Shown here piece after piece: positions 1 to 64,000 of a DNA stretch of 64,000 nt (the first letter of the stretch is position 1; every line of letters starts with the position of its first letter). The stretch comes from a virus. The DNA is taken from positions 32,001-96,000 of IMG/VR virus record IMGVR_UViG_3300005573_000055; one strand, given 5' to 3'. Below the pieces are notes generated by a model. It had not been told where the DNA came from and searched no databases. It saw only the letters and a program-made list of their open reading frames with translations. The position numbers were made by a program, and so were the translations under genes.

Positions 1-1
1 C

Positions 2-607
2 ATGGCTTTACAGACAGTAAAAAATGTTATACCGCTACTTAGATTTACAAGTGGTCAACCTGTTGACTTAGATCTTGTAAACTCATTCTTTGATGGTGTG
101 CGTTCTTCCATCTCTACCATTTCCAATAATCACAATGAATTGTTATCTTTGGTAATGAATGGCACTACACTGCCTGAGTCTGGCAACGCTCTTGATGGGA
201 AAGTTATATATGTTGACAGTGAAGCCAGTGCAAGCAAAGACAGCGGAATATTTTACTACACACCGCCGAGCGGCGGGACTTCTCGTCCGCTTACTATATA
301 TGAAACATTTTTGCTTATATTGCAGCTGCTTGGTAACATTAACAATGCTTTTAGCAAAATAACAATTATAGCCTCTAAAGCACAGCCCCAGATGCTTGCA
401 CCTAACGGCTCAGCTACATATGCTGCTGTTGGCGGAGTACCATTCATTCCCCTTCTCTACTACAAAAGCGGCAATTATATCTATAATGCCAATAATGTCC
501 TCAACATAAATTACGATGATACAACTAAACAAATTATTATTACCAATAATAGTTCAAATACATATAACATATTTGGATATATCATCCATCTACAACTGCC
601 ATTCTAA
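2..607 (+). CDS. putative virion structural (tail/baseplate) protein
   Basis: 201 aa ORF co-oriented and tightly packed with the downstream tail-spike-like gene; N/T/S-rich; no recognised motif. Confidence 0.4.
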   Translation: MALQTVKNVIPLLRFTSGQPVDLDLVNSFFDGVRSSISTISNNHNELLSLVMNGTTLPESGNALDGKVIYVDSEASASKDSGIFYYTPPSGGTSRPLTIYETFLLILQLLGNINNAFSKITIIASKAQPQMLAPNGSATYAAVGGVPFIPLLYYKSGNYIYNANNVLNINYDDTTKQIIITNNSSNTYNIFGYIIHLQLPF

Positions 608-622
608 AGCGGAGATGAAGCA

Positions 623-3600
623 ATGAATCCTATCACCTATCTTAAAGACGATGCTAATCCTTATGCTAAATATGATGCAGTAACTTTTCTGCCATCAAAG
701 CCGCGCAGCACAAAAGACTTTACCGATTTACAGCAAATACTACGTTTTAAGTTGAATGCTCTTATTAGAGACCTTTTTGGAAACTGCCGTATTATGTCTT
801 CCATAAAAGAGACTACCGAGAATGGACAGACATATATTCAACTTAGCGGGCTTTGGTATATAGATGGCTATAGAGTTTTATTTAATGATCTGCGTTCAGA
901 CATTAATGTCAATAGAGCATCAGAATATAAAGTCTATCTTGGATTGGAGCTTAAAGAAATTACAGCCGCAGAAGATCCGTCTATAGCTCTTCAAGATGCT
1001 GATAATAACATACTTATAGAAACATCCCGCCGTGCAAAACTTACATATACATTAAGACTATGCAATCCTGATCAATCTTTAACATTTGACCCTCCAATAC
1101 CAAATTATGTTTTAGGAACTATTTACTATGATAGCCAAACCCAAAGCTGGAAATTAAGAGACAGCGACATATTTAAGTTTGTAGAGCTTAAGTATTCAGA
1201 TGCAATAGATATAGCAAGAAAAGCTGTTCACAAGGAGAATGATGAAAAGACTGTTGTTTTAGAAAGAATTACATCAGTGCGTGATGAGGATTTTGAAGAT
1301 CAAAATGCGAGAATTGTTGTTCAGAAAATATCTGATACCCATCTTTCCTTTGGTTTTGAGACGATGGTAAATGGAGAGCCTCGCTATGTTGCGGCATTTG
1401 AAGTTCTAAAAGAAGGTGGCGATTGGCATCCAATTATTTGGCTTAGACCTGGTATTCTTGAGTATCCTATCTCCTATCTCACCGAAGATGGTATAACCTT
1501 CCAAGACAATAAAGGCTACGTTACAGATATAACTCAGTATCACATCTCTATATCCAACAAAGCAAACAAGTTTATTCTTGATCCAACAGAGCTTTACTAT
1601 GGTTTTAAGAGCAATGATGGTGACAAAGTAGCTCTATGGGTTAAAAATGCTATGAAAGACTGGGATCTCAAAAGAGCTACAATGTTTGGCACCGAAGGTA
1701 ATGACCCTGGTATTGCTGATTCGGGATACACAAATCCATATAAGATTTATACTACAAATAGTGCTTCTAAACAAGCTGTAGTAAAGTTTGATCTTGGAAG
1801 CGATGAACAAATTAGACCTAAAGATGGTGTTGTTAAAGTCCAGCATAAGCTGGTATATAACAGTTTGCAGACATGCGATGCAATTATAACCGCCAAAGTC
1901 GAGACGAGCGACAACGACAGTAGTTATTCTACTATCTTTGTAGAAAAGTGGCTTCTCAAAGATGGTATTGCTACTTATACAGTCCCATTTGAATTTTCTA
2001 TCAGCGATTCTCAAGGCTATGTGCCGCGCTACATAAAGCTTACATATTCAATTTACCCTACCAGAATACTTAATAATAACGAAAGAGTTGAAGCTACTGT
2101 AAGCTTTAGGGACAGTAATGCATGTACTTGGGAGACCTTTAGTGTAGCTTATCCTACTACAGAGATGCAATATATGGTAATGAATAAACATATATTATGG
2201 GTGGATAATGATGGCAATGTAAGAATCAAAAAAGTAAGCAATACACTCCCAAATGTGCTTGGTGATGCTATTGATAAAATGATATCCAGCGAAGGAACTG
2301 CAGGTGATGTTAATGCTCCAGGTGGTAAGATTATCGGCGCTCTTGATCTATCCCGAGCGACAGTTGAAGTAAGTCAAGAGATAACCAGAGCTGCTTTTAC
2401 ACAAGATACACTCAAATTGCCCGTTGTCAAGGGAACAGAAGTCGATAAAGTTGGCCTTATAAGTAGTGCTACTATACAAAATATTATTAGTCAGATAAAT
2501 AGCTTAAAGCCTGAATTAGGTGCGATTAAAGATGTAACTCCTACAAATGTATATTATGTAGCCAAGAACTGGAATATTCAAGCAGCAAATCCATACTTTA
2601 CCTCGCTTTCCTCAGCTGTAAATCAGATTATTACTGATGGCACATCTAGTGCTTTAATTATTGTTTATCCTGGAGTATATGATGATGATATCAATTTCGG
2701 TTCAATTTCAAGGTCAATTAGTGTTGGTATTTATGCCTTAGAGCCAAGAAACACATTCTTAAATGGAAGCTTGATACTTGCAGCTCAAGGTTCTAATATA
2801 ATTGACCTATATACAAATATATCATTTATTCTTCAGTCGGGGAAAAATATTCATGTCAATGGCTGCAAACTCTTTATAGATCGTAGCTCTCTTATAACAT
2901 CATCTGCTGATACTACTGTCATTAAAGTTGAAGGAACAAATTCTATTATAGAACTTCATGGCCAAATATGGGTTGATCGAAGCGGGCTTACTTCAGATGA
3001 TGTCAATCCTGTGATAAATGTCTACAGCGGTGGAAGTTTATATACGTATGGCAAAATAGAAGTTGTAAATAATGTTGCTCCGATATTTAATATCGATACT
3101 GCAACAATTAATGTATATGGGCCTGTCATCAGAAGTGGAACAAAAAACTGTAATCAAGTTATTCATTCCAAAGGAAGTCAAACAATTAGCTCAGCTATCA
3201 ACCTATATGGCCCAATGAGACTGATTCATGCAGGTATTATCAATGCTGAATCAAAAAGCCAAATATTTATCAAAAACAATATAGATGGCTGCTTCCCTGC
3301 TGGCCCATCAACAAGTCCGTTAATTATCATTGATGGCAGCACAGAAGTATTTATGTATTCATCTGATATATATTATTGGTACGATGGTCTTAATATTACA
3401 AATCCTGATATCCCATCAATTCTTGTTTCCATAAAAGAGCAATCGGTTGGTGAATCAAACAGACTAATAATGATTAATTCATCTATAATTGTAGATCAAA
3501 TGAGTAACAATGGTACTATAATTTTCGTAAGTAATGATTATCAGCTTGAAATGTATAATTCTTCATTATATTTAAGAAATGTTACTTCGGCGGTCAGCGA

Positions 3601-3727
3601 TAAATCTTCTATCAAAAGTTCAGGCAGTATTCAAAATCCGTTTAAAATACGCACATACGGATCATATACAAACCTCGGGACTGTATATGTTACCACCGAT
3701 ATTACTGTCTACAACTACCTATCTTAA
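623..3727 (+). CDS. tail fibre/tail spike protein with DUF4815-like N-terminus and C-terminal beta-helix (possible depolymerase)
   Basis: N-terminal YDAVTFLPSKPRSTKDFTDLQQIL resembles the DUF4815 tail/baseplate anchor; VYYVAKN...FTSLSSAV...IIVYPGVY is the typical start of a pectate-lyase-like beta-helix, followed by I/N/S-rich repeats. Confidence 0.65.
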   Translation: MNPITYLKDDANPYAKYDAVTFLPSKPRSTKDFTDLQQILRFKLNALIRDLFGNCRIMSSIKETTENGQTYIQLSGLWYIDGYRVLFNDLRSDINVNRASEYKVYLGLELKEITAAEDPSIALQDADNNILIETSRRAKLTYTLRLCNPDQSLTFDPPIPNYVLGTIYYDSQTQSWKLRDSDIFKFVELKYSDAIDIARKAVHKENDEKTVVLERITSVRDEDFEDQNARIVVQKISDTHLSFGFETMVNGEPRYVAAFEVLKEGGDWHPIIWLRPGILEYPISYLTEDGITFQDNKGYVTDITQYHISISNKANKFILDPTELYYGFKSNDGDKVALWVKNAMKDWDLKRATMFGTEGNDPGIADSGYTNPYKIYTTNSASKQAVVKFDLGSDEQIRPKDGVVKVQHKLVYNSLQTCDAIITAKVETSDNDSSYSTIFVEKWLLKDGIATYTVPFEFSISDSQGYVPRYIKLTYSIYPTRILNNNERVEATVSFRDSNACTWETFSVAYPTTEMQYMVMNKHILWVDNDGNVRIKKVSNTLPNVLGDAIDKMISSEGTAGDVNAPGGKIIGALDLSRATVEVSQEITRAAFTQDTLKLPVVKGTEVDKVGLISSATIQNIISQINSLKPELGAIKDVTPTNVYYVAKNWNIQAANPYFTSLSSAVNQIITDGTSSALIIVYPGVYDDDINFGSISRSISVGIYALEPRNTFLNGSLILAAQGSNIIDLYTNISFILQSGKNIHVNGCKLFIDRSSLITSSADTTVIKVEGTNSIIELHGQIWVDRSGLTSDDVNPVINVYSGGSLYTYGKIEVVNNVAPIFNIDTATINVYGPVIRSGTKNCNQVIHSKGSQTISSAINLYGPMRLIHAGIINAESKSQIFIKNNIDGCFPAGPSTSPLIIIDGSTEVFMYSSDIYYWYDGLNITNPDIPSILVSIKEQSVGESNRLIMINSSIIVDQMSNNGTIIFVSNDYQLEMYNSSLYLRNVTSAVSDKSSIKSSGSIQNPFKIRTYGSYTNLGTVYVTTDITVYNYLS

Positions 3728-3749
3728 CACATAACAATTTGGAAGGTAT

Positions 3750-4187
3750 ATGATTAATCGTGGAGATATAGTCATTCTTGGCATTGATGATAATAGGTAT
3801 ACAATATACCTTATGTATGACCACCATTTGGGCGTAACTGCAACTATATGGGGTATTAAAGCTGAAGACATAGCAAACAAGATTAAACAAAATGGATTTA
3901 GGTATTGTGTGGTCATTCGTCCGCAGAAGAGTTTGACATGGCAGAAGAAGTGCGAGTTTTCTTCATATATACTTGAGCTTCTCTCCGGAAAAAAGAAGCT
4001 TACGTTTAAGGAAAGGTGCAATTTTCTGCAGTTTGTAGTTGATCTTTATAACAAGATCTTTCACGTAGAGATAGTAAAGTTTCCTATCCCTATAACGCTA
4101 AACAATGTCTTGCTTTCCAAAGATATAGATATCCTTACAATCGAAAACCAACTTGAAATCGAAAACCAAATAATGGAGGAATATTAA
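3750..4187 (+). CDS. hypothetical protein
   Basis: 145 aa ORF with GGAAGG RBS, within the + strand operon. Confidence 0.5.
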   Translation: MINRGDIVILGIDDNRYTIYLMYDHHLGVTATIWGIKAEDIANKIKQNGFRYCVVIRPQKSLTWQKKCEFSSYILELLSGKKKLTFKERCNFLQFVVDLYNKIFHVEIVKFPIPITLNNVLLSKDIDILTIENQLEIENQIMEEY

Positions 4188-4189
4188 AG

Positions 4190-4627
4190 ATGGCCAAAAC
4201 TAAAAATCAGTCAATGTGTAAAGTACACACAAAGGAGCTGGAAGAATTAACAAATCTGTATGTCGGTCTTGATACAAAGATTGATAATTTAATTAGAACA
4301 AGCAATACACTTAACCAACAAACCACTGATTTGATATGTGCATTCAATGAATACAAAAACGAAAAGCTTGCTCTAAAGAATGGTCAGACTTTAGAGCTTA
4401 CACGTGATGAAGCTATTGCTCATATATGGAATAATCTAAAAGAACTCTCAAGCAGCCTCGAAGGAGTAAAAAACATTAATTCGTCTTTTCAGCTTATGAC
4501 TGCGTTTTTAAAGTCAAATAAGTCTTTACTGCTCGTCTTAACCATTATTATCAGTCTTGTTGTAATTAACGTAATTACACTTGCTGACAATCCAATTGTT
4601 AAAAGTCTAATTAACTATATATTCTAA
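4190..4627 (+). CDS. holin-like membrane protein (coiled coil plus C-terminal TM helix)
   Basis: single hydrophobic segment LLLVLTIIISLVVINVITL; lies upstream of the endolysin. Confidence 0.5.
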   Translation: MAKTKNQSMCKVHTKELEELTNLYVGLDTKIDNLIRTSNTLNQQTTDLICAFNEYKNEKLALKNGQTLELTRDEAIAHIWNNLKELSSSLEGVKNINSSFQLMTAFLKSNKSLLLVLTIIISLVVINVITLADNPIVKSLINYIF

Positions 4628-4637
4628 GGAGGTACTT

Positions 4638-4925
4638 ATGGACATAAAAGAAGCTATATCAAAGAAGTATGTCAAGATATTGCTTATATACTTTGTTTTG
4701 GCTGTTGCCGCTATAATTGTAACATTTACATTCTTTGAAGAGCTAAGCTCAATTGCAGCTGTGTTCGTCTTTACGACAATTGGACTTGGCATTATTTTCT
4801 TGTTTGATACTGTTGTTCTTAAATCGCTTGATACTATAGAGGAAATTAAAAAAGGAAATCTTGCCTATGCGATATTCTTTCTTGGTATTTGTGTTATTAT
4901 TGCTGCTGCCATTATATCAGCTTAA
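4638..4925 (+). CDS. DUF350-like 3-TM membrane protein, probable holin
   Basis: three hydrophobic segments; DTIEEIKKGNLAYAIFFLG motif; overlaps the endolysin start; AGGAGG RBS. Confidence 0.6.
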   Translation: MDIKEAISKKYVKILLIYFVLAVAAIIVTFTFFEELSSIAAVFVFTTIGLGIIFLFDTVVLKSLDTIEEIKKGNLAYAIFFLGICVIIAAAIISA

Positions 4926-5469
4926 CGGACAAGCGCATGTTGATACTGCACTTAGTTATGTTGGTGTTAGGGAAAAAACTGGCAGAAACGATGGGTATTT
5001 TGTTGAAAGGTTTTTATCTTCGGTAGGGCGAAAGAAGGGCGACTCGTGGTGTGCTGCTTTTGTTTCATATTGCTTGACTGTGACTCATACTAAAGAGCCA
5101 GCTATAAGAAGTGGTCTAGCATATGATTTTACAAAAGCCAAATATGTTATTGCAGCAAGTGATGTTCTAAAATATAATCTTAAACTTCCACGTGGTACGC
5201 TTGTTATTTGGCGCAAAGGCACAACTTTGTTTGGCCATATAGGTATAGCAATTACTCAGTGGAAAGGTTCTTCTGGAAAGACTGTAGAAGGAAATACCTC
5301 TCCTGATAGTTCTGGATCACAAAGCAATGGCAATGGTGTGTATATTAAAAATAGAAAGATTAGTCCACTTAGTTACTTTTCAATAAAATACTTTACACTG
5401 GTGGCGCCAAAAGGCAATAAGAATGAAATACCAACTGATTTAAGATTAAGGCCAGGGCTTTTCAAATGA
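4867..5469 (+). CDS. CHAP-domain endolysin with N-terminal signal peptide
   Basis: WCAAFVSYC, GHIGIA and TVEGNT CHAP motifs; hydrophobic leader MRYSFLVFVLLLLLPLYQLNG; ATG at 4867 preferred over TTG at 4861. Confidence 0.85.
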   Translation: MRYSFLVFVLLLLLPLYQLNGQAHVDTALSYVGVREKTGRNDGYFVERFLSSVGRKKGDSWCAAFVSYCLTVTHTKEPAIRSGLAYDFTKAKYVIAASDVLKYNLKLPRGTLVIWRKGTTLFGHIGIAITQWKGSSGKTVEGNTSPDSSGSQSNGNGVYIKNRKISPLSYFSIKYFTLVAPKGNKNEIPTDLRLRPGLFK

Positions 5470-6203
5470 ATAAATACTTTAACATATTGCTTATTATAGC
5501 TTTCATCATAGTGCTCGTGTGTGTGTATTTAAAAAATAAAGCACTCCAAGATGAAATATCCTATTGGCAGAATCAAGCTATTAAGAAAGATAGCCTTATT
5601 CAAATTGATTCTGTCAACTACGAGATAATATCTAAAGAGCGGAACCGTCTTATATCTGAGAACAACAAACTTCTGCTCCTTGCAAAGCAAAACAAGGAAG
5701 AGATTGTATATCTCTTAAACCTTAAAGCCAAGTATGAACTCGCTTTATCTAATATTCATACTAAGCCTGCAGATACAGTTGTTATTTTTGATAAGCCTGA
5801 TAGCCTGGCTCGTATCTTTTCAGTTGAAGTTGATAGTACTCTTAAGATAAGCGGTGCATTCCAGACACATGAGCCATACTATATTAGCTTTAGTGAAATA
5901 TTATTTAGAGCAGCTTTGAATATAATATTGTCTCAAGATAAGTATGGATATTGGCATACGCGTATATCAACAAATTCACCTTATCTTAAACTTGAAGAAG
6001 CAAGAGTGCAGGTTTTAAGCAGGGATGATAATTGGAGATTTTTCTATGGTGGTGGTTTTTCTTTATTTGAAAGGTCGCTTGGCATAGGTGGTTTATTTGG
6101 AGTGCGTAAGAGGGATTATGGTGGGAGTTTGTCATTTACATATCAGCAGCATGATGGCAGACTACTGCCTCTTTGGTTTGTAACACTATATAAATTCATG
6201 TAG
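5466..6203 (+). CDS. spanin-like lysis accessory protein
   Basis: N-terminal TM helix, coiled coil, Gly/aromatic beta-strand C-terminus; ATGA overlap with the endolysin. Confidence 0.5.
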   Translation: MNKYFNILLIIAFIIVLVCVYLKNKALQDEISYWQNQAIKKDSLIQIDSVNYEIISKERNRLISENNKLLLLAKQNKEEIVYLLNLKAKYELALSNIHTKPADTVVIFDKPDSLARIFSVEVDSTLKISGAFQTHEPYYISFSEILFRAALNIILSQDKYGYWHTRISTNSPYLKLEEARVQVLSRDDNWRFFYGGGFSLFERSLGIGGLFGVRKRDYGGSLSFTYQQHDGRLLPLWFVTLYKFM

Positions 6204-6212
6204 GAGTTTGCT

Positions 6213-6428
6213 ATGACTTTAGAAGATAGAATTGCTTATCTAGAAAAACAAGTATCTCAGATCTACGAAATCATAAGAAACCTCCAGGAAGGTCTGTCAA
6301 CAAAGAAAATGGTCAATGATTTGGATCTATTAAGGCAAGGACAGATAGCTGATTTAGATCAGCGTCTTAGTGTTGTTGAACAGACTCTAAACGCTATACA
6401 GACACGTCTTGACTCTTTAGGCGTTTGA
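6213..6428 (+). CDS. small coiled-coil protein
   Basis: heptad pattern; AGGAG RBS. Confidence 0.55.
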   Translation: MTLEDRIAYLEKQVSQIYEIIRNLQEGLSTKKMVNDLDLLRQGQIADLDQRLSVVEQTLNAIQTRLDSLGV

Positions 6429-7257
6429 TGAAATACATATTTACGTAGCCGTCATTTACATCAAAATGATATCCTTCCAGATATGCTTTCTTTTTTAGTT
6501 CTTCCGAGGCTAGTAAAACTTCTCTTAATAGCTTTTTATTACTGAGATATTGAGAGTATCCCATCATATTAATAGCCAATTCGGGCAGTGATATCTTTAT
6601 CATTTGTTTCTTATAGAGTTTCTTATCTAAGATACGATACAGCTTTTTAGCTGGTGCATATTCGATACTTCTATAAAATGGCCAGTCTAAAGGCTTAATA
6701 TTGCCCGAAGATATGGAAATCCACAGTGTATCACTCCAATGTACCTCAAGTATCTCCTTCTTTGAAAAAGCATCCTTCCTTTCAGTTACAAGCAAATCTA
6801 TCAAATGAAATTTCCTGCTTTCGTAGACATTCAAAGCCTTATTGAAAAAGCAGTCAGTCTCTATAAGTATTTTAGAGAGTCTGGTAAGGCATTCGTGTAT
6901 CTTTGCATAATAGTACCCTGATTTAGGCCATGAAAGTCTATCTAGAAGATCTGACATATTTTCTACAAGAACCACCTTAGAGACAAATCGTCTTTCATAG
7001 CTCAGTGAAAGCAAGGCAAGCAGTACATCTTCATCTTCGGGCAATATGCCTGGTAGAATCTTGCCAGAATGTTCTATACTATAAATTGTGACGTGTCCAT
7101 AGGCAAGTCTGCCTGTAAGTTTGTTCCAGTAGCTGATATTATAAGTTCTTTTGCTTGGAATTTCATTCCCCTTCTGACCATAAAACACCAAAGGCAACTC
7201 TATGAGATTAATCTCATCAAAGCTAAAGTGATGATTAATCTTTTGAGTTATCCACAT
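6394..7257 (-). CDS. repA: plasmid-type replication initiator protein (RepA/RPA-like winged helix)
   Basis: NLIELPL, EDEDVLLALL, LLDRLSWPKSGYYY..I..CL.RL and AKKLYRILDKK motifs; ATG at 7257 preceded by AAGGA. Confidence 0.75.
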   Translation of the reverse strand: MWITQKINHHFSFDEINLIELPLVFYGQKGNEIPSKRTYNISYWNKLTGRLAYGHVTIYSIEHSGKILPGILPEDEDVLLALLSLSYERRFVSKVVLVENMSDLLDRLSWPKSGYYYAKIHECLTRLSKILIETDCFFNKALNVYESRKFHLIDLLVTERKDAFSKKEILEVHWSDTLWISISSGNIKPLDWPFYRSIEYAPAKKLYRILDKKLYKKQMIKISLPELAINMMGYSQYLSNKKLLREVLLASEELKKKAYLEGYHFDVNDGYVNMYFIKRLKSQDVSV

Positions 7258-7506
7258 TATAAACATCCTTATTTAAACTATTAACTCTATTTAAACACCT
7301 ATACCGCAGCAAAATCTTTGATTTTACCTTAAAATCAAAGGAATTCTCACTTTGAGGCACAACTTTTTACGAAAAATCAGCCTTTAATGCCGAAACATAG
7401 GTGATTTTTGACTTAACAAATGTAAGATAATTCCGACAGATAGTCAATATCTGTCCGACAAATTAACATTGCAATGTGGATAACTCAAATTAAGTTTGTC
7501 AGACAA
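7242..7506. promoter_or_regulatory. putative replication origin / repA control region
   Basis: 17-bp inverted repeat (7242-7258 / 7473-7489), each arm holding a perfect DnaA box TTATCCACA; palindrome 7316-7340; TGTCnGACA sites at 7452 and 7497. Confidence 0.6.
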
Positions 7507-7725
7507 TTATTTCTTATAATGTTTCTTCTTCTTTGGTTTGTCTGACTTATGATGAATAAGCATTTTCTGAGCTTGCTCCCGTCTGTACTTTTCCTCCGCA
7601 ATCATAACCTCTATCATGTCGTCCATTGCAGGCGATATTTTTTTCACTCTGCCCTCTACACCTAAAAACTTGTCTATCCATCTTCTGATGGTAAATTTAA
7701 TTGCAGGCAGTAAAGTTTTTAACAT
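7507..7725 (-). CDS. hypothetical basic protein
   Basis: 72 aa ORF abutting the dNMP kinase gene. Confidence 0.5.
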   Translation of the reverse strand: MLKTLLPAIKFTIRRWIDKFLGVEGRVKKISPAMDDMIEVMIAEEKYRREQAQKMLIHHKSDKPKKKKHYKK

Positions 7726-7726
7726 A

Positions 7727-8521
7727 TTAGTACACCTCTGTTGTTGATGTTTTTAAAGATAACAGTGATTTAATTTCACCAGCTATTGCTAAAGCTTGAG
7801 CAGAAAGACTTTCTAAATCTCCCCGTTCGGCTTTGATCAAAAAGTCATAAGGCACATCATCAAGTGCTACTTCACTCGGATGATTGGGATCCCGCTTTGG
7901 GTCGATATATTGCTTGCCATCAACGGTAGCTATAACTTTGATATATATCCCGCCATTGTTTTTAATGAAATCATACTCATTCTTAAAGCGTGTATCAGGC
8001 ATAAGTATAACCTTGAGTAAATCCTTCCTCTTTGCTAAAAGATTATCAATAGACCGTTTCGCTGCTTTAATCCAATAGTCAGAATCGTACTTTCGTCTGT
8101 AATTTGTGCCCCAATATTGCAGTAGCAGTGGGTCTTTGTAATCCATACCATAATAGCACCCACTCTCATCAAGGCGTGTTTTCATCAGCTCGTGTAACAC
8201 TTTGTCATTAGAGACAGTCCTATAACATGTTACAGTCTTACTGGGATGCGACCACTGAGACAATGTTGCTTGATGAGGTGCCATTTCATATATCTCTTCC
8301 TTGTCAAACAAAATGTAAGTCATATCTTCAGGGTCTTCGCTGGTTTTTCTAATTAATGGATATTCTCGCTTTTTATTGCTTACTTCTTCATATAAAGCAT
8401 CTGCCCAATGCAGGATTTTACAGATACCACTAAGTTCATTTTGGATTATCTTTGCTGAATAATCCTTGCCATTGCGGGCCTTGTTGCCAAGGCCTACAAG
8501 TAGAACTCCTTTAAGTTTCAT
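7727..8521 (-). CDS. deoxynucleoside monophosphate kinase
   Basis: GLGNKARNGKD P-loop, LLQYWGT, DTRFKNE and HPSE motifs of phage dNMP kinases. Confidence 0.85.
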   Translation of the reverse strand: MKLKGVLLVGLGNKARNGKDYSAKIIQNELSGICKILHWADALYEEVSNKKREYPLIRKTSEDPEDMTYILFDKEEIYEMAPHQATLSQWSHPSKTVTCYRTVSNDKVLHELMKTRLDESGCYYGMDYKDPLLLQYWGTNYRRKYDSDYWIKAAKRSIDNLLAKRKDLLKVILMPDTRFKNEYDFIKNNGGIYIKVIATVDGKQYIDPKRDPNHPSEVALDDVPYDFLIKAERGDLESLSAQALAIAGEIKSLLSLKTSTTEVY

Positions 8522-9551
8522 CGTCTTCTCCCTCCTCTTCTTCAAGATCTGTGGCTGGAGTGTGGCTTATGCTTTCATTATAACAAAGACTCCTGTAAAC
8601 GCAATAGCTACACTGCCAGTCTCCTTGACGGTCTCCTTTTATATGTTTCTTATAAGCTGTATTAGAAAGCATACCTATTTGATTTAATAGTTTAGCTTCT
8701 TCATCAGAATATGTAAGCTTAAAATCCCTCGGCGGCGGCTGAAGTTCTTTTCTTGTAACTAAACCTTTACGCAGAAGTTGTACGGATTCATTTACATATT
8801 CAGCAAGGAGGCGGTATCGTTCAAATATGTCTTCTACATAGAAGCCGCGCTCTATTTCGTTATTTATGGCCACAAAGTGCTTGCCTGTTGCACTGTCTTC
8901 AACTAACGTGATGTCAAATTCAGTGCGGTTCATGTTGTCTCTAAGTATATAGAGAAGCTTGCCGCCAAGAAGGTTCTGGTCGTCTCTGTGTATATAGAGG
9001 TATATTACAAGCTGCAGCACATGCTCCATCTTTGGGCGTCCTTTAATAAGTCTTTTATTAGAAGCACGGCCCTCAAAATGGTCAAACAGATCACGAGCTT
9101 TGCCAGTCTCATACCCGAACTTAAGACGTCCACCATATGAAGATTTGCATTCTACAAATATGTATTTCTGCTTGTCTGTTGGCAACTGAACGACTATGTC
9201 TATTTCCCCAGATACAGAAAGGCTTTTCTCCCAAAACTTAACTGAGTTGTTTTCATATATACCAGCAAGCTTGACAAGTTCAACAATTAGGTTTTCAAGA
9301 TATTTGCCTGCTTCAAGTATATATTTTGCCTTTATAGAACGAGGATTAGATTCCGGGAATTTAAGCAGTCTATACCATGATTTACGCAAGCATCCGCCTA
9401 CAACATATTTGTATCCGCTTGGTGTTGTATATATAACAGAAGCCTCTGACGGATAGAGGCTGGTTCTTCGCTCTCCTGTAAAACGCTCTCTGGCTAAGGC
9501 ATCGTCTAGAAGATCCCATAGCCTAAAGGATGAAAGTGCATTATAATCCAT
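8511..9551 (-). CDS. Cas4-like PD-(D/E)XK exonuclease
   Basis: CLRKSWY, GEIDIVV, ECKS, QLVIY and C-terminal CSYCVYRSLC Fe-S cysteines. Confidence 0.8.
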   Translation of the reverse strand: MDYNALSSFRLWDLLDDALARERFTGERRTSLYPSEASVIYTTPSGYKYVVGGCLRKSWYRLLKFPESNPRSIKAKYILEAGKYLENLIVELVKLAGIYENNSVKFWEKSLSVSGEIDIVVQLPTDKQKYIFVECKSSYGGRLKFGYETGKARDLFDHFEGRASNKRLIKGRPKMEHVLQLVIYLYIHRDDQNLLGGKLLYILRDNMNRTEFDITLVEDSATGKHFVAINNEIERGFYVEDIFERYRLLAEYVNESVQLLRKGLVTRKELQPPPRDFKLTYSDEEAKLLNQIGMLSNTAYKKHIKGDRQGDWQCSYCVYRSLCYNESISHTPATDLEEEEGEDDET

Positions 9552-9601
9552 AGATTACCCCATAAAAGTTAATGCTGTTTATAGCTTCGTTGGAAAGTTG
9601 C

Positions 9602-10705
9602 TTATAAAGCTGTTGAAAGGTCAAATCCTATAGAATTAAGCCCTGAGTTATCTTTTAAGATACCCTGACGATATTCTTTGATTGTGGTTACTAAATCCTC
9701 TGTTGATATTGGCTCTGGATAATATATAGGATTCTTTAAGATTTGTTTCTTTTCTTCAATTGAAGCTTCATCAAATTTAATATCCTGGAGTATTTTTATG
9801 TGCTCCGAAATCTTCTTTGAGACTATAGTATTTACAATTTCTGGAAGGTCTGCTCCGCATATAGACTTGCGTTCCAGAGCTTTACTTACCATATTCCAAT
9901 TAATATCTCCAAGCTGAAGCTTCGTAAGATTTCTCTTTTTGATGTAAAGCTTAAGTCCATCAACCTTTGCTTCTGTAGTCAGATCTTTAAAGTAGATTAT
10001 CTTATCGAAACGGCCAGCTCTAATAGCTGCTGTGTCTATGCCTTCAAGATAATTTGTAGCCCCAATGACTGTAATGTTTTCAATGTTATTGTATCCTCCA
10101 GACATCCACTCGAGAAATACATTCACTCTTTTTGCAGAGGTCTCATGGATTTGATTTTCACGATTGGGAATCATAGCATCAATCTCATCGATAAATATTA
10201 TCACGTGACGCTTCTTTGATTCCGCTTCTGCAGCTTTGAAAAACATTCGCAGTGATTCAATTGGAGCATCGACCCATTTGTTAGCTATGTCTATATAGCT
10301 TAGACTCATAAGTGTTACTCTGTCGATAAGCCTTCTGCCTAAAGCTCTTACTGCAGCTGTTTTGCCTGTTCCTGGAGGGCCTACAAGTAAAATGCCTTTA
10401 GGCACTTTGGTATTCCATAACATGTAAATGCTTCTGTATAATATCGACTCAGCAAATCTTTTAAGTTCAGATATTGCTTCGTCCTGACCGACGATCTCAT
10501 CTAAATCAAGATCGCCAAGCTCCATTTGTGCGTCTTTGGCAGTGAACTCTTCTTGTTGTTTTTGATTTTCCCCTCGCAGATATTCATCGAGGAAATACTT
10601 TCTTTCCTTAGGAAGTTTTTTTACCTGCATGTTAAATCCAGAATTTGTCATTTGATTATCGTTTTTATTTGTATATTGCCCTGCCAAGGAGTGGGGTGAT
10701 GTCAT
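9602..10705 (-). CDS. AAA+ ATPase (CDC48/FtsH-like module)
   Basis: PKGILLVGPPGTGKT Walker A, IIFIDEID Walker B, GATN sensor 1, IDTAAIRAGRFD second region of homology. Confidence 0.9.
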   Translation of the reverse strand: MTSPHSLAGQYTNKNDNQMTNSGFNMQVKKLPKERKYFLDEYLRGENQKQQEEFTAKDAQMELGDLDLDEIVGQDEAISELKRFAESILYRSIYMLWNTKVPKGILLVGPPGTGKTAAVRALGRRLIDRVTLMSLSYIDIANKWVDAPIESLRMFFKAAEAESKKRHVIIFIDEIDAMIPNRENQIHETSAKRVNVFLEWMSGGYNNIENITVIGATNYLEGIDTAAIRAGRFDKIIYFKDLTTEAKVDGLKLYIKKRNLTKLQLGDINWNMVSKALERKSICGADLPEIVNTIVSKKISEHIKILQDIKFDEASIEEKKQILKNPIYYPEPISTEDLVTTIKEYRQGILKDNSGLNSIGFDLSTAL

Positions 10706-11417
10706 CTCTGCTAAAACCGCGTATTTTTAAATGATTTTTATAATCTTTATAGTTAATTTGTTCCCACTTTGGTCTTACAAAATCGTAGAACTCGCTTAGT
10801 TCTACGGGAAGTTCAGATGGCTCTTCCTCAAGTGGGATTTCATGTGTGTTAATTAGATTTTCTTTTCTAAATGCTGCTGTAAGTTCATTACGAACTCTTG
10901 CAGTAGTATACCTAATGATAAATCCTGCTGCTGTGGCGGTTATTTTGGGTAGACTATGCAGATATCTTATGACTCTGTATAAAGCAAAATATATCTGTCC
11001 GTCAAGTCCCACTGTTTTGTCATATCTGTTTAGAAATTCAAGATAGTCAAAAACCTCATCTTCTGCAATACTGTAACGACCATTATAGAATAAAATCTTT
11101 ACCTGATATGGTGTAAAGAACTCATAGTAGTTCCTAAACATCAGCAGCTGATAGATAAAATCAATCAGCTCTGGATGCCTTTCCCACAGCAATGCTGTCA
11201 GCATTTCAGGATTGAGCTTATTGATATACTGTCTTATAAACTTATCGACTTTTCCATATATTATGTTTATTCTTACGCGGCTTATCGTGTGACATCTATC
11301 AGTTGACTTGCTCTTCGATCGCTTCACGGCCGCCTGATATGTATGCCCATAGTAAATCTTTACAAGCGTAAAATACTTTTGCAAAGAGAGCATTCTGATC
11401 GCTGATGGCTTCATCAT
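10665..11417 (-). CDS. hypothetical protein
   Basis: 250 aa ORF within the operon; true start uncertain. Confidence 0.45.
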   Translation of the reverse strand: MMKPSAIRMLSLQKYFTLVKIYYGHTYQAAVKRSKSKSTDRCHTISRVRINIIYGKVDKFIRQYINKLNPEMLTALLWERHPELIDFIYQLLMFRNYYEFFTPYQVKILFYNGRYSIAEDEVFDYLEFLNRYDKTVGLDGQIYFALYRVIRYLHSLPKITATAAGFIIRYTTARVRNELTAAFRKENLINTHEIPLEEEPSELPVELSEFYDFVRPKWEQINYKDYKNHLKIRGFSRDDITPLLGRAIYK

Positions 11418-11646
11418 CTGGTACCGGTGTGCTAAAGCCTACATCAGGATATTGCTCTTTTGGTATGTTTTTGACTATGTCTTTAAATAATATTTGCGGT
11501 GAGGCGAATATCTTAAAGCGCTGATCTTTCTCGTCGTAAAAATATCCTAACTCCTTGAATATACCAAACTTTTCAAGATACTGTCTTACAAAATCCATAA
11601 AGAGTTTTTGATTGTCGGTTAGTTGTGGTATTGTTTGTTCAGACAT
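11299..11646 (-). CDS. hypothetical protein
   Basis: 115 aa ORF with AGGAG RBS. Confidence 0.55.
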   Translation of the reverse strand: MSEQTIPQLTDNQKLFMDFVRQYLEKFGIFKELGYFYDEKDQRFKIFASPQILFKDIVKNIPKEQYPDVGFSTPVPDDEAISDQNALFAKVFYACKDLLWAYISGGREAIEEQVN

Positions 11647-11657
11647 GTTATATTCTC

Positions 11658-12584
11658 CTATTTATTGTAGGTGTAAGTGGATTTGCGTTCCTCAACGCTT
11701 TTGTATATACCACGTAAAACTCTTTCATCAAATTTAAGCAATAATTTTCTATAATGCCTATCTAATTTACCTGCAAGACGATATTTTCTGTTGTCAATGT
11801 ATCTTAACCTGATAAGCAGTTCAAGCAATGTGTTATATACAAGCGCTTCATATCTAATAAATGTTTTAATATCCAGATGAAGAAGTTTTTTATGGCCTTT
11901 GAAAAACAGTCTTACAATCCATCCTATAACTGGCAATGCTGCAAGTCTGCTTAAGAATGTGCTGTTTTGTGTGAATATAGCCTTTTTTGGATTAAGCTTG
12001 AATGTTAAACATAAGACAACCAGCAGTCTTATGAGGCTTGTCGATACTTTGTCACTTATAGGGAACAGACTATTGGCATCATGCTGAATGCAAATTCCTA
12101 TTGAGCGTATATTTGATCCGTATGAATGCCATGTGATCCTGTCAAGCGGCACAATTTGCTGAATAGTGCCTTCAGAATCTATCAGAAAGTGCCATGTAAC
12201 ACCTGGCAGTGTCTTACCTGTAACGTCGTTATTTGATGATGTATCAAATTTAATAAGCTTACTTAGGCCCCAAGAGCCATCGCCTGTAATACCGATGGTA
12301 ATTCTGTCAATTGCATCTAAAGGTCTTTGTCTCCAGTTCTTCCAATACTCACCGTCGCTGAAGGCAGTATTGTCAAAAATTATCCATCTGCACATATAAG
12401 TCGTATTAAGCACCGCCTGACTGTACTTTTCCATTTGCTCTTCTGACGGCGTTGCAATGAAATGACCTTTGCGTCTGATGCCATAATTGTCACGTTTTCT
12501 AAAACCGCCGCGTATACGACCGCCTAAACTAAGCTTATTAAGCAGTTTTAGATAGATTGTATATAATGTTATCCATATGTTCAT
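11658..12584 (-). CDS. Amidase_2 / PGRP-fold protein with degenerate Zn ligands
   Basis: TWHFLIDSEGTIQQIVPLDRITWH...NIRSIGICI is amidase-like, but the first IxIHHT motif reads ITIGIT and no GH...CPG motif is seen. Confidence 0.7.
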   Translation of the reverse strand: MNIWITLYTIYLKLLNKLSLGGRIRGGFRKRDNYGIRRKGHFIATPSEEQMEKYSQAVLNTTYMCRWIIFDNTAFSDGEYWKNWRQRPLDAIDRITIGITGDGSWGLSKLIKFDTSSNNDVTGKTLPGVTWHFLIDSEGTIQQIVPLDRITWHSYGSNIRSIGICIQHDANSLFPISDKVSTSLIRLLVVLCLTFKLNPKKAIFTQNSTFLSRLAALPVIGWIVRLFFKGHKKLLHLDIKTFIRYEALVYNTLLELLIRLRYIDNRKYRLAGKLDRHYRKLLLKFDERVLRGIYKSVEERKSTYTYNK

Positions 12585-13083
12585 CTATCAAACTCCTTAT
12601 GTTATTGAGTGTAATGTCATCTTTGTAACTTATTCTGATAAGGTAATAACCTTTTGACTTAAGCATTGATTCTTTTTGCTTGTCGTTGTCCTCTAAGTGT
12701 TCAAATTTCTTGATGCCGGAGACTCCTTCGCCGTGAATCCAGCGATTTACTCCAAAGTGAAATTCTCCGTCATATTCTATAGCAAGCTTTAAGTCTTCTA
12801 TTAAAATGTCTATGTAAAATCCTTCCATGTAAACATTGTCTTGTATGTCATAATTTGGAAAGATTTGCTTTAGTATGTAGAGAAGCTCAAGTTCCTTTTG
12901 TGAGCGTGTTGTATTCTTGTAAGGCTCTAATATTTCAGTTACTATCTGTAAATCAAAACCTGTCAGTTCTGCTATTTCTTCGAATGAACATCCTTCAAGG
13001 TATAGTTTAACTATATCATTCTTAGATCTTAAGGCAATGATATAATCCCTTCTTTTCTTGCGATTAGAATTAACATTTTCCAT
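12538..13083 (-). CDS. HTH plus DUF559/Vsr-like endonuclease
   Basis: GCSFEEIAELTG HTH; IDILIEDLKLAIEYDGEFH and GYYLIRI motifs. Confidence 0.75.
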   Translation of the reverse strand: MENVNSNRKKRRDYIIALRSKNDIVKLYLEGCSFEEIAELTGFDLQIVTEILEPYKNTTRSQKELELLYILKQIFPNYDIQDNVYMEGFYIDILIEDLKLAIEYDGEFHFGVNRWIHGEGVSGIKKFEHLEDNDKQKESMLKSKGYYLIRISYKDDITLNNIRSLIDEHMDNIIYNLSKTA

Positions 13084-13316
13084 AGATTGTCATCCTCTAT
13101 GACTTTAAGATGTGCTATGTCAACAAGATTGTCTGTGAGCTTGTTGCTTACGGCTTCTTCTATGTATATTTTTTGAGAACTTAGCACCTTGTAGATAATA
13201 AAGATTCTCTCTTTGATCTTGATTGTACCTAAATGCTGAAACTTTACACCGTTGTCTTCATAGATGCGTTCTTCTGATGTAAAGTTGTATACTTGTATCT
13301 CTGGTGTGATTATCAT
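13029..13316 (-). CDS. hypothetical protein
   Basis: 95 aa ORF overlapping both neighbours. Confidence 0.5.
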   Translation of the reverse strand: MIITPEIQVYNFTSEERIYEDNGVKFQHLGTIKIKERIFIIYKVLSSQKIYIEEAVSNKLTDNLVDIAHLKVIEDDNLWKMLILIARKEGIISLP

Positions 13317-14053
13317 AGTTTACTCCATGCTGTGCAGATTTCTCTTGCCCTGCATGTGTAGCAGGAGTTCTCGTTTGGCAAGTCAAAATCGCTTTCTATT
13401 AAGTCAGCCATTTGCAAAAGCCTGTGCTTAGAAAGCTTTAGCATTTCTTCTGTTACTGGAATAAAACTTAAATTCGTATATACTGGTTTTATTCTAAACT
13501 CTAAACTGATAAATCCATTACACTTGTATGGCAGCATTATGTCCTTAAAAGTACTTGTGGCAATGTATCTACTGCCATGCTTTAGCTGTATAGTATCATC
13601 CGAGTTTACAATAAATGCTGGAAACAGTTCTCCTTCTTTGTAAAAAACAATATCTATTACATCGTGATATACGGCTTTAGTGAAAACTTTTTCTATAGGA
13701 TAATCGTAGGCTGCAAGTTTAAAACCTTTTTCTTTCAGCATTGCTTCAAGTATAGCATGTATTTCGTTAATGACCATCGTGAAATTGTTAACATATCTTA
13801 ATGACAAACCTGAGTAGTCTCCTTTGAATTCGTCGAGCAGACTGTTAAATATATTTTGTGTGCTTGACAGGGCTATGAACTTTTGGCGTTTGAAAGACAC
13901 AGCAATAGTTCTCATGATAGTCATTTTGACTATGTGGTCTTTTTCTTTTATGCCAAGATGACGATAGTTCTTAAAGTAGTAAGGACATCGGAAGAACTCC
14001 TGGATGTCCTTACCTGAAAAGCTGTAGTTTTTAACTTCTAAGTCATTAACCAT
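13313..14053 (-). CDS. degenerate PD-(D/E)XK (AddB/Cas4-like) protein
   Basis: FFRCPYYF and CYTCRAREIC cysteine staple and IDIV present; no ExK motif. Confidence 0.6.
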   Translation of the reverse strand: MVNDLEVKNYSFSGKDIQEFFRCPYYFKNYRHLGIKEKDHIVKMTIMRTIAVSFKRQKFIALSSTQNIFNSLLDEFKGDYSGLSLRYVNNFTMVINEIHAILEAMLKEKGFKLAAYDYPIEKVFTKAVYHDVIDIVFYKEGELFPAFIVNSDDTIQLKHGSRYIATSTFKDIMLPYKCNGFISLEFRIKPVYTNLSFIPVTEEMLKLSKHRLLQMADLIESDFDLPNENSCYTCRAREICTAWSKL

Positions 14054-16658
14054 AGACTACATCTAATACCTGTTTGTAAAATGATGGCTTGGGTATCTTA
14101 TCTAAAATGCTTTCTGGTTCTACTCCTTCAAGATTGAAATATCTGCTTAAGATTTCTCGGGTAGGACCTTCGGATGCAGCTACATCTTTAGCAGTTAGTT
14201 CCATAAATAATGCTTTTTCTGGGTAGAAGTAATAAAATATGTCGTTTTTGAACTTGCTGATTTTGTTCTTAGTGACAGCAAGTTTGACTATAGGAAGTTT
14301 GTTTTCCTCGGTGCGTTCGTTAATCGGCACTTGTGGATCCCAGTAATATAATGCAGTTGTATCTGGATTGGTATGCATTTCATTTAGCAAGTGGCCTATC
14401 CAGTTTGCATCATACTCCAAGGATTTGCTATACTTAATCATTTCATTTAGCTTTTGACGGCTGTTGCTTCTTTGAGTGCCTAACTCTCCTTTTCTGTATT
14501 CTATTGTAGCAAAGGTCGTTACATTTAAGTCAACCGATATGTCTTGCTTTAGCGTTCTGGCAAGTTTTGTCAGTTTAACGATTTCATCTGATGATTCGAA
14601 ATCAGTAAGTTTATACATATTATCAAGGAAGTAGAGAACACGGCGGCCCGGGTATTGCTCTTGAATGTTGGTAATAACATTATATGCCGTCTGAATTGTG
14701 CTTCCTACAGTCGAGTCTTTGATAATTAGCCTTCCACGCTGAACCCAGTCTTTTACTTTCTGAATGGCCATATTTCTTACATACATAAATGCCTCATCTG
14801 ATTTCATGCCATACATATCTGGAGCAGCTACTCTGTTGATATTGATATACGGATGCTCAAATGCTGCAAGTGCTGAGACAAATCTTGGGAATATCTCATC
14901 AAATGAGTCGTCTATTGTATGAAAGAATATGCATACATCGTTATATCTTTCAGGTGAGCCAATTTGATCCCAATGCGGGAAGTCTTCGTGAGCATTTAAG
15001 ATACTTATTGCAAGATTTATCATGAATGAAGATTTACCAGCATTAGGTTCTCCACCTAAGATAAACAACTTTTTGTTCATTGGACCTAGGTGCTTCTTTT
15101 CGAATATTGGCATCCCGCCAAAGTATAAGAAGTTCTCTTGCGAATAGGTATCTGATCTTAAAACAAAGTCGTCTATGACATTTAGCGTATGACTGAATCC
15201 ATAGAGGTCGTTGTTATATCTTGCCATTATCTCACGAATGGCATTTTGGCTTTCCTGAAAGATCAGAAGTGCATTATCTGGATCTTTTTCTAAAGCAGCG
15301 ATTGCAGAACGAACTATGTTGGCACGTTCTGTTTTGATAGCTTTTTCTCTGTGGTTAATAAGCTTACTTAATTCGCTGCGCAAAGCATTAATATTTACAC
15401 CACAGACCTCTGACAGCTCATTTAGCTTTTGTTCTTTTTGGATTTCGCTTGATTCATTAGCGACAAGCTTGACCATCATCTCAGCAATTTCATAGTCATT
15501 GAATTGACCAGACTGCTTGAGATAGTCCAGCTTCCATGTAAATGTTGTTACATGGCGAAGTCTTAAGAAAGCCTCCGGTCCGTATTTGACTATGTAGGAA
15601 TTAGGATCTTCTCCTTCGGGCAACCATACAACGCGGCTTCTAAAGTTATTGATTCCTTCGAGAATAGAGGTTATTGCCTTAATGGTAGCAGCTTCACCTG
15701 CTTTATCGCCATCTAAGACAAAGACTATATCGTTTTCTCCAAGACGCTGCAAAGCCATTATGTGTTCTTCAGAGAATGTAGAACCGCATATAGCTATAGC
15801 TCTATAGCCTGCTTTGTCTAAAGCAATAGCATCTGTCTGGCCTTCTGTGATGTATAATGACTTAATCTTTGACTGTTTGCGTAAAGCACGGTTGATATTA
15901 TATAATGTTCCGCGCATTCTAAAGACGGCATTGGATTGTGTATTTACATACTTGGAACCTATGCCATTTTCTTTGTCAAAAGCACAATTTCTTGCGGCAA
16001 AGCCGTTTACATTGCCGTTTTCGTCTATGATAGCAAAGATGAGATTGTTTTCGTTGAAGATTGTACTTGTAATACCAGCCTTAGCAATTATTTCATCGTC
16101 AAATCCTGTTGCCTTAAGCTGACTTACAAGATTTCTGTAATCGCTGCAGTATCCAACACTAAAGTCGATAAACAATTCCTCTTTTAAGCCGTGGCTGTCT
16201 ATGTATTCCTTTACAGCTTGATTTACTGTATGGAAATTCTTTCTCAGCTCGCCTATAATTATGTCTTTGACCACTGCATTGACAGATCTTATATTGAGCT
16301 TTTCTAGCTCTTCAGCTGTGAGAGGCCTTATATCAACTTCAAAGCCATACATTTCTGCAAGCGGCTGAAGGTTCTTTAAGATAAAATCATAGCCAGACAG
16401 TGGTGCGCCTGTCAGAATGTGATTGGCAACGAATATATCACCTGTTCTGCCACAGCCCATGCATGCATACATAAGTTCGTCGTTAAACGAACGATATATA
16501 TGCATCGATGGATTGGAATCTTCATGGTCGGGATAGATGCATTGGAACATCTTCTCCCCTTTACGTCTGATGCCGTGGCGTTTAAGAAAGTCTGGTAAAT
16601 AGTTTTTAAGCAGCTTTTTTGCTTCAGCAACTGAGAGCTTTATCTTTTGCTTTTCCAT
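14046..16658 (-). CDS. DnaG-type primase - DnaB-type helicase fusion
   Basis: CHC2 Zn finger (CIYPDHEDSNPS...CMGC), KYVN, TOPRIM motifs EGQTD and DGDKAG; C-terminal GGEPNAGKSS Walker A, SLEYDAN and KNK. Confidence 0.9.
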   Translation of the reverse strand: MEKQKIKLSVAEAKKLLKNYLPDFLKRHGIRRKGEKMFQCIYPDHEDSNPSMHIYRSFNDELMYACMGCGRTGDIFVANHILTGAPLSGYDFILKNLQPLAEMYGFEVDIRPLTAEELEKLNIRSVNAVVKDIIIGELRKNFHTVNQAVKEYIDSHGLKEELFIDFSVGYCSDYRNLVSQLKATGFDDEIIAKAGITSTIFNENNLIFAIIDENGNVNGFAARNCAFDKENGIGSKYVNTQSNAVFRMRGTLYNINRALRKQSKIKSLYITEGQTDAIALDKAGYRAIAICGSTFSEEHIMALQRLGENDIVFVLDGDKAGEAATIKAITSILEGINNFRSRVVWLPEGEDPNSYIVKYGPEAFLRLRHVTTFTWKLDYLKQSGQFNDYEIAEMMVKLVANESSEIQKEQKLNELSEVCGVNINALRSELSKLINHREKAIKTERANIVRSAIAALEKDPDNALLIFQESQNAIREIMARYNNDLYGFSHTLNVIDDFVLRSDTYSQENFLYFGGMPIFEKKHLGPMNKKLFILGGEPNAGKSSFMINLAISILNAHEDFPHWDQIGSPERYNDVCIFFHTIDDSFDEIFPRFVSALAAFEHPYININRVAAPDMYGMKSDEAFMYVRNMAIQKVKDWVQRGRLIIKDSTVGSTIQTAYNVITNIQEQYPGRRVLYFLDNMYKLTDFESSDEIVKLTKLARTLKQDISVDLNVTTFATIEYRKGELGTQRSNSRQKLNEMIKYSKSLEYDANWIGHLLNEMHTNPDTTALYYWDPQVPINERTEENKLPIVKLAVTKNKISKFKNDIFYYFYPEKALFMELTAKDVAASEGPTREILSRYFNLEGVEPESILDKIPKPSFYKQVLDVVYG

Positions 16659-16667
16659 AGTGGCCTG

Positions 16668-16925
16668 TTAGTTTACTTGTTCCATGTTTCTATCTAAGAT
16701 TTCCTTTACTTTAGCTTCTATGTCTTCGATTGTAATTCCAAGTTTATCCATTAAGATTAAATATATGGCTTCTGTATTTAGAAGAGCTGTTTGTGTGCCA
16801 TGATTTATTCTTTGAACTTCTTCCCGAAGAGTAATGAAGTCTTTTGCAATAGCGCGCATTAACTCTTCAAAGCCTTCTGAACTGCCTTGTTTGTTTAAGT
16901 CGTCTAAAGTGATAATCTTAGCCAT
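16668..16925 (-). CDS. hypothetical protein
   Basis: 85 aa ORF with AAGGAG RBS. Confidence 0.55.
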   Translation of the reverse strand: MAKIITLDDLNKQGSSEGFEELMRAIAKDFITLREEVQRINHGTQTALLNTEAIYLILMDKLGITIEDIEAKVKEILDRNMEQVN

Positions 16926-16961
16926 TCTTTCTCCTTGTGATTGGTGGTTGTGTGTGGTCTT

Positions 16962-18017
16962 TTAAAGTTGAACGAACTTAATTAACTCAACAGGGTTACT
17001 TTTATGAACTACTATAATGGTTTGTTCAGAATAACCTTCTGGTATAAGCAGGCTTCTTGCAAATTGGTCTTGAGCAAGGAAAGAACCATTTCTAATTACT
17101 CGTGCCTTGCCCGCAGTGACAACCATTGTGTCATGAAAGTGCCCTGTAAGTATAACATCTACTTTATCGGAAAGTGCCAGTCCCAAGATGGAAACCTTTG
17201 ATGTTGGTGTATAGAGATTCCTTTTCATCTCATGAATAGCACCAAAGTTCCATCCTTTGACATTAAAGACTATGTCAGGTTTTTCTGTGGCATATTGGAT
17301 ATCAACATTTTTGATATCATTGTAATTCTGCTTGGCAAATTCGATCATTTTCTCAAGCAGAATGTAAACCTGTGTATCATAATTGTCTTTAATGGGATGG
17401 AACAGTTTTTCCTGGGTGCGGCTTTGGCCGTGATTGCCTGGCACTCCATAGATGCGTATTTTGCAATGTGGAAACAGCCTTTGCAGTTTAATGATATTAC
17501 GCAGAAAGCAATCCACAGAGGCCATGATTTGGGAGACAATACTTTCTTCAATCATGGCCTTCTGGAAACTAAATATGCTGCCGTCTCCTTCGAGTAAGTC
17601 TCCGCCAAAAACTACAACAACTTCATCGAAAGCTTGTTCTCCTAAGAACTTAATTGTAAGAATCGCATTGTCGAATAAACTATCGACTAAAGTTCGTGCT
17701 TTTTCTATATCAAAGATGATTGTGCCGTTCTTCTCAAATACTTTGCCGAAATGCACATCAAATATGTTTATTATTAAAGCACGCTTATCTATATCGGTTT
17801 CGGAGTAGTTTTTTGGCGGTCTGCCTCGTCTTTTCTTTGCTTGTATTTGCAACTCTTCGCTAAGGCTTTCTATGGACTCCAGTATAGCACTCTTGATGTG
17901 GTGTTTTAAGAGTGCTCTTTCTTTATAGCCAAGGTTTTTGGCTTTCTCGTCCAGTAAATTTATAAGCCTTATGTCGTTGCCATTTACAGAGAATTTCTGC
18001 CTTAGAGCTTTTCTCAT
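16962..18017 (-). CDS. calcineurin-like metallophosphoesterase
   Basis: DVHFG, GGDLLEG, GNHG, HE and GHFH motifs; AT-hook-like RRGRPPK. Confidence 0.85.
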   Translation of the reverse strand: MRKALRQKFSVNGNDIRLINLLDEKAKNLGYKERALLKHHIKSAILESIESLSEELQIQAKKRRGRPPKNYSETDIDKRALIINIFDVHFGKVFEKNGTIIFDIEKARTLVDSLFDNAILTIKFLGEQAFDEVVVVFGGDLLEGDGSIFSFQKAMIEESIVSQIMASVDCFLRNIIKLQRLFPHCKIRIYGVPGNHGQSRTQEKLFHPIKDNYDTQVYILLEKMIEFAKQNYNDIKNVDIQYATEKPDIVFNVKGWNFGAIHEMKRNLYTPTSKVSILGLALSDKVDVILTGHFHDTMVVTAGKARVIRNGSFLAQDQFARSLLIPEGYSEQTIIVVHKSNPVELIKFVQL

Positions 18018-18049
18018 TCTTCTGCCTCGACTTGTGTGTGTGTAAATTT

Positions 18050-20401
18050 CTATCGCACACGAGCTACTATGTAGCCTTCATCTGTGCGGATTTTAAGTAT
18101 GAGCGGATCATAACTGTCTGTCTCCATGACTTTGTGTAATACTTTATCGAAATCTCTTCTTAGTTGATCTATAGAGATTATCATCTCTCTTGGAAATTGT
18201 GTCTTTCTTGTACCTGATGACAATACTTTCAAATCTTCAACTGCATAGCTATCCTTGAACCGTCTGTACTTGATGCCTATAAGCTTATTGTAATAGTGAA
18301 GCTTGAATTTGTCTGCTTTTAGTTTTTCATACACATTGTTAAATACAAATAATGTGATAGGATCTTGCTGATAAATGCTCCTAAAAAGCAGTGTTAGACC
18401 ACGACCATTCTTGAATTTCTTGTGTGATACTATGAATCCTACAGTACAGAGATATCTTTTATCTTTGTCAGATAGAAATTCTTCTATCTCTTTGCGATAT
18501 ACATCCCCCAACGTTGATGTAAACCACATGTTGGTTACTTCGTATTCAAAATCTAGACGTTTCTCAATAGGATAATCAAACTCAAGCGGTACATCGAGTA
18601 TTTCATCGTGCTTTGGTATTCTAAAAAGGTAGTCTTTTTCTCTAAGTAGATGTACAGCTTCGCTTAGATATTCTATAAACGAAAGATCATTTTCTACATG
18701 TAATAGCTGTGCGCGTGTTAAGAACCGCTCTAAACACCCAGCCTTTGCCAATGCTGTTAGGCTATTTGTCTTGATGCCAGTTCTTATAATTAAATCACTT
18801 AAAGACTTAAAAGGTCCACCTTTTTGTCTTTGCTCGAGCAGAACTTGAGCATCTGAACCTAGACCTTTAATGCCGCTTAGTCCAAACCTAATTCTATTGT
18901 GGCCTACAACTGTAAATTCAGTTTCCGATTCGTTAACATCGGGCGGATAAACTTCTATACCAAAATTGCGTGCTTCATATATGAACTCTGTCATCTTTTG
19001 GAGGTCATTGCTTTCAAATATCAAGTTAGCTGCATAGAACTCATCTGTGTAATGTGCTTTAAGATACGCAGTCTTTGCTGTGATAATTGAGTAAGATACA
19101 GCATGACTTAAATTGAAAGCATAAGCACTGAATGATTCCATTTCATTCCACAGCTGATCTATTTCCTCCTCCGTCATGCCAATCTGCATAGCTTTATCTC
19201 TAAAGCGTTCCTTTTCCTTTACCATCTTTGCTTTCTGCTTTTTGGCAACGATCTTACGAAACTCATCTGCCTCCTGGTCACTATAGCCTGCTATAAGCTG
19301 AACTGTTTTTTGGATTTGCTCTTGGTAGATAAAATATCCGTATGTACTTTGTAAAACGCTTTTCAAGACTGGGAATCGTTCAGCTTGCGGAATTATATCA
19401 GGCTTTTGATTATTGCGGATTTTGAGTATACTGAACAGAAAATCCATCGGGCCTGGTCTAAAGCCTGCTGAGATGAGTACTATGTCAGAAAACTGCTTTG
19501 GCTTAAATTGCTTGATAAACTTTGTTATGCTATCACCTTCAAACTGAAATATTCCAAGCAGATTGCCTGATGATATTAGTTCATATGACTCAGAGTCGTT
19601 GATTGGTATATCTTCTAGTGAAAGCTTGATACCATGGTTTTTCTCTATAAGTTTTAATGTTTTCTCTATAACAGACAATGTCTTAAGGGCCAGCATATCG
19701 ACTTTGAGAAATCCCAAAGCTTCCACTTCATTCATATCACATTCGGTAATGATTTCACCTTCGCTTTCCCAGATGGGAATTGTCTCATAAAGCGGCTCGT
19801 TTGATATAATTATACCTGCAGCATGTGTAGAGCGCGATGATATCAAGCCCTCCATTTTGCGAGCAAGATCGATAACTCTCTTAGCATTACTGTCTTTCTC
19901 ATAGATGGTCTTGAAATCTTCATTCAAAGAAAGAAGACTGTCTATGGTCCAATTTGTTCCCTGCACAGGATCAGGAACCATATTTGCGAGCTTGTCAATA
20001 AAGTCAAATTCATATCCTAAAGCCTTGCCAACATATCTGATTGCTGACTTAGCATACATCCTATTGAATGTCCCTATCCTTGCAACATGAGAAGGACCAT
20101 ATTTATTCTTGATGTAAGAAACAACCTCATCACGTTTATCTTTGTCGAAATCTATGTCTATATCTGGAGATGTGCCACCTATATATTTTGGCAGACCAGT
20201 TGGCTTCTCATCCGTAATTCCTATAAGATAAGCTATAGTAGAATTTTGGTCGTTGGTAACCTTGATGCCTTTCTTTTTTAATGCAAGAAAGTAACCTTCC
20301 ATGTTGTATATTTCAACAGCACCTATTTCTTTCCTAAAAGCTGCATAGTCTATCTCACTGAGTCTGCTGCTGCTTAGACAAAGTTCTCTTAGTGTTCCCA
20401 T
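18050..20401 (-). CDS. dnaE: DNA polymerase III alpha subunit, C-terminal (catalytic) part
   Basis: PDIDIDF, HAAGIII, KVDMLAL, GIFQFE, RPGP, YQEQ, YAFNLSHA and PPDVNES motifs. Confidence 0.95.
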   Translation of the reverse strand: MGTLRELCLSSSRLSEIDYAAFRKEIGAVEIYNMEGYFLALKKKGIKVTNDQNSTIAYLIGITDEKPTGLPKYIGGTSPDIDIDFDKDKRDEVVSYIKNKYGPSHVARIGTFNRMYAKSAIRYVGKALGYEFDFIDKLANMVPDPVQGTNWTIDSLLSLNEDFKTIYEKDSNAKRVIDLARKMEGLISSRSTHAAGIIISNEPLYETIPIWESEGEIITECDMNEVEALGFLKVDMLALKTLSVIEKTLKLIEKNHGIKLSLEDIPINDSESYELISSGNLLGIFQFEGDSITKFIKQFKPKQFSDIVLISAGFRPGPMDFLFSILKIRNNQKPDIIPQAERFPVLKSVLQSTYGYFIYQEQIQKTVQLIAGYSDQEADEFRKIVAKKQKAKMVKEKERFRDKAMQIGMTEEEIDQLWNEMESFSAYAFNLSHAVSYSIITAKTAYLKAHYTDEFYAANLIFESNDLQKMTEFIYEARNFGIEVYPPDVNESETEFTVVGHNRIRFGLSGIKGLGSDAQVLLEQRQKGGPFKSLSDLIIRTGIKTNSLTALAKAGCLERFLTRAQLLHVENDLSFIEYLSEAVHLLREKDYLFRIPKHDEILDVPLEFDYPIEKRLDFEYEVTNMWFTSTLGDVYRKEIEEFLSDKDKRYLCTVGFIVSHKKFKNGRGLTLLFRSIYQQDPITLFVFNNVYEKLKADKFKLHYYNKLIGIKYRRFKDSYAVEDLKVLSSGTRKTQFPREMIISIDQLRRDFDKVLHKVMETDSYDPLILKIRTDEGYIVARVR

Positions 20402-20582
20402 AGTAATGTTCCGTAGTTTGACTGCGTCTGTTGGCTAATTCAGATATGGGCAAGTTTGAAAGTGATATATGTGATACTGACATGAGTGCAAATATCCATG
20501 TAAAGATGGAGTTGTCTTTATAGCCCGTAAATATATATTTTAACTCTGGGTTGTTGCCTGTAAGCCTGATTGCATTTGACAT
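20355..20582 (-). CDS. small ORF between the two dnaE halves
   Basis: 75 aa; overlaps both dnaE genes; GAGG upstream; may be spurious. Confidence 0.3.
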   Translation of the reverse strand: MSNAIRLTGNNPELKYIFTGYKDNSIFTWIFALMSVSHISLSNLPISELANRRSQTTEHYYGNTKRTLSKQQQTQ

Positions 20583-21880
20583 TGTTCAGCCTCATATATT
20601 TCATATGGATATTCTTTGAAGCTAATAACTGGTTTGGCAGCTCTGCCTTTATTTAGAAATCTTGCAAATGACAAATCGTAATCCAGTGGGTTGACATCTG
20701 TAATACCTAAGGCATATGAGATAAGACATCCAGCTGCGCTTCCACGTCCTGGCCCTACGAGGATTCCATTGCTTTTGGCCCACAAGACATAATCTTGCAC
20801 TATCAAAAAGTATCCAGCATATCCAGTCTGCTCAATTGTCTTAAGCTCCATCTCGATGCGATCATATATCTTCTTGTCTATGCTCTTGCCAAACCTTCTT
20901 CGCAAACCTTCAAAGACCAGCTTACGTAAAACAACATCCTCCTTGTCGGAAGGATAAAGCTGCGGAAGCCTATTTTTGCCCATCTCTATATTGACATTAC
21001 AACGTTCGGCTATTTCAAGAGTGTTATCTATGGCTTCCTTAAAACCCGAAAATCTTTCGAGCATATCTTTATAGCTGTATAAATGATATCCATTGCCTGG
21101 ATATTTAATGTTTTGCATTTTTGGATCACTAAGTGTAATATTATCTCTTATAGCAAGCATGATATCGTGGGCCAGCACATCTTCTTTTTCGATGAAATGA
21201 GTATCTGATGTAGCTACCAGCTTAATACCATACTTCTTTGCCAAAGAAGGAAGACTATCAAGAAGTATTGAGTCTTCTATCGTATTGTGATTTTGAATTT
21301 CAATGTAAAAACGATCACCAAAGATTTTCTTATGCCACGAGATAATCTCTTCTGGATCTTCCAAGACATTTTCCTGATGATTGCATTCTATATTGCTAAA
21401 ATCCCCATCCTGGTTGAAACTTTTCTCAATGCCATGCTTCTTTAAAATAGCCGAAGCCAAAGCACCACCTGCACAGCCAGAAAGACATATTAAGCCTTCG
21501 TTATACATTCTGAGAAGTTCACGATCTATTCTGGGCTTGTAATAAAAATGGTCTTTGTTGTAGCTTAAACTTACAAGCTTAATCAAATTACGCCAGCCTT
21601 GGTTATTCATAGCAAGCAGTGTAATATGTGTATATTTGTCTACACCTGGCTGTTTGTCAAACCTCGAACGAGTTGCCATATAGGCCTCTACGCCAGCAAT
21701 AGGTTTAATACCATACTCCTTGGCATATTTAAATAATGATATAACACCGCCAAGTGTTCCATGATCTGTAAGAGCTATTGCTGGAAGACCATAGGCTTTT
21801 GTTTTATCCATAAGCTCATCTATCTTGCAAATACCGTCTCTTATAGAAAATATCGAGTGCAGATGAAGCGGGGCATACAT
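20540..21880 (-). CDS. dnaE: DNA polymerase III alpha subunit, N-terminal PHP part
   Basis: HLHSIFS, ALTDHG, GVEAY, KPRID, SDTH, GPGRGSAAG and FARFLN motifs. Confidence 0.95.
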   Translation of the reverse strand: MYAPLHLHSIFSIRDGICKIDELMDKTKAYGLPAIALTDHGTLGGVISLFKYAKEYGIKPIAGVEAYMATRSRFDKQPGVDKYTHITLLAMNNQGWRNLIKLVSLSYNKDHFYYKPRIDRELLRMYNEGLICLSGCAGGALASAILKKHGIEKSFNQDGDFSNIECNHQENVLEDPEEIISWHKKIFGDRFYIEIQNHNTIEDSILLDSLPSLAKKYGIKLVATSDTHFIEKEDVLAHDIMLAIRDNITLSDPKMQNIKYPGNGYHLYSYKDMLERFSGFKEAIDNTLEIAERCNVNIEMGKNRLPQLYPSDKEDVVLRKLVFEGLRRRFGKSIDKKIYDRIEMELKTIEQTGYAGYFLIVQDYVLWAKSNGILVGPGRGSAAGCLISYALGITDVNPLDYDLSFARFLNKGRAAKPVISFKEYPYEIYEAEQCQMQSGLQATTQS

Positions 21881-21907
21881 TGCAGGTTCTCCTTATGTTG
21901 AAGATGT

Positions 21908-22342
21908 TCAAGAATACTCTAATGCATATCGACCATTTTTAATTGAAACTGATGCAGCATTATGATCGATAATGATCAGTATATACTTTATCTCATTGAC
22001 ATTAACAACCAATCCATAGTCCATAGCAGTATCGCCAAGCTCGCCTTTGACATATATTTTACCTATAAGGCGGTTAATGCTGCCTAAGCGTTTTCTTAAT
22101 TTCCTAAAGAAAGTAAACCTTCCGATAGTAAGCTTTTTGTATAATGACCATTTATGAAATGGCACAACACGGATAGTATTGACATTGCCTTTGCCCAAAT
22201 TCATAACATCGTCTTTTGAGATAAAGCATAACGAAAGTTCATTTGCTTTATTGGCTATAATGCAAAGAAGCAGTTGCTCGAGTGAACTTTCAGAGTCTTT
22301 GTTCTCTATGTCTTCAGAGTCGAGTAATTCATCAAATGTCAT
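21908..22342 (-). CDS. hypothetical protein
   Basis: 144 aa ORF with ATGA overlap. Confidence 0.5.
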   Translation of the reverse strand: MTFDELLDSEDIENKDSESSLEQLLLCIIANKANELSLCFISKDDVMNLGKGNVNTIRVVPFHKWSLYKKLTIGRFTFFRKLRKRLGSINRLIGKIYVKGELGDTAMDYGLVVNVNEIKYILIIIDHNAASVSIKNGRYALEYS

Positions 22343-22974
22343 TTTAGTTCTCCTTGAATGCTTGTGTGTAACATGTTGCTGTAGAGGATCTTTAGTTTTT
22401 TAAGTACTTTGAGAGTGCCTGTTTTTGAACTTTGAAGTTCAATACCTGCATAAGTTATATCGTCTTCTACTGTATAGAAAGAATTACCATGCAGCAAATC
22501 TTCGTCAAAATCTGAACGGTCCAGTTCTGTGTGATATTTATAAAGCAGAATGGAATGCAGAACCCTAAAACTTGTTGCAAGAACGACTTTTGGCTTGATG
22601 ATATCTATATATCCATCAAAGATCCACATTATTTGTGGAATGATATGTTCAGCAAAGAAGTCCGATGAAGTTACATGAAATGGGCACAACGCACAGCAGA
22701 AACTGTCTTCTCTTATATCAATACCGAGCTTATTTTTGAAGTAATATCTGTTGTTCTCAAAGAGATATCCTACATGTTCTTTATTGCGTTTTGCCCAAAA
22801 AATCTCTTCACTTGAAGGCGAGAACTTTACTATCATCAGCTTTGAGTTTGGATTACCATTATACAAAATAAAATGCTTATCTGTCAGTTTAATTGGCCCA
22901 TCGTTGTCTATATCACTATATATATCTTTAATTGCAGGTATTAGAGACTCTAAAGCTTCGAATTTGTTATGCAT
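22339..22974 (-). CDS. uracil-DNA glycosylase (family 4)-like protein, degenerate
   Basis: GNPNSKLMIV...P..EE and IDIIKPKVVL resemble family-4 UDG; the GEAPG motif reads KFSPS. Confidence 0.55.
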   Translation of the reverse strand: MHNKFEALESLIPAIKDIYSDIDNDGPIKLTDKHFILYNGNPNSKLMIVKFSPSSEEIFWAKRNKEHVGYLFENNRYYFKNKLGIDIREDSFCCALCPFHVTSSDFFAEHIIPQIMWIFDGYIDIIKPKVVLATSFRVLHSILLYKYHTELDRSDFDEDLLHGNSFYTVEDDITYAGIELQSSKTGTLKVLKKLKILYSNMLHTSIQGELK

Positions 22975-22987
22975 GGTATGTCTCCTC

Positions 22988-23025
22988 AAATTAAAAGGAT
23001 AGCCACCATCAAAGATGACTATCCT
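22988..23025 (-). terminator. intrinsic terminator after recA
   Basis: AGGATAG...CTATCCT stem (22996-23025) followed by a T-rich tract on the - strand. Confidence 0.6.
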
Positions 23026-23066
23026 ACCTCAGAGTGTGTGTGTGTGTGATTTGCACTGGTCTTTTG

Positions 23067-24140
23067 CTATTCTGCCTGTGATAGTGCTTGTGTGGTTAGT
23101 TCTTCAGTGCAAAATACTTTTTCTACTTCAGATTCTATAGCTTGTAAGAGTTCTGGCTTCTCTTTCAGAGTCAATCGGCAGTTCTCCAAGCCTTGACCTA
23201 TTTTCTCATCGCCAAAAGAAAGCCAACTACCGGATTTCTTAACTATATCTGCCTGTATAGCCAAGTTGAGAATATCCATCTCTCTTGAAAAACCTTCTCC
23301 CGGGTAGAGAAATAGATTAGCAAAGAGATAAGGCTTAGCAGTTTTATTCTTTGTTGCTGTAACACGTACTTCTTCGCCGATATACTGATCACCACGTTGG
23401 ATCTTACCGCCTTTTGTCTTAGAAAGCTCTAAAGCTACATGAGCATAAAACTTCATAGCATTGCCGCCTGTAAAAGTCTTAGAACCAACCATTGAAGCCA
23501 GATTAGCTCTCAGCTGGTTGATGTAGATAATGGATATTCTGTTTTTTCTTGCAAGAGCAGTTACCTTACTGAAATGCCCCGACAATAGCCTTGCAACGCT
23601 TGCTATGCCGGGACTTTCTTCAGCATATTTATCCTGCTGATCTACTGTCGATAAAGCGGCTACCGAGTCTAAAACTATCAGGTTAACAGAGTTGTTTTCT
23701 ACCAGCGCCTGAATGATATTTAACGCCTCTTCGGCGGATTCTGGTACACTGACAGTGAAACTCTTATCTTTACAATCTACCTTAATACCATAAGCTTTTT
23801 CTACATATGCGCTATCAAAAGAACCTTCTCGATCAATCCAGTGGACAGCACCTCCTGCTTTAAGCACGTGAGATGCTATTACATAAGCTAAAGCTGATTT
23901 TCCAAGAGATTCATATCCATATAGATTTACTATACAGCCAAGTGGAAAACCTGCTTTTTCGCCGTAGTGATATCCAGATAGCACAAAGTTCAAGGAAGGA
24001 AGACTTAGCTTTAGGCGTTCTGTCTTTAAAAGACCATCTTGAGGATCGATAAAGATATTCTTTCTTTTGTAATAAGCAGCAAGAGAAGCCTCAGCTAAAT
24101 CTATCTTCTTTGGATCAAAAGTTAATTTCTTCTCTTCCAT
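23067..24140 (-). CDS. recA: RecA recombinase
   Basis: GYESLGKS Walker A, IVLDSVAAL, INQLR, TGGNAMKFYA, KNKTAKPY and KKSGSWLS motifs; ATG at 24140 with AGGAG RBS. Confidence 0.95.
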   Translation of the reverse strand: MEEKKLTFDPKKIDLAEASLAAYYKRKNIFIDPQDGLLKTERLKLSLPSLNFVLSGYHYGEKAGFPLGCIVNLYGYESLGKSALAYVIASHVLKAGGAVHWIDREGSFDSAYVEKAYGIKVDCKDKSFTVSVPESAEEALNIIQALVENNSVNLIVLDSVAALSTVDQQDKYAEESPGIASVARLLSGHFSKVTALARKNRISIIYINQLRANLASMVGSKTFTGGNAMKFYAHVALELSKTKGGKIQRGDQYIGEEVRVTATKNKTAKPYLFANLFLYPGEGFSREMDILNLAIQADIVKKSGSWLSFGDEKIGQGLENCRLTLKEKPELLQAIESEVEKVFCTEELTTQALSQAE

Positions 24141-24231
24141 GTATATACTCCTAAAATGTGCGCTCGTGTGTGTGTTAAAAAATCCCCCTTGTTTTTTTAT
24201 ATATAAATAACTATCAATATGTTTTAACAAT

Positions 24232-24273
24232 TAAAAAAAAATAAAATGTGGTGTAAGATTGCTCCTACACCAC
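24232..24273 (-). terminator. intrinsic terminator closing the structured RNA
   Basis: GTGGTGTA/TACACCAC stem (24248-24273) followed by ATTTTATTTTTTTTT on the - strand. Confidence 0.75.
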
Positions 24274-25084
24274 TCTGAGGATGACCACCACACACACCTC
24301 ACAAGGCAGACTTTTCAAGAAATAGCTAGTAGTTATGCAGCCTTTGGTGTTATGATGGTTCTGTACTCATACTTTGACAAACTCTAGTGAGACCTACACT
24401 AGAGGTGCTCGGACCTCATGTCGCCCCTTGAAGGCCCATCGTTACACCAGGTCCATCGAGAGCTAAACAATGTTTAGCTCTCAGGTCTCAAAGACTAGAC
24501 TTTCGTCTAGCTATAAACTTTAATAAACTGATTTTTTTTCTATAAATAGTAATATTTCGTAATAAGCTAACTCTAGATTGATCCTATGAAATGGATTTTA
24601 TCCAGAGCTAGCTTTACGAAATATTACTTGTCTTTAAAACTTTGGCATATAGGTGGTATTAACAATTGTCTTTATACAATACAATGTACCATTACAATGT
24701 ATTAAACACTTGTGAACAATAAGTGCCAGAAGAGAAATTCTGTTTAAGAACAAACCACCTGTTTCAAAACATAGCCTTCCGACTATGTTTAACTCACAGA
24801 TTGATTAAAACTTTAGGCTCGGAGAGCCTTAAGCCTTCAAGCATGTTGTGCTACAAAGTAATACAACTCGAAGATAAAGCTTGTCTTTCGACAAGTAAAG
24901 CTAAAACTAAAACTTTGGTTCGGTCAACCGAACCAAAGCCCATTCGCCGATCCGGCTGAGTTGGGCTTCTCACGCGTAACAATAACAACGTTTTGTTACG
25001 CGATATACATAGACCTTATCTTTCGATAAGCCAAAACTTCATATTAGCAAAGAGAAGAACTTTGCCTTAAACCTTATCCACACA
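24235..25084 (-). ncRNA. candidate large (~0.85 kb) highly structured non-coding RNA
   Basis: more than a dozen stem-loops, three C(GAAA)G tetraloops and G-U pairs on the - strand; bounded by a promoter-like motif (25085-25102) and a terminator; no credible ORF. Confidence 0.6.
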
Positions 25085-25102
25085 AAAACCTTTTCTTCTA
25101 CT
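25085..25102 (-). promoter_or_regulatory. conserved promoter-like motif, copy 3 (one mismatch)
   Basis: - strand AGTAGAAGAAAAGGTTTT matches the copies at 38006 and 49711 at 17/18 positions. Confidence 0.5.
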
Positions 25103-25159
25103 TATCGAAGTCGTCACTAAAGTCAGCATATCAATATAGTCCTTCGATAAGCACCAAAG

Positions 25160-25396
25160 ATATGATTTAGCTAAAAGCATATCTAGATAGATAATCTATA
25201 TAGCTAATAGCTATCATCAAAGATTATCTAATCTAGATATGCTTAGCTATATTGATATCCATATCATATAGATATGTATAGCAAGTATATCATCTAGTAT
25301 AGATATGCTATATCCCATGTGGATCTATCTAGCTATATGATATCTATATAGATAGTCTATCTATGATATGCTTATCTATATAGATATATATATCTA
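25160..25396. repeat. AT-rich low-complexity palindromic tract (TAGAT/ATCTA/GATAT words)
   Basis: long imperfect inverted repeat 25176-25243 and several nested palindromes such as TATCTATATAGATA. Confidence 0.65.
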
Positions 25397-25405
25397 GGAA
25401 ATCTC

Positions 25406-28234
25406 TCATCCACAGCCTGTGGTTTCTCCGCATGTTGGACAGGTCATGCAAGAGCCACTTTGGATAAGCGGACCTCCACAGTTACGGCAGAATATACCTG
25501 TCTGCTTAGGAAGACTTGTCTGCTTTGATTGTTCGAGCTTTTGTTCTTCCGGCGTCAAAGGTATAGTTTGATCTTTGCCGTCAAGAAATGTTAGCTTTAA
25601 GTATTTAGCTATGTAGTCGATAATGCTGTATGCTATTCTAATATCAGGATTATCTGTAAATCCAGCTGGTTCAAATCTCGTATACATGAACTTGTCTATC
25701 AAATATTCCAAAGAAACACCATACTGTAAAGCTATTGAAAACATAGTAGCCCAACTGTCTGCAAATCCTGATATGGTTGAACCTTCTTTATTAACCTTAA
25801 TGAATACTTCACCTGGTTGACCATTTTCATAAAGACCAATTGTCATAAATCCATCTACACCATTAATAGTGAATTTATGTGTAATTGAAGGTCTTGTTGC
25901 TGGAAGTTTCTTTCTTACTGGCTTTGGTCTTCCATTTTGAAGAACAGCGTTGTCTTTATTTTCCAAAGAGGTAGTTACAGGCTGACTGCCTTTTGAACCA
26001 TCTCTGTATATTGCAATTGCTTTTAGCTGTTCTTTCCAGGCAAGCGTATATATATTCTTTACATCTTCAACGGTTGCTGAATTTGGCATATTAACCGTTT
26101 TAGATATTGCCCCAGAAATAAATGGCTGAACAGCTGCCATCATTTTTACGTGACTTACAGCATCAATAGTATTTGTTTTCGACAAAGCAGTAGCAAATAC
26201 CGATCGATGTTCTGGATTTATGGCTTCTATAAAAGCATCTTCTCCCCGGCTGTTAAGTATTTGATCTAAAGCTTCTATTTGTTCTGCACTATAACCTAAG
26301 ACTTGTAGAGCTTTTCTTACTGATGGAATTACAAGCTTTAATAGTCCCCCGCCAACAATTGTCTTGTAGGAAATGAGTGCTATAGGAGGTTCTATACCTG
26401 TTGTCTCGCAATCCATCATAAAACTAATTGTTCCAGTTGGAGCTATTACAGTTGTTTGTGCATTTCTGACAACAAAGTTGTTCTGCTCTAAAATCCTCCA
26501 TTGTTCTTCTACTTTTAATGCTAAATTCCAAAGCTCTTTGTTTTCGCTTTCTGCAAGACTGTAACGCTCTACAAGTTTATCAAAATGTTCTTTGTGTTTA
26601 AATAAAATGTTCTTTACATACTGAGCATTCTTTTCAAATTCCGGGAAAGATCCAAGTTTTGAAGCAAGGATAGAAGATTGAGCATATGCACCAATTGTCA
26701 TCAGCGCCGAAATAAGCGATGCGTATAGCCTTGCCTGTTCAGAACCATATGCCAGACCTTTTCTTAGAAGCAATGCTCCAAGATCTGTAAAACCAAGTCC
26801 AATGGTTCTGAATTTCTTTGTAGCTTCAGCAATTTCTGTTGTTGGATAGTATGCTCTGTCGATCCATATATCTAAAGCTGTTGAGACTAGGTGCACAGCT
26901 TTTGTAAAAGCTTCAGCATCAAAGTTATTATTTGCATCGAGAAATTCAGTAAGTTTAAGCGATCCTAAATTACAGCTTGTATTGTCTATAAACATATACT
27001 CGCTGCAAGGATTAGAACCGTTAATTCTATCACTTGCTGGACATGTATGCCATTTGTTTATTGTGGTGTCAAATTGCATTCCTGGATCGCCGCATGTCCA
27101 GGCGGATTTGCATATAATATCAAACAAGTAACGAGCTTTATACCCATTGATAATCTTAAAATATTTTCCTTGTGTTAATAGGTAGTTTTCATCATTGTAT
27201 TTTACAATTGTGCCTTGTGGTATAGTTTTTACAGACTGGGTTTCAGCTTGATTAATATCTCGCGGATATCGCTCAATTGTAACCCAAAGGTCATCAGCTT
27301 CCACTGCTCTCATAAATGCGTCTGTAACTCTTACAGACTGATTACTATTTTGGAAGAATACACTTCCGTAAGCCCCTTTTGGATCATCAAAACTTGATGA
27401 ATATCCATTGGCTATAAGCGTTAAGGCTTTCTTCTCTTCTTCAGATTTTTGAAGTATAAAGTCTTCTATATCGCCGTGGTCTACATTCAAAATACGCATC
27501 TGTGCAGCACGTCTTGTCTTACCGCCAGATTTAGTTACTCCAGCAGCTACATCTGCAACTTTCATAAATGAGCATGGACCACTTGAATATCCGCCGCCTG
27601 ATATTCTTTCTTTACTTGAACGTAAAGCACTATAGTTTATACCTGAACCTGAACCTGCTCTATAGATTTCCATTTCAGAGACAATGGATTTTTCTATAGA
27701 CTCCATTGTATCTTCTATGCCGATAATGAAGCAAGCAGATACTTGCGGCTTTGAGTATGGATTACCTATGTTAAACCATACTGGAGAATTAAAGCTGAAT
27801 GCTTGTTTATATATCAATCTTTTAAGTTCTTCAATGTATATTTGCAAATCTTCAGACAGTGTTTTATTCATGAAATCTTTGTATGATTTCATGTTTTTGC
27901 CATGAACTGTCTGAATAGTTTTAACCGATTTGGCTATTTGTTTATCTTCATCAGTGAAGTATCCATCTAAAGCTCCCCAGAGTGCATTGGTGTATATCAC
28001 TCTATTTACTAAAGACTTAAAAGACTGTTCTTCTTTTTGGTTATTAATTAACTTGCCGTAAAAGTATTTACTGGCAACTATGTTAACAGCTTGCTGACTA
28101 AAGTGTGCTGGAAATTCAACTCCTTCCTGGCGGAAATTAGAGCCCTCGATTTCCGCATTAAAGGTTTTCCAGAGAACACTATCGTCAGCAAGTGGAAAGT
28201 CTCGTGTAAAATATCTATCAAAGCGAATTCCCAT
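25406..28234 (-). CDS. nrdJ: class II (B12-dependent) ribonucleotide reductase
   Basis: FNSPVWFN, SACFI, GGKTRRAAQM, NPCSEY, IAPTGTIS and YRDGSK motifs; TSCPD domain and C-terminal Zn ribbon. Confidence 0.95.
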   Translation of the reverse strand: MGIRFDRYFTRDFPLADDSVLWKTFNAEIEGSNFRQEGVEFPAHFSQQAVNIVASKYFYGKLINNQKEEQSFKSLVNRVIYTNALWGALDGYFTDEDKQIAKSVKTIQTVHGKNMKSYKDFMNKTLSEDLQIYIEELKRLIYKQAFSFNSPVWFNIGNPYSKPQVSACFIIGIEDTMESIEKSIVSEMEIYRAGSGSGINYSALRSSKERISGGGYSSGPCSFMKVADVAAGVTKSGGKTRRAAQMRILNVDHGDIEDFILQKSEEEKKALTLIANGYSSSFDDPKGAYGSVFFQNSNQSVRVTDAFMRAVEADDLWVTIERYPRDINQAETQSVKTIPQGTIVKYNDENYLLTQGKYFKIINGYKARYLFDIICKSAWTCGDPGMQFDTTINKWHTCPASDRINGSNPCSEYMFIDNTSCNLGSLKLTEFLDANNNFDAEAFTKAVHLVSTALDIWIDRAYYPTTEIAEATKKFRTIGLGFTDLGALLLRKGLAYGSEQARLYASLISALMTIGAYAQSSILASKLGSFPEFEKNAQYVKNILFKHKEHFDKLVERYSLAESENKELWNLALKVEEQWRILEQNNFVVRNAQTTVIAPTGTISFMMDCETTGIEPPIALISYKTIVGGGLLKLVIPSVRKALQVLGYSAEQIEALDQILNSRGEDAFIEAINPEHRSVFATALSKTNTIDAVSHVKMMAAVQPFISGAISKTVNMPNSATVEDVKNIYTLAWKEQLKAIAIYRDGSKGSQPVTTSLENKDNAVLQNGRPKPVRKKLPATRPSITHKFTINGVDGFMTIGLYENGQPGEVFIKVNKEGSTISGFADSWATMFSIALQYGVSLEYLIDKFMYTRFEPAGFTDNPDIRIAYSIIDYIAKYLKLTFLDGKDQTIPLTPEEQKLEQSKQTSLPKQTGIFCRNCGGPLIQSGSCMTCPTCGETTGCG

Positions 28235-28254
28235 ATGACTCCCTTGTTTGGTTA

Positions 28255-28827
28255 TTATTCAACGGTTATTCCGGTGCCTAAGATTTTAAGTTCTGTATTA
28301 AGGCTGTATGTGATGGTAATTACAGTACTGAGCTTTGTCTTTAGAGCTTTAACTATATCTGACCAGAAGGTAAATAGAAGCTCTAAAGCTTTTTTTGTAA
28401 CAGACTTCTCGATGGCGGCCATTTTTGAATATACTTCCGCGAAGTAGAGTGATCCCTTATTAGAAATTGCTTCTACCTTGTGATTATGCATTTCAGTTGT
28501 TTCTTCAAGTTCGACTGCACGCATGTTAAATCTGATAAAGGATTCAATTTGAGAAGCTTCATCCAGCCTTCTCTGTATTAGCACAAGGTATTCTCTCGCA
28601 AGATTGATTGTATCAATTTGCGGAACTACAATGTCAAAGTATTTTTGCCATTCATCCAATGTCTTATTGTTAATTCTGATATCTGGATAACCTTTATTGA
28701 ACATCTCAGAGATCTGGCTGATAATACTATCAACGCTTATCTCTGAAATTTGCTCTTTCATCCTATCAGAATTAAGCAGCTGACTGGATTTAGATTTTCT
28801 TGGTTGTTTATTTTCCATATTAATCAC
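28255..28827 (-). CDS. hypothetical helical protein
   Basis: 190 aa ORF within the operon. Confidence 0.5.
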   Translation of the reverse strand: MINMENKQPRKSKSSQLLNSDRMKEQISEISVDSIISQISEMFNKGYPDIRINNKTLDEWQKYFDIVVPQIDTINLAREYLVLIQRRLDEASQIESFIRFNMRAVELEETTEMHNHKVEAISNKGSLYFAEVYSKMAAIEKSVTKKALELLFTFWSDIVKALKTKLSTVITITYSLNTELKILGTGITVE

Positions 28828-29431
28828 TCTTAATTTCTATTGAAGATAAACCAAACATCCATTTAATTAGTATTGCCATGATAAAATCACTATAGGTAAT
28901 AGACGGTTTAAGTAAGCTGTAAGGCTTATCATTAGGTCTAATTTCTACCAGCAAATTATCATCCTTGTAGACGTGGTACGTTTTACCATTTTTATCCTTG
29001 TTGATTATATATTCTACGAGCTTTTTAATGTCTGCATCTTCAAATTTGTTTAATATTTCAGTGTCGAATGTTTTTTCTTGAAGGATTGATAATTGCTTGA
29101 ATATTTCAAGTATATCATCTTGGCTTAAAGTATTTTGCGGTCTGCTGATAAGCATTACTCTTTCACGAGTATCTTGAAGTTCTTGAGGCGAAAAACCAAA
29201 CAGCTTTTCAAAGTTTTCTTCAAAGGCTGTTTTAGATTTGGCTTTGGTGAATATACAGACTATGTCGTATTTTAAGTCAAGAGGGCTGAAGTTTTCTTTG
29301 TTGGTTTCATCAAGTTTTGAGATATCAATAAACTCATAGACAACCTTAAGATATTTAAGCATATTTTGCAAAAGCAAGATATCACTTCGGCCCATCTTGT
29401 GATGGTAAAGTCTTACCATATTGTTCCTCAC
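28820..29431 (-). CDS. hypothetical protein
   Basis: 203 aa ORF within the operon. Confidence 0.5.
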   Translation of the reverse strand: MRNNMVRLYHHKMGRSDILLLQNMLKYLKVVYEFIDISKLDETNKENFSPLDLKYDIVCIFTKAKSKTAFEENFEKLFGFSPQELQDTRERVMLISRPQNTLSQDDILEIFKQLSILQEKTFDTEILNKFEDADIKKLVEYIINKDKNGKTYHVYKDDNLLVEIRPNDKPYSLLKPSITYSDFIMAILIKWMFGLSSIEIKSD

Positions 29432-29438
29432 TATTTAA

Positions 29439-30125
29439 TTAGGCGTGCTGCGAAATGAAGCTTAAGATGGCATTAAGTGCTTTATTGAATAGCTGTCTAT
29501 CAACATCCAAAATGCTTTTCCTTTGCGGAACATGTGTTAATACAACGCGAACTTCATCCAGCATTTGCTTAAATATGTCATCTAAGTCATTCCTTTTTCT
29601 TACTATCTTTGAAAGAACATCCTTAATATTACCATCGTCTACTTTCAAAACTGTTTCATTTTTCACAAATATTTCATTAACGAATTCTGCTGGCAAATCG
29701 CTGATGCATATCTTTGCAGTCAGCATGCTATTCCCCCAAAAGTCATCAATCTTATGCAACCTTAAAGCACATTCAGATGGTCTTTCTGTGATTATGGCAT
29801 GGAGTATAATAAGCAGACGGCCTAAGTTGGATGTATCACCAGCCAGCGGTAAGCATCCTAGATAGAAAGAATTACTGCTGTCTGTATTGTCTATTGCTTC
29901 AATTGCTACTCTTGGTTTCCCGTTAAACTCTACATACTTTGACACAAGGGTAATGTCAGTACTTTCCTTAAGTGCTTCATATGACTTCTGTGCTTCTGGA
30001 TTTGTAGCATCTGCTAAGATTATTTTTAGATCAAATGTATTTGTAGACTCATTAAGGGTAAGTTCTGGTTGATATCGGCTTTTTGAGTATAGATTTACGA
30101 AACTTGCGATATTTTTATTCATCAT
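29439..30125 (-). CDS. hypothetical protein (weak HIRAN-like motif)
   Basis: VAIEAI...LGCLP weakly recalls the HIRAN NAIxV...LGYLP pattern. Confidence 0.35.
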   Translation of the reverse strand: MMNKNIASFVNLYSKSRYQPELTLNESTNTFDLKIILADATNPEAQKSYEALKESTDITLVSKYVEFNGKPRVAIEAIDNTDSSNSFYLGCLPLAGDTSNLGRLLIILHAIITERPSECALRLHKIDDFWGNSMLTAKICISDLPAEFVNEIFVKNETVLKVDDGNIKDVLSKIVRKRNDLDDIFKQMLDEVRVVLTHVPQRKSILDVDRQLFNKALNAILSFISQHA

Positions 30126-30450
30126 TTTTCATATCTCCCACTCTACTAATAAGCTCTGTAAATACATCTGCTGTAACAAAGTAAATATTGTTATTGCTTA
30201 CAAAGAAATAAGTTGAGCTAATAACTATAGCTGGCTCATCTAATTTGCTGAATATGCTTTTAAGCTCTGCATATCTGAAGTTGCCTACAAGCTCAAATTC
30301 ACCATTGCTATCACGCTTATACACATTAGAAAAGCCATTGCTGTCTAATTTATCTATCAGATATACAGGTATATCTTCTATTGGCTCGGAAGATAACTGT
30401 TCAAGTGCGTCATCTTCCAAAAGTGCAATCTCGGAGGTTAGGTTAATCAT
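30115..30450 (-). CDS. hypothetical protein
   Basis: 111 aa ORF within the operon. Confidence 0.5.
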   Translation of the reverse strand: MINLTSEIALLEDDALEQLSSEPIEDIPVYLIDKLDSNGFSNVYKRDSNGEFELVGNFRYAELKSIFSKLDEPAIVISSTYFFVSNNNIYFVTADVFTELISRVGDMKNDE

Positions 30451-30462
30451 GGCACTACTTCA

Positions 30463-30957
30463 CTATGCTACTTTGCTTTCTATGTTTTTCTTAAGAGCGC
30501 TGTCGAAGTTTAAGTGAATAGCTTTCTCTAAAGCTATCTTAAAGATTTCAAGCTCTCCTTCTGAAAGATAAATAGATATCTGTTCCTGGACATCATTACT
30601 ATCCTTCTGAGTAAACAAGAATCCATAAGTGCCTTCTTGAGTCCCGCAGCTAACAAGTAAGGTTTTGTATATCTTCTTGGCTCGATTGGGATGAACAAGT
30701 TTTGCTATCTCCTGCTTAGCAGACCAGCCGTTTTTGTCTATTTTCTTAAAGCCAGCAAGCAAGATAGCCACATCTCCGAGTGAAAGACCAAATACAAGTC
30801 TTTTATCCCAAAGGTATGAATTTTGACCTGGTGCATTTTTTACGCTATTGTCCGGAGAACCTGGAACAAAAGTTAAGAATATACTAAGTTCATGATTGTC
30901 ATCAGGTTCACGAACATCAACTGTCATAAAAGATTGTGTTCTAAAGAAACTAATCAT
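30463..30957 (-). CDS. Whirly/PC4-like ssDNA-binding protein
   Basis: YLWDKRLVFGLSLGDVAILL, LVHP, KTLLV and ISIYLSEGELEIF follow the Whirly pattern YDWxxKxxFxLSxxE...HDP...IPxxxxEF. Confidence 0.55.
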   Translation of the reverse strand: MISFFRTQSFMTVDVREPDDNHELSIFLTFVPGSPDNSVKNAPGQNSYLWDKRLVFGLSLGDVAILLAGFKKIDKNGWSAKQEIAKLVHPNRAKKIYKTLLVSCGTQEGTYGFLFTQKDSNDVQEQISIYLSEGELEIFKIALEKAIHLNFDSALKKNIESKVA

Positions 30958-30974
30958 TGCTATTACTCCTTGTT

Positions 30975-31229
30975 TTATTTTTCTTTATTTTCATTGAAAA
31001 AGCTATGTCTGTAAAGATCTGCTTTAGTAGCTGGAAAGTACATTTCGGTAAATACGCCAGCTAGTTCTTTTTCATTTAAGTCTAATGCATTAAATATGGC
31101 TTTGCAGTTGTCGCAGTAGATTTTTGAATTTGCCATTCCGGGACTTATCTTAGAGAAATCCTTGCCTCCGCAGAATGGACACGTACCATCGACTATACGT
31201 TTTGGTACATATTTTGGCTTATCTTCCAT
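30975..31229 (-). CDS. small Zn-ribbon protein
   Basis: CPFC...CDNC; GGAG RBS; starts 13 bp after the RT stop. Confidence 0.7.
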   Translation of the reverse strand: MEDKPKYVPKRIVDGTCPFCGGKDFSKISPGMANSKIYCDNCKAIFNALDLNEKELAGVFTEMYFPATKADLYRHSFFNENKEK

Positions 31230-31242
31230 AGTTATTCTCCAT

Positions 31243-32085
31243 TTATACTCCGATTATTCCTTGCAATTTATTTAAGTAGTTATAAGCATGGTTATTGACC
31301 TTAAGAACATTCTTATAACCGTTGATGACATGCTTAGACGGCGGAGTACCTCTTTTAATACCTGAAATGATGTGCTTAAAGACTTTTTCGTAGTACTCTT
31401 TGGCAACGTTGAGCTTCTCATTGACAACATATCCTAAGATACTTTGTCTTGTATAATAAGGCATAATATGACATTTGCGCCTGTTTACTTTAAAGTTGTG
31501 ACTTTCAATTATGCTGATTATTTCATTCTTCTCATTTTTGGTAATTACATCACCTGAGAATATCAGATTGTCCCCATAGCTCGTATATGTAAGGTTTTTT
31601 GAATTTGCATAAGCTTCTAACTCAACATCAAGGTTATACCTTACAATATTAGCAAACAATGGAGATGTCAGAAATCCTTGAGGCATAATTCTTTTATTAT
31701 CCCAAGGAAATGTAAGGAAATGCGCTATGGCGCCAATGTCTATGCCAGCTATATCAGTTATTCCATTATTAAGAAATGTCTCTACAAGTATTATGTCATC
31801 AATTTGGTCGAAGTAGTTCTTTAGGTCTAAATCCATGACTACTTTTTTACCTACGTGCAGCGCGGCACATTCAGTTCTTGAACGGCCGCGCCTCCATCCG
31901 TAGGCACTATCATGTATTTTAAGCTTATAGTTCTCAAGCAAAGACAGCAGCAGCTTTTGAGCTGTTCTGTAAGTGCTATTTGGATTTATAATCCTTCGGG
32001 TCTTATGCTTGGTTTTGACGTGAAGAATATCAACAAATCTGCGTTGATCTTCGTTGATATACATTATCAGGTCTTTAAGTATCAT
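31243..32085 (-). CDS. retron-type reverse transcriptase with YGDN active-site motif
   Basis: RRIINP, HDSAYG, CAALH (region X NAxxH), DLKNYFDQI, PQGFLTSP.FAN, YTSYGDNLIFS, F.VN..K and RQSILGYVVN (region Y VTG-like). Confidence 0.9.
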   Translation of the reverse strand: MILKDLIMYINEDQRRFVDILHVKTKHKTRRIINPNSTYRTAQKLLLSLLENYKLKIHDSAYGWRRGRSRTECAALHVGKKVVMDLDLKNYFDQIDDIILVETFLNNGITDIAGIDIGAIAHFLTFPWDNKRIMPQGFLTSPLFANIVRYNLDVELEAYANSKNLTYTSYGDNLIFSGDVITKNEKNEIISIIESHNFKVNRRKCHIMPYYTRQSILGYVVNEKLNVAKEYYEKVFKHIISGIKRGTPPSKHVINGYKNVLKVNNHAYNYLNKLQGIIGV

Positions 32086-33233
32086 GTTACACTTGCTGCT
32101 ATGTTTTGCATCGCTTGTGATGACATATTTGAAAGAATGCTTTGCAGGGTTGTCTTTGGCTGACTGTTTAACTGAGCTAGTCTTTGTTTTTCTGCTTCAC
32201 TTGTAAGAAAGACAGGTTCATTAATCTTAAATCTTCTTGTTTCACCAAACCTATTGAAGTAATAAACATCATACTCAAGCAAAGAACCAAGATAATCCAT
32301 TGGCATTTGAGCAATACTCATCAGATTTACAAATTCCATCTTTGAAAGATTATCAATAAATGAGCCTTTTAAACCATACGTATAAAATATTTCTCTTAGA
32401 TCAAACATTATCAAATATAGAATATTGAGTATCATGTTTGCAGCGGTTCTATTTATAGCTATACTTTGTGGTTTAGAGACAGCATTTTCTGCACATGATA
32501 CTCTTGCAAGCTCTTCAGCTTCACGAAGCAGGCTTTCCTCTGTAAACAGTTCTGGCCATATAGTCTTCATACTTCTTGGTAATCCCAATTTTGGTCCTGT
32601 AAGTATGATCTGCCCTTCCTTCTCGTCATTACCTGATGAAATTAGTAATACGTAGCTGCTATCATAAACACTTTCTATAAGACTGATAATACTATTACGC
32701 ACTGTAAGATTATCAGTCGCATCAATTATTACCATAAAATCGCCATATGAATATCCAATGTCAAGCTCATTGCGTGAGGAGTCGACAAAGTTAATGTCTT
32801 CAAACTTACAGACATGGGCCGATATTGGGAAACCTGATGCTATACTATAACGTTCTGCTAATACTTCTGCTTTTGGTTTGCCTATATCATTATAGATAAA
32901 ATTCTGTCTTAGTATGTTCTTTTCTTCAACAATGTCTGGATCAACAATGTGTAAAAAGCAACTCATAGGAGGATTTGTTTGATCCTGCGTCTTTAAGAAG
33001 CTGTTGATCATCTGCACAAGACCGGGAATGACGTAGCCACCTGTGCCACCTGCACCTACAACAATGAATTTGAATCTTAGAAATCGATAGTTTCTTCCAC
33101 CTGTAACATCGTCAAAGTCACATATTTTATAATTGACAGTACGGTTTTGATCTATAGTAACCAAATATGGCATATAGATACGTAATTTCCCGTTTTCATA
33201 CTTAAGAAAAGAGTTGAATGTTGTATCTGTCAT
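32082..33233 (-). CDS. ThiF/E1-like ubiquitin-activating enzyme (PRTRC ThiF-like)
   Basis: VVGAGGTGG, DPDIVEEKNILRQNF, KAEVLAERY, IIDATDN, SGN...GQ, SCAE (putative catalytic Cys) and QSIAIN motifs. Confidence 0.9.
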   Translation of the reverse strand: MTDTTFNSFLKYENGKLRIYMPYLVTIDQNRTVNYKICDFDDVTGGRNYRFLRFKFIVVGAGGTGGYVIPGLVQMINSFLKTQDQTNPPMSCFLHIVDPDIVEEKNILRQNFIYNDIGKPKAEVLAERYSIASGFPISAHVCKFEDINFVDSSRNELDIGYSYGDFMVIIDATDNLTVRNSIISLIESVYDSSYVLLISSGNDEKEGQIILTGPKLGLPRSMKTIWPELFTEESLLREAEELARVSCAENAVSKPQSIAINRTAANMILNILYLIMFDLREIFYTYGLKGSFIDNLSKMEFVNLMSIAQMPMDYLGSLLEYDVYYFNRFGETRRFKINEPVFLTSEAEKQRLAQLNSQPKTTLQSILSNMSSQAMQNIAASVT

Positions 33234-34213
33234 GGTTTACTGGCTCCATAAATTCTTTTATAAGAATCTAATATGCTTTCGATAGTTTTGTCTACACCTG
33301 GCTGCTTTGTTTCCTTCTTTTCACCTATGTATTTATTACTCTCAATGGTATTCGACACATCTTTACCATTAAGTCTTTTAGAACCAAAGAGACTGTCGTT
33401 GTCATCAAGGTCCCAATAATAATTTCCTTCATAATAATGACTTCCGTATTTTGAAACACCAAATTCGTCAGTAAAGCTATAACCATTATTCAAAGCTTTC
33501 TTCCAATCGCCAAATACAGATAAATCCGCCTTTCTTTCTTTGGTATCAAATATTGCACTGACAGGTAAGTTAACAAATTTTCCGCCAACATATGTTCTTG
33601 CAGAAATTGACGGTTCTTTGTTCATTATAGTACCAATAACCATGTAAATAATATTTTCTACATTGTGATCCCTATCATCAATGCCCGAGAAACTGCCCGT
33701 CATATTATGATGAGAATGTATCTCTATAGCATATTTATATTTCTCTTTCAAGCGAAAGATTTCCTGCATGGTCTCATCGTTAATATTGACAGATGCAGAA
33801 CTTACACGCTGTGGCATTACATAATAGTAAGGCTTATTATAGTCATTATCATTAAAGAAAAGATATACACACACTTCACTCGAATAGTGTTTATAGACTT
33901 CTCTAAAGAATTCAATTACATTGAAAAGCACTTCTTCAGGCAGTTTTGGTACATTGAGTTCAAAGGATTCATAAAGCTCGATGTTTATGCCCGGAAATAC
34001 GTAATCATACAACTTTACAGTAAACTTTCCTATTGAGTTAACTTTTCTTAAGAACATCCCGTTCTTAGCTATAATGAAAGCCTGCTTATCATCACTAGGA
34101 AGCTGGTCTATATAGTATTTATATTGATTGCGTAAGCCTTGAATTAATTCTGACATGGCTTGACTGTCAGTCTGTGTATTTACATACTGAGAATTTGATT
34201 TAGTGTTTAGCAT
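33230..34213 (-). CDS. JAB/MPN+ metallo-isopeptidase (PRTRC protein A-like)
   Basis: IIAKNG, conserved E (SSEV) and EIHSHHNMTGSFSGIDDRD JAMM motif. Confidence 0.88.
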   Translation of the reverse strand: MLNTKSNSQYVNTQTDSQAMSELIQGLRNQYKYYIDQLPSDDKQAFIIAKNGMFLRKVNSIGKFTVKLYDYVFPGINIELYESFELNVPKLPEEVLFNVIEFFREVYKHYSSEVCVYLFFNDNDYNKPYYYVMPQRVSSASVNINDETMQEIFRLKEKYKYAIEIHSHHNMTGSFSGIDDRDHNVENIIYMVIGTIMNKEPSISARTYVGGKFVNLPVSAIFDTKERKADLSVFGDWKKALNNGYSFTDEFGVSKYGSHYYEGNYYWDLDDNDSLFGSKRLNGKDVSNTIESNKYIGEKKETKQPGVDKTIESILDSYKRIYGASKP

Positions 34214-34940
34214 ATAAATCTCCTAAAGTTATTTTACGTTTTGACGGCATTTTGGAAAGCCAATCATTTTCGCTACTGAATATTTTATCATGTGCATAGA
34301 TAAGGTCTCGTAGCGAGTCAGAGTTGAGATCAGTAGCACGCTGTGCTTCATGAATCATCCTAATGTTTCTTGTCACCATAGCTCCTAATGAATTGTCCCC
34401 CAATTCCATAGACACGGAGCCAAAACAAACTTTGCCATCATTATATATATTTGGCTGATAGCTTACAAGCAGTTGCGTATTTGGTCCACGATATTCATAC
34501 ATCATGTATGAATAGACCGTAATTGCACTTGCTTTTCTCTGTATGGAATCATACATCAAGTTAACTTGGTATAAATTATAAGGAATGTGAAGCTTAAGCG
34601 TTAGAGTCCCATTTTGACTGTCAAATATAGAAGCAAGATCAACATTTACTTCTTTAGCAAGATCTAATGCAGGTATTAAACCTACTCCTGTAACTCTGAG
34701 GTAATAAACGCTATTGTGGTTTGGAACGGCAACAAAGTAAGTATGATAATTGCCGTTTATATTTAAAGCTACAGTTCCCAACGGCAAGTCATAGACAAGC
34801 TCACTCTTTATGTTAAATATATCTTTGAGCTCATTAAAGGTCATTGGAAGCTTAACTACAGAAGGTTTGCCGAGGCTTTTGGTAAAATAATTAGCAACTA
34901 TAATGTCACTATATATGTCTAGTGAAATTATTTTATCCAT
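34200..34940 (-). CDS. prokaryotic E2 family (PRTRC protein B-like) conjugating enzyme
   Basis: LPLGTV, IPYNLY and TQLLVSYQPNIYNDGKVCFG with putative catalytic Cys; located between the Ubl and JAB/E1 genes. Confidence 0.75.
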   Translation of the reverse strand: MDKIISLDIYSDIIVANYFTKSLGKPSVVKLPMTFNELKDIFNIKSELVYDLPLGTVALNINGNYHTYFVAVPNHNSVYYLRVTGVGLIPALDLAKEVNVDLASIFDSQNGTLTLKLHIPYNLYQVNLMYDSIQRKASAITVYSYMMYEYRGPNTQLLVSYQPNIYNDGKVCFGSVSMELGDNSLGAMVTRNIRMIHEAQRATDLNSDSLRDLIYAHDKIFSSENDWLSKMPSKRKITLGDLYAKH

Positions 34941-34949
34941 AGGTACTCC

Positions 34950-36632
34950 CTAAAAGTTTAAATAACTAATAAAGTCAAGTGCAACAAGTCCAGTAAGTAG
35001 CTTAGCTGAATTATCTGCTATTTTGTATAATATTTCTTCTGAGCGGCTGGCTGCATAGATAGCTTGACTGATATAATCGGCAGTTACAGAAGTGGATAAG
35101 TCAATAATAAAAGGAGGATGAGAGACAAATCCTTCATAACATGTTGCACCATAGCTTTTAATATTATAAGTATTGTATTTGCTTTTGTAGTCTTTACTCA
35201 TCCATGGAGCCAATTGAATCGAAGTGTATTCACTTTTACATACTATCTCTCTTATTGGTAGAAACGAATTAATTTCTGAGATAAGTAGTCTTACAAACAT
35301 GGAGTGATTACCATTATTAGATATTATATCGTCACCAACTACACGGCGAGTAATTTTAGTTACTTTTTCTGTGATCATAAGCGGTGGTATGTTCTCCATG
35401 ATCCCAAGAGCTGGTTTTTTCGAATCTAGCAGTGCCATATATGAATGTATTTTATGAATAACTAAAGCAGCTGCCAAATATGAATGCAAAATGCTTACTG
35501 CCATATATTTGATAAAGTTTGGGTATAAGAATTCTTCACCTGTACCGCTTTTGGCAAGCTTCATTGCAAGTATTTTCAAGTTTTTAATATTAAGAGAGCC
35601 ATCATTGTAGAATATAGCACCAAGACTTTCGTTTAGAAGTCTTAATATCATATAAAACTTTGCCATCGGGTGTATATTCAGCGATAAAACATGACTTACA
35701 GTGTTACTGAATATCTCTTTGCCGAATACTGCCATATATAAAAGCAGTACCTTGCCCATTGATGCACCAACATAAGTTGGCATCGTAAGTGGAGTATCTT
35801 TATCTTGAAATTTACAGTAATCAGGATAATTGCTATAAAATGCTTCAATCAGTTTGTGCGTGTTGCTGATTCTTATTTTTTTAGCATTGTCCAAATAATT
35901 AGCCATATATCTAATGGCAGGTCTATAATAATCACCAAGCGCTTCCATAAATTCTGAAGCATTGTCATATATAGCTGTATACGGAAATTCGTACATATGC
36001 GAGTAAGCATATATATTATCGATACAACCATAAGCGGGAAATAATGTGCTATATGGTACTTTGATATTACATCCTTCCTTTGCTAAAAATTCTTCAAAAT
36101 GGGAAGCTGCTAAGCTGTGTTCAAAATTAGATTCATTAATTATAACCTTCACCAATTTCACTATAGCCGAATCAGGTATTGGAAATAAAGCTTTCTCTTC
36201 GTTTGAGCAGACTTCCGTTTCCTTTTCTATAGTTTTTATTATATGATATAGGAAAAACACGTTCTCGTCAAATATTTCTGCATGATAGACTAAGTTGTTA
36301 AACTTGTATTTTAGCAATAGCCTTTTTTTGTCATCATGTTTGTAGTATCCATAAACTGCGGTATCTTTGAGATTGTCTTCTATCTTCTTTAGAACAATGG
36401 CTTCAAGGCCTGCTATATAAGTGTCAGTAAATCTATCCCATTGCTTCTGTTTCTTAAACAGCCGTCCCTTTTCTGGATAACTTACGTTTATAGAATTAAT
36501 AGATTTCTTGACAGAACTATCATACAATTTTAATCTTCTGAAATTATCCGCATTGCGCAGTACATAACTTGTATTGAGTAGAGCTATAAGCTCACTGCAA
36601 TTATTTATTTTCATTAAGTTTTCCATACACAC
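34950..36632 (-). CDS. hypothetical 560 aa protein in the ubiquitin-like operon (position of PRTRC protein F)
   Basis: long ORF 9 bp upstream of the E2 gene; no motif recognised. Confidence 0.5.
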   Translation of the reverse strand: MCMENLMKINNCSELIALLNTSYVLRNADNFRRLKLYDSSVKKSINSINVSYPEKGRLFKKQKQWDRFTDTYIAGLEAIVLKKIEDNLKDTAVYGYYKHDDKKRLLLKYKFNNLVYHAEIFDENVFFLYHIIKTIEKETEVCSNEEKALFPIPDSAIVKLVKVIINESNFEHSLAASHFEEFLAKEGCNIKVPYSTLFPAYGCIDNIYAYSHMYEFPYTAIYDNASEFMEALGDYYRPAIRYMANYLDNAKKIRISNTHKLIEAFYSNYPDYCKFQDKDTPLTMPTYVGASMGKVLLLYMAVFGKEIFSNTVSHVLSLNIHPMAKFYMILRLLNESLGAIFYNDGSLNIKNLKILAMKLAKSGTGEEFLYPNFIKYMAVSILHSYLAAALVIHKIHSYMALLDSKKPALGIMENIPPLMITEKVTKITRRVVGDDIISNNGNHSMFVRLLISEINSFLPIREIVCKSEYTSIQLAPWMSKDYKSKYNTYNIKSYGATCYEGFVSHPPFIIDLSTSVTADYISQAIYAASRSEEILYKIADNSAKLLTGLVALDFISYLNF

Positions 36633-36643
36633 ACTCTTATTGG

Positions 36644-37105
36644 TTAGAAGTAACTCACAGATGTTGATGCTGATGGTCTATTCATCTTACTTAGTATAAT
36701 CTTCTTGAACTCTATCTTGTTGTAATTTGTCTTAGATACAATGTCATATTTTTCTTTCAAGTATTCAAGGATGGCTATCTGCTTTTCATCTAATATGCCT
36801 TTTCTCAAAATATATTCCCTTAACGCAGGAGATAAAGTCATTCCTATTTGAGATATTAGTGTACCTTTTATGTCTTCTGAATAACTAACACTATATAGAT
36901 AGCTAAACAGAAAGTTGATATATATGTAGTTTAGCAGGTCTCTTTGAGCTTTTTCATCAAGCTTTAATACATCTTTTACAGTAAACATATATGTCATAGC
37001 TTGAAAGATAAGATCTGACTCAATTTCTTTGAACATCATTTTAGCTGTATCATCTGACAGATTTTCAATTTTCTCTACAATTTGTTTGAGTATATTACCG
37101 TTCAT
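36644..37105 (-). CDS. hypothetical helical protein in the ubiquitin-like operon
   Basis: 153 aa; AGGAG RBS. Confidence 0.55.
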   Translation of the reverse strand: MNGNILKQIVEKIENLSDDTAKMMFKEIESDLIFQAMTYMFTVKDVLKLDEKAQRDLLNYIYINFLFSYLYSVSYSEDIKGTLISQIGMTLSPALREYILRKGILDEKQIAILEYLKEKYDIVSKTNYNKIEFKKIILSKMNRPSASTSVSYF

Positions 37106-37121
37106 AGCAGCTCCTACATAT

Positions 37122-37156
37122 TAAAATAAAGCACATTGGCATCCCGCCAACGTGCT
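37122..37156 (-). terminator. intrinsic terminator/attenuator after the Ubl gene
   Basis: AGCACGTTGGC-gggat-GCCAATGTGCT stem (one G-U pair on the - strand) followed by a T-rich tract. Confidence 0.7.
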
Positions 37157-37177
37157 ATGAATAATTAAATCCTTTAA

Positions 37178-37366
37178 TTAACCTAATGTCTTCCCGGCTT
37201 TATAGAACATTACTTTGACCACATTATTTTCTTCATTGATTGTGCAGCTGTAATTATCAATTTCTGGGAAGCCATTTTGTTTTAAGACTTCTCTAATTTG
37301 ACTTTCAGGTAAGGTTCCGTTAAAATCTACTATGCGCTCACCGTTGATATAAACAGTTGTAGTCAT
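37178..37366 (-). CDS. ubiquitin-like protein (PRTRC protein C / Prok_Ub-like)
   Basis: 62 aa with beta-grasp-like pattern, FPEIDN and C-terminal FYKAGKTLG-stop (compare YPEL...F....GTKG); GGGAG RBS. Confidence 0.75.
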   Translation of the reverse strand: MTTTVYINGERIVDFNGTLPESQIREVLKQNGFPEIDNYSCTINEENNVVKVMFYKAGKTLG

Positions 37367-37397
37367 ATGTTATTTCTCCCTTTTTTGTTAAAAGTTA

Positions 37398-37931
37398 CTA
37401 AAAGTTATTATTTAAACGTTCTTTGAGCTGTTCAGCTATTTGCTGCTTTATACTGTCATACTCACTTTGAGTGCTAGAAGAAGCATCAGTTTTAATTTCT
37501 ATATTGCTTTCTTCTGGAAGCGTATCGGCTTCTTCTTGAAGTTTATCATTATCATCTTCTTTGCTGTCACTTTCTGCTGCTTTTGCTCGTAACTCTAAAG
37601 AAAGCTTTAAAGCATTATATAAATCGCTTTCACCACTGGTAGCAGCAGGCTCTGAAACTTCTTCTTCTTCGCTTTTGTCTTCATCTGCAAATTCATCTTC
37701 ATCTTCTTCAAAGTTATCATCTTCATAAATATCTTCTTCTTGCACCTGAGATACTTGACTAGAAGCTGCTTGTGCTTGGGATGCTTGACTAAGAGCTGCT
37801 TTAAGCTGTAAAGCTTTTTTGAGCTTGTCAGCATCAAGCTTATCTTGTGGCTCTGGGCCTTGAGGTTGATGTTCTGCAAATGTCGAGTTTTCGTAGATAA
37901 AGACATTTGCATTTGCAATGTTTACTATCAT
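37398..37931 (-). CDS. acidic low-complexity protein (position of PRTRC protein E)
   Basis: long D/E tracts; first gene of the operon; GGGAG RBS. Confidence 0.6.
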   Translation of the reverse strand: MIVNIANANVFIYENSTFAEHQPQGPEPQDKLDADKLKKALQLKAALSQASQAQAASSQVSQVQEEDIYEDDNFEEDEDEFADEDKSEEEEVSEPAATSGESDLYNALKLSLELRAKAAESDSKEDDNDKLQEEADTLPEESNIEIKTDASSSTQSEYDSIKQQIAEQLKERLNNNF

Positions 37932-38005
37932 AAGATCTCCCTATTTAGTTTTTACTTAGTTAAATGACTATCTATGCTTGAGAACTGTAGCTTTCTAAAC
38001 ACATA

Positions 38006-38030
38006 AAAACCTTTTATTCTACTAATTAAT
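38006..38030 (-). promoter_or_regulatory. conserved promoter-like motif, copy 1
   Basis: 25-bp ATTAATTAGTAGAATAAAAGGTTTT (- strand), identical to 49711-49735; intergenic, upstream of the Ubl operon. Confidence 0.65.
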
Positions 38031-38072
38031 GAACACCAAAGAGGATCATTAAGCAGTGTTTTATACCTAACT

Positions 38073-41000
38073 CTACAAAGTCTGCTGCATAGATAATAAA
38101 CACAATACATTGTCAATGAACTCTGATGAAAGTCTATAATATGATATATCTTTGTAGACATCACGGTTTAGGTACAAATTAGCAAGATTCTGCATGCTGC
38201 TTTCCCAGATATCGTCGTTTTTGCTTAGAATAGACATATCCTTGCCATTTGGCAATGTTGATATAATGGAAAACATACGGTTTTTCTGAGCAAGCTTTGC
38301 AACCTTTAGGAATTTCTTAATCATATCAGCACTGATAGAATGATTAGCATACAGATCCTGTGCAACTTCTTTATAGTTAAAGTATGGCAAGTAGTATTTT
38401 GAAAACGCAGAAGAGCCTGAGTCATTATGCTTGATACCTCGAATTACATAATCTTGAACTATTTTGCTATAGAGAAATTGCACATAAAGCATCTCATCGT
38501 AAGTCAGTTCTCCATTGAGATAAGCAAACTCGCTTGCGGCATTGAACTTCCAAAGAGACGATGTAGCTTTACCAACATCTGCTTTCGCAATTACAGCATT
38601 TGTAAATGTATTTACAAACCATGACTTTTCAATTATGTGAAACTTAAATTTAGCATTGTGGTCAAATGCTTTGGCAAGCTCATCGTTGAGATAGCTGTCT
38701 GTCCACTCCTGCTCATAGTTCTTTAATTTGTAATTATTCTCTTTGTAGTATCTATCTAATCTTTGTTGAATTTCTTTGTCAAAGATTATACATACTGGAT
38801 AGAGGTCTCCATCGCAGTCCGATTGATCAAGCAATATATCATATGGTGATCTTAAGACACATCCTTCGATAGAATAGATATCAATATATTTACTTAGACT
38901 GATACCTTGTGCTTTGATATGCTTTTCAAATTGTCTGCGTGTCCATACTTGTTTTACTTGAAATTGATGTCTCCAGATAACAGGATTTCTAACGCCTATT
39001 TCATAGATAGGCATATCTTCATTTTCGGCACGAAATGCAACAATCTTTTTTTCAAGCTCTTTATCTATAACAACAGAAATACCTTGCGGTATAAAAGCGC
39101 ATAACATTTGCTTAAAGTAGCCACCATATCCATTTACCGCTACTGCTGAGGCAAGGTATCCATGCTTTTCAAATAGTTTGAATATTATTCTCTTCTTGAG
39201 AATTTCATTGATAATTGTGATTCTGTCGTATAGAGTATTTTCATCAATTGATCTTTTAACATAGTCTCGCAAGTTTCGGTATATCATGCCAATTTGAACA
39301 GCAAAGTCGTTAATCACATAGATACTGTTTATTCCAAAAGAAATAGCAACGTTAGATATCATTCTTAGAGATGGCAGTTTAATATATCTACTGCCCACCT
39401 TAAGTGTTAAACCATTAGGAAAGAGTTTAATAATTTTGTTGTTTAAGAACTCACTGGGATTTTTAGCTATCATGATATTCATTTCAAGAAGCATAGCACG
39501 AATCTCTGAGCTTTCAATACTTACAGCATTGTCTATGTCTTCTTGACTAACAACAAAGTAGCTTATAATTTCGCGCAAGAACTGCTGTGAATAAGCATCA
39601 GAGTATTTATCAAGGAGCTTATAGGTAATTTCTTCAAGATCAGCGTTGTTCGATGTAAGCATTATCTTTAAGGTCTCAGGCATAATACGTATAAAGTCGG
39701 TCTTATAGTCAGCTGAGAGTTCTGTAACACCAAAGGTTACGTATCCGCAGTAGACATCATAGACTTTTCCGTTGTAATGCCATTTGACCATTCTTAGATC
39801 GCTGCATAAAGCTTCTATGTCGTCTTCACTTAGTGAACTTGGATCTATGTAAGTATGAGTTTCCTTTAGAACATTTTTAAGCGCTATCCATGAGAGTTTA
39901 AGACCATTGTTTAAGCTTTTCATGGATACAGGGCCTAATACCATACTTACAGGAAACCTGTTGTCTTCCCCTTCTTCAAGAATATCTTCAGGTAATTCTA
40001 CATAGCCTAAATTTCTATATGGAATAGTAACACCTTTAAGGCCGATTTCGTTGATAATTCTTGATACACCAATGCCAGTTTTAATTTGAAGCGTGATTTT
40101 GTATAAATCATCCTGCAGTTCTACAGATTGAATTACAGCACCAGGATACTTAAAGTTATATATAAGCTCATTTTCCCCGTTATAGTTTATTGCAATTGGA
40201 TCTCCGGGTTTAAGAATTGTTCCAACTGGCATTACGTAGACATCTTTTTTGCAAAGAAGTACTCTTGATGAATAAACTTGTCTTTCAGAGAGTTCTTTGC
40301 TGATAGGTATTTCTCCCCCAATAAGGGAATATTTGCCAAATGGGCTGTCTTCTTTATCCCCGATGTTTAGAAATATGCAAAGCGCACCAATTTTCTCGGC
40401 TGGATAATCCTCTGGCATAAGAGGATCTTTTTCTGGCATTACAGGACGTTTATATTCAGACGTAATATGCTGACGGAGTCTTTCTGGAATATTGGATTTT
40501 TTTGGGAATATGGTTATTATCTTTTCAGAGTCTCTATAGAATCCTGGAGCTTTATATTCATCGTGCTCTTTACAGAATATACCTTCTGCCGCCGATGTTA
40601 CAGATATGAGATTGCTAAATTTATCAATAATACTTCTAAGTTTCTTCTTAGCACGTATAACATTACCGTAAAGCAAGGCATCTCCTATATACTCATAATA
40701 GATGTTGTCTTTCTCACTAACAAATGGATTAATGACAAATACTCGGTTGTTTATCTTAGCAGCATTGTTTCTTGTCCAGATATCAGCTTTGTACTGAAGC
40801 TCATTTATTCTGGAAATATAGTGTCTGAGTCTTGATATGATATTGTAATCTGAGTTTGAATGACTTCTGTAGAACTTGTAAAGTGTATCATAAATTACAA
40901 GTCTATAGAACTGTTTAAGATTAAACTCTTTCTCTGAGATGTCATATATGTAAATGTATGGATACTCAGATACAACATCTTTAGGTATATCAACGTATAT

Positions 41001-41195
41001 ATCTGTAAAGCTTATTCTTATAGAAGAGCTATTTTCATCAGAATCGATAAAGAATGAATCGATGTTGTAGTTAAATACATCGAAGATTTCTTCGATGCTT
41101 TTATCTATATACAGCTCATAATTAGCAGGAAAGAATGTATTTGCTTTATAGTTCTGGTCTAATTGAGTTAATGTGCTGTTGATATTCTCGTTCAT
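38073..41195 (-). CDS. single-polypeptide two-barrel DNA-dependent RNA polymerase
   Basis: SDCDGD (DxDGD, 38805-38819) and VRNPVI (RxP) beta-prime-like motifs, plus SRIINEIGLKGVT resembling the beta-subunit K...GxKG motif. Confidence 0.7.
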   Translation of the reverse strand: MNENINSTLTQLDQNYKANTFFPANYELYIDKSIEEIFDVFNYNIDSFFIDSDENSSSIRISFTDIYVDIPKDVVSEYPYIYIYDISEKEFNLKQFYRLVIYDTLYKFYRSHSNSDYNIISRLRHYISRINELQYKADIWTRNNAAKINNRVFVINPFVSEKDNIYYEYIGDALLYGNVIRAKKKLRSIIDKFSNLISVTSAAEGIFCKEHDEYKAPGFYRDSEKIITIFPKKSNIPERLRQHITSEYKRPVMPEKDPLMPEDYPAEKIGALCIFLNIGDKEDSPFGKYSLIGGEIPISKELSERQVYSSRVLLCKKDVYVMPVGTILKPGDPIAINYNGENELIYNFKYPGAVIQSVELQDDLYKITLQIKTGIGVSRIINEIGLKGVTIPYRNLGYVELPEDILEEGEDNRFPVSMVLGPVSMKSLNNGLKLSWIALKNVLKETHTYIDPSSLSEDDIEALCSDLRMVKWHYNGKVYDVYCGYVTFGVTELSADYKTDFIRIMPETLKIMLTSNNADLEEITYKLLDKYSDAYSQQFLREIISYFVVSQEDIDNAVSIESSEIRAMLLEMNIMIAKNPSEFLNNKIIKLFPNGLTLKVGSRYIKLPSLRMISNVAISFGINSIYVINDFAVQIGMIYRNLRDYVKRSIDENTLYDRITIINEILKKRIIFKLFEKHGYLASAVAVNGYGGYFKQMLCAFIPQGISVVIDKELEKKIVAFRAENEDMPIYEIGVRNPVIWRHQFQVKQVWTRRQFEKHIKAQGISLSKYIDIYSIEGCVLRSPYDILLDQSDCDGDLYPVCIIFDKEIQQRLDRYYKENNYKLKNYEQEWTDSYLNDELAKAFDHNAKFKFHIIEKSWFVNTFTNAVIAKADVGKATSSLWKFNAASEFAYLNGELTYDEMLYVQFLYSKIVQDYVIRGIKHNDSGSSAFSKYYLPYFNYKEVAQDLYANHSISADMIKKFLKVAKLAQKNRMFSIISTLPNGKDMSILSKNDDIWESSMQNLANLYLNRDVYKDISYYRLSSEFIDNVLCLLSMQQTL

Positions 41196-41664
41196 TGATG
41201 ACTTCCTTCAGTAAGTTTATGCTATTAAGAATACTTTGCCTTAGTGTGCCGTTGTAGATTGAATGTACTATAACTGAAGACTTTGACAGGTTATAGGAAC
41301 CATAAATATATTTATTAATCAGCCTGAAATACTTGTCGTGCTTTCCTGAAAGCACAAAGGCACCAAGCATCAATGTTGGTTCAGATACTTTTCTAAATGT
41401 CCATGTCAATGTAGTTTTGATTAGTGAAGCAGTATATCCTGGCAGAAGATATAAATTACCGATAGATTGATTATCTACAGTATCCCTTACTGGAGATATA
41501 ATTATAGGAATACATGGCAGCACTGGCTTTACGTTTGCACTTCCATCTTTGTTTGTAACAGCGGTGGAGAATTCGATGAAGTCTTTGACAAGCTCAAAAG
41601 ACTTATTACCAAGGATGATTTTAGTTTCCTTGTAGGTTATAATTTCATTGAATTCTTTGTTCAT
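41146..41664 (-). CDS. hypothetical protein
   Basis: 172 aa; AGGAG RBS; overlaps the RNAP start. Confidence 0.55.
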   Translation of the reverse strand: MNKEFNEIITYKETKIILGNKSFELVKDFIEFSTAVTNKDGSANVKPVLPCIPIIISPVRDTVDNQSIGNLYLLPGYTASLIKTTLTWTFRKVSEPTLMLGAFVLSGKHDKYFRLINKYIYGSYNLSKSSVIVHSIYNGTLRQSILNSINLLKEVINEREYQQHINSIRPEL

Positions 41665-41752
41665 TTGATTCTCCTATGATATAACTTAATGCTTTTTAAG
41701 TGCTGGCATAGGCTTGGTATGCCAGCTACAGTAGACCAGCAGGCTTTTGCAT

Positions 41753-41938
41753 TTAGAAGCTGCTAATTGCTCCTAACAATCCAGCCATTGTTAGAAACAA
41801 TCTTCCAATCAGATACAGAAGACGTCCTGCGCCAGCACTAAACAGAAGTATTATTCCCATAAGTATTAGTGCTGCAATCAAGGTTAGTCTTTCTGCACTG
41901 CCTTGGAGTCTTCTAAATACAGCTATTGCTTGTTGCAT
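41753..41938 (-). CDS. small membrane protein
   Basis: two hydrophobic segments; AGGAGG RBS. Confidence 0.6.
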   Translation of the reverse strand: MQQAIAVFRRLQGSAERLTLIAALILMGIILLFSAGAGRLLYLIGRLFLTMAGLLGAISSF

Positions 41939-41955
41939 ATATCCTCCTGCTGGGT

Positions 41956-42564
41956 TTATGTGGATAAGGCAATCTGTCCTGCTTTGACTCCAAGTAGTTC
42001 TTTTAGAGATTCTCTTGTAATAGTAATTACATTGTCAGACTTGGCTGATAAATTTATGTTACTGTCAAGGAAAGAGAATGTCACACGAAGGTTTTCAGTA
42101 TCATAATGAACAATCAGTTGTGATATTACATCCTTTGTAAGACTTTCTTTGGATAGGCTTACCATATATTCAGCATAAGTAAACGGATAATAGCTGTGAT
42201 ATAAGTCAGTGTATCGTGTAAGTATACGATTAAACTCAATAAAGTCCTCCATATTATATTTGGATGTAATGAAGATATTATTAATCCTAGTAGCATTTTG
42301 TTGGAATTCTGCTATAACACCTATTTTTTTGCTTCGACATAGAGATATTATATCATATTCATCCTCCGGCCTAATGGTTATTGGATTGATTAGCTTACAG
42401 AATTTGACTATTACTTCGTTTAGTGCAACTTTATCAGTTGCTCTTTGATCTTGGATATTTTCCATAGCGCACACTCTTATTTTTGACAATTGAAAACTAA
42501 CACCTATTTGAATCTGAGTGATGCTACAATAAAGTTTCTGAAAAGCGACTATTTCATTTATCAA
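41956..42564 (-). CDS. hypothetical protein
   Basis: 202 aa ORF; true start probably the internal ATG (MENIQ). Confidence 0.45.
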   Translation of the reverse strand: MINEIVAFQKLYCSITQIQIGVSFQLSKIRVCAMENIQDQRATDKVALNEVIVKFCKLINPITIRPEDEYDIISLCRSKKIGVIAEFQQNATRINNIFITSKYNMEDFIEFNRILTRYTDLYHSYYPFTYAEYMVSLSKESLTKDVISQLIVHYDTENLRVTFSFLDSNINLSAKSDNVITITRESLKELLGVKAGQIALST

Positions 42565-42586
42565 AAGAAATCCTTATAATTGCATT

Positions 42587-43351
42587 ATGACTATGATATT
42601 GTCAGTCGTTTCGCGAAAAGGAGGCACTGGTAAGACTACTACAGCAGTCAACCTTGCCGCATATTTGTCGGATAATTTCCGTGTACTGCTTATTGACATT
42701 GACTCACAATGCGGGGCTACCTATGAGTCGGGAATATACAATACAGACACTCCAGGCATAAATGATCTACTTACTGGCAAGAAATCTGTTGAAGAGGTGT
42801 TGCATAAAACTACATATAAGTATGACATGATTATATCAACTCCCATGCTTTCATTTACAGAAATGTCTATGAATAGGTATAATACTAATTACCTTAAGAA
42901 GCTTATATCTCCTATTGAAGATAGATATGATATTATCATTATAGATACACCGCCTACAGAATCACCATTGACTGCTTTCTCTATAGTGGCATCAACGCAT
43001 ATAATTATCACAGCTCAAACTGATCGTCGTTCCCTTGATAGTTTAGCTTTAACAGTTGATGAGGTTTATATTCTTAAAGAAAATGTAAATCCAAACCTTA
43101 AGATTATAGGCATACTCCCTACAATGCATTATTCAAAAGCCATAGTAAGCAGAGTCATGTTAGAGAAGATGCAGGAAAAGTATAAGGAGTTAGTGTTGCC
43201 GTTTATCGTCAAGTATAGTGCTGTATATAAGGAAGCATCTCTTGCATCGATACCTTTAAGATATTATCTCAATAAGTCTGCACTTGAGGATGAACCATAT
43301 AATAAACTTGCAACATATATAGGTGATATATGTCGAAATTCAACGAACTAA
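42587..43351 (+). CDS. parA: ParA/Soj partition ATPase (type Ib, no N-terminal HTH)
   Basis: RKGGTGKTTTAVNLAA deviant Walker A, LLIDIDSQ, YDIIIIDTPP and GILPTM motifs. Confidence 0.95.
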   Translation: MTMILSVVSRKGGTGKTTTAVNLAAYLSDNFRVLLIDIDSQCGATYESGIYNTDTPGINDLLTGKKSVEEVLHKTTYKYDMIISTPMLSFTEMSMNRYNTNYLKKLISPIEDRYDIIIIDTPPTESPLTAFSIVASTHIIITAQTDRRSLDSLALTVDEVYILKENVNPNLKIIGILPTMHYSKAIVSRVMLEKMQEKYKELVLPFIVKYSAVYKEASLASIPLRYYLNKSALEDEPYNKLATYIGDICRNSTN

Positions 43352-43665
43352 GAAAGATGTACGAAAGACAGTCTCAGCAGATTACTGAGAAGATTGTCAT
43401 CACTGAAAAGATTAGCACTCCAGAAATTCCACAGAGCCAACAGATTGAGCCAAATGATATAAAGCTATTAATCTCTCAGATTCCTATTCAAAGATTTGAC
43501 TATAAGACCACAGTTTTCTTAACTGAAGAAGACTATCTTATGGTCAAACGCATTTTATACAAGCTTCAGCAAAGGAACAGGAAGATGACTTTTCGGCAGT
43601 TAATACACATAATGATACAAAAAGCTGGGTCAGAGATTGAAAAATTTTTAGACGGTCAGTCGTAA
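43330..43665 (+). CDS. putative centromere-binding partner of ParA (ParG-like ribbon-helix-helix)
   Basis: overlaps parA; flexible N-terminus, C-terminal KTTVFLTEEDY strand-helix-helix; abuts the repeat array. Confidence 0.65.
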   Translation: MSKFNELRKMYERQSQQITEKIVITEKISTPEIPQSQQIEPNDIKLLISQIPIQRFDYKTTVFLTEEDYLMVKRILYKLQQRNRKMTFRQLIHIMIQKAGSEIEKFLDGQS

Positions 43666-44060
43666 AGTCATATAGTCATAAAAGCATATCCTCATAAAGT
43701 AATACTATCATAAATGCGTATAACCATAAAACCGTATTATCACAAAGTCATACTGCCGTAAAGCTATAATATCATATAGTCATGCTTTCATAAAGTCATA
43801 AAATCATACTGCCGTAAAGTCGTACCTTAACAAAGTCATAAAGTCGTAAAGTCGTAAAGTCATATTATCACATAGTCATTCTTTCACAAAAGCATAAAGT
43901 CATAAAATCATATAGTCGCACTTTCATAGAACCATAAAGTCATATTATAATAAAGTCATACTATCATACAGCCATAAAATCATAATGTAGTAAAGTCATA
44001 CTATTATATAGTAATAAAGCCATACATTCTTAGAATCATAAAGTCATAAAATCATAAAGT
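43661..44060 (+). repeat. 50 x 8-bp tandem array, consensus CATAAAGT (putative parS/parC centromere)
   Basis: 400 bp stays in 8-bp register with no indel; directly downstream of parA and its partner. Confidence 0.85.
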
Positions 44061-44858
44061 ATCAGTATTGCCAGACTGGCCTGTAATGTTAAGAAGCTGC
44101 TTTAACATATGCTCATTGATATAGATATCTTCATCGAACTCTTTAATTTCAGCAGGGAGATTTGGTTTGTTAGAATAAGAGTTTACAACTTCTTCAACAA
44201 GATAATCTATATCAGGACTTTTGCTGAAAGTTTCTTCTACCACTTCTTCATCTACAAGCTGCTCAGTCGGCATCTCTTGAATATTGCTTGATTTAGTGCT
44301 TACGGGCAGAGAACTTAGAGAGTTAATCTCTATATTTAACTTGCTTTCAGTGGTCTTGGAAAGTGTTTTCTTCTGTGCCGGAGGAGTACTTTCAGTCTTT
44401 ACCTCTTTGCTTTTAGGACTTACAGCTGGAATAGTAATCTTTTTCAATATAGCTTTTACTTTACCTGTAAGTTCATTAAACGATTTTGGTTTATGGTTTT
44501 CAATATGAAAATTACTGCCATAAATATAGATAGACAGATACATATCTGCAAGCTTTGCAAATACAATAAAGTTATATCCATAAACAGCTAAACTTCGGCT
44601 TGAAATTCCAACTCTTATAAATATGTGAGCAGTATTTTGGACGTCGATGCTTTGACCTAACTGTTTAATATAGGCCAATACTTGAAAACCTTTGGCTTTG
44701 AGCTCATCGACGAATTTGTATTTGTCATCCCTTGAAATCTGTCCAGCTGGGAGCTTATTAAAAGCTTCACCGATAATCTCCATAGTTGGAATCAGCTTTT
44801 CATCTGATTTAAGCACGACAACGTCGTCTAAGACGACGTAAATTGATTTTTTGTCCAT
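44052..44858 (-). CDS. hypothetical protein
   Basis: ATG at 44858 (MDKKS) with AAGGAG RBS. Confidence 0.55.
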   Translation of the reverse strand: MDKKSIYVVLDDVVVLKSDEKLIPTMEIIGEAFNKLPAGQISRDDKYKFVDELKAKGFQVLAYIKQLGQSIDVQNTAHIFIRVGISSRSLAVYGYNFIVFAKLADMYLSIYIYGSNFHIENHKPKSFNELTGKVKAILKKITIPAVSPKSKEVKTESTPPAQKKTLSKTTESKLNIEINSLSSLPVSTKSSNIQEMPTEQLVDEEVVEETFSKSPDIDYLVEEVVNSYSNKPNLPAEIKEFDEDIYINEHMLKQLLNITGQSGNTDTL

Positions 44859-44876
44859 TGATTTCTCCTTATATAT

Positions 44877-44952
44877 TGTCTGACAGCGCCTTTTATTTAA
44901 AGCTTTGTCTGACACCTGTAAGACGCCTTTTAATGGAACGCTTTGTCTTACA
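44877..44952. promoter_or_regulatory. cluster of TGTCn(G/T)ACA palindromic operator-like sites
   Basis: TGTCTGACA at 44877 and 44906, TGTAAGACG at 44917, TGTCTTACA at 44944, in the divergent promoter region of the RHH gene. Confidence 0.5.
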
Positions 44953-45014
44953 TGATTGCTATTGACCTGAATATTATTGCTTGCTTATTTTTGTGTATCA
45001 CAAATGGAGGAACC

Positions 45015-45239
45015 ATGTTTACAAAATACGACGCAAAACTTGACTTGAGAATTAGCAAAGAATATAAAGAATTTCTGCGTCAGCTATCACTTGAAGCTAA
45101 GCAACCAATGTCAAAACTTGCAAGAGAGTACCTTGAAAGCACTCTCCGCAAGATATACAGAAAGAAATTCAGTAATAAAGATGCTCAAAGCGATGCTTTA
45201 CCTCCTTCTGGCGAGAATAATAGCGGGGCAGGGGAGTGA
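45015..45239 (+). CDS. ribbon-helix-helix (CopG/Arc-like) regulator
   Basis: KLDLRISKEYKEFLRQLS...MSKLAREYLE; GGAGG RBS before ATG at 45015. Confidence 0.75.
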   Translation: MFTKYDAKLDLRISKEYKEFLRQLSLEAKQPMSKLAREYLESTLRKIYRKKFSNKDAQSDALPPSGENNSGAGE

Positions 45240-45877
45240 CTTGCTTCTAGCGAGGGCACATAAGCTTTTCTTAAAAGCTTAATTATCATCATTGCATCAA
45301 AGTATGCATCATGTATGTGCTCTGTTGCCTCTTGATAGTTAAAGCCTGCTCTCATAATACATTCTTCCAAAGATGGAGGTTCAGTATCTGTAGACCAGTT
45401 AATGTATAATATCGATGGATCCAAATACCTCTGTCTAATAGCAATTCTATCCTTCCAGCCAGGAAGCCTTTCAAGAAACAATTTGTCAAAGGCACCAAAG
45501 TTTTTTCCTGCACAGGTAATTCTTATTCTATCATCCCAGTCAAGCTTAAAGCCATGGTCTATAAGCCAGCTTGCAACTTCATACACTACATTACTTTCAT
45601 GTAAGAGTTCCATTTCGATATCTTTACCGCCGCAGTTGTAGGTAACTGTACTTTTACTAGATTTTGTTTCGCCTAAAAGCTTTATGATTTTGCTGTTTAA
45701 TGCCATAGCCTTCATGTCCCCAGATATACGATTTCTTTTAATACCTATATTAAGGTAGGGGGGATTCGGAACTGGACGTTCTGTATCTTCCAATATCATT
45801 GCTATTTGAAGAATTTGGTCTTGTTCTGGATTTAAACCAGTTGTTTCTACATCAACAGAAATGTATTTCATTGTCAC
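45185..45877 (-). CDS. DEDDh 3'-5' exonuclease (DnaQ/oligoribonuclease-like)
   Basis: ISVDVETTG, NFGAFD and HDAYFD motifs. Confidence 0.85.
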   Translation of the reverse strand: MTMKYISVDVETTGLNPEQDQILQIAMILEDTERPVPNPPYLNIGIKRNRISGDMKAMALNSKIIKLLGETKSSKSTVTYNCGGKDIEMELLHESNVVYEVASWLIDHGFKLDWDDRIRITCAGKNFGAFDKLFLERLPGWKDRIAIRQRYLDPSILYINWSTDTEPPSLEECIMRAGFNYQEATEHIHDAYFDAMMIIKLLRKAYVPSLEASHSPAPLLFSPEGGKASL

Positions 45878-46371
45878 CTCACAAATTTATCACAGATTAT
45901 TTTATTTACAACCTTTATAGTTTTTTGATAGTTGCTATATATGTAGTAGTAATACTTAATTGCAGCGCGTGGACTTTCAAAGAAGATATGAAACTTCTTT
46001 GTACGTGGATAATATGCTGCCATAATTGTTGCGGCAATTAAGTCTAAGTTTTTGTAACGATAATGAGAAAAGTATTGCAGTTTCCCACCACTTACACTAA
46101 TTGGTACACAGAAGTCACTTGTCTTTACCTCGGCTGAACCGTGAAAATATTTATAGATGTCAAGTAATTTTAACACCATGTCAATATATTTATAGTATAA
46201 GCCAATATCTTCAATCTCATATGTTAGATGCTTTCTTCTTATGTCATGAATCTCTGTAATGTAAGTTACAGGCTCTTTAAATACACTATTGATAAGCTTT
46301 TCTCCTAAAGCATCAAATTTAAGCCTTTCGGATACAATCATGACATATTCAAACCGCTCATCTTTAATCAT
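45874..46371 (-). CDS. hypothetical protein
   Basis: 165 aa ORF within the operon. Confidence 0.5.
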   Translation of the reverse strand: MIKDERFEYVMIVSERLKFDALGEKLINSVFKEPVTYITEIHDIRRKHLTYEIEDIGLYYKYIDMVLKLLDIYKYFHGSAEVKTSDFCVPISVSGGKLQYFSHYRYKNLDLIAATIMAAYYPRTKKFHIFFESPRAAIKYYYYIYSNYQKTIKVVNKIICDKFVR

Positions 46372-46382
46372 GTCAGTATTTC

Positions 46383-47006
46383 CTAAATAGTTTCTTCAAT
46401 CCTGTCGAGCATTAAGTCAGATGTTACTTTTCTAAATCTGTTTATATACTCTTCAGAATATGCACCATAGTATCTTGATATGACTTTCTCAACAAGATTA
46501 TATCTTCCTTTAGATTTTTCCTGATTTGATATTGTTCTTAGTATATAAGCTGATGCTTCTATTGAAACATCAGGCAAGTAGAGTTCCATGTAACTGTGTG
46601 CAATATCTCTATGTTTGAGACTATCAGACCAAAACTCCCAGATGACAGCACTTATACCATGGGCCCTTGTGGTAACAGGTTTACCTTTCACGTGCAGCTT
46701 GATAGGGCTGTGTCTCGCATCTAATCTGTAGTCTGATTCAATCTTAATTATAGCATAAACAAGCAGGGGAGAGATACTGTACTTTTTTGAGTATTGCTCT
46801 ATGGCATTAATGTAAATATTAGTAATTTTCTCTGAGCATCCTATCTTATGCAAATCTTTCCTTATTAAGTATATATCATCGCTAGCAACTTCTGCCTTAA
46901 CAGAGTTGCTTTTACTGTAAATACGACCATAATAAGTACTTAGCGATACCATAGCAGCTAAAGATAAAAGTAATGGCAGTAATATTTTTAACATGCGCTT
47001 ATTCAT
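46383..47006 (-). CDS. lytic transglycosylase (SLT domain) with N-terminal anchor
   Basis: ISPLLVYAIIKIESDY catalytic Glu motif; hydrophobic N-terminus. Confidence 0.8.
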   Translation of the reverse strand: MNKRMLKILLPLLLSLAAMVSLSTYYGRIYSKSNSVKAEVASDDIYLIRKDLHKIGCSEKITNIYINAIEQYSKKYSISPLLVYAIIKIESDYRLDARHSPIKLHVKGKPVTTRAHGISAVIWEFWSDSLKHRDIAHSYMELYLPDVSIEASAYILRTISNQEKSKGRYNLVEKVISRYYGAYSEEYINRFRKVTSDLMLDRIEETI

Positions 47007-47026
47007 ATACCTCCTTAGTATTTATT

Positions 47027-47242
47027 TTAGGATTTCTTTTTGTAGTCATTGACGTAGAAACCTGCGCCTTTAAAGACAAGCATTGTAGAACCTGAATAAG
47101 ATCGGCGCAGAAGCTCACCGCATTTTTCGCAGGTGAGTTTGTCTTTCATATCATCATATTTTTCTACAGGAATGATAAACTCTACAGCTATGTCAAAGTT
47201 TTCACATTCAGTATTGGTGCACTTAAACTCATAGATGGGCAT
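47027..47242 (-). CDS. FmdB-family Zn-ribbon protein
   Basis: MPIYEFKC...CEKCG...FKGAGFYVNDY. Confidence 0.85.
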   Translation of the reverse strand: MPIYEFKCTNTECENFDIAVEFIIPVEKYDDMKDKLTCEKCGELLRRSYSGSTMLVFKGAGFYVNDYKKKS

Positions 47243-47329
47243 AATTTGCCTCCTTAGATTGGTGATAAAAATCTGCACATAATCTATCTTATGTAAACTA
47301 AGTCCTATAAGTTGTTATTTTACAATGAG

Positions 47330-47641
47330 TTATAGGTATGTCTCCTCTGGGTGTTTTATGGATATGAATGACTTAAGATGCTTCTCAAGTTGTTCGTGCA
47401 ATTTTGGATTGCCGCACTCTGTGCAGTAATATTCCAGTATGTAGTCGCTGTCTGAATTTGCATTCATTACATCATATGGATTATCACACATGTTTTCAAT
47501 CATATCTTCAACTGTAAAGCTTGGATGATATTCTACTACAAAAAGGCGTATTTCACCTTTAAGACAATTCCGGCATTTACCTATATTTCTATGTTTATCT
47601 ACCAACTTCTTGAACTTTTCGAAATCCTCATCTGATGTCAT
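47330..47641 (-). CDS. CxxC...CxxC Zn-binding protein (paralog of 48780-49091)
   Basis: KCRNC...CTECGNP; GGAGG RBS. Confidence 0.6.
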   Translation of the reverse strand: MTSDEDFEKFKKLVDKHRNIGKCRNCLKGEIRLFVVEYHPSFTVEDMIENMCDNPYDVMNANSDSDYILEYYCTECGNPKLHEQLEKHLKSFISIKHPEETYL

Positions 47642-47652
47642 TTAAAACCTCC

Positions 47653-48783
47653 TTAAGTTTTTAGTATTTTCTTTCGCACCAAAGAAATCTTTGTGGTCTT
47701 AAAATATCTCAAGTATGTTGTGGGACTTGGCAGTCCTCTTTCTTTGGCAAGCTTTCTATATTCGCTGTAAGGCGGTACGTGACCTAGTTCTTCGCACAGA
47801 TCCTTATATATCTTAGAGAGCATTTTTATAGTATATCTTTTGTGTATACGTCCTATAGGCCTAAAGCCTGCATGAAGTCGGAGTTCATTCATCCCGCCAA
47901 ATCTTACGCAGAATACATCTGCGTTGTAGATTTCATCGCTGTTATTTAGCATTTCAGATGTAGCACCATATTCATAACAGCCATACTTCATTGAAAATGC
48001 TTTATACATTTCAATTAGTTCTTCATTGGTTTCAGTTACCTCTTCGGGTGAAGAATTAGCTGGTTTTATCCCCGCAGCTTTAATTGCATTTATCCACGAG
48101 CCAAAGTATTTTTTGTAATGATGGTCCTTAAAGCCAAGCTTATCCAGCTCTGTAGATGCCGGAGCTTTACCATATTTCTTATAATACTCCTTTATCCTTT
48201 TAAGGATTATTTCTCTTGTTATAGGTGGCTCTTTTAGGCCATATAGAATGAGTATATCATTATATTTAAGATTAAACTTAGTCCTTATATAGTTTATGCT
48301 TGGAACATAGCTTGCATCTCTCCTTCTGTCAAAGTCATGCCAGTTCTTCGGCTTAATCCGCTTAAACTCGCGGATAAATCTTTTGATGACTTCTTCTTTA
48401 GTCAAAGACTCATAGAACTCCCTTTTATTAGTTCTCAAGGGAGATGAACCAAAAATCTCCATGCATATGTCAAACCATGTCTTGTTGCCGAAATACTCTT
48501 TTATTGTCTTCATGTCTATTCTATAAACCTTATACATATCGGCAAGATATGGTATGCGCTTATACTTCTTATAAAACTTCATTGCTAGTTCTGCTATGTA
48601 CTCCCTTGAAAGATCCTTGTGAACATTTACTGGAAGATTAGCTTTCTTAAGAGCATTGTTCCATGAGCCAAATCTTGAATATGCAAACCAATGAATGCTA
48701 TATGGCATTTCTTTTCTTTTTGGAGAGCGGCCATGTTTCTTATAGAAATCTTTAAGGTGTTGAATAAACTCCTTACGGGTCAT
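47653..48783 (-). CDS. homing-endonuclease-associated repeat protein
   Basis: repeated FGSWNNALKKA / FGSWINAIKAAG / FGGMNELR units; no nuclease domain evident. Confidence 0.8.
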   Translation of the reverse strand: MTRKEFIQHLKDFYKKHGRSPKRKEMPYSIHWFAYSRFGSWNNALKKANLPVNVHKDLSREYIAELAMKFYKKYKRIPYLADMYKVYRIDMKTIKEYFGNKTWFDICMEIFGSSPLRTNKREFYESLTKEEVIKRFIREFKRIKPKNWHDFDRRRDASYVPSINYIRTKFNLKYNDILILYGLKEPPITREIILKRIKEYYKKYGKAPASTELDKLGFKDHHYKKYFGSWINAIKAAGIKPANSSPEEVTETNEELIEMYKAFSMKYGCYEYGATSEMLNNSDEIYNADVFCVRFGGMNELRLHAGFRPIGRIHKRYTIKMLSKIYKDLCEELGHVPPYSEYRKLAKERGLPSPTTYLRYFKTTKISLVRKKILKT

Positions 48784-49091
48784 ACGTCTTGGTTATAATC
48801 CCCTATTTCATTTACTATTTCAAAATTGTCTTTAAGTATCTTTCTAAGCTCGTCTGTAATAGCTGGCTTTCCACAGTATTCACAATTAATATGCAACGCA
48901 AAATATGCTTGGTCATATAGAGGACTGAAGTCGCCATCCATAAAGCATGACAGTAAAACATCTATGTCAAATGCATCATATATGGAAACCATGTGGAAAA
49001 TTATGTCGTTGCCGCAGTTTTGGCATTTGAGCTTCTCCGGATGGTGCTCTTTGAGCTCTTCTAATACCTTTACTTCTTCGCTGAAGTTCAT
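48780..49091 (-). CDS. CxxC...CxxC Zn-binding protein (paralog of 47330-47641)
   Basis: KCQNC...CEYCGKP. Confidence 0.6.
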   Translation of the reverse strand: MNFSEEVKVLEELKEHHPEKLKCQNCGNDIIFHMVSIYDAFDIDVLLSCFMDGDFSPLYDQAYFALHINCEYCGKPAITDELRKILKDNFEIVNEIGDYNQDV

Positions 49092-49095
49092 TTTT

Positions 49096-49443
49096 CTATT
49101 CCTCCGTAAGGTTTATATGTACGATTGCGTTGTCACGGAATAAAGATATTATTCTCCTTAAGAACTCAAGTCTCTTGATGACTTCATCATACTGATTGTC
49201 AATACTGATGTCTAAATTCATAACATTCACATAAGGCAGTATCCTATCATCGATGTCATCAAGTACTTCATCAATTACATCACGAAAGTCTTCTACGGTT
49301 AAATAATCCTGCAGTGCATGGTCATATATTATACTCAAAGCAAGCACTTCCATATTATCCATTGGAGTTATTTCTACTGCAGTTTGAAGGCGCAGCTTAT
49401 ATCCAAGTTGATTTAAGGTATGTTTTGTTTTTGTTTCATTCAT
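49096..49443 (-). CDS. hypothetical protein
   Basis: 115 aa ORF within the operon. Confidence 0.5.
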   Translation of the reverse strand: MNETKTKHTLNQLGYKLRLQTAVEITPMDNMEVLALSIIYDHALQDYLTVEDFRDVIDEVLDDIDDRILPYVNVMNLDISIDNQYDEVIKRLEFLRRIISLFRDNAIVHINLTEE

Positions 49444-49684
49444 AGTAACTACCTCGTTCTACTTTGAATAAAGTCGATTCATCAAAGAGAAGAATATCGA
49501 GATTGATAATAGCTTCGAGTTTTGACTCAAGATTGGACATACAGAATGATGCAAGTTCTTCTCCTTTGCGCGGAATGTAAGTATATCCAATGAGTTTGTC
49601 GAGATCTCTTTCCATAGCAGGATCTCTTGGACCGCCAACTTTTATTACAAGAACAGGCTGAACTTCTTGAATGATACTTGCCAT
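49436..49684 (-). CDS. hypothetical protein
   Basis: 82 aa; AAGGAG RBS; downstream of the promoter-like motif. Confidence 0.55.
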   Translation of the reverse strand: MASIIQEVQPVLVIKVGGPRDPAMERDLDKLIGYTYIPRKGEELASFCMSNLESKLEAIINLDILLFDESTLFKVERGSYYE

Positions 49685-49710
49685 ATAAACTCCTTTATTA
49701 CTTATTAAAT

Positions 49711-49735
49711 AAAACCTTTTATTCTACTAATTAAT
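49711..49735 (-). promoter_or_regulatory. conserved promoter-like motif, copy 2
   Basis: identical 25-mer to 38006-38030; here GTGACT-17 bp-TAGAAT spacing is also present. Confidence 0.65.
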
Positions 49736-49787
49736 ATCCACTGAGTCACCATAGTTAGTATTCTAAGTAAAGCTTGTATATCAATAA

Positions 49788-50219
49788 TTAATTATGCTGC
49801 GGCTCTATGAAAGTCTCATCTTTTATGATTTTGCCAAATTTATCTTTCTTGTTGCCTTTAGCGTCATTGTGTTGACATATAGTACTCAGTACCTTTTTAG
49901 GATCATAACCGGCTATATATATTGCACCGATAGCGATATAAATTATATCTCCTAAAGCGTCAACCATATCAGAGGCCGTCATTTGACGTTCTGGATTGGT
50001 TGCAATTACCACCTTGCCGTTTTTAACATAGCTTGATATGTTTGAATGTTTAGAAGCAAACTCTCTTGATAAAGCTTTGGCTTCATTTCTTTCATATCCG
50101 CAAAACTCAAACAGCTCTTCTGCTAAGAGCATTGTTTGAAGATGATGGTTGAATTCTTTGAGTAAGTCTCTATCTTTATTCCAATTATATATTGATTGAA
50201 AGATTTCTTCTGCTGTCAT
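49788..50219 (-). CDS. MazG-like nucleoside triphosphate pyrophosphohydrolase
   Basis: EELFEF, DALGDIIYIA and N.AK...DKFGKIIK motifs. Confidence 0.8.
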   Translation of the reverse strand: MTAEEIFQSIYNWNKDRDLLKEFNHHLQTMLLAEELFEFCGYERNEAKALSREFASKHSNISSYVKNGKVVIATNPERQMTASDMVDALGDIIYIAIGAIYIAGYDPKKVLSTICQHNDAKGNKKDKFGKIIKDETFIEPQHN

Positions 50220-50228
50220 GTTTACTCC

Positions 50229-50597
50229 TTATTTCTTTTTTACTTTTACTGTACCAACTGTACCAATACCAACTTTACCTTTTTTATCAACAGTAATGGT
50301 GCTTATGCTGCTGGGTTGCTTAGATTGCTTTAGCTCTTTAAGACAGCTTGCGCATACCATACATGCATTGTCTTCGTCGTAGTAATATGTCTCTTCCCCG
50401 CAGAAAGAACAATATCCACTATGGTTGTCGTATAACACATTCCAGTTACTCAGTGGCATATAGTCATAACCTAGCTTCAATATACGAAGCTGAACTCTGT
50501 AATAAGCTAGTTCTTCACCGAGCTCATCAAAGACACTTTCTATTGTTTGTCTTACTCTGTCAGATAGTTTTGCTTCAAGTTTAGTTAGCTCATTCAT
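50229..50597 (-). CDS. Zn-finger hypothetical protein
   Basis: CSFCGE...CASC. Confidence 0.55.
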   Translation of the reverse strand: MNELTKLEAKLSDRVRQTIESVFDELGEELAYYRVQLRILKLGYDYMPLSNWNVLYDNHSGYCSFCGEETYYYDEDNACMVCASCLKELKQSKQPSSISTITVDKKGKVGIGTVGTVKVKKK

Positions 50598-50612
50598 CCT
50601 TAAACTCCTTCT

Positions 50613-50843
50613 TTATTTTGGTTCTTTAATTGGAATCCCTTGCCGAAGCATTCTTTCAAAGTTTTCTTTCTTAACAGCGTCAAGATTCCTTAATGCTTCT
50701 TCAACTGTTTCGCCGTCTGCAATAAAAGCATCACGACCAAGAAGCGGTATGCAAGCTGAATAACCTCCGCCTTCATCCTTTGGTATTTTGGTTATCTCAA
50801 TAGTGTAGCTTAAGTTTAAGTAATATTCCAAGTTCTTTTTCAT
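50613..50843 (-). CDS. hicB: HicB-family antitoxin domain (orphan)
   Basis: LEYYLNLSY, EGGGYSACIP.L, GETVEEALRN and GIPIKEP motifs. Confidence 0.85.
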   Translation of the reverse strand: MKKNLEYYLNLSYTIEITKIPKDEGGGYSACIPLLGRDAFIADGETVEEALRNLDAVKKENFERMLRQGIPIKEPK

Positions 50844-50855
50844 GAGTATATTCCT

Positions 50856-51212
50856 TTAAATTTTAGAATATTCAGCAAGGAAGAAGTCAAAATCATTCTC
50901 ATCAAGACTTAGCTGAAACTCCCTGTCAGACTTAAGCTCTGGTCTTTCAGGTCGCCACTTAAGTCTCATAATAAGCATTTTATCGCCCTCTGTAAGATTA
51001 CTTATATTTGCTCTGTTTATTAAAAGCTCAATTCCAGTCCATTGTTTAATCAGTTCTATATTGGCTCTATAACCAATATAGTTTTCGAGCGTTTTGGAAT
51101 TGTAAGCTTCTCTAAGATAGTTTGTAAACTCTTCCTTTGAAATTCTTCGAAGAGCATACACGCCTGGAGAAGGCATCATTGCTGAATTAAGCAGTAAGGT
51201 TTTCATTAGCAC
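50856..51212 (-). CDS. DUF1874 (STIV B116 / YddF / AcrIII-1-like) protein
   Basis: LLNS, GVY...IS.EE, YIGY (canonical IGH), TG.....NR, GD..LI.RL..R and terminal FFL pattern. Confidence 0.65.
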   Translation of the reverse strand: MLMKTLLLNSAMMPSPGVYALRRISKEEFTNYLREAYNSKTLENYIGYRANIELIKQWTGIELLINRANISNLTEGDKMLIMRLKWRPERPELKSDREFQLSLDENDFDFFLAEYSKI

Positions 51213-51253
51213 TCCTTGTTTGTCTTACAAATATAATAGGCAAAATAATAAGT

Positions 51254-51511
51254 TTAACTAACCAAATAATTAAGCAATTTCTCAATATATTCTATCATCT
51301 CTTCAGAAGTATCTTCTGGCAAAGTATACATGCCACTGCTATATACTAGGTCATAAATAAGATCATCTTTGCTGTAAACTGGATCTTCAGGCATGGGATG
51401 TTTCTCTATGTAGTTAAGTATATCTTCCTCGGCAATATCTAAATATATTGGATCTATCGCCGTAAAAAAACTGTCTTCGATTGCTGCAAGTACACGTTTA
51501 ATTACTATCAC
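51254..51511 (-). CDS. acidic hypothetical protein
   Basis: 85 aa; GGAGG RBS. Confidence 0.5.
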   Translation of the reverse strand: MIVIKRVLAAIEDSFFTAIDPIYLDIAEEDILNYIEKHPMPEDPVYSKDDLIYDLVYSSGMYTLPEDTSEEMIEYIEKLLNYLVS

Positions 51512-51938
51512 TTGGGCCTCCTATGAGTTTTGATCGATTAATTAAAAAGACAGTTAAAGCTAAAAAGCTTACAAGTGCTGTAGTAACTGATAAGTATTTT
51601 ATCCAGATTAGAAGCCACAGTGAACTGCTATACTTAAGAAGTATTGCGGCAAGCAGAGAAACAGTCATTATAGCTATACTGATAAGCAAAGCTCTATTAT
51701 ACCTTTGCCGGCTTTGTTTGATATCTTTAGACAAAAGATCTCTGCATATAGCATTTAGTATTAATGAATAAGCCAATGCAGAAATGTTTATAATAAATAA
51801 AAGCAATAATATAAGTGTAGTCCACAGTATAAAACCAACACCATTGCTAAACATATAGCTTAAATACGTTAAAAAACCAGTAACAAACAGCAGCCAGCCT
51901 ATACCAGCAAAGACTTGTACTGTTATCTTACTGCTCAT
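51498..51938 (-). CDS. 4-TM membrane protein
   Basis: four hydrophobic segments. Confidence 0.6.
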   Translation of the reverse strand: MSSKITVQVFAGIGWLLFVTGFLTYLSYMFSNGVGFILWTTLILLLLFIINISALAYSLILNAICRDLLSKDIKQSRQRYNRALLISIAIMTVSLLAAILLKYSSSLWLLIWIKYLSVTTALVSFLALTVFLINRSKLIGGPSDSN

Positions 51939-52341
51939 CGTGTGTCTCTAAACTGGTTTGCGGATTGCCTAAGAGATATTCTTTTTCAATTTGCTTTGTT
52001 TCTTTGTTATAATGAGATACACACACTGTTGCCGAAACAGGAATAATTCCTGATTCTATGTCTTTCTTTAATAATTCATACTCGTCTTTTGTTACCAATA
52101 CACCTGAAAAATCACCAACGCCAGAATTACTAACGGAAAAAGTACCATAAGGATTTGTAATTAATGTTCTTGTCCAAACTGCCATACCAGCTTCTACATT
52201 CCGCTCTTCACATACTGTTTCATCTGTATAGCCGCACTCAGAACAATATATGAGCTGATCACCTGTATCAGAATTATATTCGTTAGCGCATTTATATAAT
52301 CCGCATCGTGGACATTTCTCAATTGATGATATATGACTCAT
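51928..52341 (-). CDS. Zn-ribbon hypothetical protein
   Basis: CPRCG...CSECGY; ATG (MSHIS) preceded by AAGGAG. Confidence 0.6.
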   Translation of the reverse strand: MSHISSIEKCPRCGLYKCANEYNSDTGDQLIYCSECGYTDETVCEERNVEAGMAVWTRTLITNPYGTFSVSNSGVGDFSGVLVTKDEYELLKKDIESGIIPVSATVCVSHYNKETKQIEKEYLLGNPQTSLETHDEQ

Positions 52342-52360
52342 ATTGTTTCTCCTTGTATAT

Positions 52361-53158
52361 TTAGGAAAAATACTTAACAAACCTTCTCCTCTGCCAGCTC
52401 TCGAAAACCTTTCTTAGGCCCAGTAGTTGCAATAAGCTATTAAGCCAAGTGTATGGTTCTTTAATGGAAAACTTGCCTGGATCACCTTGGTATAAAAACC
52501 TTACTTTAATGTTTAACCTACCAGCAAGTTTTGATAAGTATTTATAACGCAAGGAGCCATCAAATTTCAGTTGGCCATATATCCATATGGCATTAAGAAG
52601 ATTCCAGTATTTATGTTGGCCGAAGTAGCTTGAACATGCTATGATAATGCTGTTACCGTATGGCTTAATCATATCATGAAGCTTATTGATATTCCTTCTT
52701 GTGCCGTCAACAAACAAATGGCCATTTGATAGCTGCACTCTTTCCTTAAGTAAGTCAACTAGCTCTTCTTCCGAGAGAAGTTTGTTCTCAAGATAAGACT
52801 CAATTGGCTCGCCTAAATAATAGTAAAGTTTTACTTGACTACTTAGCTTGCTAAATTGACTAATTACTTCACGGTAGTTGTAGTTGGGATTGTTTTTCTC
52901 AATGCCCCTGTTGCCCAAACCTTGTGCAAAGTCAACAAGCATAAACTCAAAGCCAGCTTTTACTGCACATTCAAAGTTTTTAATCATTCTTGCCGTGTAA
53001 GATGAAATATCATCTCCATCTTTCCACATAGTTCTAACGATAATGCCATTGAAGCCTTGAGATCTTAGCTTGCGTAGAGTTTCAAGGTCGAAATCAATCC
53101 AGTAATCTGGCAACCATATTCCCATGATGGTTGCTTTATCGTTATTTGCATTACACAT
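52361..53158 (-). CDS. hypothetical protein, possible glycoside-hydrolase-like TIM barrel
   Basis: alternating beta/alpha pattern; LRSQGFNGIIV and YYLGEP. Confidence 0.35.
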   Translation of the reverse strand: MCNANNDKATIMGIWLPDYWIDFDLETLRKLRSQGFNGIIVRTMWKDGDDISSYTARMIKNFECAVKAGFEFMLVDFAQGLGNRGIEKNNPNYNYREVISQFSKLSSQVKLYYYLGEPIESYLENKLLSEEELVDLLKERVQLSNGHLFVDGTRRNINKLHDMIKPYGNSIIIACSSYFGQHKYWNLLNAIWIYGQLKFDGSLRYKYLSKLAGRLNIKVRFLYQGDPGKFSIKEPYTWLNSLLQLLGLRKVFESWQRRRFVKYFS

Positions 53159-53176
53159 ACTTCCGGAGACAATAAT

Positions 53177-53572
53177 TTATTCTTCAAACATTCTAGCAAC
53201 TTCTTCAAGCGCAAACCAGGCTAAGCCATTTCTGATGGTATATGAAGTATCGCTTTTGTCTCGTGTATATAAAGCTAGTCCTATATCATTGTCGCTTAGG
53301 TTTAAATCTTTAAGACAGTTAAAGTTCCTAATTAACTCAAATAAGCTAGTGCCTATCCCACTTGCAAGCTCTTCTGCGAGTTTTAGGATTTGTTTTTTAT
53401 GTCTGTTGAAAAATCTATTTGTATCATCATAATAAATAAAACCATCAAAGCCAGTATCTGCCCCATGTTCTAGAACGTCTGGAATTGATTCTTTACCTAC
53501 TTGTCTTATGACTGCTTTGATTAGTGATTCATATTCTTTGTTCTCAGCTAAGACTTGCTTTAGTGTTTTCAT
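53177..53572 (-). CDS. conserved phage hypothetical protein
   Basis: HGADTGFDGFIYY..T..FF and NGLAWFALEEVA motifs familiar from phage early proteins. Confidence 0.6.
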   Translation of the reverse strand: MKTLKQVLAENKEYESLIKAVIRQVGKESIPDVLEHGADTGFDGFIYYDDTNRFFNRHKKQILKLAEELASGIGTSLFELIRNFNCLKDLNLSDNDIGLALYTRDKSDTSYTIRNGLAWFALEEVARMFEE

Positions 53573-53609
53573 TTCTTATCTCCTTTATTAAACTAGGTTA
53601 GTTAAACAT

Positions 53610-54188
53610 TTATGTTGTGCATATCTCTGTATAGCCACGGAGTACTGAAGCTCCAAGCTCTCCTTCGGGAAGCGGAGTATCACAGTGCTTGATGTTGTAA
53701 TCTGGCAATTTAGATTCGAGCACTCCATCTTTAGTGTAGACAAATATCTTTCTTTTATTGCCTGGACCATAGTCAACATAGTCATTTTCAATTTCTGCCG
53801 AAAAAACAGCATAGATATTCCAATGATGTGGCTCAGAAAGCAAAGAATGTTGCGCATATACAGGAATGGTTTTAATTTCCATAGAAACATTATATCCTTG
53901 CTCGACGAGTGCTTTAGCTATTTTCGATTTGTCAAGAATTTGCTGAAAAGTAAGGCCTAGCTCTTCCAAGTTATTATTAACTGCATTAGAAAATGCTTCA
54001 ATTGATTTGAGTTTGTAATCCTCCGGGAAATCCTGAAAGCTATTGGTGTACATCTTAATTCTATTATTGTAAACGCTCTTGATCTTTACAGCCTCTACTA
54101 TTTCGTGCGACTGAAAGACCTTAATACCTTGAGCTTCAGCATTGTCTTTCGAGAAGTTGCACAGCTTGTAGAATTCTTCTCTTGTCAT
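53610..54188 (-). CDS. hypothetical protein
   Basis: 192 aa; GGAGG RBS. Confidence 0.55.
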   Translation of the reverse strand: MTREEFYKLCNFSKDNAEAQGIKVFQSHEIVEAVKIKSVYNNRIKMYTNSFQDFPEDYKLKSIEAFSNAVNNNLEELGLTFQQILDKSKIAKALVEQGYNVSMEIKTIPVYAQHSLLSEPHHWNIYAVFSAEIENDYVDYGPGNKRKIFVYTKDGVLESKLPDYNIKHCDTPLPEGELGASVLRGYTEICTT

Positions 54189-54202
54189 AAGCCCTCCGGT
54201 TT

Positions 54203-54700
54203 TTAATAAATTAGCTTTCCTTGCTCGATAAGCTTTTCAGCTTTACTTCTTAGTTTACCATCAAGGAGTTCAAGCAGCCTTACAGCTTTTTCTCCATGTC
54301 TCTCGTAAGAATCAATCAACAACTGAATATTACAGTAATCTCGCGTAGTAAAGTTTGACTTCCTTAGCTTTTCTTCAAGTTCACACAACTCTTGCTGACT
54401 TTGTATTGCATCAATTCCCCTTGCTAAATCTTGAGGTATATCATCATCAATCGTAACATATCTTCCAAACTTGTAGCTTTGAAGATCTTCAAAAGATGTT
54501 ATCTCATCGCACCAATAATTGCCTATCTTTGAACTACCATTCATTCCTTTAGCAGAGTTTTTTACCATTTCAGGAATGTTTTGCTTTGTGATGGTAAAAT
54601 TCGATCCGCCACTGAAAGTACTATAGTGATAGCATTTGTAATTCAGTTTTAGCAATTGATCAAAGATGTTCTTTGGTAAGAGACTTCTCTTAATGTACAT
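54203..54700 (-). CDS. hypothetical protein
   Basis: 165 aa; AGGAGG RBS. Confidence 0.55.
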   Translation of the reverse strand: MYIKRSLLPKNIFDQLLKLNYKCYHYSTFSGGSNFTITKQNIPEMVKNSAKGMNGSSKIGNYWCDEITSFEDLQSYKFGRYVTIDDDIPQDLARGIDAIQSQQELCELEEKLRKSNFTTRDYCNIQLLIDSYERHGEKAVRLLELLDGKLRSKAEKLIEQGKLIY

Positions 54701-54718
54701 TTTACCTCCTATTTATGT

Positions 54719-54979
54719 CTATTTATGTTTAAACTCTTCTTCAATTTTTTCAGCAACTTCCAGTAATTCTTCTTCATCCAGAAACATCTGAACCAAATCG
54801 TCGCCTGCATAGTCAATTTGAAATAACATATATTCATTTTTGTCTAACTTAAATCCTCTCAATATTGTTGTTGAATCCAAGTCCTTTGTAAGAATCTCCT
54901 GCTTTGATTTCATGTCGCACACCATGTTATAAAGTGTGGTTGCGTCTACTGAAATTTCAGGCTCTAGTTCCCTATCCAT
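54719..54979 (-). CDS. acidic hypothetical protein
   Basis: 86 aa; AGGAGG RBS. Confidence 0.55.
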   Translation of the reverse strand: MDRELEPEISVDATTLYNMVCDMKSKQEILTKDLDSTTILRGFKLDKNEYMLFQIDYAGDDLVQMFLDEEELLEVAEKIEEEFKHK

Positions 54980-55190
54980 TTTCCCTCCTATGAACTTGTT
55001 TGACTATTGTTTTCATCTTTTTTGATAAACCGTTTGTAAAAATCTTCAGATTGAACGTAATTGTCAACCATGGCTTTAAGAGTCCTTAATCGCCTATTTG
55101 CAGCTCTATAATAAACAACAATAAACAACGACTATGCTAGCGATTATCCCATATGCAAAGACAAGAGCTATTACTGTCATTTCTGTCATT

Positions 55191-55748
55191 TTAAAATTCA
55201 TACTGATCTTGACGTGGTATTTCAACCAAATAGATGAAATAATTCTTACGTTTAATAGCTGATTCAAAATGTGAAATTTCATAGTTTGGAAAGTTTTTCT
55301 TAACCTGCCGTATTGTATCTTTAATTACCTGATTTGGCGCGTTAGTAAGGAACATAACGGTTATAATTTCTCTACCTTCAGTCCACCAAAGTTCTATCAT
55401 GCGGAGCTTGTTCTTATTGTCTTGATCTCTGTTCTCTGCTGTATCACCAAGTTTGGATAGCACAAATGTATCTTCATCTGAGACTGTTATCTTTATAAGA
55501 GAACGCCATATCAAGTTAAATGCTTCCTCGAAATCTTCGAATGTAGGATTATCTTTCGTCTTTTTAAGATGAGATACTATAACACCTATCTCTTCATTCG
55601 GCATATTTGTAAGATATACACGGTTCATAAGACCGCCGTCTCCCATATCACACAGCACTTCAATAAAATGATAGGGCTTAAAGGTGTCATCAAGTATTTC
55701 TTTGTATTCATTAATATTTTCTTTCTTCATTTTCTTGTTTCTCCACAT
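55191..55748 (-). CDS. hypothetical protein with internal domain duplication
   Basis: IEV...YLTNMPNEEI...FEEA and IEL...FLTNAPNQVI...FESA. Confidence 0.55.
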   Translation of the reverse strand: MWRNKKMKKENINEYKEILDDTFKPYHFIEVLCDMGDGGLMNRVYLTNMPNEEIGVIVSHLKKTKDNPTFEDFEEAFNLIWRSLIKITVSDEDTFVLSKLGDTAENRDQDNKNKLRMIELWWTEGREIITVMFLTNAPNQVIKDTIRQVKKNFPNYEISHFESAIKRKNYFIYLVEIPRQDQYEF

Positions 55749-55905
55749 TTTGGTTTTCTTCTCTTGTAGCTGCTTTCCATGCTGCTTTAGACAGATCGGA
55801 AAACATCGGCAATAGAAACATAATCCACAAAATTCCCAAGGGGCCTATAAGTATTGCTGGCGCTATGGCCAGTAGCACAGCTATCAGAATTCCAAGTTTT
55901 CTCAT
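55711..55905 (-). CDS. small membrane protein
   Basis: hydrophobic N-terminal hairpin; AAGGAG RBS. Confidence 0.55.
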   Translation of the reverse strand: MRKLGILIAVLLAIAPAILIGPLGILWIMFLLPMFSDLSKAAWKAATREENQNVEKQENEERKY

Positions 55906-55919
55906 ATATTTATCTCCTT

Positions 55920-56615
55920 TTAAGTTAGTTCTCTTTCAAGTAAAGATTTTATCAGACTTTCAAGCTCTAAGATATCCATTTGTAGTTTTTCTTTGTCTTT
56001 TGGAATTTGCTTTCTATCTGACAATGAAAAATCTATTAGAGGAGTATCTCTGTCCATCGAAGCCCACAGTTTCTCGAAGCTTTCCTCGTCGATATTCTCA
56101 TATTCTTTGCCAAACTGCGATTCAACACATGAATAATCTAGTTGATGAATCGTATGTTCCTCGCTATCGACTTGTATCTTAAATTCACTTAGTATCGAGC
56201 GAACTTTGGATGACTCAGAGACATAGTATATACAACAATCACCAGGCTGATAATTTTCTTTCACAATAAACATCTCATCTGAGTATTTAGCGGTAGTCCT
56301 ATTATCTCCAATAGATGACTTCATTCTCTGATACAGTTTTTCCAAGTATTCAACAGCCTTTTGTTTATTTGAAAAAGGTATACTAGCAGGATACGTGGTT
56401 AATTCAAAATATGGTTCGCTGTAATGAAACTCTTCATAGACTTTATATCTTGTAAATTCCTGCCTTATAAATCTCTTACCTTTGAAATACTGAGTGCCTG
56501 GAATTAGGTTTAGTATTTCCTTTTTAAGATCATGAAACTTTACAGTATATTCAAAGGGAAGGGCGTTGATATTGTATCTATTGATATCGACAAGCAGTCT
56601 TAATATCTTTTCCAT
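55920..56615 (-). CDS. hypothetical protein
   Basis: 231 aa ORF within the operon. Confidence 0.5.
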   Translation of the reverse strand: MEKILRLLVDINRYNINALPFEYTVKFHDLKKEILNLIPGTQYFKGKRFIRQEFTRYKVYEEFHYSEPYFELTTYPASIPFSNKQKAVEYLEKLYQRMKSSIGDNRTTAKYSDEMFIVKENYQPGDCCIYYVSESSKVRSILSEFKIQVDSEEHTIHQLDYSCVESQFGKEYENIDEESFEKLWASMDRDTPLIDFSLSDRKQIPKDKEKLQMDILELESLIKSLLERELT

Positions 56616-57004
56616 TATAAATCTTCCTTTCGATCAATGATTTTATTAACTCTATTTTTTAACAACAAATACCTTTCTAATGTCTTTACTTTTTTAGCAG
56701 ACTCACTTTCTAAAATATATTCTCTCGGCACAACTTTATCGGCACATGGACTAATCTTATCTTCAAATTGTGAACGAGTTAAATCTATTTCCTCTCCGTT
56801 TGGCAACCGGTTCCAATAGTGATGATAATGCACACAGCATAAAATCTCTCCACCAAAAAAGTCTTGTATAATCAAGGCAGTAACTGCACACTGACCGAAA
56901 GCAGGATTTTGATTATTCCATTTTTCTTGGTCAGGTAAATAACAAGTTTCTTTAGACCAAGCCTTTTTTAAGGCATCTTCTAATAGCTTAATACTAATAT
57001 CCAT
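56615..57004 (-). CDS. YunG-like protein
   Basis: AWSKET, NPAFGQCAVTALIIQDFFGGEI, HYWN and DLTRSQF motifs (Cys-His-Asp). Confidence 0.75.
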   Translation of the reverse strand: MDISIKLLEDALKKAWSKETCYLPDQEKWNNQNPAFGQCAVTALIIQDFFGGEILCCVHYHHYWNRLPNGEEIDLTRSQFEDKISPCADKVVPREYILESESAKKVKTLERYLLLKNRVNKIIDRKEDL

Positions 57005-57039
57005 ACTGTTTTATCTCCTTTTTAAGATAAGAAAAAACG

Positions 57040-57588
57040 TTATAGAGTATACTTGCTATAAAGCAAATCTATTGCATATTTCATATCATCTCCAAAGAGA
57101 AGTCCCAGTTGGCTTTCCATTTCTTCAAGCATTAAGGGATTTGGAATGCAAAACTTTGACACAATGAGCATATCATATACTCCAAACTGTATGTCTTTTT
57201 CGAGGAATAAGACTGGCATGTTGCCTATAAAATCCATATTGTCTGATACTCTTTGAAGATCAAAGCAATATCTATTACCATCATCAGGATATATACTATA
57301 TATCTTATAGCCGCATAGACTGATCTTTGGCAATTTGTAAAGCATTTGCTTAATTTCAAAGTCTTTGCTAGACTTAGTGTTTAAGATAATACTTAGTCCC
57401 CGTTTTTCTTTGTTCTCGACAATTTGCAGCAAATTACTTCTCTTCTTAAGCTTTAGATCATAGAATGTATTAGAGGATGGATCAAAGAGATACTTGCCAC
57501 TGACAATAGACATTGTCTTTGAGCCAATTAAGTATTTGTCGAGCACGGGGAAATAACAATTATCTTTAAGGTCTATGTTTACCGACAT
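57040..57588 (-). CDS. hypothetical protein
   Basis: 182 aa ORF. Confidence 0.5.
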   Translation of the reverse strand: MSVNIDLKDNCYFPVLDKYLIGSKTMSIVSGKYLFDPSSNTFYDLKLKKRSNLLQIVENKEKRGLSIILNTKSSKDFEIKQMLYKLPKISLCGYKIYSIYPDDGNRYCFDLQRVSDNMDFIGNMPVLFLEKDIQFGVYDMLIVSKFCIPNPLMLEEMESQLGLLFGDDMKYAIDLLYSKYTL

Positions 57589-57594
57589 GATGCT

Positions 57595-57927
57595 TTACCA
57601 TTTTTGTAATTCTTCAAGTGGATCTTTGTGTTCCCAACTATTAGCAGGAACTTTTGATATTTCAAGCTTGCTGCCAAACATCCTTTTAGCTTTTCCTAAA
57701 TACTCTTCCCATGTTTCCGTATTTACATATTGACTATAATTATCCCACTTTTTAAGCTGTGGATGTTCAGCCAAGATAAACTCTTTGCAGAATTGAGAAG
57801 CCCGTGGCAATTGATGCGTAAATAAGCTGTCATCAAGCATATAGTTCAAGATTGCATAGATGTTATCCATGCTTGTTAGCAATTTTCCGTGAGTAACACT
57901 TAAGATTGTTCCAATGTCAAATTTCAT
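57595..57927 (-). CDS. conserved phage hypothetical protein
   Basis: GTILSVT.GKLL...YM....LFTHQLPRA...HPQL motif. Confidence 0.6.
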   Translation of the reverse strand: MKFDIGTILSVTHGKLLTSMDNIYAILNYMLDDSLFTHQLPRASQFCKEFILAEHPQLKKWDNYSQYVNTETWEEYLGKAKRMFGSKLEISKVPANSWEHKDPLEELQKW

Positions 57928-57948
57928 CTTTCCCCCATTATTTATTAG

Positions 57949-58257
57949 CTAACCTCCTTGAGTAGTCAGTGAAAGTTCTGAATCTATAGAGCTTATTTCC
58001 TCTTTGATAAGACCTTCGATATCTTGATTGTAGATCATTCTCATCTTGCAGACATCGTAAACTATATAATTGTCAAACATTCCTTCAATTGGAATATTGC
58101 CGTCAGATGATATGAATATACTATCACCAAAGGTTTCTTTTAACCTATTAGTCAGCTGGCGAATGAACTCAAGAGCCTTTGTTCTACTGTAGAACGCACA
58201 GTCAAGAAAGCCTATCTTACTGTTAGTTTCTTTTCTGATAAGATAAATCTTCTTCAA
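57949..58257 (-). CDS. hypothetical protein
   Basis: 102 aa; TTG start with GAGGAG RBS. Confidence 0.5.
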   Translation of the reverse strand: MKKIYLIRKETNSKIGFLDCAFYSRTKALEFIRQLTNRLKETFGDSIFISSDGNIPIEGMFDNYIVYDVCKMRMIYNQDIEGLIKEEISSIDSELSLTTQGG

Positions 58258-58793
58258 GTTGATGTCTCCTCTATTGTTCTAAAATTACTTAAGTTATTTA
58301 TTGCGTAAAAAGTAATCATAATTGCATCAGCAATGTCTTGTGTCAAGTCTTTTTTCTTGATTTCAGTGTTTTTCTTTACATACCTAAGCGCATCTTTCTT
58401 GATGTTCTTAAAGCCAAAGTATTTTCCCCACTGACGAGCATCAACGTAGTGAATTTCATAGTCAAATCCTGCATGAACTGAAGCATATTCTATGGCATTT
58501 AGAGTAGCTTCCAGTGCTCTTGCGGCGGAAATGGATGCTCTAAATCGAACATTATTTATCATAGGCCGCTCAATGGCTATGACTACATAGACAGGTTTAT
58601 CATAATTATCAACTGCACTTGCAATAAGACTGCTTAGAGCAAGTGCATTGATTCTTTGGATGTTGCTTTTCTTCTTGGTATAGTTTCTTTCAGTATAAAC
58701 AGGCATTTTAGAATACTCAATTATCTTGCTGCCGTCGCTTATAACTATAGCGCCAGTTACTCCATTGTCGATGCCAATGTAAAGGATATTCAT
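58254..58793 (-). CDS. RuvC-like Holliday junction resolvase
   Basis: IGIDNGVTGAI, IAIERP, W.K and IADA RNase H-fold acidic residues. Confidence 0.8.
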   Translation of the reverse strand: MNILYIGIDNGVTGAIVISDGSKIIEYSKMPVYTERNYTKKKSNIQRINALALSSLIASAVDNYDKPVYVVIAIERPMINNVRFRASISAARALEATLNAIEYASVHAGFDYEIHYVDARQWGKYFGFKNIKKDALRYVKKNTEIKKKDLTQDIADAIMITFYAINNLSNFRTIEETST

Positions 58794-58796
58794 GTT

Positions 58797-59246
58797 TTAC
58801 CTTTTGTTTTTAGTAGACATAATAAAGCTATCAATTGACACTGCTGGTTCTTCAACCTGAATGGAGTTCTTAAAAACAGTATCAACAATTACTTCAATAG
58901 TAAACTTATTTGTCTCATACTCCTTGACAAGCGCAAATGCAGGATTTAACTCCTCCATAGCGCTTGAATCAATAAAGTCAATAATGTGTTTATCTTTTAT
59001 GTAATCAACATCATTGAACATTGCCTTAAGGGATTTTCTTCTCTTAATGACAATAAATCCCACAGAACGCCAATTCATTTCCTCATTGTAAAATCCTATA
59101 TCAAACACTAAAGCTGAGCCACCTTTAGATCTTTCGTCTACTCTTTTCTCAAGTAGTACTTTTTTCCCAGTAGGACTTATGAGATAAACTCTAGGAATAC
59201 ACAGCGATAGGAAAAGTAATTCCCTTACTGAAGTGCTTTCTGACAT
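58797..59246 (-). CDS. hypothetical protein
   Basis: 149 aa; GGAG RBS. Confidence 0.5.
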   Translation of the reverse strand: MSESTSVRELLFLSLCIPRVYLISPTGKKVLLEKRVDERSKGGSALVFDIGFYNEEMNWRSVGFIVIKRRKSLKAMFNDVDYIKDKHIIDFIDSSAMEELNPAFALVKEYETNKFTIEVIVDTVFKNSIQVEEPAVSIDSFIMSTKNKR

Positions 59247-59261
59247 ATATTGTCTCCAGAA

Positions 59262-59486
59262 TTAAACTGATGCGGATAAAGAGGTTTGCTTTTGTGGTTG
59301 TGAAGATTTCTTTATAGATAATACTTTGTAGCTGATATTGCATTCATCAAGATAAGCCTGAACATCTTCGAATTTCTTATCTGCAAGATGATCATATCCA
59401 AAGGAAGTAAAAGTAACAGTGCCATCTTTGATGATAAGAAATTCAAGACGTCCATTGTTGCGGAAAATAACTAATTGTTTATCCAC
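59262..59486 (-). CDS. hypothetical protein
   Basis: 74 aa; GAGGAG RBS. Confidence 0.5.
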   Translation of the reverse strand: MDKQLVIFRNNGRLEFLIIKDGTVTFTSFGYDHLADKKFEDVQAYLDECNISYKVLSIKKSSQPQKQTSLSASV

Positions 59487-59769
59487 CTACTATCACTCCT
59501 CTACTAGTTTCAATTTTTGTTAATCGTTTTTCTGTTATATAAAATAGTAACGTAGTAGCTATATTAGCGGCAACGAAGGCAAGTGCAGGCTGTAACACCA
59601 GTAACAAGACAAATGCTATACCTAAATACGTGAAAATATACAGCATGAAGATATAGAAGTAGCAGTAAATCATATAGAATGCAAACTTTAATCCTAAAAG
59701 GAAAAAGCTAAAGAACTGCTTAATTTTTAGTAAAAGCTTTTTTACCATTGTGATTAGCTTCACTTTCAA
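59479..59769 (-). CDS. membrane protein
   Basis: long hydrophobic stretch; GGAGG RBS. Confidence 0.5.
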   Translation of the reverse strand: MKVKLITMVKKLLLKIKQFFSFFLLGLKFAFYMIYCYFYIFMLYIFTYLGIAFVLLLVLQPALAFVAANIATTLLFYITEKRLTKIETSRGVIVGG

Positions 59770-59911
59770 CCTCCTTGGTTTGTTTATTATTTGTTGTATA
59801 TTGCGGGCAAAAGAGTACTTTTGCGCCGGAAGTGACTATGATCTTGCACTTGTTAGCGCATTTTAAACATAGTTCAGCTACCTTCATCGAAGGATATTTC
59901 TCTGCTGACAT
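59720..59911 (-). CDS. small Cys-rich protein
   Basis: CLKCANKCK...FCPQY; AAGGAG RBS. Confidence 0.5.
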   Translation of the reverse strand: MSAEKYPSMKVAELCLKCANKCKIIVTSGAKVLFCPQYTTNNKQTKEVESEANHNGKKAFTKN

Positions 59912-59968
59912 AAAAACTCCTTGAGAAATGTTAATCGAATGGTTTGAAAAGCGCAGGTATTGTTTTAG

Positions 59969-60175
59969 TTATTCTTTTCTATCAGCTTTTTTGTCATCAT
60001 GCTTACTATCAAAGAGCTTGTTAGCTTTAATAGTAAGCTCTTCGCCGGCAGGATTTTTAAATACATAAATCACATCACCAGTGTCAACTTCTACATCTTC
60101 GCCGATATACTTATATCCTCTTTGCTCTAAGGCTATCTTAAGAGAGTTAATTAACTTTTCAACGTTTTTATCCAT
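59969..60175 (-). CDS. hypothetical protein
   Basis: 68 aa; AAGGAG RBS. Confidence 0.55.
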   Translation of the reverse strand: MDKNVEKLINSLKIALEQRGYKYIGEDVEVDTGDVIYVFKNPAGEELTIKANKLFDSKHDDKKADRKE

Positions 60176-60194
60176 ATTTTATAACTCCTTTATT

Positions 60195-61841
60195 TTATTT
60201 ATCTAAATGCCAATCTACAAGTTTAGCTGCTCGGCCTTCGTGGCCTTTAAATCCAGCAACCTTAGCCACACGGCCGATGTACTGATCTTTATTCTCCATA
60301 ATGTCAAGAACTGTATCATAGTTGCCAACCTGACCTGGTCCAAGCTTAAATCTTTTGCCTGACTCTAAAGATCTACACCACATAACACCTGCGATAGCAC
60401 CTTTGTCAGTGATTCTAAAGTCAATGTCTTCAACTATCCAATCAAAAAGATCTTCACGCCACTTGATCTTAAAACCATTAATAATGGAATCACCAAAGCC
60501 AGTAGCAACAAGCCCTTCCATAGAACGATCATCTATATCGGTAAGCTCAACTACTTTGAGAATATCTGGCTTAAGAAGAGCAACTTTCTCTTGGAATTTT
60601 CTATTCTCAAAGAAGGGAGCATCATAAAGCTTTAAGTTTCCATATTTATCTACGCGATAGAGCCTAATTTCTGGCTGGACATTATCAGGTCTAAGCGAGT
60701 TGGAGTTTAGTATTCCGCCAATTTCATGGGCTGGAATATATCCTCCGGGAATAATGCCAAAATACTTCTTCCGGAAGAGAAGCTCTCCCATAGCTTTAAT
60801 CTCTTTCTCAGAAGAAACATCTGCCAATTCCCAGACTTTAGGTGTATATTCTATCCTTCGGCCCGTAGTTTTACTTATTCGCGGGGAATAGATTCTTGTG
60901 CCTTTCTTTGTAGTCCAGACGTAACAACTAGCTCCATCATATTTCTTAGTAATTGTCGCCGGATCAATTTTCTTCTCAAACTCGCTAACAGTATCAATGA
61001 GCTTTAAGTGCAATCTATCTTCAAACCTAACATCAGGATTAGTCTTAAAGCCCCAAACAGCGATAGGAGTCTTGCCATCATAAAGTTTATGGATGTATAT
61101 AGTATTATCAGGATCCAGCTGTGGGATATACATTTCTGCAGTTTCACCTTTTCCGCCGGAAATCTTCATAATCAAAGCATCTCCTTCAAGGACCTTCTGT
61201 CTAGTAAAACCACTACCATAGCCTTGACTTAGACTGCCGTTAAAGAACTCAAAAGAAGCCTCACTTTTAGAATGGTCAATATTTTGAGGAACTCTCGAGC
61301 GATTACTAATCTCTTCCCGCAAAAATGCAATAAGCTCTTTCTTGGAAGTTTCAGTCAAATGTCCATCTCTATTAAACTTAATTTTACTTTCCACAGGCTT
61401 ACCAGATACTCTTACAATGAAAGAAGTGCCATTTCCAAAATGCACATCAAGGTGTTTGCCTGCTCTACTGGCATCATGATAGACAACAACAAAGCTTGTT
61501 TTTCCCTTAGAAGAAAACCAGCTTCTTCTGCCAAGAAAGAGGTGAGACTCATTTATGTTATGCATCCTAATTACTTTCATTGCAGCCAGATCAACAATAC
61601 TAAAAGCAACCATAAAGCCAAAGCTTTCGCCTAAACGCTCGGCAAAGTGTCTTCCATCCCCCTTTTTCGCCCGAAAAATAAACGCTCCCTTCCTTGCAAC
61701 CCTCAAAGCCTTAACAAGCTTTCCAACAGGAAGTAAACCAACAAAATTCCAAAAACTAAGCCTTCCTAAACCTAAAGACCTACTTCCCTGGCCAACAACA
61801 ATACTAAACTCCTCTAAGAATTTCACTTTTCCTCCTTGCAT
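60195..61841 (-). CDS. ATP-dependent DNA ligase with N-terminal LigD-type phosphoesterase-like domain
   Basis: ligase motifs KYDG (I), GEL (III), EGLV (IV), KIK (V) and an OB fold; FVVVYHDASRAGKHLDVHF resembles the LigD PE motif FVVQxHxAxRxHYDxRL. Confidence 0.75.
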   Translation of the reverse strand: MQGGKVKFLEEFSIVVGQGSRSLGLGRLSFWNFVGLLPVGKLVKALRVARKGAFIFRAKKGDGRHFAERLGESFGFMVAFSIVDLAAMKVIRMHNINESHLFLGRRSWFSSKGKTSFVVVYHDASRAGKHLDVHFGNGTSFIVRVSGKPVESKIKFNRDGHLTETSKKELIAFLREEISNRSRVPQNIDHSKSEASFEFFNGSLSQGYGSGFTRQKVLEGDALIMKISGGKGETAEMYIPQLDPDNTIYIHKLYDGKTPIAVWGFKTNPDVRFEDRLHLKLIDTVSEFEKKIDPATITKKYDGASCYVWTTKKGTRIYSPRISKTTGRRIEYTPKVWELADVSSEKEIKAMGELLFRKKYFGIIPGGYIPAHEIGGILNSNSLRPDNVQPEIRLYRVDKYGNLKLYDAPFFENRKFQEKVALLKPDILKVVELTDIDDRSMEGLVATGFGDSIINGFKIKWREDLFDWIVEDIDFRITDKGAIAGVMWCRSLESGKRFKLGPGQVGNYDTVLDIMENKDQYIGRVAKVAGFKGHEGRAAKLVDWHLDK

Positions 61842-62163
61842 TTTTCCGCATAATTACAGTAATCAACACAGAAATAGCATTCGACATAGTCAATCCCAAA
61901 ATACCACCAGCAACAGCATCACCAAAGCCAAGCATCGAAACAAGGAAGCAAGTAACAAACAAATCAAGCAGGAAATACCTGCCGAGACTGAAAAACCTAC
62001 CAATATTGCGGAACAATGAAAATACCTTGCCAAAGAAATCAACAATAAAATTTCCCTTCGGCCGATAAATATACACATTCTCCAAGAAAGGCCTAAGCTC
62101 CAAATACCAAAACCACACAGCTACAACAACCATTGCAACACCAAGCAAAAGCAACATTGCCAT
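61804..62163 (-). CDS. membrane protein
   Basis: several hydrophobic segments; AAGGAG RBS. Confidence 0.55.
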   Translation of the reverse strand: MAMLLLLGVAMVVVAVWFWYLELRPFLENVYIYRPKGNFIVDFFGKVFSLFRNIGRFFSLGRYFLLDLFVTCFLVSMLGFGDAVAGGILGLTMSNAISVLITVIMRKNARRKSEILRGV

Positions 62164-62380
62164 AGCTTACTTCTCCTTTATTGTTTTAAACTTAGATAAA
62201 GCACCAAATGCCTTCTCCTGCAACTTAGAAGTTAATTTCCAGAAAGTCAAGAACAGCACGCTGTAAATAAACACTCTCAATGAAGAAAAGTACATCTTCA
62301 AGTAGTGTTTAACCTTAATGACCATAATGCCTCCTTAATGACTCTTAAATGCCTCTTTTAGGCTGTTTTTCATTTGAGTT

Positions 62381-62407
62381 AGAAAAGTAAGGCGGGTCTT
62401 GCCCGCC
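62381..62407 (-). terminator. intrinsic terminator after ssb
   Basis: GGCGGG-caaga-CCCGCC stem followed by TTACTTTTCT on the - strand. Confidence 0.65.
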
Positions 62408-62432
62408 CTGGAACACCTGGATTGGCAGAGGA

Positions 62433-62843
62433 TCAGAAGGGAAGGTCGTCCGGAAGCCCGACTCCCTCTACCTCTGCCAATTTGTCAGACAAAACCTGAC
62501 TTTCTGTCATACCAGCTTCCTCTGTACCGTTGCCATTACCTCTCAGGATGTTTATCTGAGTAGCAAGAACGTCGTAATAAGCTACCTGAGTGTCTTTATT
62601 ATAGGAAGAGCGAAGTTTCCCGACGATTAAGACCTTCTGTCCTTTCTTGAAGGAATTGGCTTTGTCGTCGAAGTTAGTGAAATAGGAAATATTGTGCCAG
62701 GTAGTATGCTTTGTCAGGCCGTTTCTGCCGTTGTAAAACTCGTCGTTGGCTAGTTTGAAGGCAACGAACTTTCGGCCATTTTCAGAATTGCGGATGATAG
62801 GATCACTGCCAATATTTCCTTCGAGAATTACTAAGTTAATCAT
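62433..62843 (-). CDS. ssb: single-stranded DNA-binding protein
   Basis: INLVILEGNIGSDP, TTWHNI, KKGQKVLIVGKL motifs and C-terminal DDLPF. Confidence 0.95.
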   Translation of the reverse strand: MINLVILEGNIGSDPIIRNSENGRKFVAFKLANDEFYNGRNGLTKHTTWHNISYFTNFDDKANSFKKGQKVLIVGKLRSSYNKDTQVAYYDVLATQINILRGNGNGTEEAGMTESQVLSDKLAEVEGVGLPDDLPF

Positions 62844-63136
62844 GCTATTTCCTCCGATGTTTGTTTGAGTGTTAACTTTTTGGATTTGTAGAGATTGTCA
62901 AGAACAGTCTTAGAGACGTTTAATTCTCTGATGGTAAGCCCATTGCGGACGACTAGGGATATTTTCCCGAGCAAAGAGGATATAGTTTGTATATCTTTCT
63001 GGCTGCAGGAGCTTCCATCTAATTTTTGCGGGCGAAGGACATACATTGTTCCTTCTTTGCGGGAATCAAATTTCCTCACAATCTGGAACATGATGTCCTT
63101 CTTCTTACTCTTTGGAACTAAGTAGTACATTGTCAC
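62840..63136 (-). CDS. hypothetical protein
   Basis: 98 aa; AGGAGG RBS; overlaps ssb. Confidence 0.55.
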   Translation of the reverse strand: MTMYYLVPKSKKKDIMFQIVRKFDSRKEGTMYVLRPQKLDGSSCSQKDIQTISSLLGKISLVVRNGLTIRELNVSKTVLDNLYKSKKLTLKQTSEEIA

Positions 63137-63318
63137 ACCTCCTTTTTATTTGTTTATTCAAAATCCTTTTCTTTTCCTGATAGAAAGTCTCTAAAGCTTG
63201 TAGAGCACCAAAGACTTTCTAATCAGGGGCGAAAAGGCTTGTCTTTCAAATGCAAATCTATAGCACCTGCAAATGCAGGAAAGCTGCATTTTTGTATGCC
63301 TTTCTGCTACAGACTGAT

Positions 63319-63491
63319 GTTTATCCTCCGGGAAAGTCTTTCAAGAGGGTTTTTCATTCGCCGGAAAGGGAGTTTATCCTCCGGGAGAAACCTTTCAAGA
63401 GGCTTATCCTTTCTTGAGGGGTTTATCCTCCGGGGATGGGCCTTTCAAGATAGCTTATCCTCTCTTGAAAGAGGAGCTTTATCCTCCGGGA
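63319..63491. repeat. four copies of TTTATCCTCCGGG interleaved with CTTTCAAGA words/hairpins
   Basis: 13-mer at 63320, 63373, 63422 and 63478; CTTTCAAGA at 63338, 63392 and 63442. Confidence 0.8.
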
Positions 63492-63569
63492 AGTAAGCAA
63501 ATTTTCTCGTGGATTGCTGGTCGAGGGCTATCAGGCAACCCACGCTAGCTATTTCAAACCTGTTTATGC

Positions 63570-63845
63570 TTAGAAATACTCCACAAAGTCGTGTTTTCTG
63601 TGGTATGTAAACTTTTTCTCGGGGGTTAGAATGGTGCTGAAGTCAAACTTTTCGTTTCTGGTGAAGGTTTTTATTTCATGCTCAAGTCCGGAAGGTGGTT
63701 CTTCGTCTAATTTTGCGGCGAAGAAGTAAATTTTACCTCCTTTGTAAGCTATGAGCTTGTATCCTTCAGCTTTCTGGATGGTTTCTGTCTGCAGGGTGTG
63801 TAGGTCCACAACTTTGGTAAGTCTAAAAGTCATTTGTCTCCTCAA
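63570..63845 (-). CDS. hypothetical protein
   Basis: ORF with GAGGAG RBS before the internal ATG (MTFRL). Confidence 0.5.
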   Translation of the reverse strand: MRRQMTFRLTKVVDLHTLQTETIQKAEGYKLIAYKGGKIYFFAAKLDEEPPSGLEHEIKTFTRNEKFDFSTILTPEKKFTYHRKHDFVEYF

Positions 63846-64000
63846 AGTTTTCTTCTTTAAGCGTTTTTGCGAATCCTCTTGCAGCTTTACGCATTGCGTA
63901 GGCTGTAATAAACGCCATTTTGAAGAGTCCGTAGGTCATTTTAACGTCGTCAATGGTGGCTGTAACTTTGTCGGAGGCCTTCTGGATCTGCAGTTTGGCC

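Follow-up and report, generated by a model that had tools for sequence, protein, structure and literature searches.

The nrdJ and recA genes of an uncultured phage (155.5 kb, CheckV completeness 88%) are separated by an unusually long interval. All coordinates given here are positions in the window, i.e. the 64-kb stretch of DNA that was analysed, which corresponds to bases 32001–96000 of the 155,523-nt IMG/VR phage record. From approximately 6.4 kb to 62.8 kb all genes are encoded on the minus strand. Upstream of the interval lies an operon with ThiF, a reverse transcriptase (RT, 31243–32085) and a Whirly-like protein, and 3' of recA there are two unknown genes followed by a split DnaE (PHP domain, then polymerase core). 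The genes to which we refer throughout are:

23067–24143, minus strand: recA (Pfam RecA and RecA_C; start ATG at 24141–24143)
25406–28234, minus strand: nrdJ, class II B12-dependent ribonucleotide reductase (Pfam)
31243–32085: reverse transcriptase (Pfam RVT_1)

The split DnaE (window 18050–21880) consists of a PHP-domain gene and a polymerase-core gene with at least one small ORF between them, an arrangement conserved in all the related phages that we fetched.

The nrdJ–recA interval covers positions 24144–25405, and within it the stretch 24231–25405 (~1.17 kb, henceforth the gap) is devoid of plausible ORFs, the longest such stretch in the whole 155,523 nt of the record. The ORFs inside the gap are short (78 aa at most) and have implausible sequences, and none of the three that were tested, the 78-aa one included, matched a PHROG. 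Neither did alternative genetic codes uncover a hidden gene, as no long ORF appeared with code 4 (TGA=Trp) or with TAG read as Gln. As codes 11 and 4 and TAG=Gln all fail to give a credible ORF, the gap can be regarded as non-coding, in agreement with the initial annotation, which was made from the sequence only.

Architecture and strand of the gap

When an 850-nt segment of the gap was folded and compared with dinucleotide shuffles, it gave z scores of −12.98 (minus strand) and −16.59 (plus strand), while the coding tiles used as a control had a mean z of −0.8 (sd 1.2, minimum −3.2). In a genome-wide fold scan the region provided the top scores of the AT-rich part of the genome. We read it in the minus orientation, which is that of nrdJ, recA and all the flanking genes, and in this direction it comprises the following features:

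25161–25405, no strand assigned: AT-rich block immediately past the nrdJ stop, with direct and inverted repeats (z −4.9 / −6.1)
25033–25160, minus strand: block A, 5' segment with a 10-bp CTTATCGAAG/CTTCGATAAG stem (z −1.2, background level)
25074–25082, plus strand: perfect DnaA-box sequence TTATCCACA, inside block A
24908–25032, minus strand: block B (z −4.7)
24767–24906, minus strand: block CD, three-way junction (z −4.9)
24631–24770, minus strand: block E, AU-rich multibranch closed by AGGTGGT/ACCACCT (z −2.3, marginal)
24548–24628, minus strand: block F, 81-nt hairpin (z −12.1 for 24546–24630)
24511–24547, minus strand: AU-rich linker of 37 nt, 14% GC, unstructured
24374–24512, minus strand: block G, the GC-richest domain (z −4.3)
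24274–24373, minus strand: block H, GU-rich (z −0.6, predicted pairing at background)
24235–24273, minus strand: intrinsic terminator with an 11-bp stem and a GCAA loop, then AUUUUAUUUUUUUUU (z −7.0)
24144–24234, minus strand: recA upstream region, which includes AT-rich sequence, the leader ACACACACACGAGCGCACAT (CA-rich) and an AGGAG ribosome-binding site

The block next to nrdJ (245 nt, 26% GC) is made up of palindromes and repeats, and between 25176 and 25309 it carries the only three perfect copies of TAGATATGCT in the window, one on the minus and two on the plus strand, in nested palindromes. It is a candidate operator or protein-binding array, and might also be a weak nrdJ terminator or a promoter zone. 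Block B begins with a GAAA-capped hairpin (25030–25015) followed by hairpins at 25002–24973, 24969–24935 and 24934–24917, the last of which extends to an 11-bp stem and is terminator-like (24941–24910, CUUUGGUUCGG-UUGA-CCGAACCAAAG, then UUUUAGUUUU). Block CD contains a GAAA hairpin (24895–24880), a second hairpin (24873–24835), a third (24834–24810) followed by UUUUAA, and a GGAA-capped one (24788–24769). The two internal terminator-like stems, 24941–24910 and 24834–24810, are weaker than the terminator at 24273–24248 and have a common CNAAAG/UUUUA tail; of the three copies of TAAAACTTT in the region, a motif rare elsewhere in the genome, two belong to them. A search for the hairpin motifs of the gap in the rest of its own genome found no repeats.

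Block F pairs through 15 perfect base pairs plus 14 more that include two G-U pairs (24608/24570 and 24603/24575), formed on the minus strand only, as had been noticed in the initial annotation. In the linker, TATTTATAG(A)8 is similar to TATTTATATAT(A)7 upstream of recA, and an internal promoter at 24511–24547 is conceivable. Block G can adopt either two local hairpins (the GAAA hairpin 24510–24495 and 24404–24382) or a 19-bp interrupted closing helix that encloses a three-way junction, because the alternative pairings share CTAG palindromes. All 12 stems originally proposed (24382–24404, 24411–24454, 24458–24482, 24495–24510, 24548–24628, 24651–24760, 24767–24790, 24815–24829, 24880–24895, 24913–24938, 24973–25002 and 25015–25030) were recovered in span-limited folds. 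The complementarity of TGAGACCT (24388–24395) to AGGTCTCA (24483–24490), taken as the sign of a pseudoknot or switch, is indeed there but carries little weight as such a sign, given that by our own arithmetic some 1–2 chance complements of this kind (8 nt, no more than ~100 nt apart) are to be expected per 900 nt.

As for the strand, the three C(GAAA)G loops described in the initial annotation are present on the minus strand (at 25024, 24889 and 24504), and two further GNRA loops closed through G-U pairs, GGAA at 24780 and GCAA at 24262 in the terminator, bring the total to five. Among perfect hairpins with 4-nt loops, GNRA makes up three of six in the region (minus strand) versus 2.5–4.3% genome-wide, and every C(GAAA)G hairpin with a stem of at least 6 bp on the minus strand of the genome is one of the three found here. 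The plus strand of the region has a single GNRA loop, on a 5-bp stem. The stems of the GAAA hairpins differ from one another by paired changes (CTTGTC/GACAAG, CTTATC/GATAAG, CTAGAC/GTCTAG). GNRA loops are thus biased to the minus strand. Other measures were less discriminating. Beside or inside Watson-Crick stems, 15 positions form G-U pairs on the minus strand and five are A-C there (G-U on the plus strand), an excess that is not significant after correction for the G+U-rich composition (P=0.12). Loop composition, used as a strand test, gave no preference for the minus strand, and the gain over shuffles was the same on both strands (plus strand z −16.6). The C(GAAA)G motif is also unusually stable as a DNA mini-hairpin.

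At the 3' end of the unit, the terminator at 24273–24248 (11 pairs, GCAA loop, 9-U tail, ATTTTATTTT...) has the GC-containing stem-loop and immediate U tract of an intrinsic (Rho-independent) terminator, and on the minus strand it is a canonical one; the initial annotation had likewise named a terminator as bracketing the unit. The promoter-like motif described as its counterpart did not hold up: ATATTGATA has 15 occurrences genome-wide, most of them within coding sequence, and both it and TATTTATA were discarded as promoter motifs for lack of specificity. Visual comparison of 32 gene-upstream regions yielded no promoter consensus, and no promoter for the gap was identified. With its GNRA bias and U-tailed terminator, the region would most likely yield a structured RNA from the minus strand.

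CA-rich leaders (ACACACACG or GACACACAAG) recur at gene starts in this phage and its clade, located just 5' of the start on the coding strand. They were observed at:

24160–24180, 23020–23050, 18020–18045 and 5500–5526, minus strand: CA-rich leaders in the window
L025:3060–3130, L028:5050–5065 and 5440–5455, L061:13000–13040, L018:5295–5310: CA-rich leaders in related loci

The recA leader CACACGAGC(G)CACAT is also present upstream of recA in L061. Throughout the clade these sequences may serve as a promoter, leader or translation element.

The minus-strand fold signal is concentrated in blocks B, CD, F and G and in the terminator, whereas A and H, two of the eight blocks, are at background and block E (z −2.3) is not clearly above the coding tiles. 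Base pairs spanning up to 100 nt contribute −291.5 of the −317.3 kcal/mol (92%) of the global energy, which makes the fold a modular one. Taken with the linker, the internal terminators, the CTAG-driven alternatives and the chance-level 8-nt complement, this energy share led us to consider the whole architecture modular. The region is real, hairpin-dense, non-coding, modular and orphan, and its structure goes beyond chance.

Outside the window, at 68,000–78,000 on the window scale (L062), a block of ~10 kb reaches a GC of 0.42–0.57 compared with ~0.36. This block is coding (e.g. a 920-aa ORF) and its gaps contain GACACACACACGCC motifs in several copies. No part of the genome gives stronger fold-energy outliers, and Rfam had no match to the block.

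Known RNA families and related phages

Comparison with Rfam 15 (cmscan, gathering score) produced no matches in the whole 64-kb window. When positions 24000–25500 were scanned with E values up to 10, nothing better than E=6.6 was found within 24235–25084, and the only low E values belonged to miRNA-like noise in the AT-rich palindromes at 25160–25405. ARAGORN detected neither tRNA nor tmRNA in the window. The statement that the region is unlike tRNA, tmRNA, RNase P or introns is borne out by these searches and extends to known ribozymes and riboswitches; its novelty also survived the Infernal/Rfam comparison that had been suggested as a check. In the sense of matching no described family, the region is new by sequence.

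The initial annotation had gone further and compared the region to GOLLD and ROOL, large ornate RNAs that constitute Rfam families and have been studied by cryo-EM (PMC12286853). The reading would be one globally folded RNA of ~850–900 nt, of a new class on that scale, trans-acting and possibly assembled into a multimeric particle. Several features are shared: like GOLLD and ROOL, the gap is phage-borne, lacks coding capacity, measures several hundred to ~800 nt and has many stems and GNRA loops (five here), and in addition it ends in a terminator, matches no known family and has a counterpart of sorts in the same interval of L023, where ~780 nt of a structured gap are bounded by two terminators. 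To our knowledge, the function of GOLLD and ROOL is still not known. However, the gap matches neither covariance model even at E up to 10, it has no tRNA genes in the 64-kb window, in contrast to the usual phage tRNA neighbourhood of those RNAs, and there is no family of homologs from which a consensus could be defined. Its fold consists mainly of local modules, with strong long-range closure absent (long-range pairs add just ~8% of the energy), and blocks A and H at background and E marginal leave little for a global structure. The terminator-like stems and the 37-nt unstructured AU linker break it up, the canonical 11-nt tetraloop receptor was not seen by eye in the sequence, and nothing is conserved with the nearest relatives. 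A chain of local modules with internal terminator-like stems, folding alike on both strands, speaks against a single GOLLD/ROOL-scale RNA, and we regard this reading as unlikely.

The gap has no DNA similarity to the phage and plasmid collections searched, the rest of its own genome or the records of its relatives, and an 18-mer taken from it was not found in IMG/VR. Only one other contig carries the same RecA (L030), and it is 100% identical over 5.2 kb. Beyond it, the best matches reach an identity of 50% for RecA and 54% for NrdJ, and the closest syntenic phages have RecA/NrdJ identities of 42–52%. We defined a syntenic clade by the order ThiF-RT-Zn-ribbon-Whirly ... NrdJ ... RecA-x-x-PHP/DnaE, to which this phage, G001 (L036/L058/L064), L059/L060 (overlapping L025) and L061 belong; L015, L018, L021, L023 and L028 have the recA-DnaE part in common. 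In this otherwise syntenic block the nrdJ–recA interval is the variable part, and its contents in relatives are as follows:

G001 (L036): 463-nt non-coding segment directly after nrdJ, z −12.5
L023: 860-nt gap in the same interval, z −13.0; ~780 nt between two terminators, as read from the sequence
L018: 584-nt gap upstream of recA (5254–5837), z −9.8
L059, L061 and L021: small ORFs and shorter structured gaps in the interval, sense z −3.3 to −9.0
L025: 670-nt gap, unstructured

The first three are comparable in structure to our gap and unrelated to it in sequence. Neither blastn nor nhmmer with the gap against all the fetched loci found a homolog, and the gaps of the relatives resembled neither ours nor each other (blastn and nhmmer throughout; k-mers and covariance models against ours). 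In an all-versus-all comparison of 19 relatives' gaps, the sole match between relatives with E<0.001 joined the recA-upstream gaps of L025 and L061, where we read a CA-rich leader. The 11–17-mers common to the gap and L018, L021 and L028 were coding sequence or single chance matches. Single-sequence covariance models of blocks G (R1) and CD (R2) were compared with 17 loci and the complete G001 record, both filtered and unfiltered, and reached a best E of 0.07–0.4, i.e. noise, with poor alignments on both strands. Rfam matched none of the relatives' gaps and only tRNAs elsewhere in their loci. Within lineages, copies of the relatives' gaps are identical or differ by one gap, with no substitutions. 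The motif AAAGTTTTA was also considered as a clade motif and rejected, being absent from the relatives' gaps. A large screen for structured RNAs in IMG/VR required at least three homologous sequences and mentions neither nrdJ nor recA (PMC10690425).

Some of these loci have peculiarities of their own. In L018 (5254–5837) there are three copies of a CCCGAAAGGG hairpin with a GAAA loop, followed by TATAAATACCACGACACACGTAAAATATACGTG, and a promoter-like motif; structured segments of ~200 nt separate the copies. They may be tandem small RNA units that share the promoter and leader of the downstream gene. A tRNA-Met (L059:6617–6693) sits within a structured gap upstream of nrdJ, and the NrdJ of L061 (7001–10735, 1244 aa) has an HNH_3 insertion that suggests an intein or homing element.

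The variability of the interval could also mean that the gap has no dedicated function and is a hypervariable slot in which filler, terminators and decayed remnants of palindromic or mobile elements have accumulated. This would fit the small ORFs of L059, L061 and L021, the unrelated structured gaps in L036 and L023, the mobile-element traffic that the HNH insertion in the L061 nrdJ reveals nearby, and the lack of any conserved gap sequence. Against this, hairpin density far exceeds that of the other AT-rich parts of the genome, GNRA enrichment is strand-specific and the hairpin motifs have no further copies in the genome. We consider the absence of a dedicated function improbable.

Possible replication origin and proposed link to the reverse transcriptase

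A further reading places the function of the gap at the DNA level, as a replication origin or a primosome-loading zone in which an initiator would attach to the AT-rich repeats and single-stranded DNA would fold into the hairpins. Transcription is compatible with it, and in one variant an origin transcript would act as primer. Structured origin transcripts are well known, among them ColE1 RNA II (a primer) and the early transcript in the origin of lactococcal phage c2. The gap is like them in being hairpin-rich, non-coding, several hundred nt long and situated in a replication region with AT-rich repeats beside it, although it has no sequence relationship to either. In favour of this reading, the gap is part of the replication module and no other in the genome is as long, its AT-rich block (25161–25405) repeats TAGATATGCT in both orientations among many palindromes, there is a perfect DnaA box at 25074, and both strands fold equally well. 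AT-rich palindromic gaps shortly upstream of recA are found in L028, L061 and L063 too.

However, the reading is weakened because the window has a better iteron array at 43662–44055, far more classical in type, with ~19 same-strand copies of ATAAAGTCAT spaced in multiples of 8 nt. Moreover, two perfect inverted DnaA boxes flank another gap (7267–7506), GC skew, which follows transcription and is of little information on origins, has no inflection at the nrdJ–recA gap, and the GNRA loops, the wobble bias and the U-tailed terminator favour one transcribed strand. We hold a DNA-level or origin role of the nrdJ–recA gap to be rather unlikely.

The array at 43662–44055 fills a 386-nt gap of 28% GC at a strand switch, almost wholly with ATAAAGTCAT copies (one mismatch at most). 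We regard it as an iteron or centromere-like array of the classical type, and it ranks first among the candidates for an origin or partition site in the window. The inverted DnaA boxes TTATCCACA start at 7248 and 7475 (7248–7483) around the gap 7267–7506 (240 nt, 31% GC), and apart from these, perfect DnaA boxes occur at 25074 and 41959.

The initial annotation had also made the gap RNA its best candidate for a trans-encoded template of the orphan RT at 31243–32085; we considered a role as partner of the RT as well. This RT has no non-coding gap adjacent to it, which is why a template was sought further away, and the closest relative, G001, possesses an RT too, as well as a structured gap immediately following nrdJ. 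As with retron msr-msd and DRT ncRNAs, there would be a structured ncRNA (here predicted) and a standalone RT in the same genome. Nevertheless, those ncRNAs adjoin their RT, whereas the gap is ~6 kb away with more than six genes between, and relatives do not preserve the association. L059 and L061 conserve the order ThiF-RT-Zn-ribbon-Whirly, yet what follows nrdJ in them is limited to small ORFs and gaps that are short and unrelated, with no comparable large RNA. L018 is the reverse case, with a structured gap in a 3.2-Mb assembly in which the RT query found no match. Co-occurrence with the RT, put forward as a check of the proposal, was thus seen in G001 alone, and the structured gaps of relatives share no sequence or model similarity. 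The "promoter motif" ATATTGATA common to the RT operon and the gap is the non-specific one discussed above. A retron ncRNA lies beside its RT and is co-inherited with it, and the gap does neither; a template role appears very improbable.

The gap as a putative inter-operon RNA region

The reading that we prefer, with a probability of roughly one half (0.5), is that the gap gives rise to one or several modular ncRNAs, a structured UTR or an inter-operon hub. The 1.17-kb gap would be transcribed on the minus strand, either by read-through from nrdJ or from a promoter inside the repeat block 25161–25405. The resulting RNA of ~0.9 kb would fold during transcription as a succession of local modules independent of each other (hairpins rich in GC, a pair of three-way junctions and the 81-nt near-perfect hairpin, with five GNRA caps) and would have its 3' end at the canonical terminator 24273–24248. 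The two internal terminator-like stems may release shorter RNAs or throttle read-through. The products could be one or several stable lineage-specific ncRNAs, or a structured 3' UTR of nrdJ, and their role is probably that of an RNA-level insulator, or of a hub for processing or regulation, placed between the operon of Ubl, RT and nrdJ and the replication operon of recA and DnaE.

Clusters of terminators and RNA-processing sites between operons are familiar in phages, e.g. the RNase III sites of T7 and the terminator zones of lambda. The gap resembles them in its tandem stable hairpins between co-directional operons, some with U tracts, and in having one long near-perfect duplex of the type cut by RNase III. 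Unlike them, it extends over ~900 nt with more than 12 stems, far beyond what such sites need, and it has GNRA-capped hairpins and three-way junctions, which simple terminators typically lack.

A bolder version would make the gap RNA a member of a new class of large (~0.9 kb) GNRA-rich phage ncRNAs, unrelated to GOLLD/ROOL and trans-acting during infection, one of a fast-evolving set that occupies the nrdJ–recA slot in the RT-bearing clade (this phage, G001/L036 and L023). We offer it as a tentative idea that is distinctly unlikely to hold in full.

The case illustrates a limit of sequence-only discovery, in that a region can be strikingly structured and yet orphan. Each new unrelated large phage RNA would widen the set in which a function can be sought, and the recurrence of structured, sequence-unrelated gaps in or near this slot hints at a fast-evolving RNA niche beside the replication genes of these phages.
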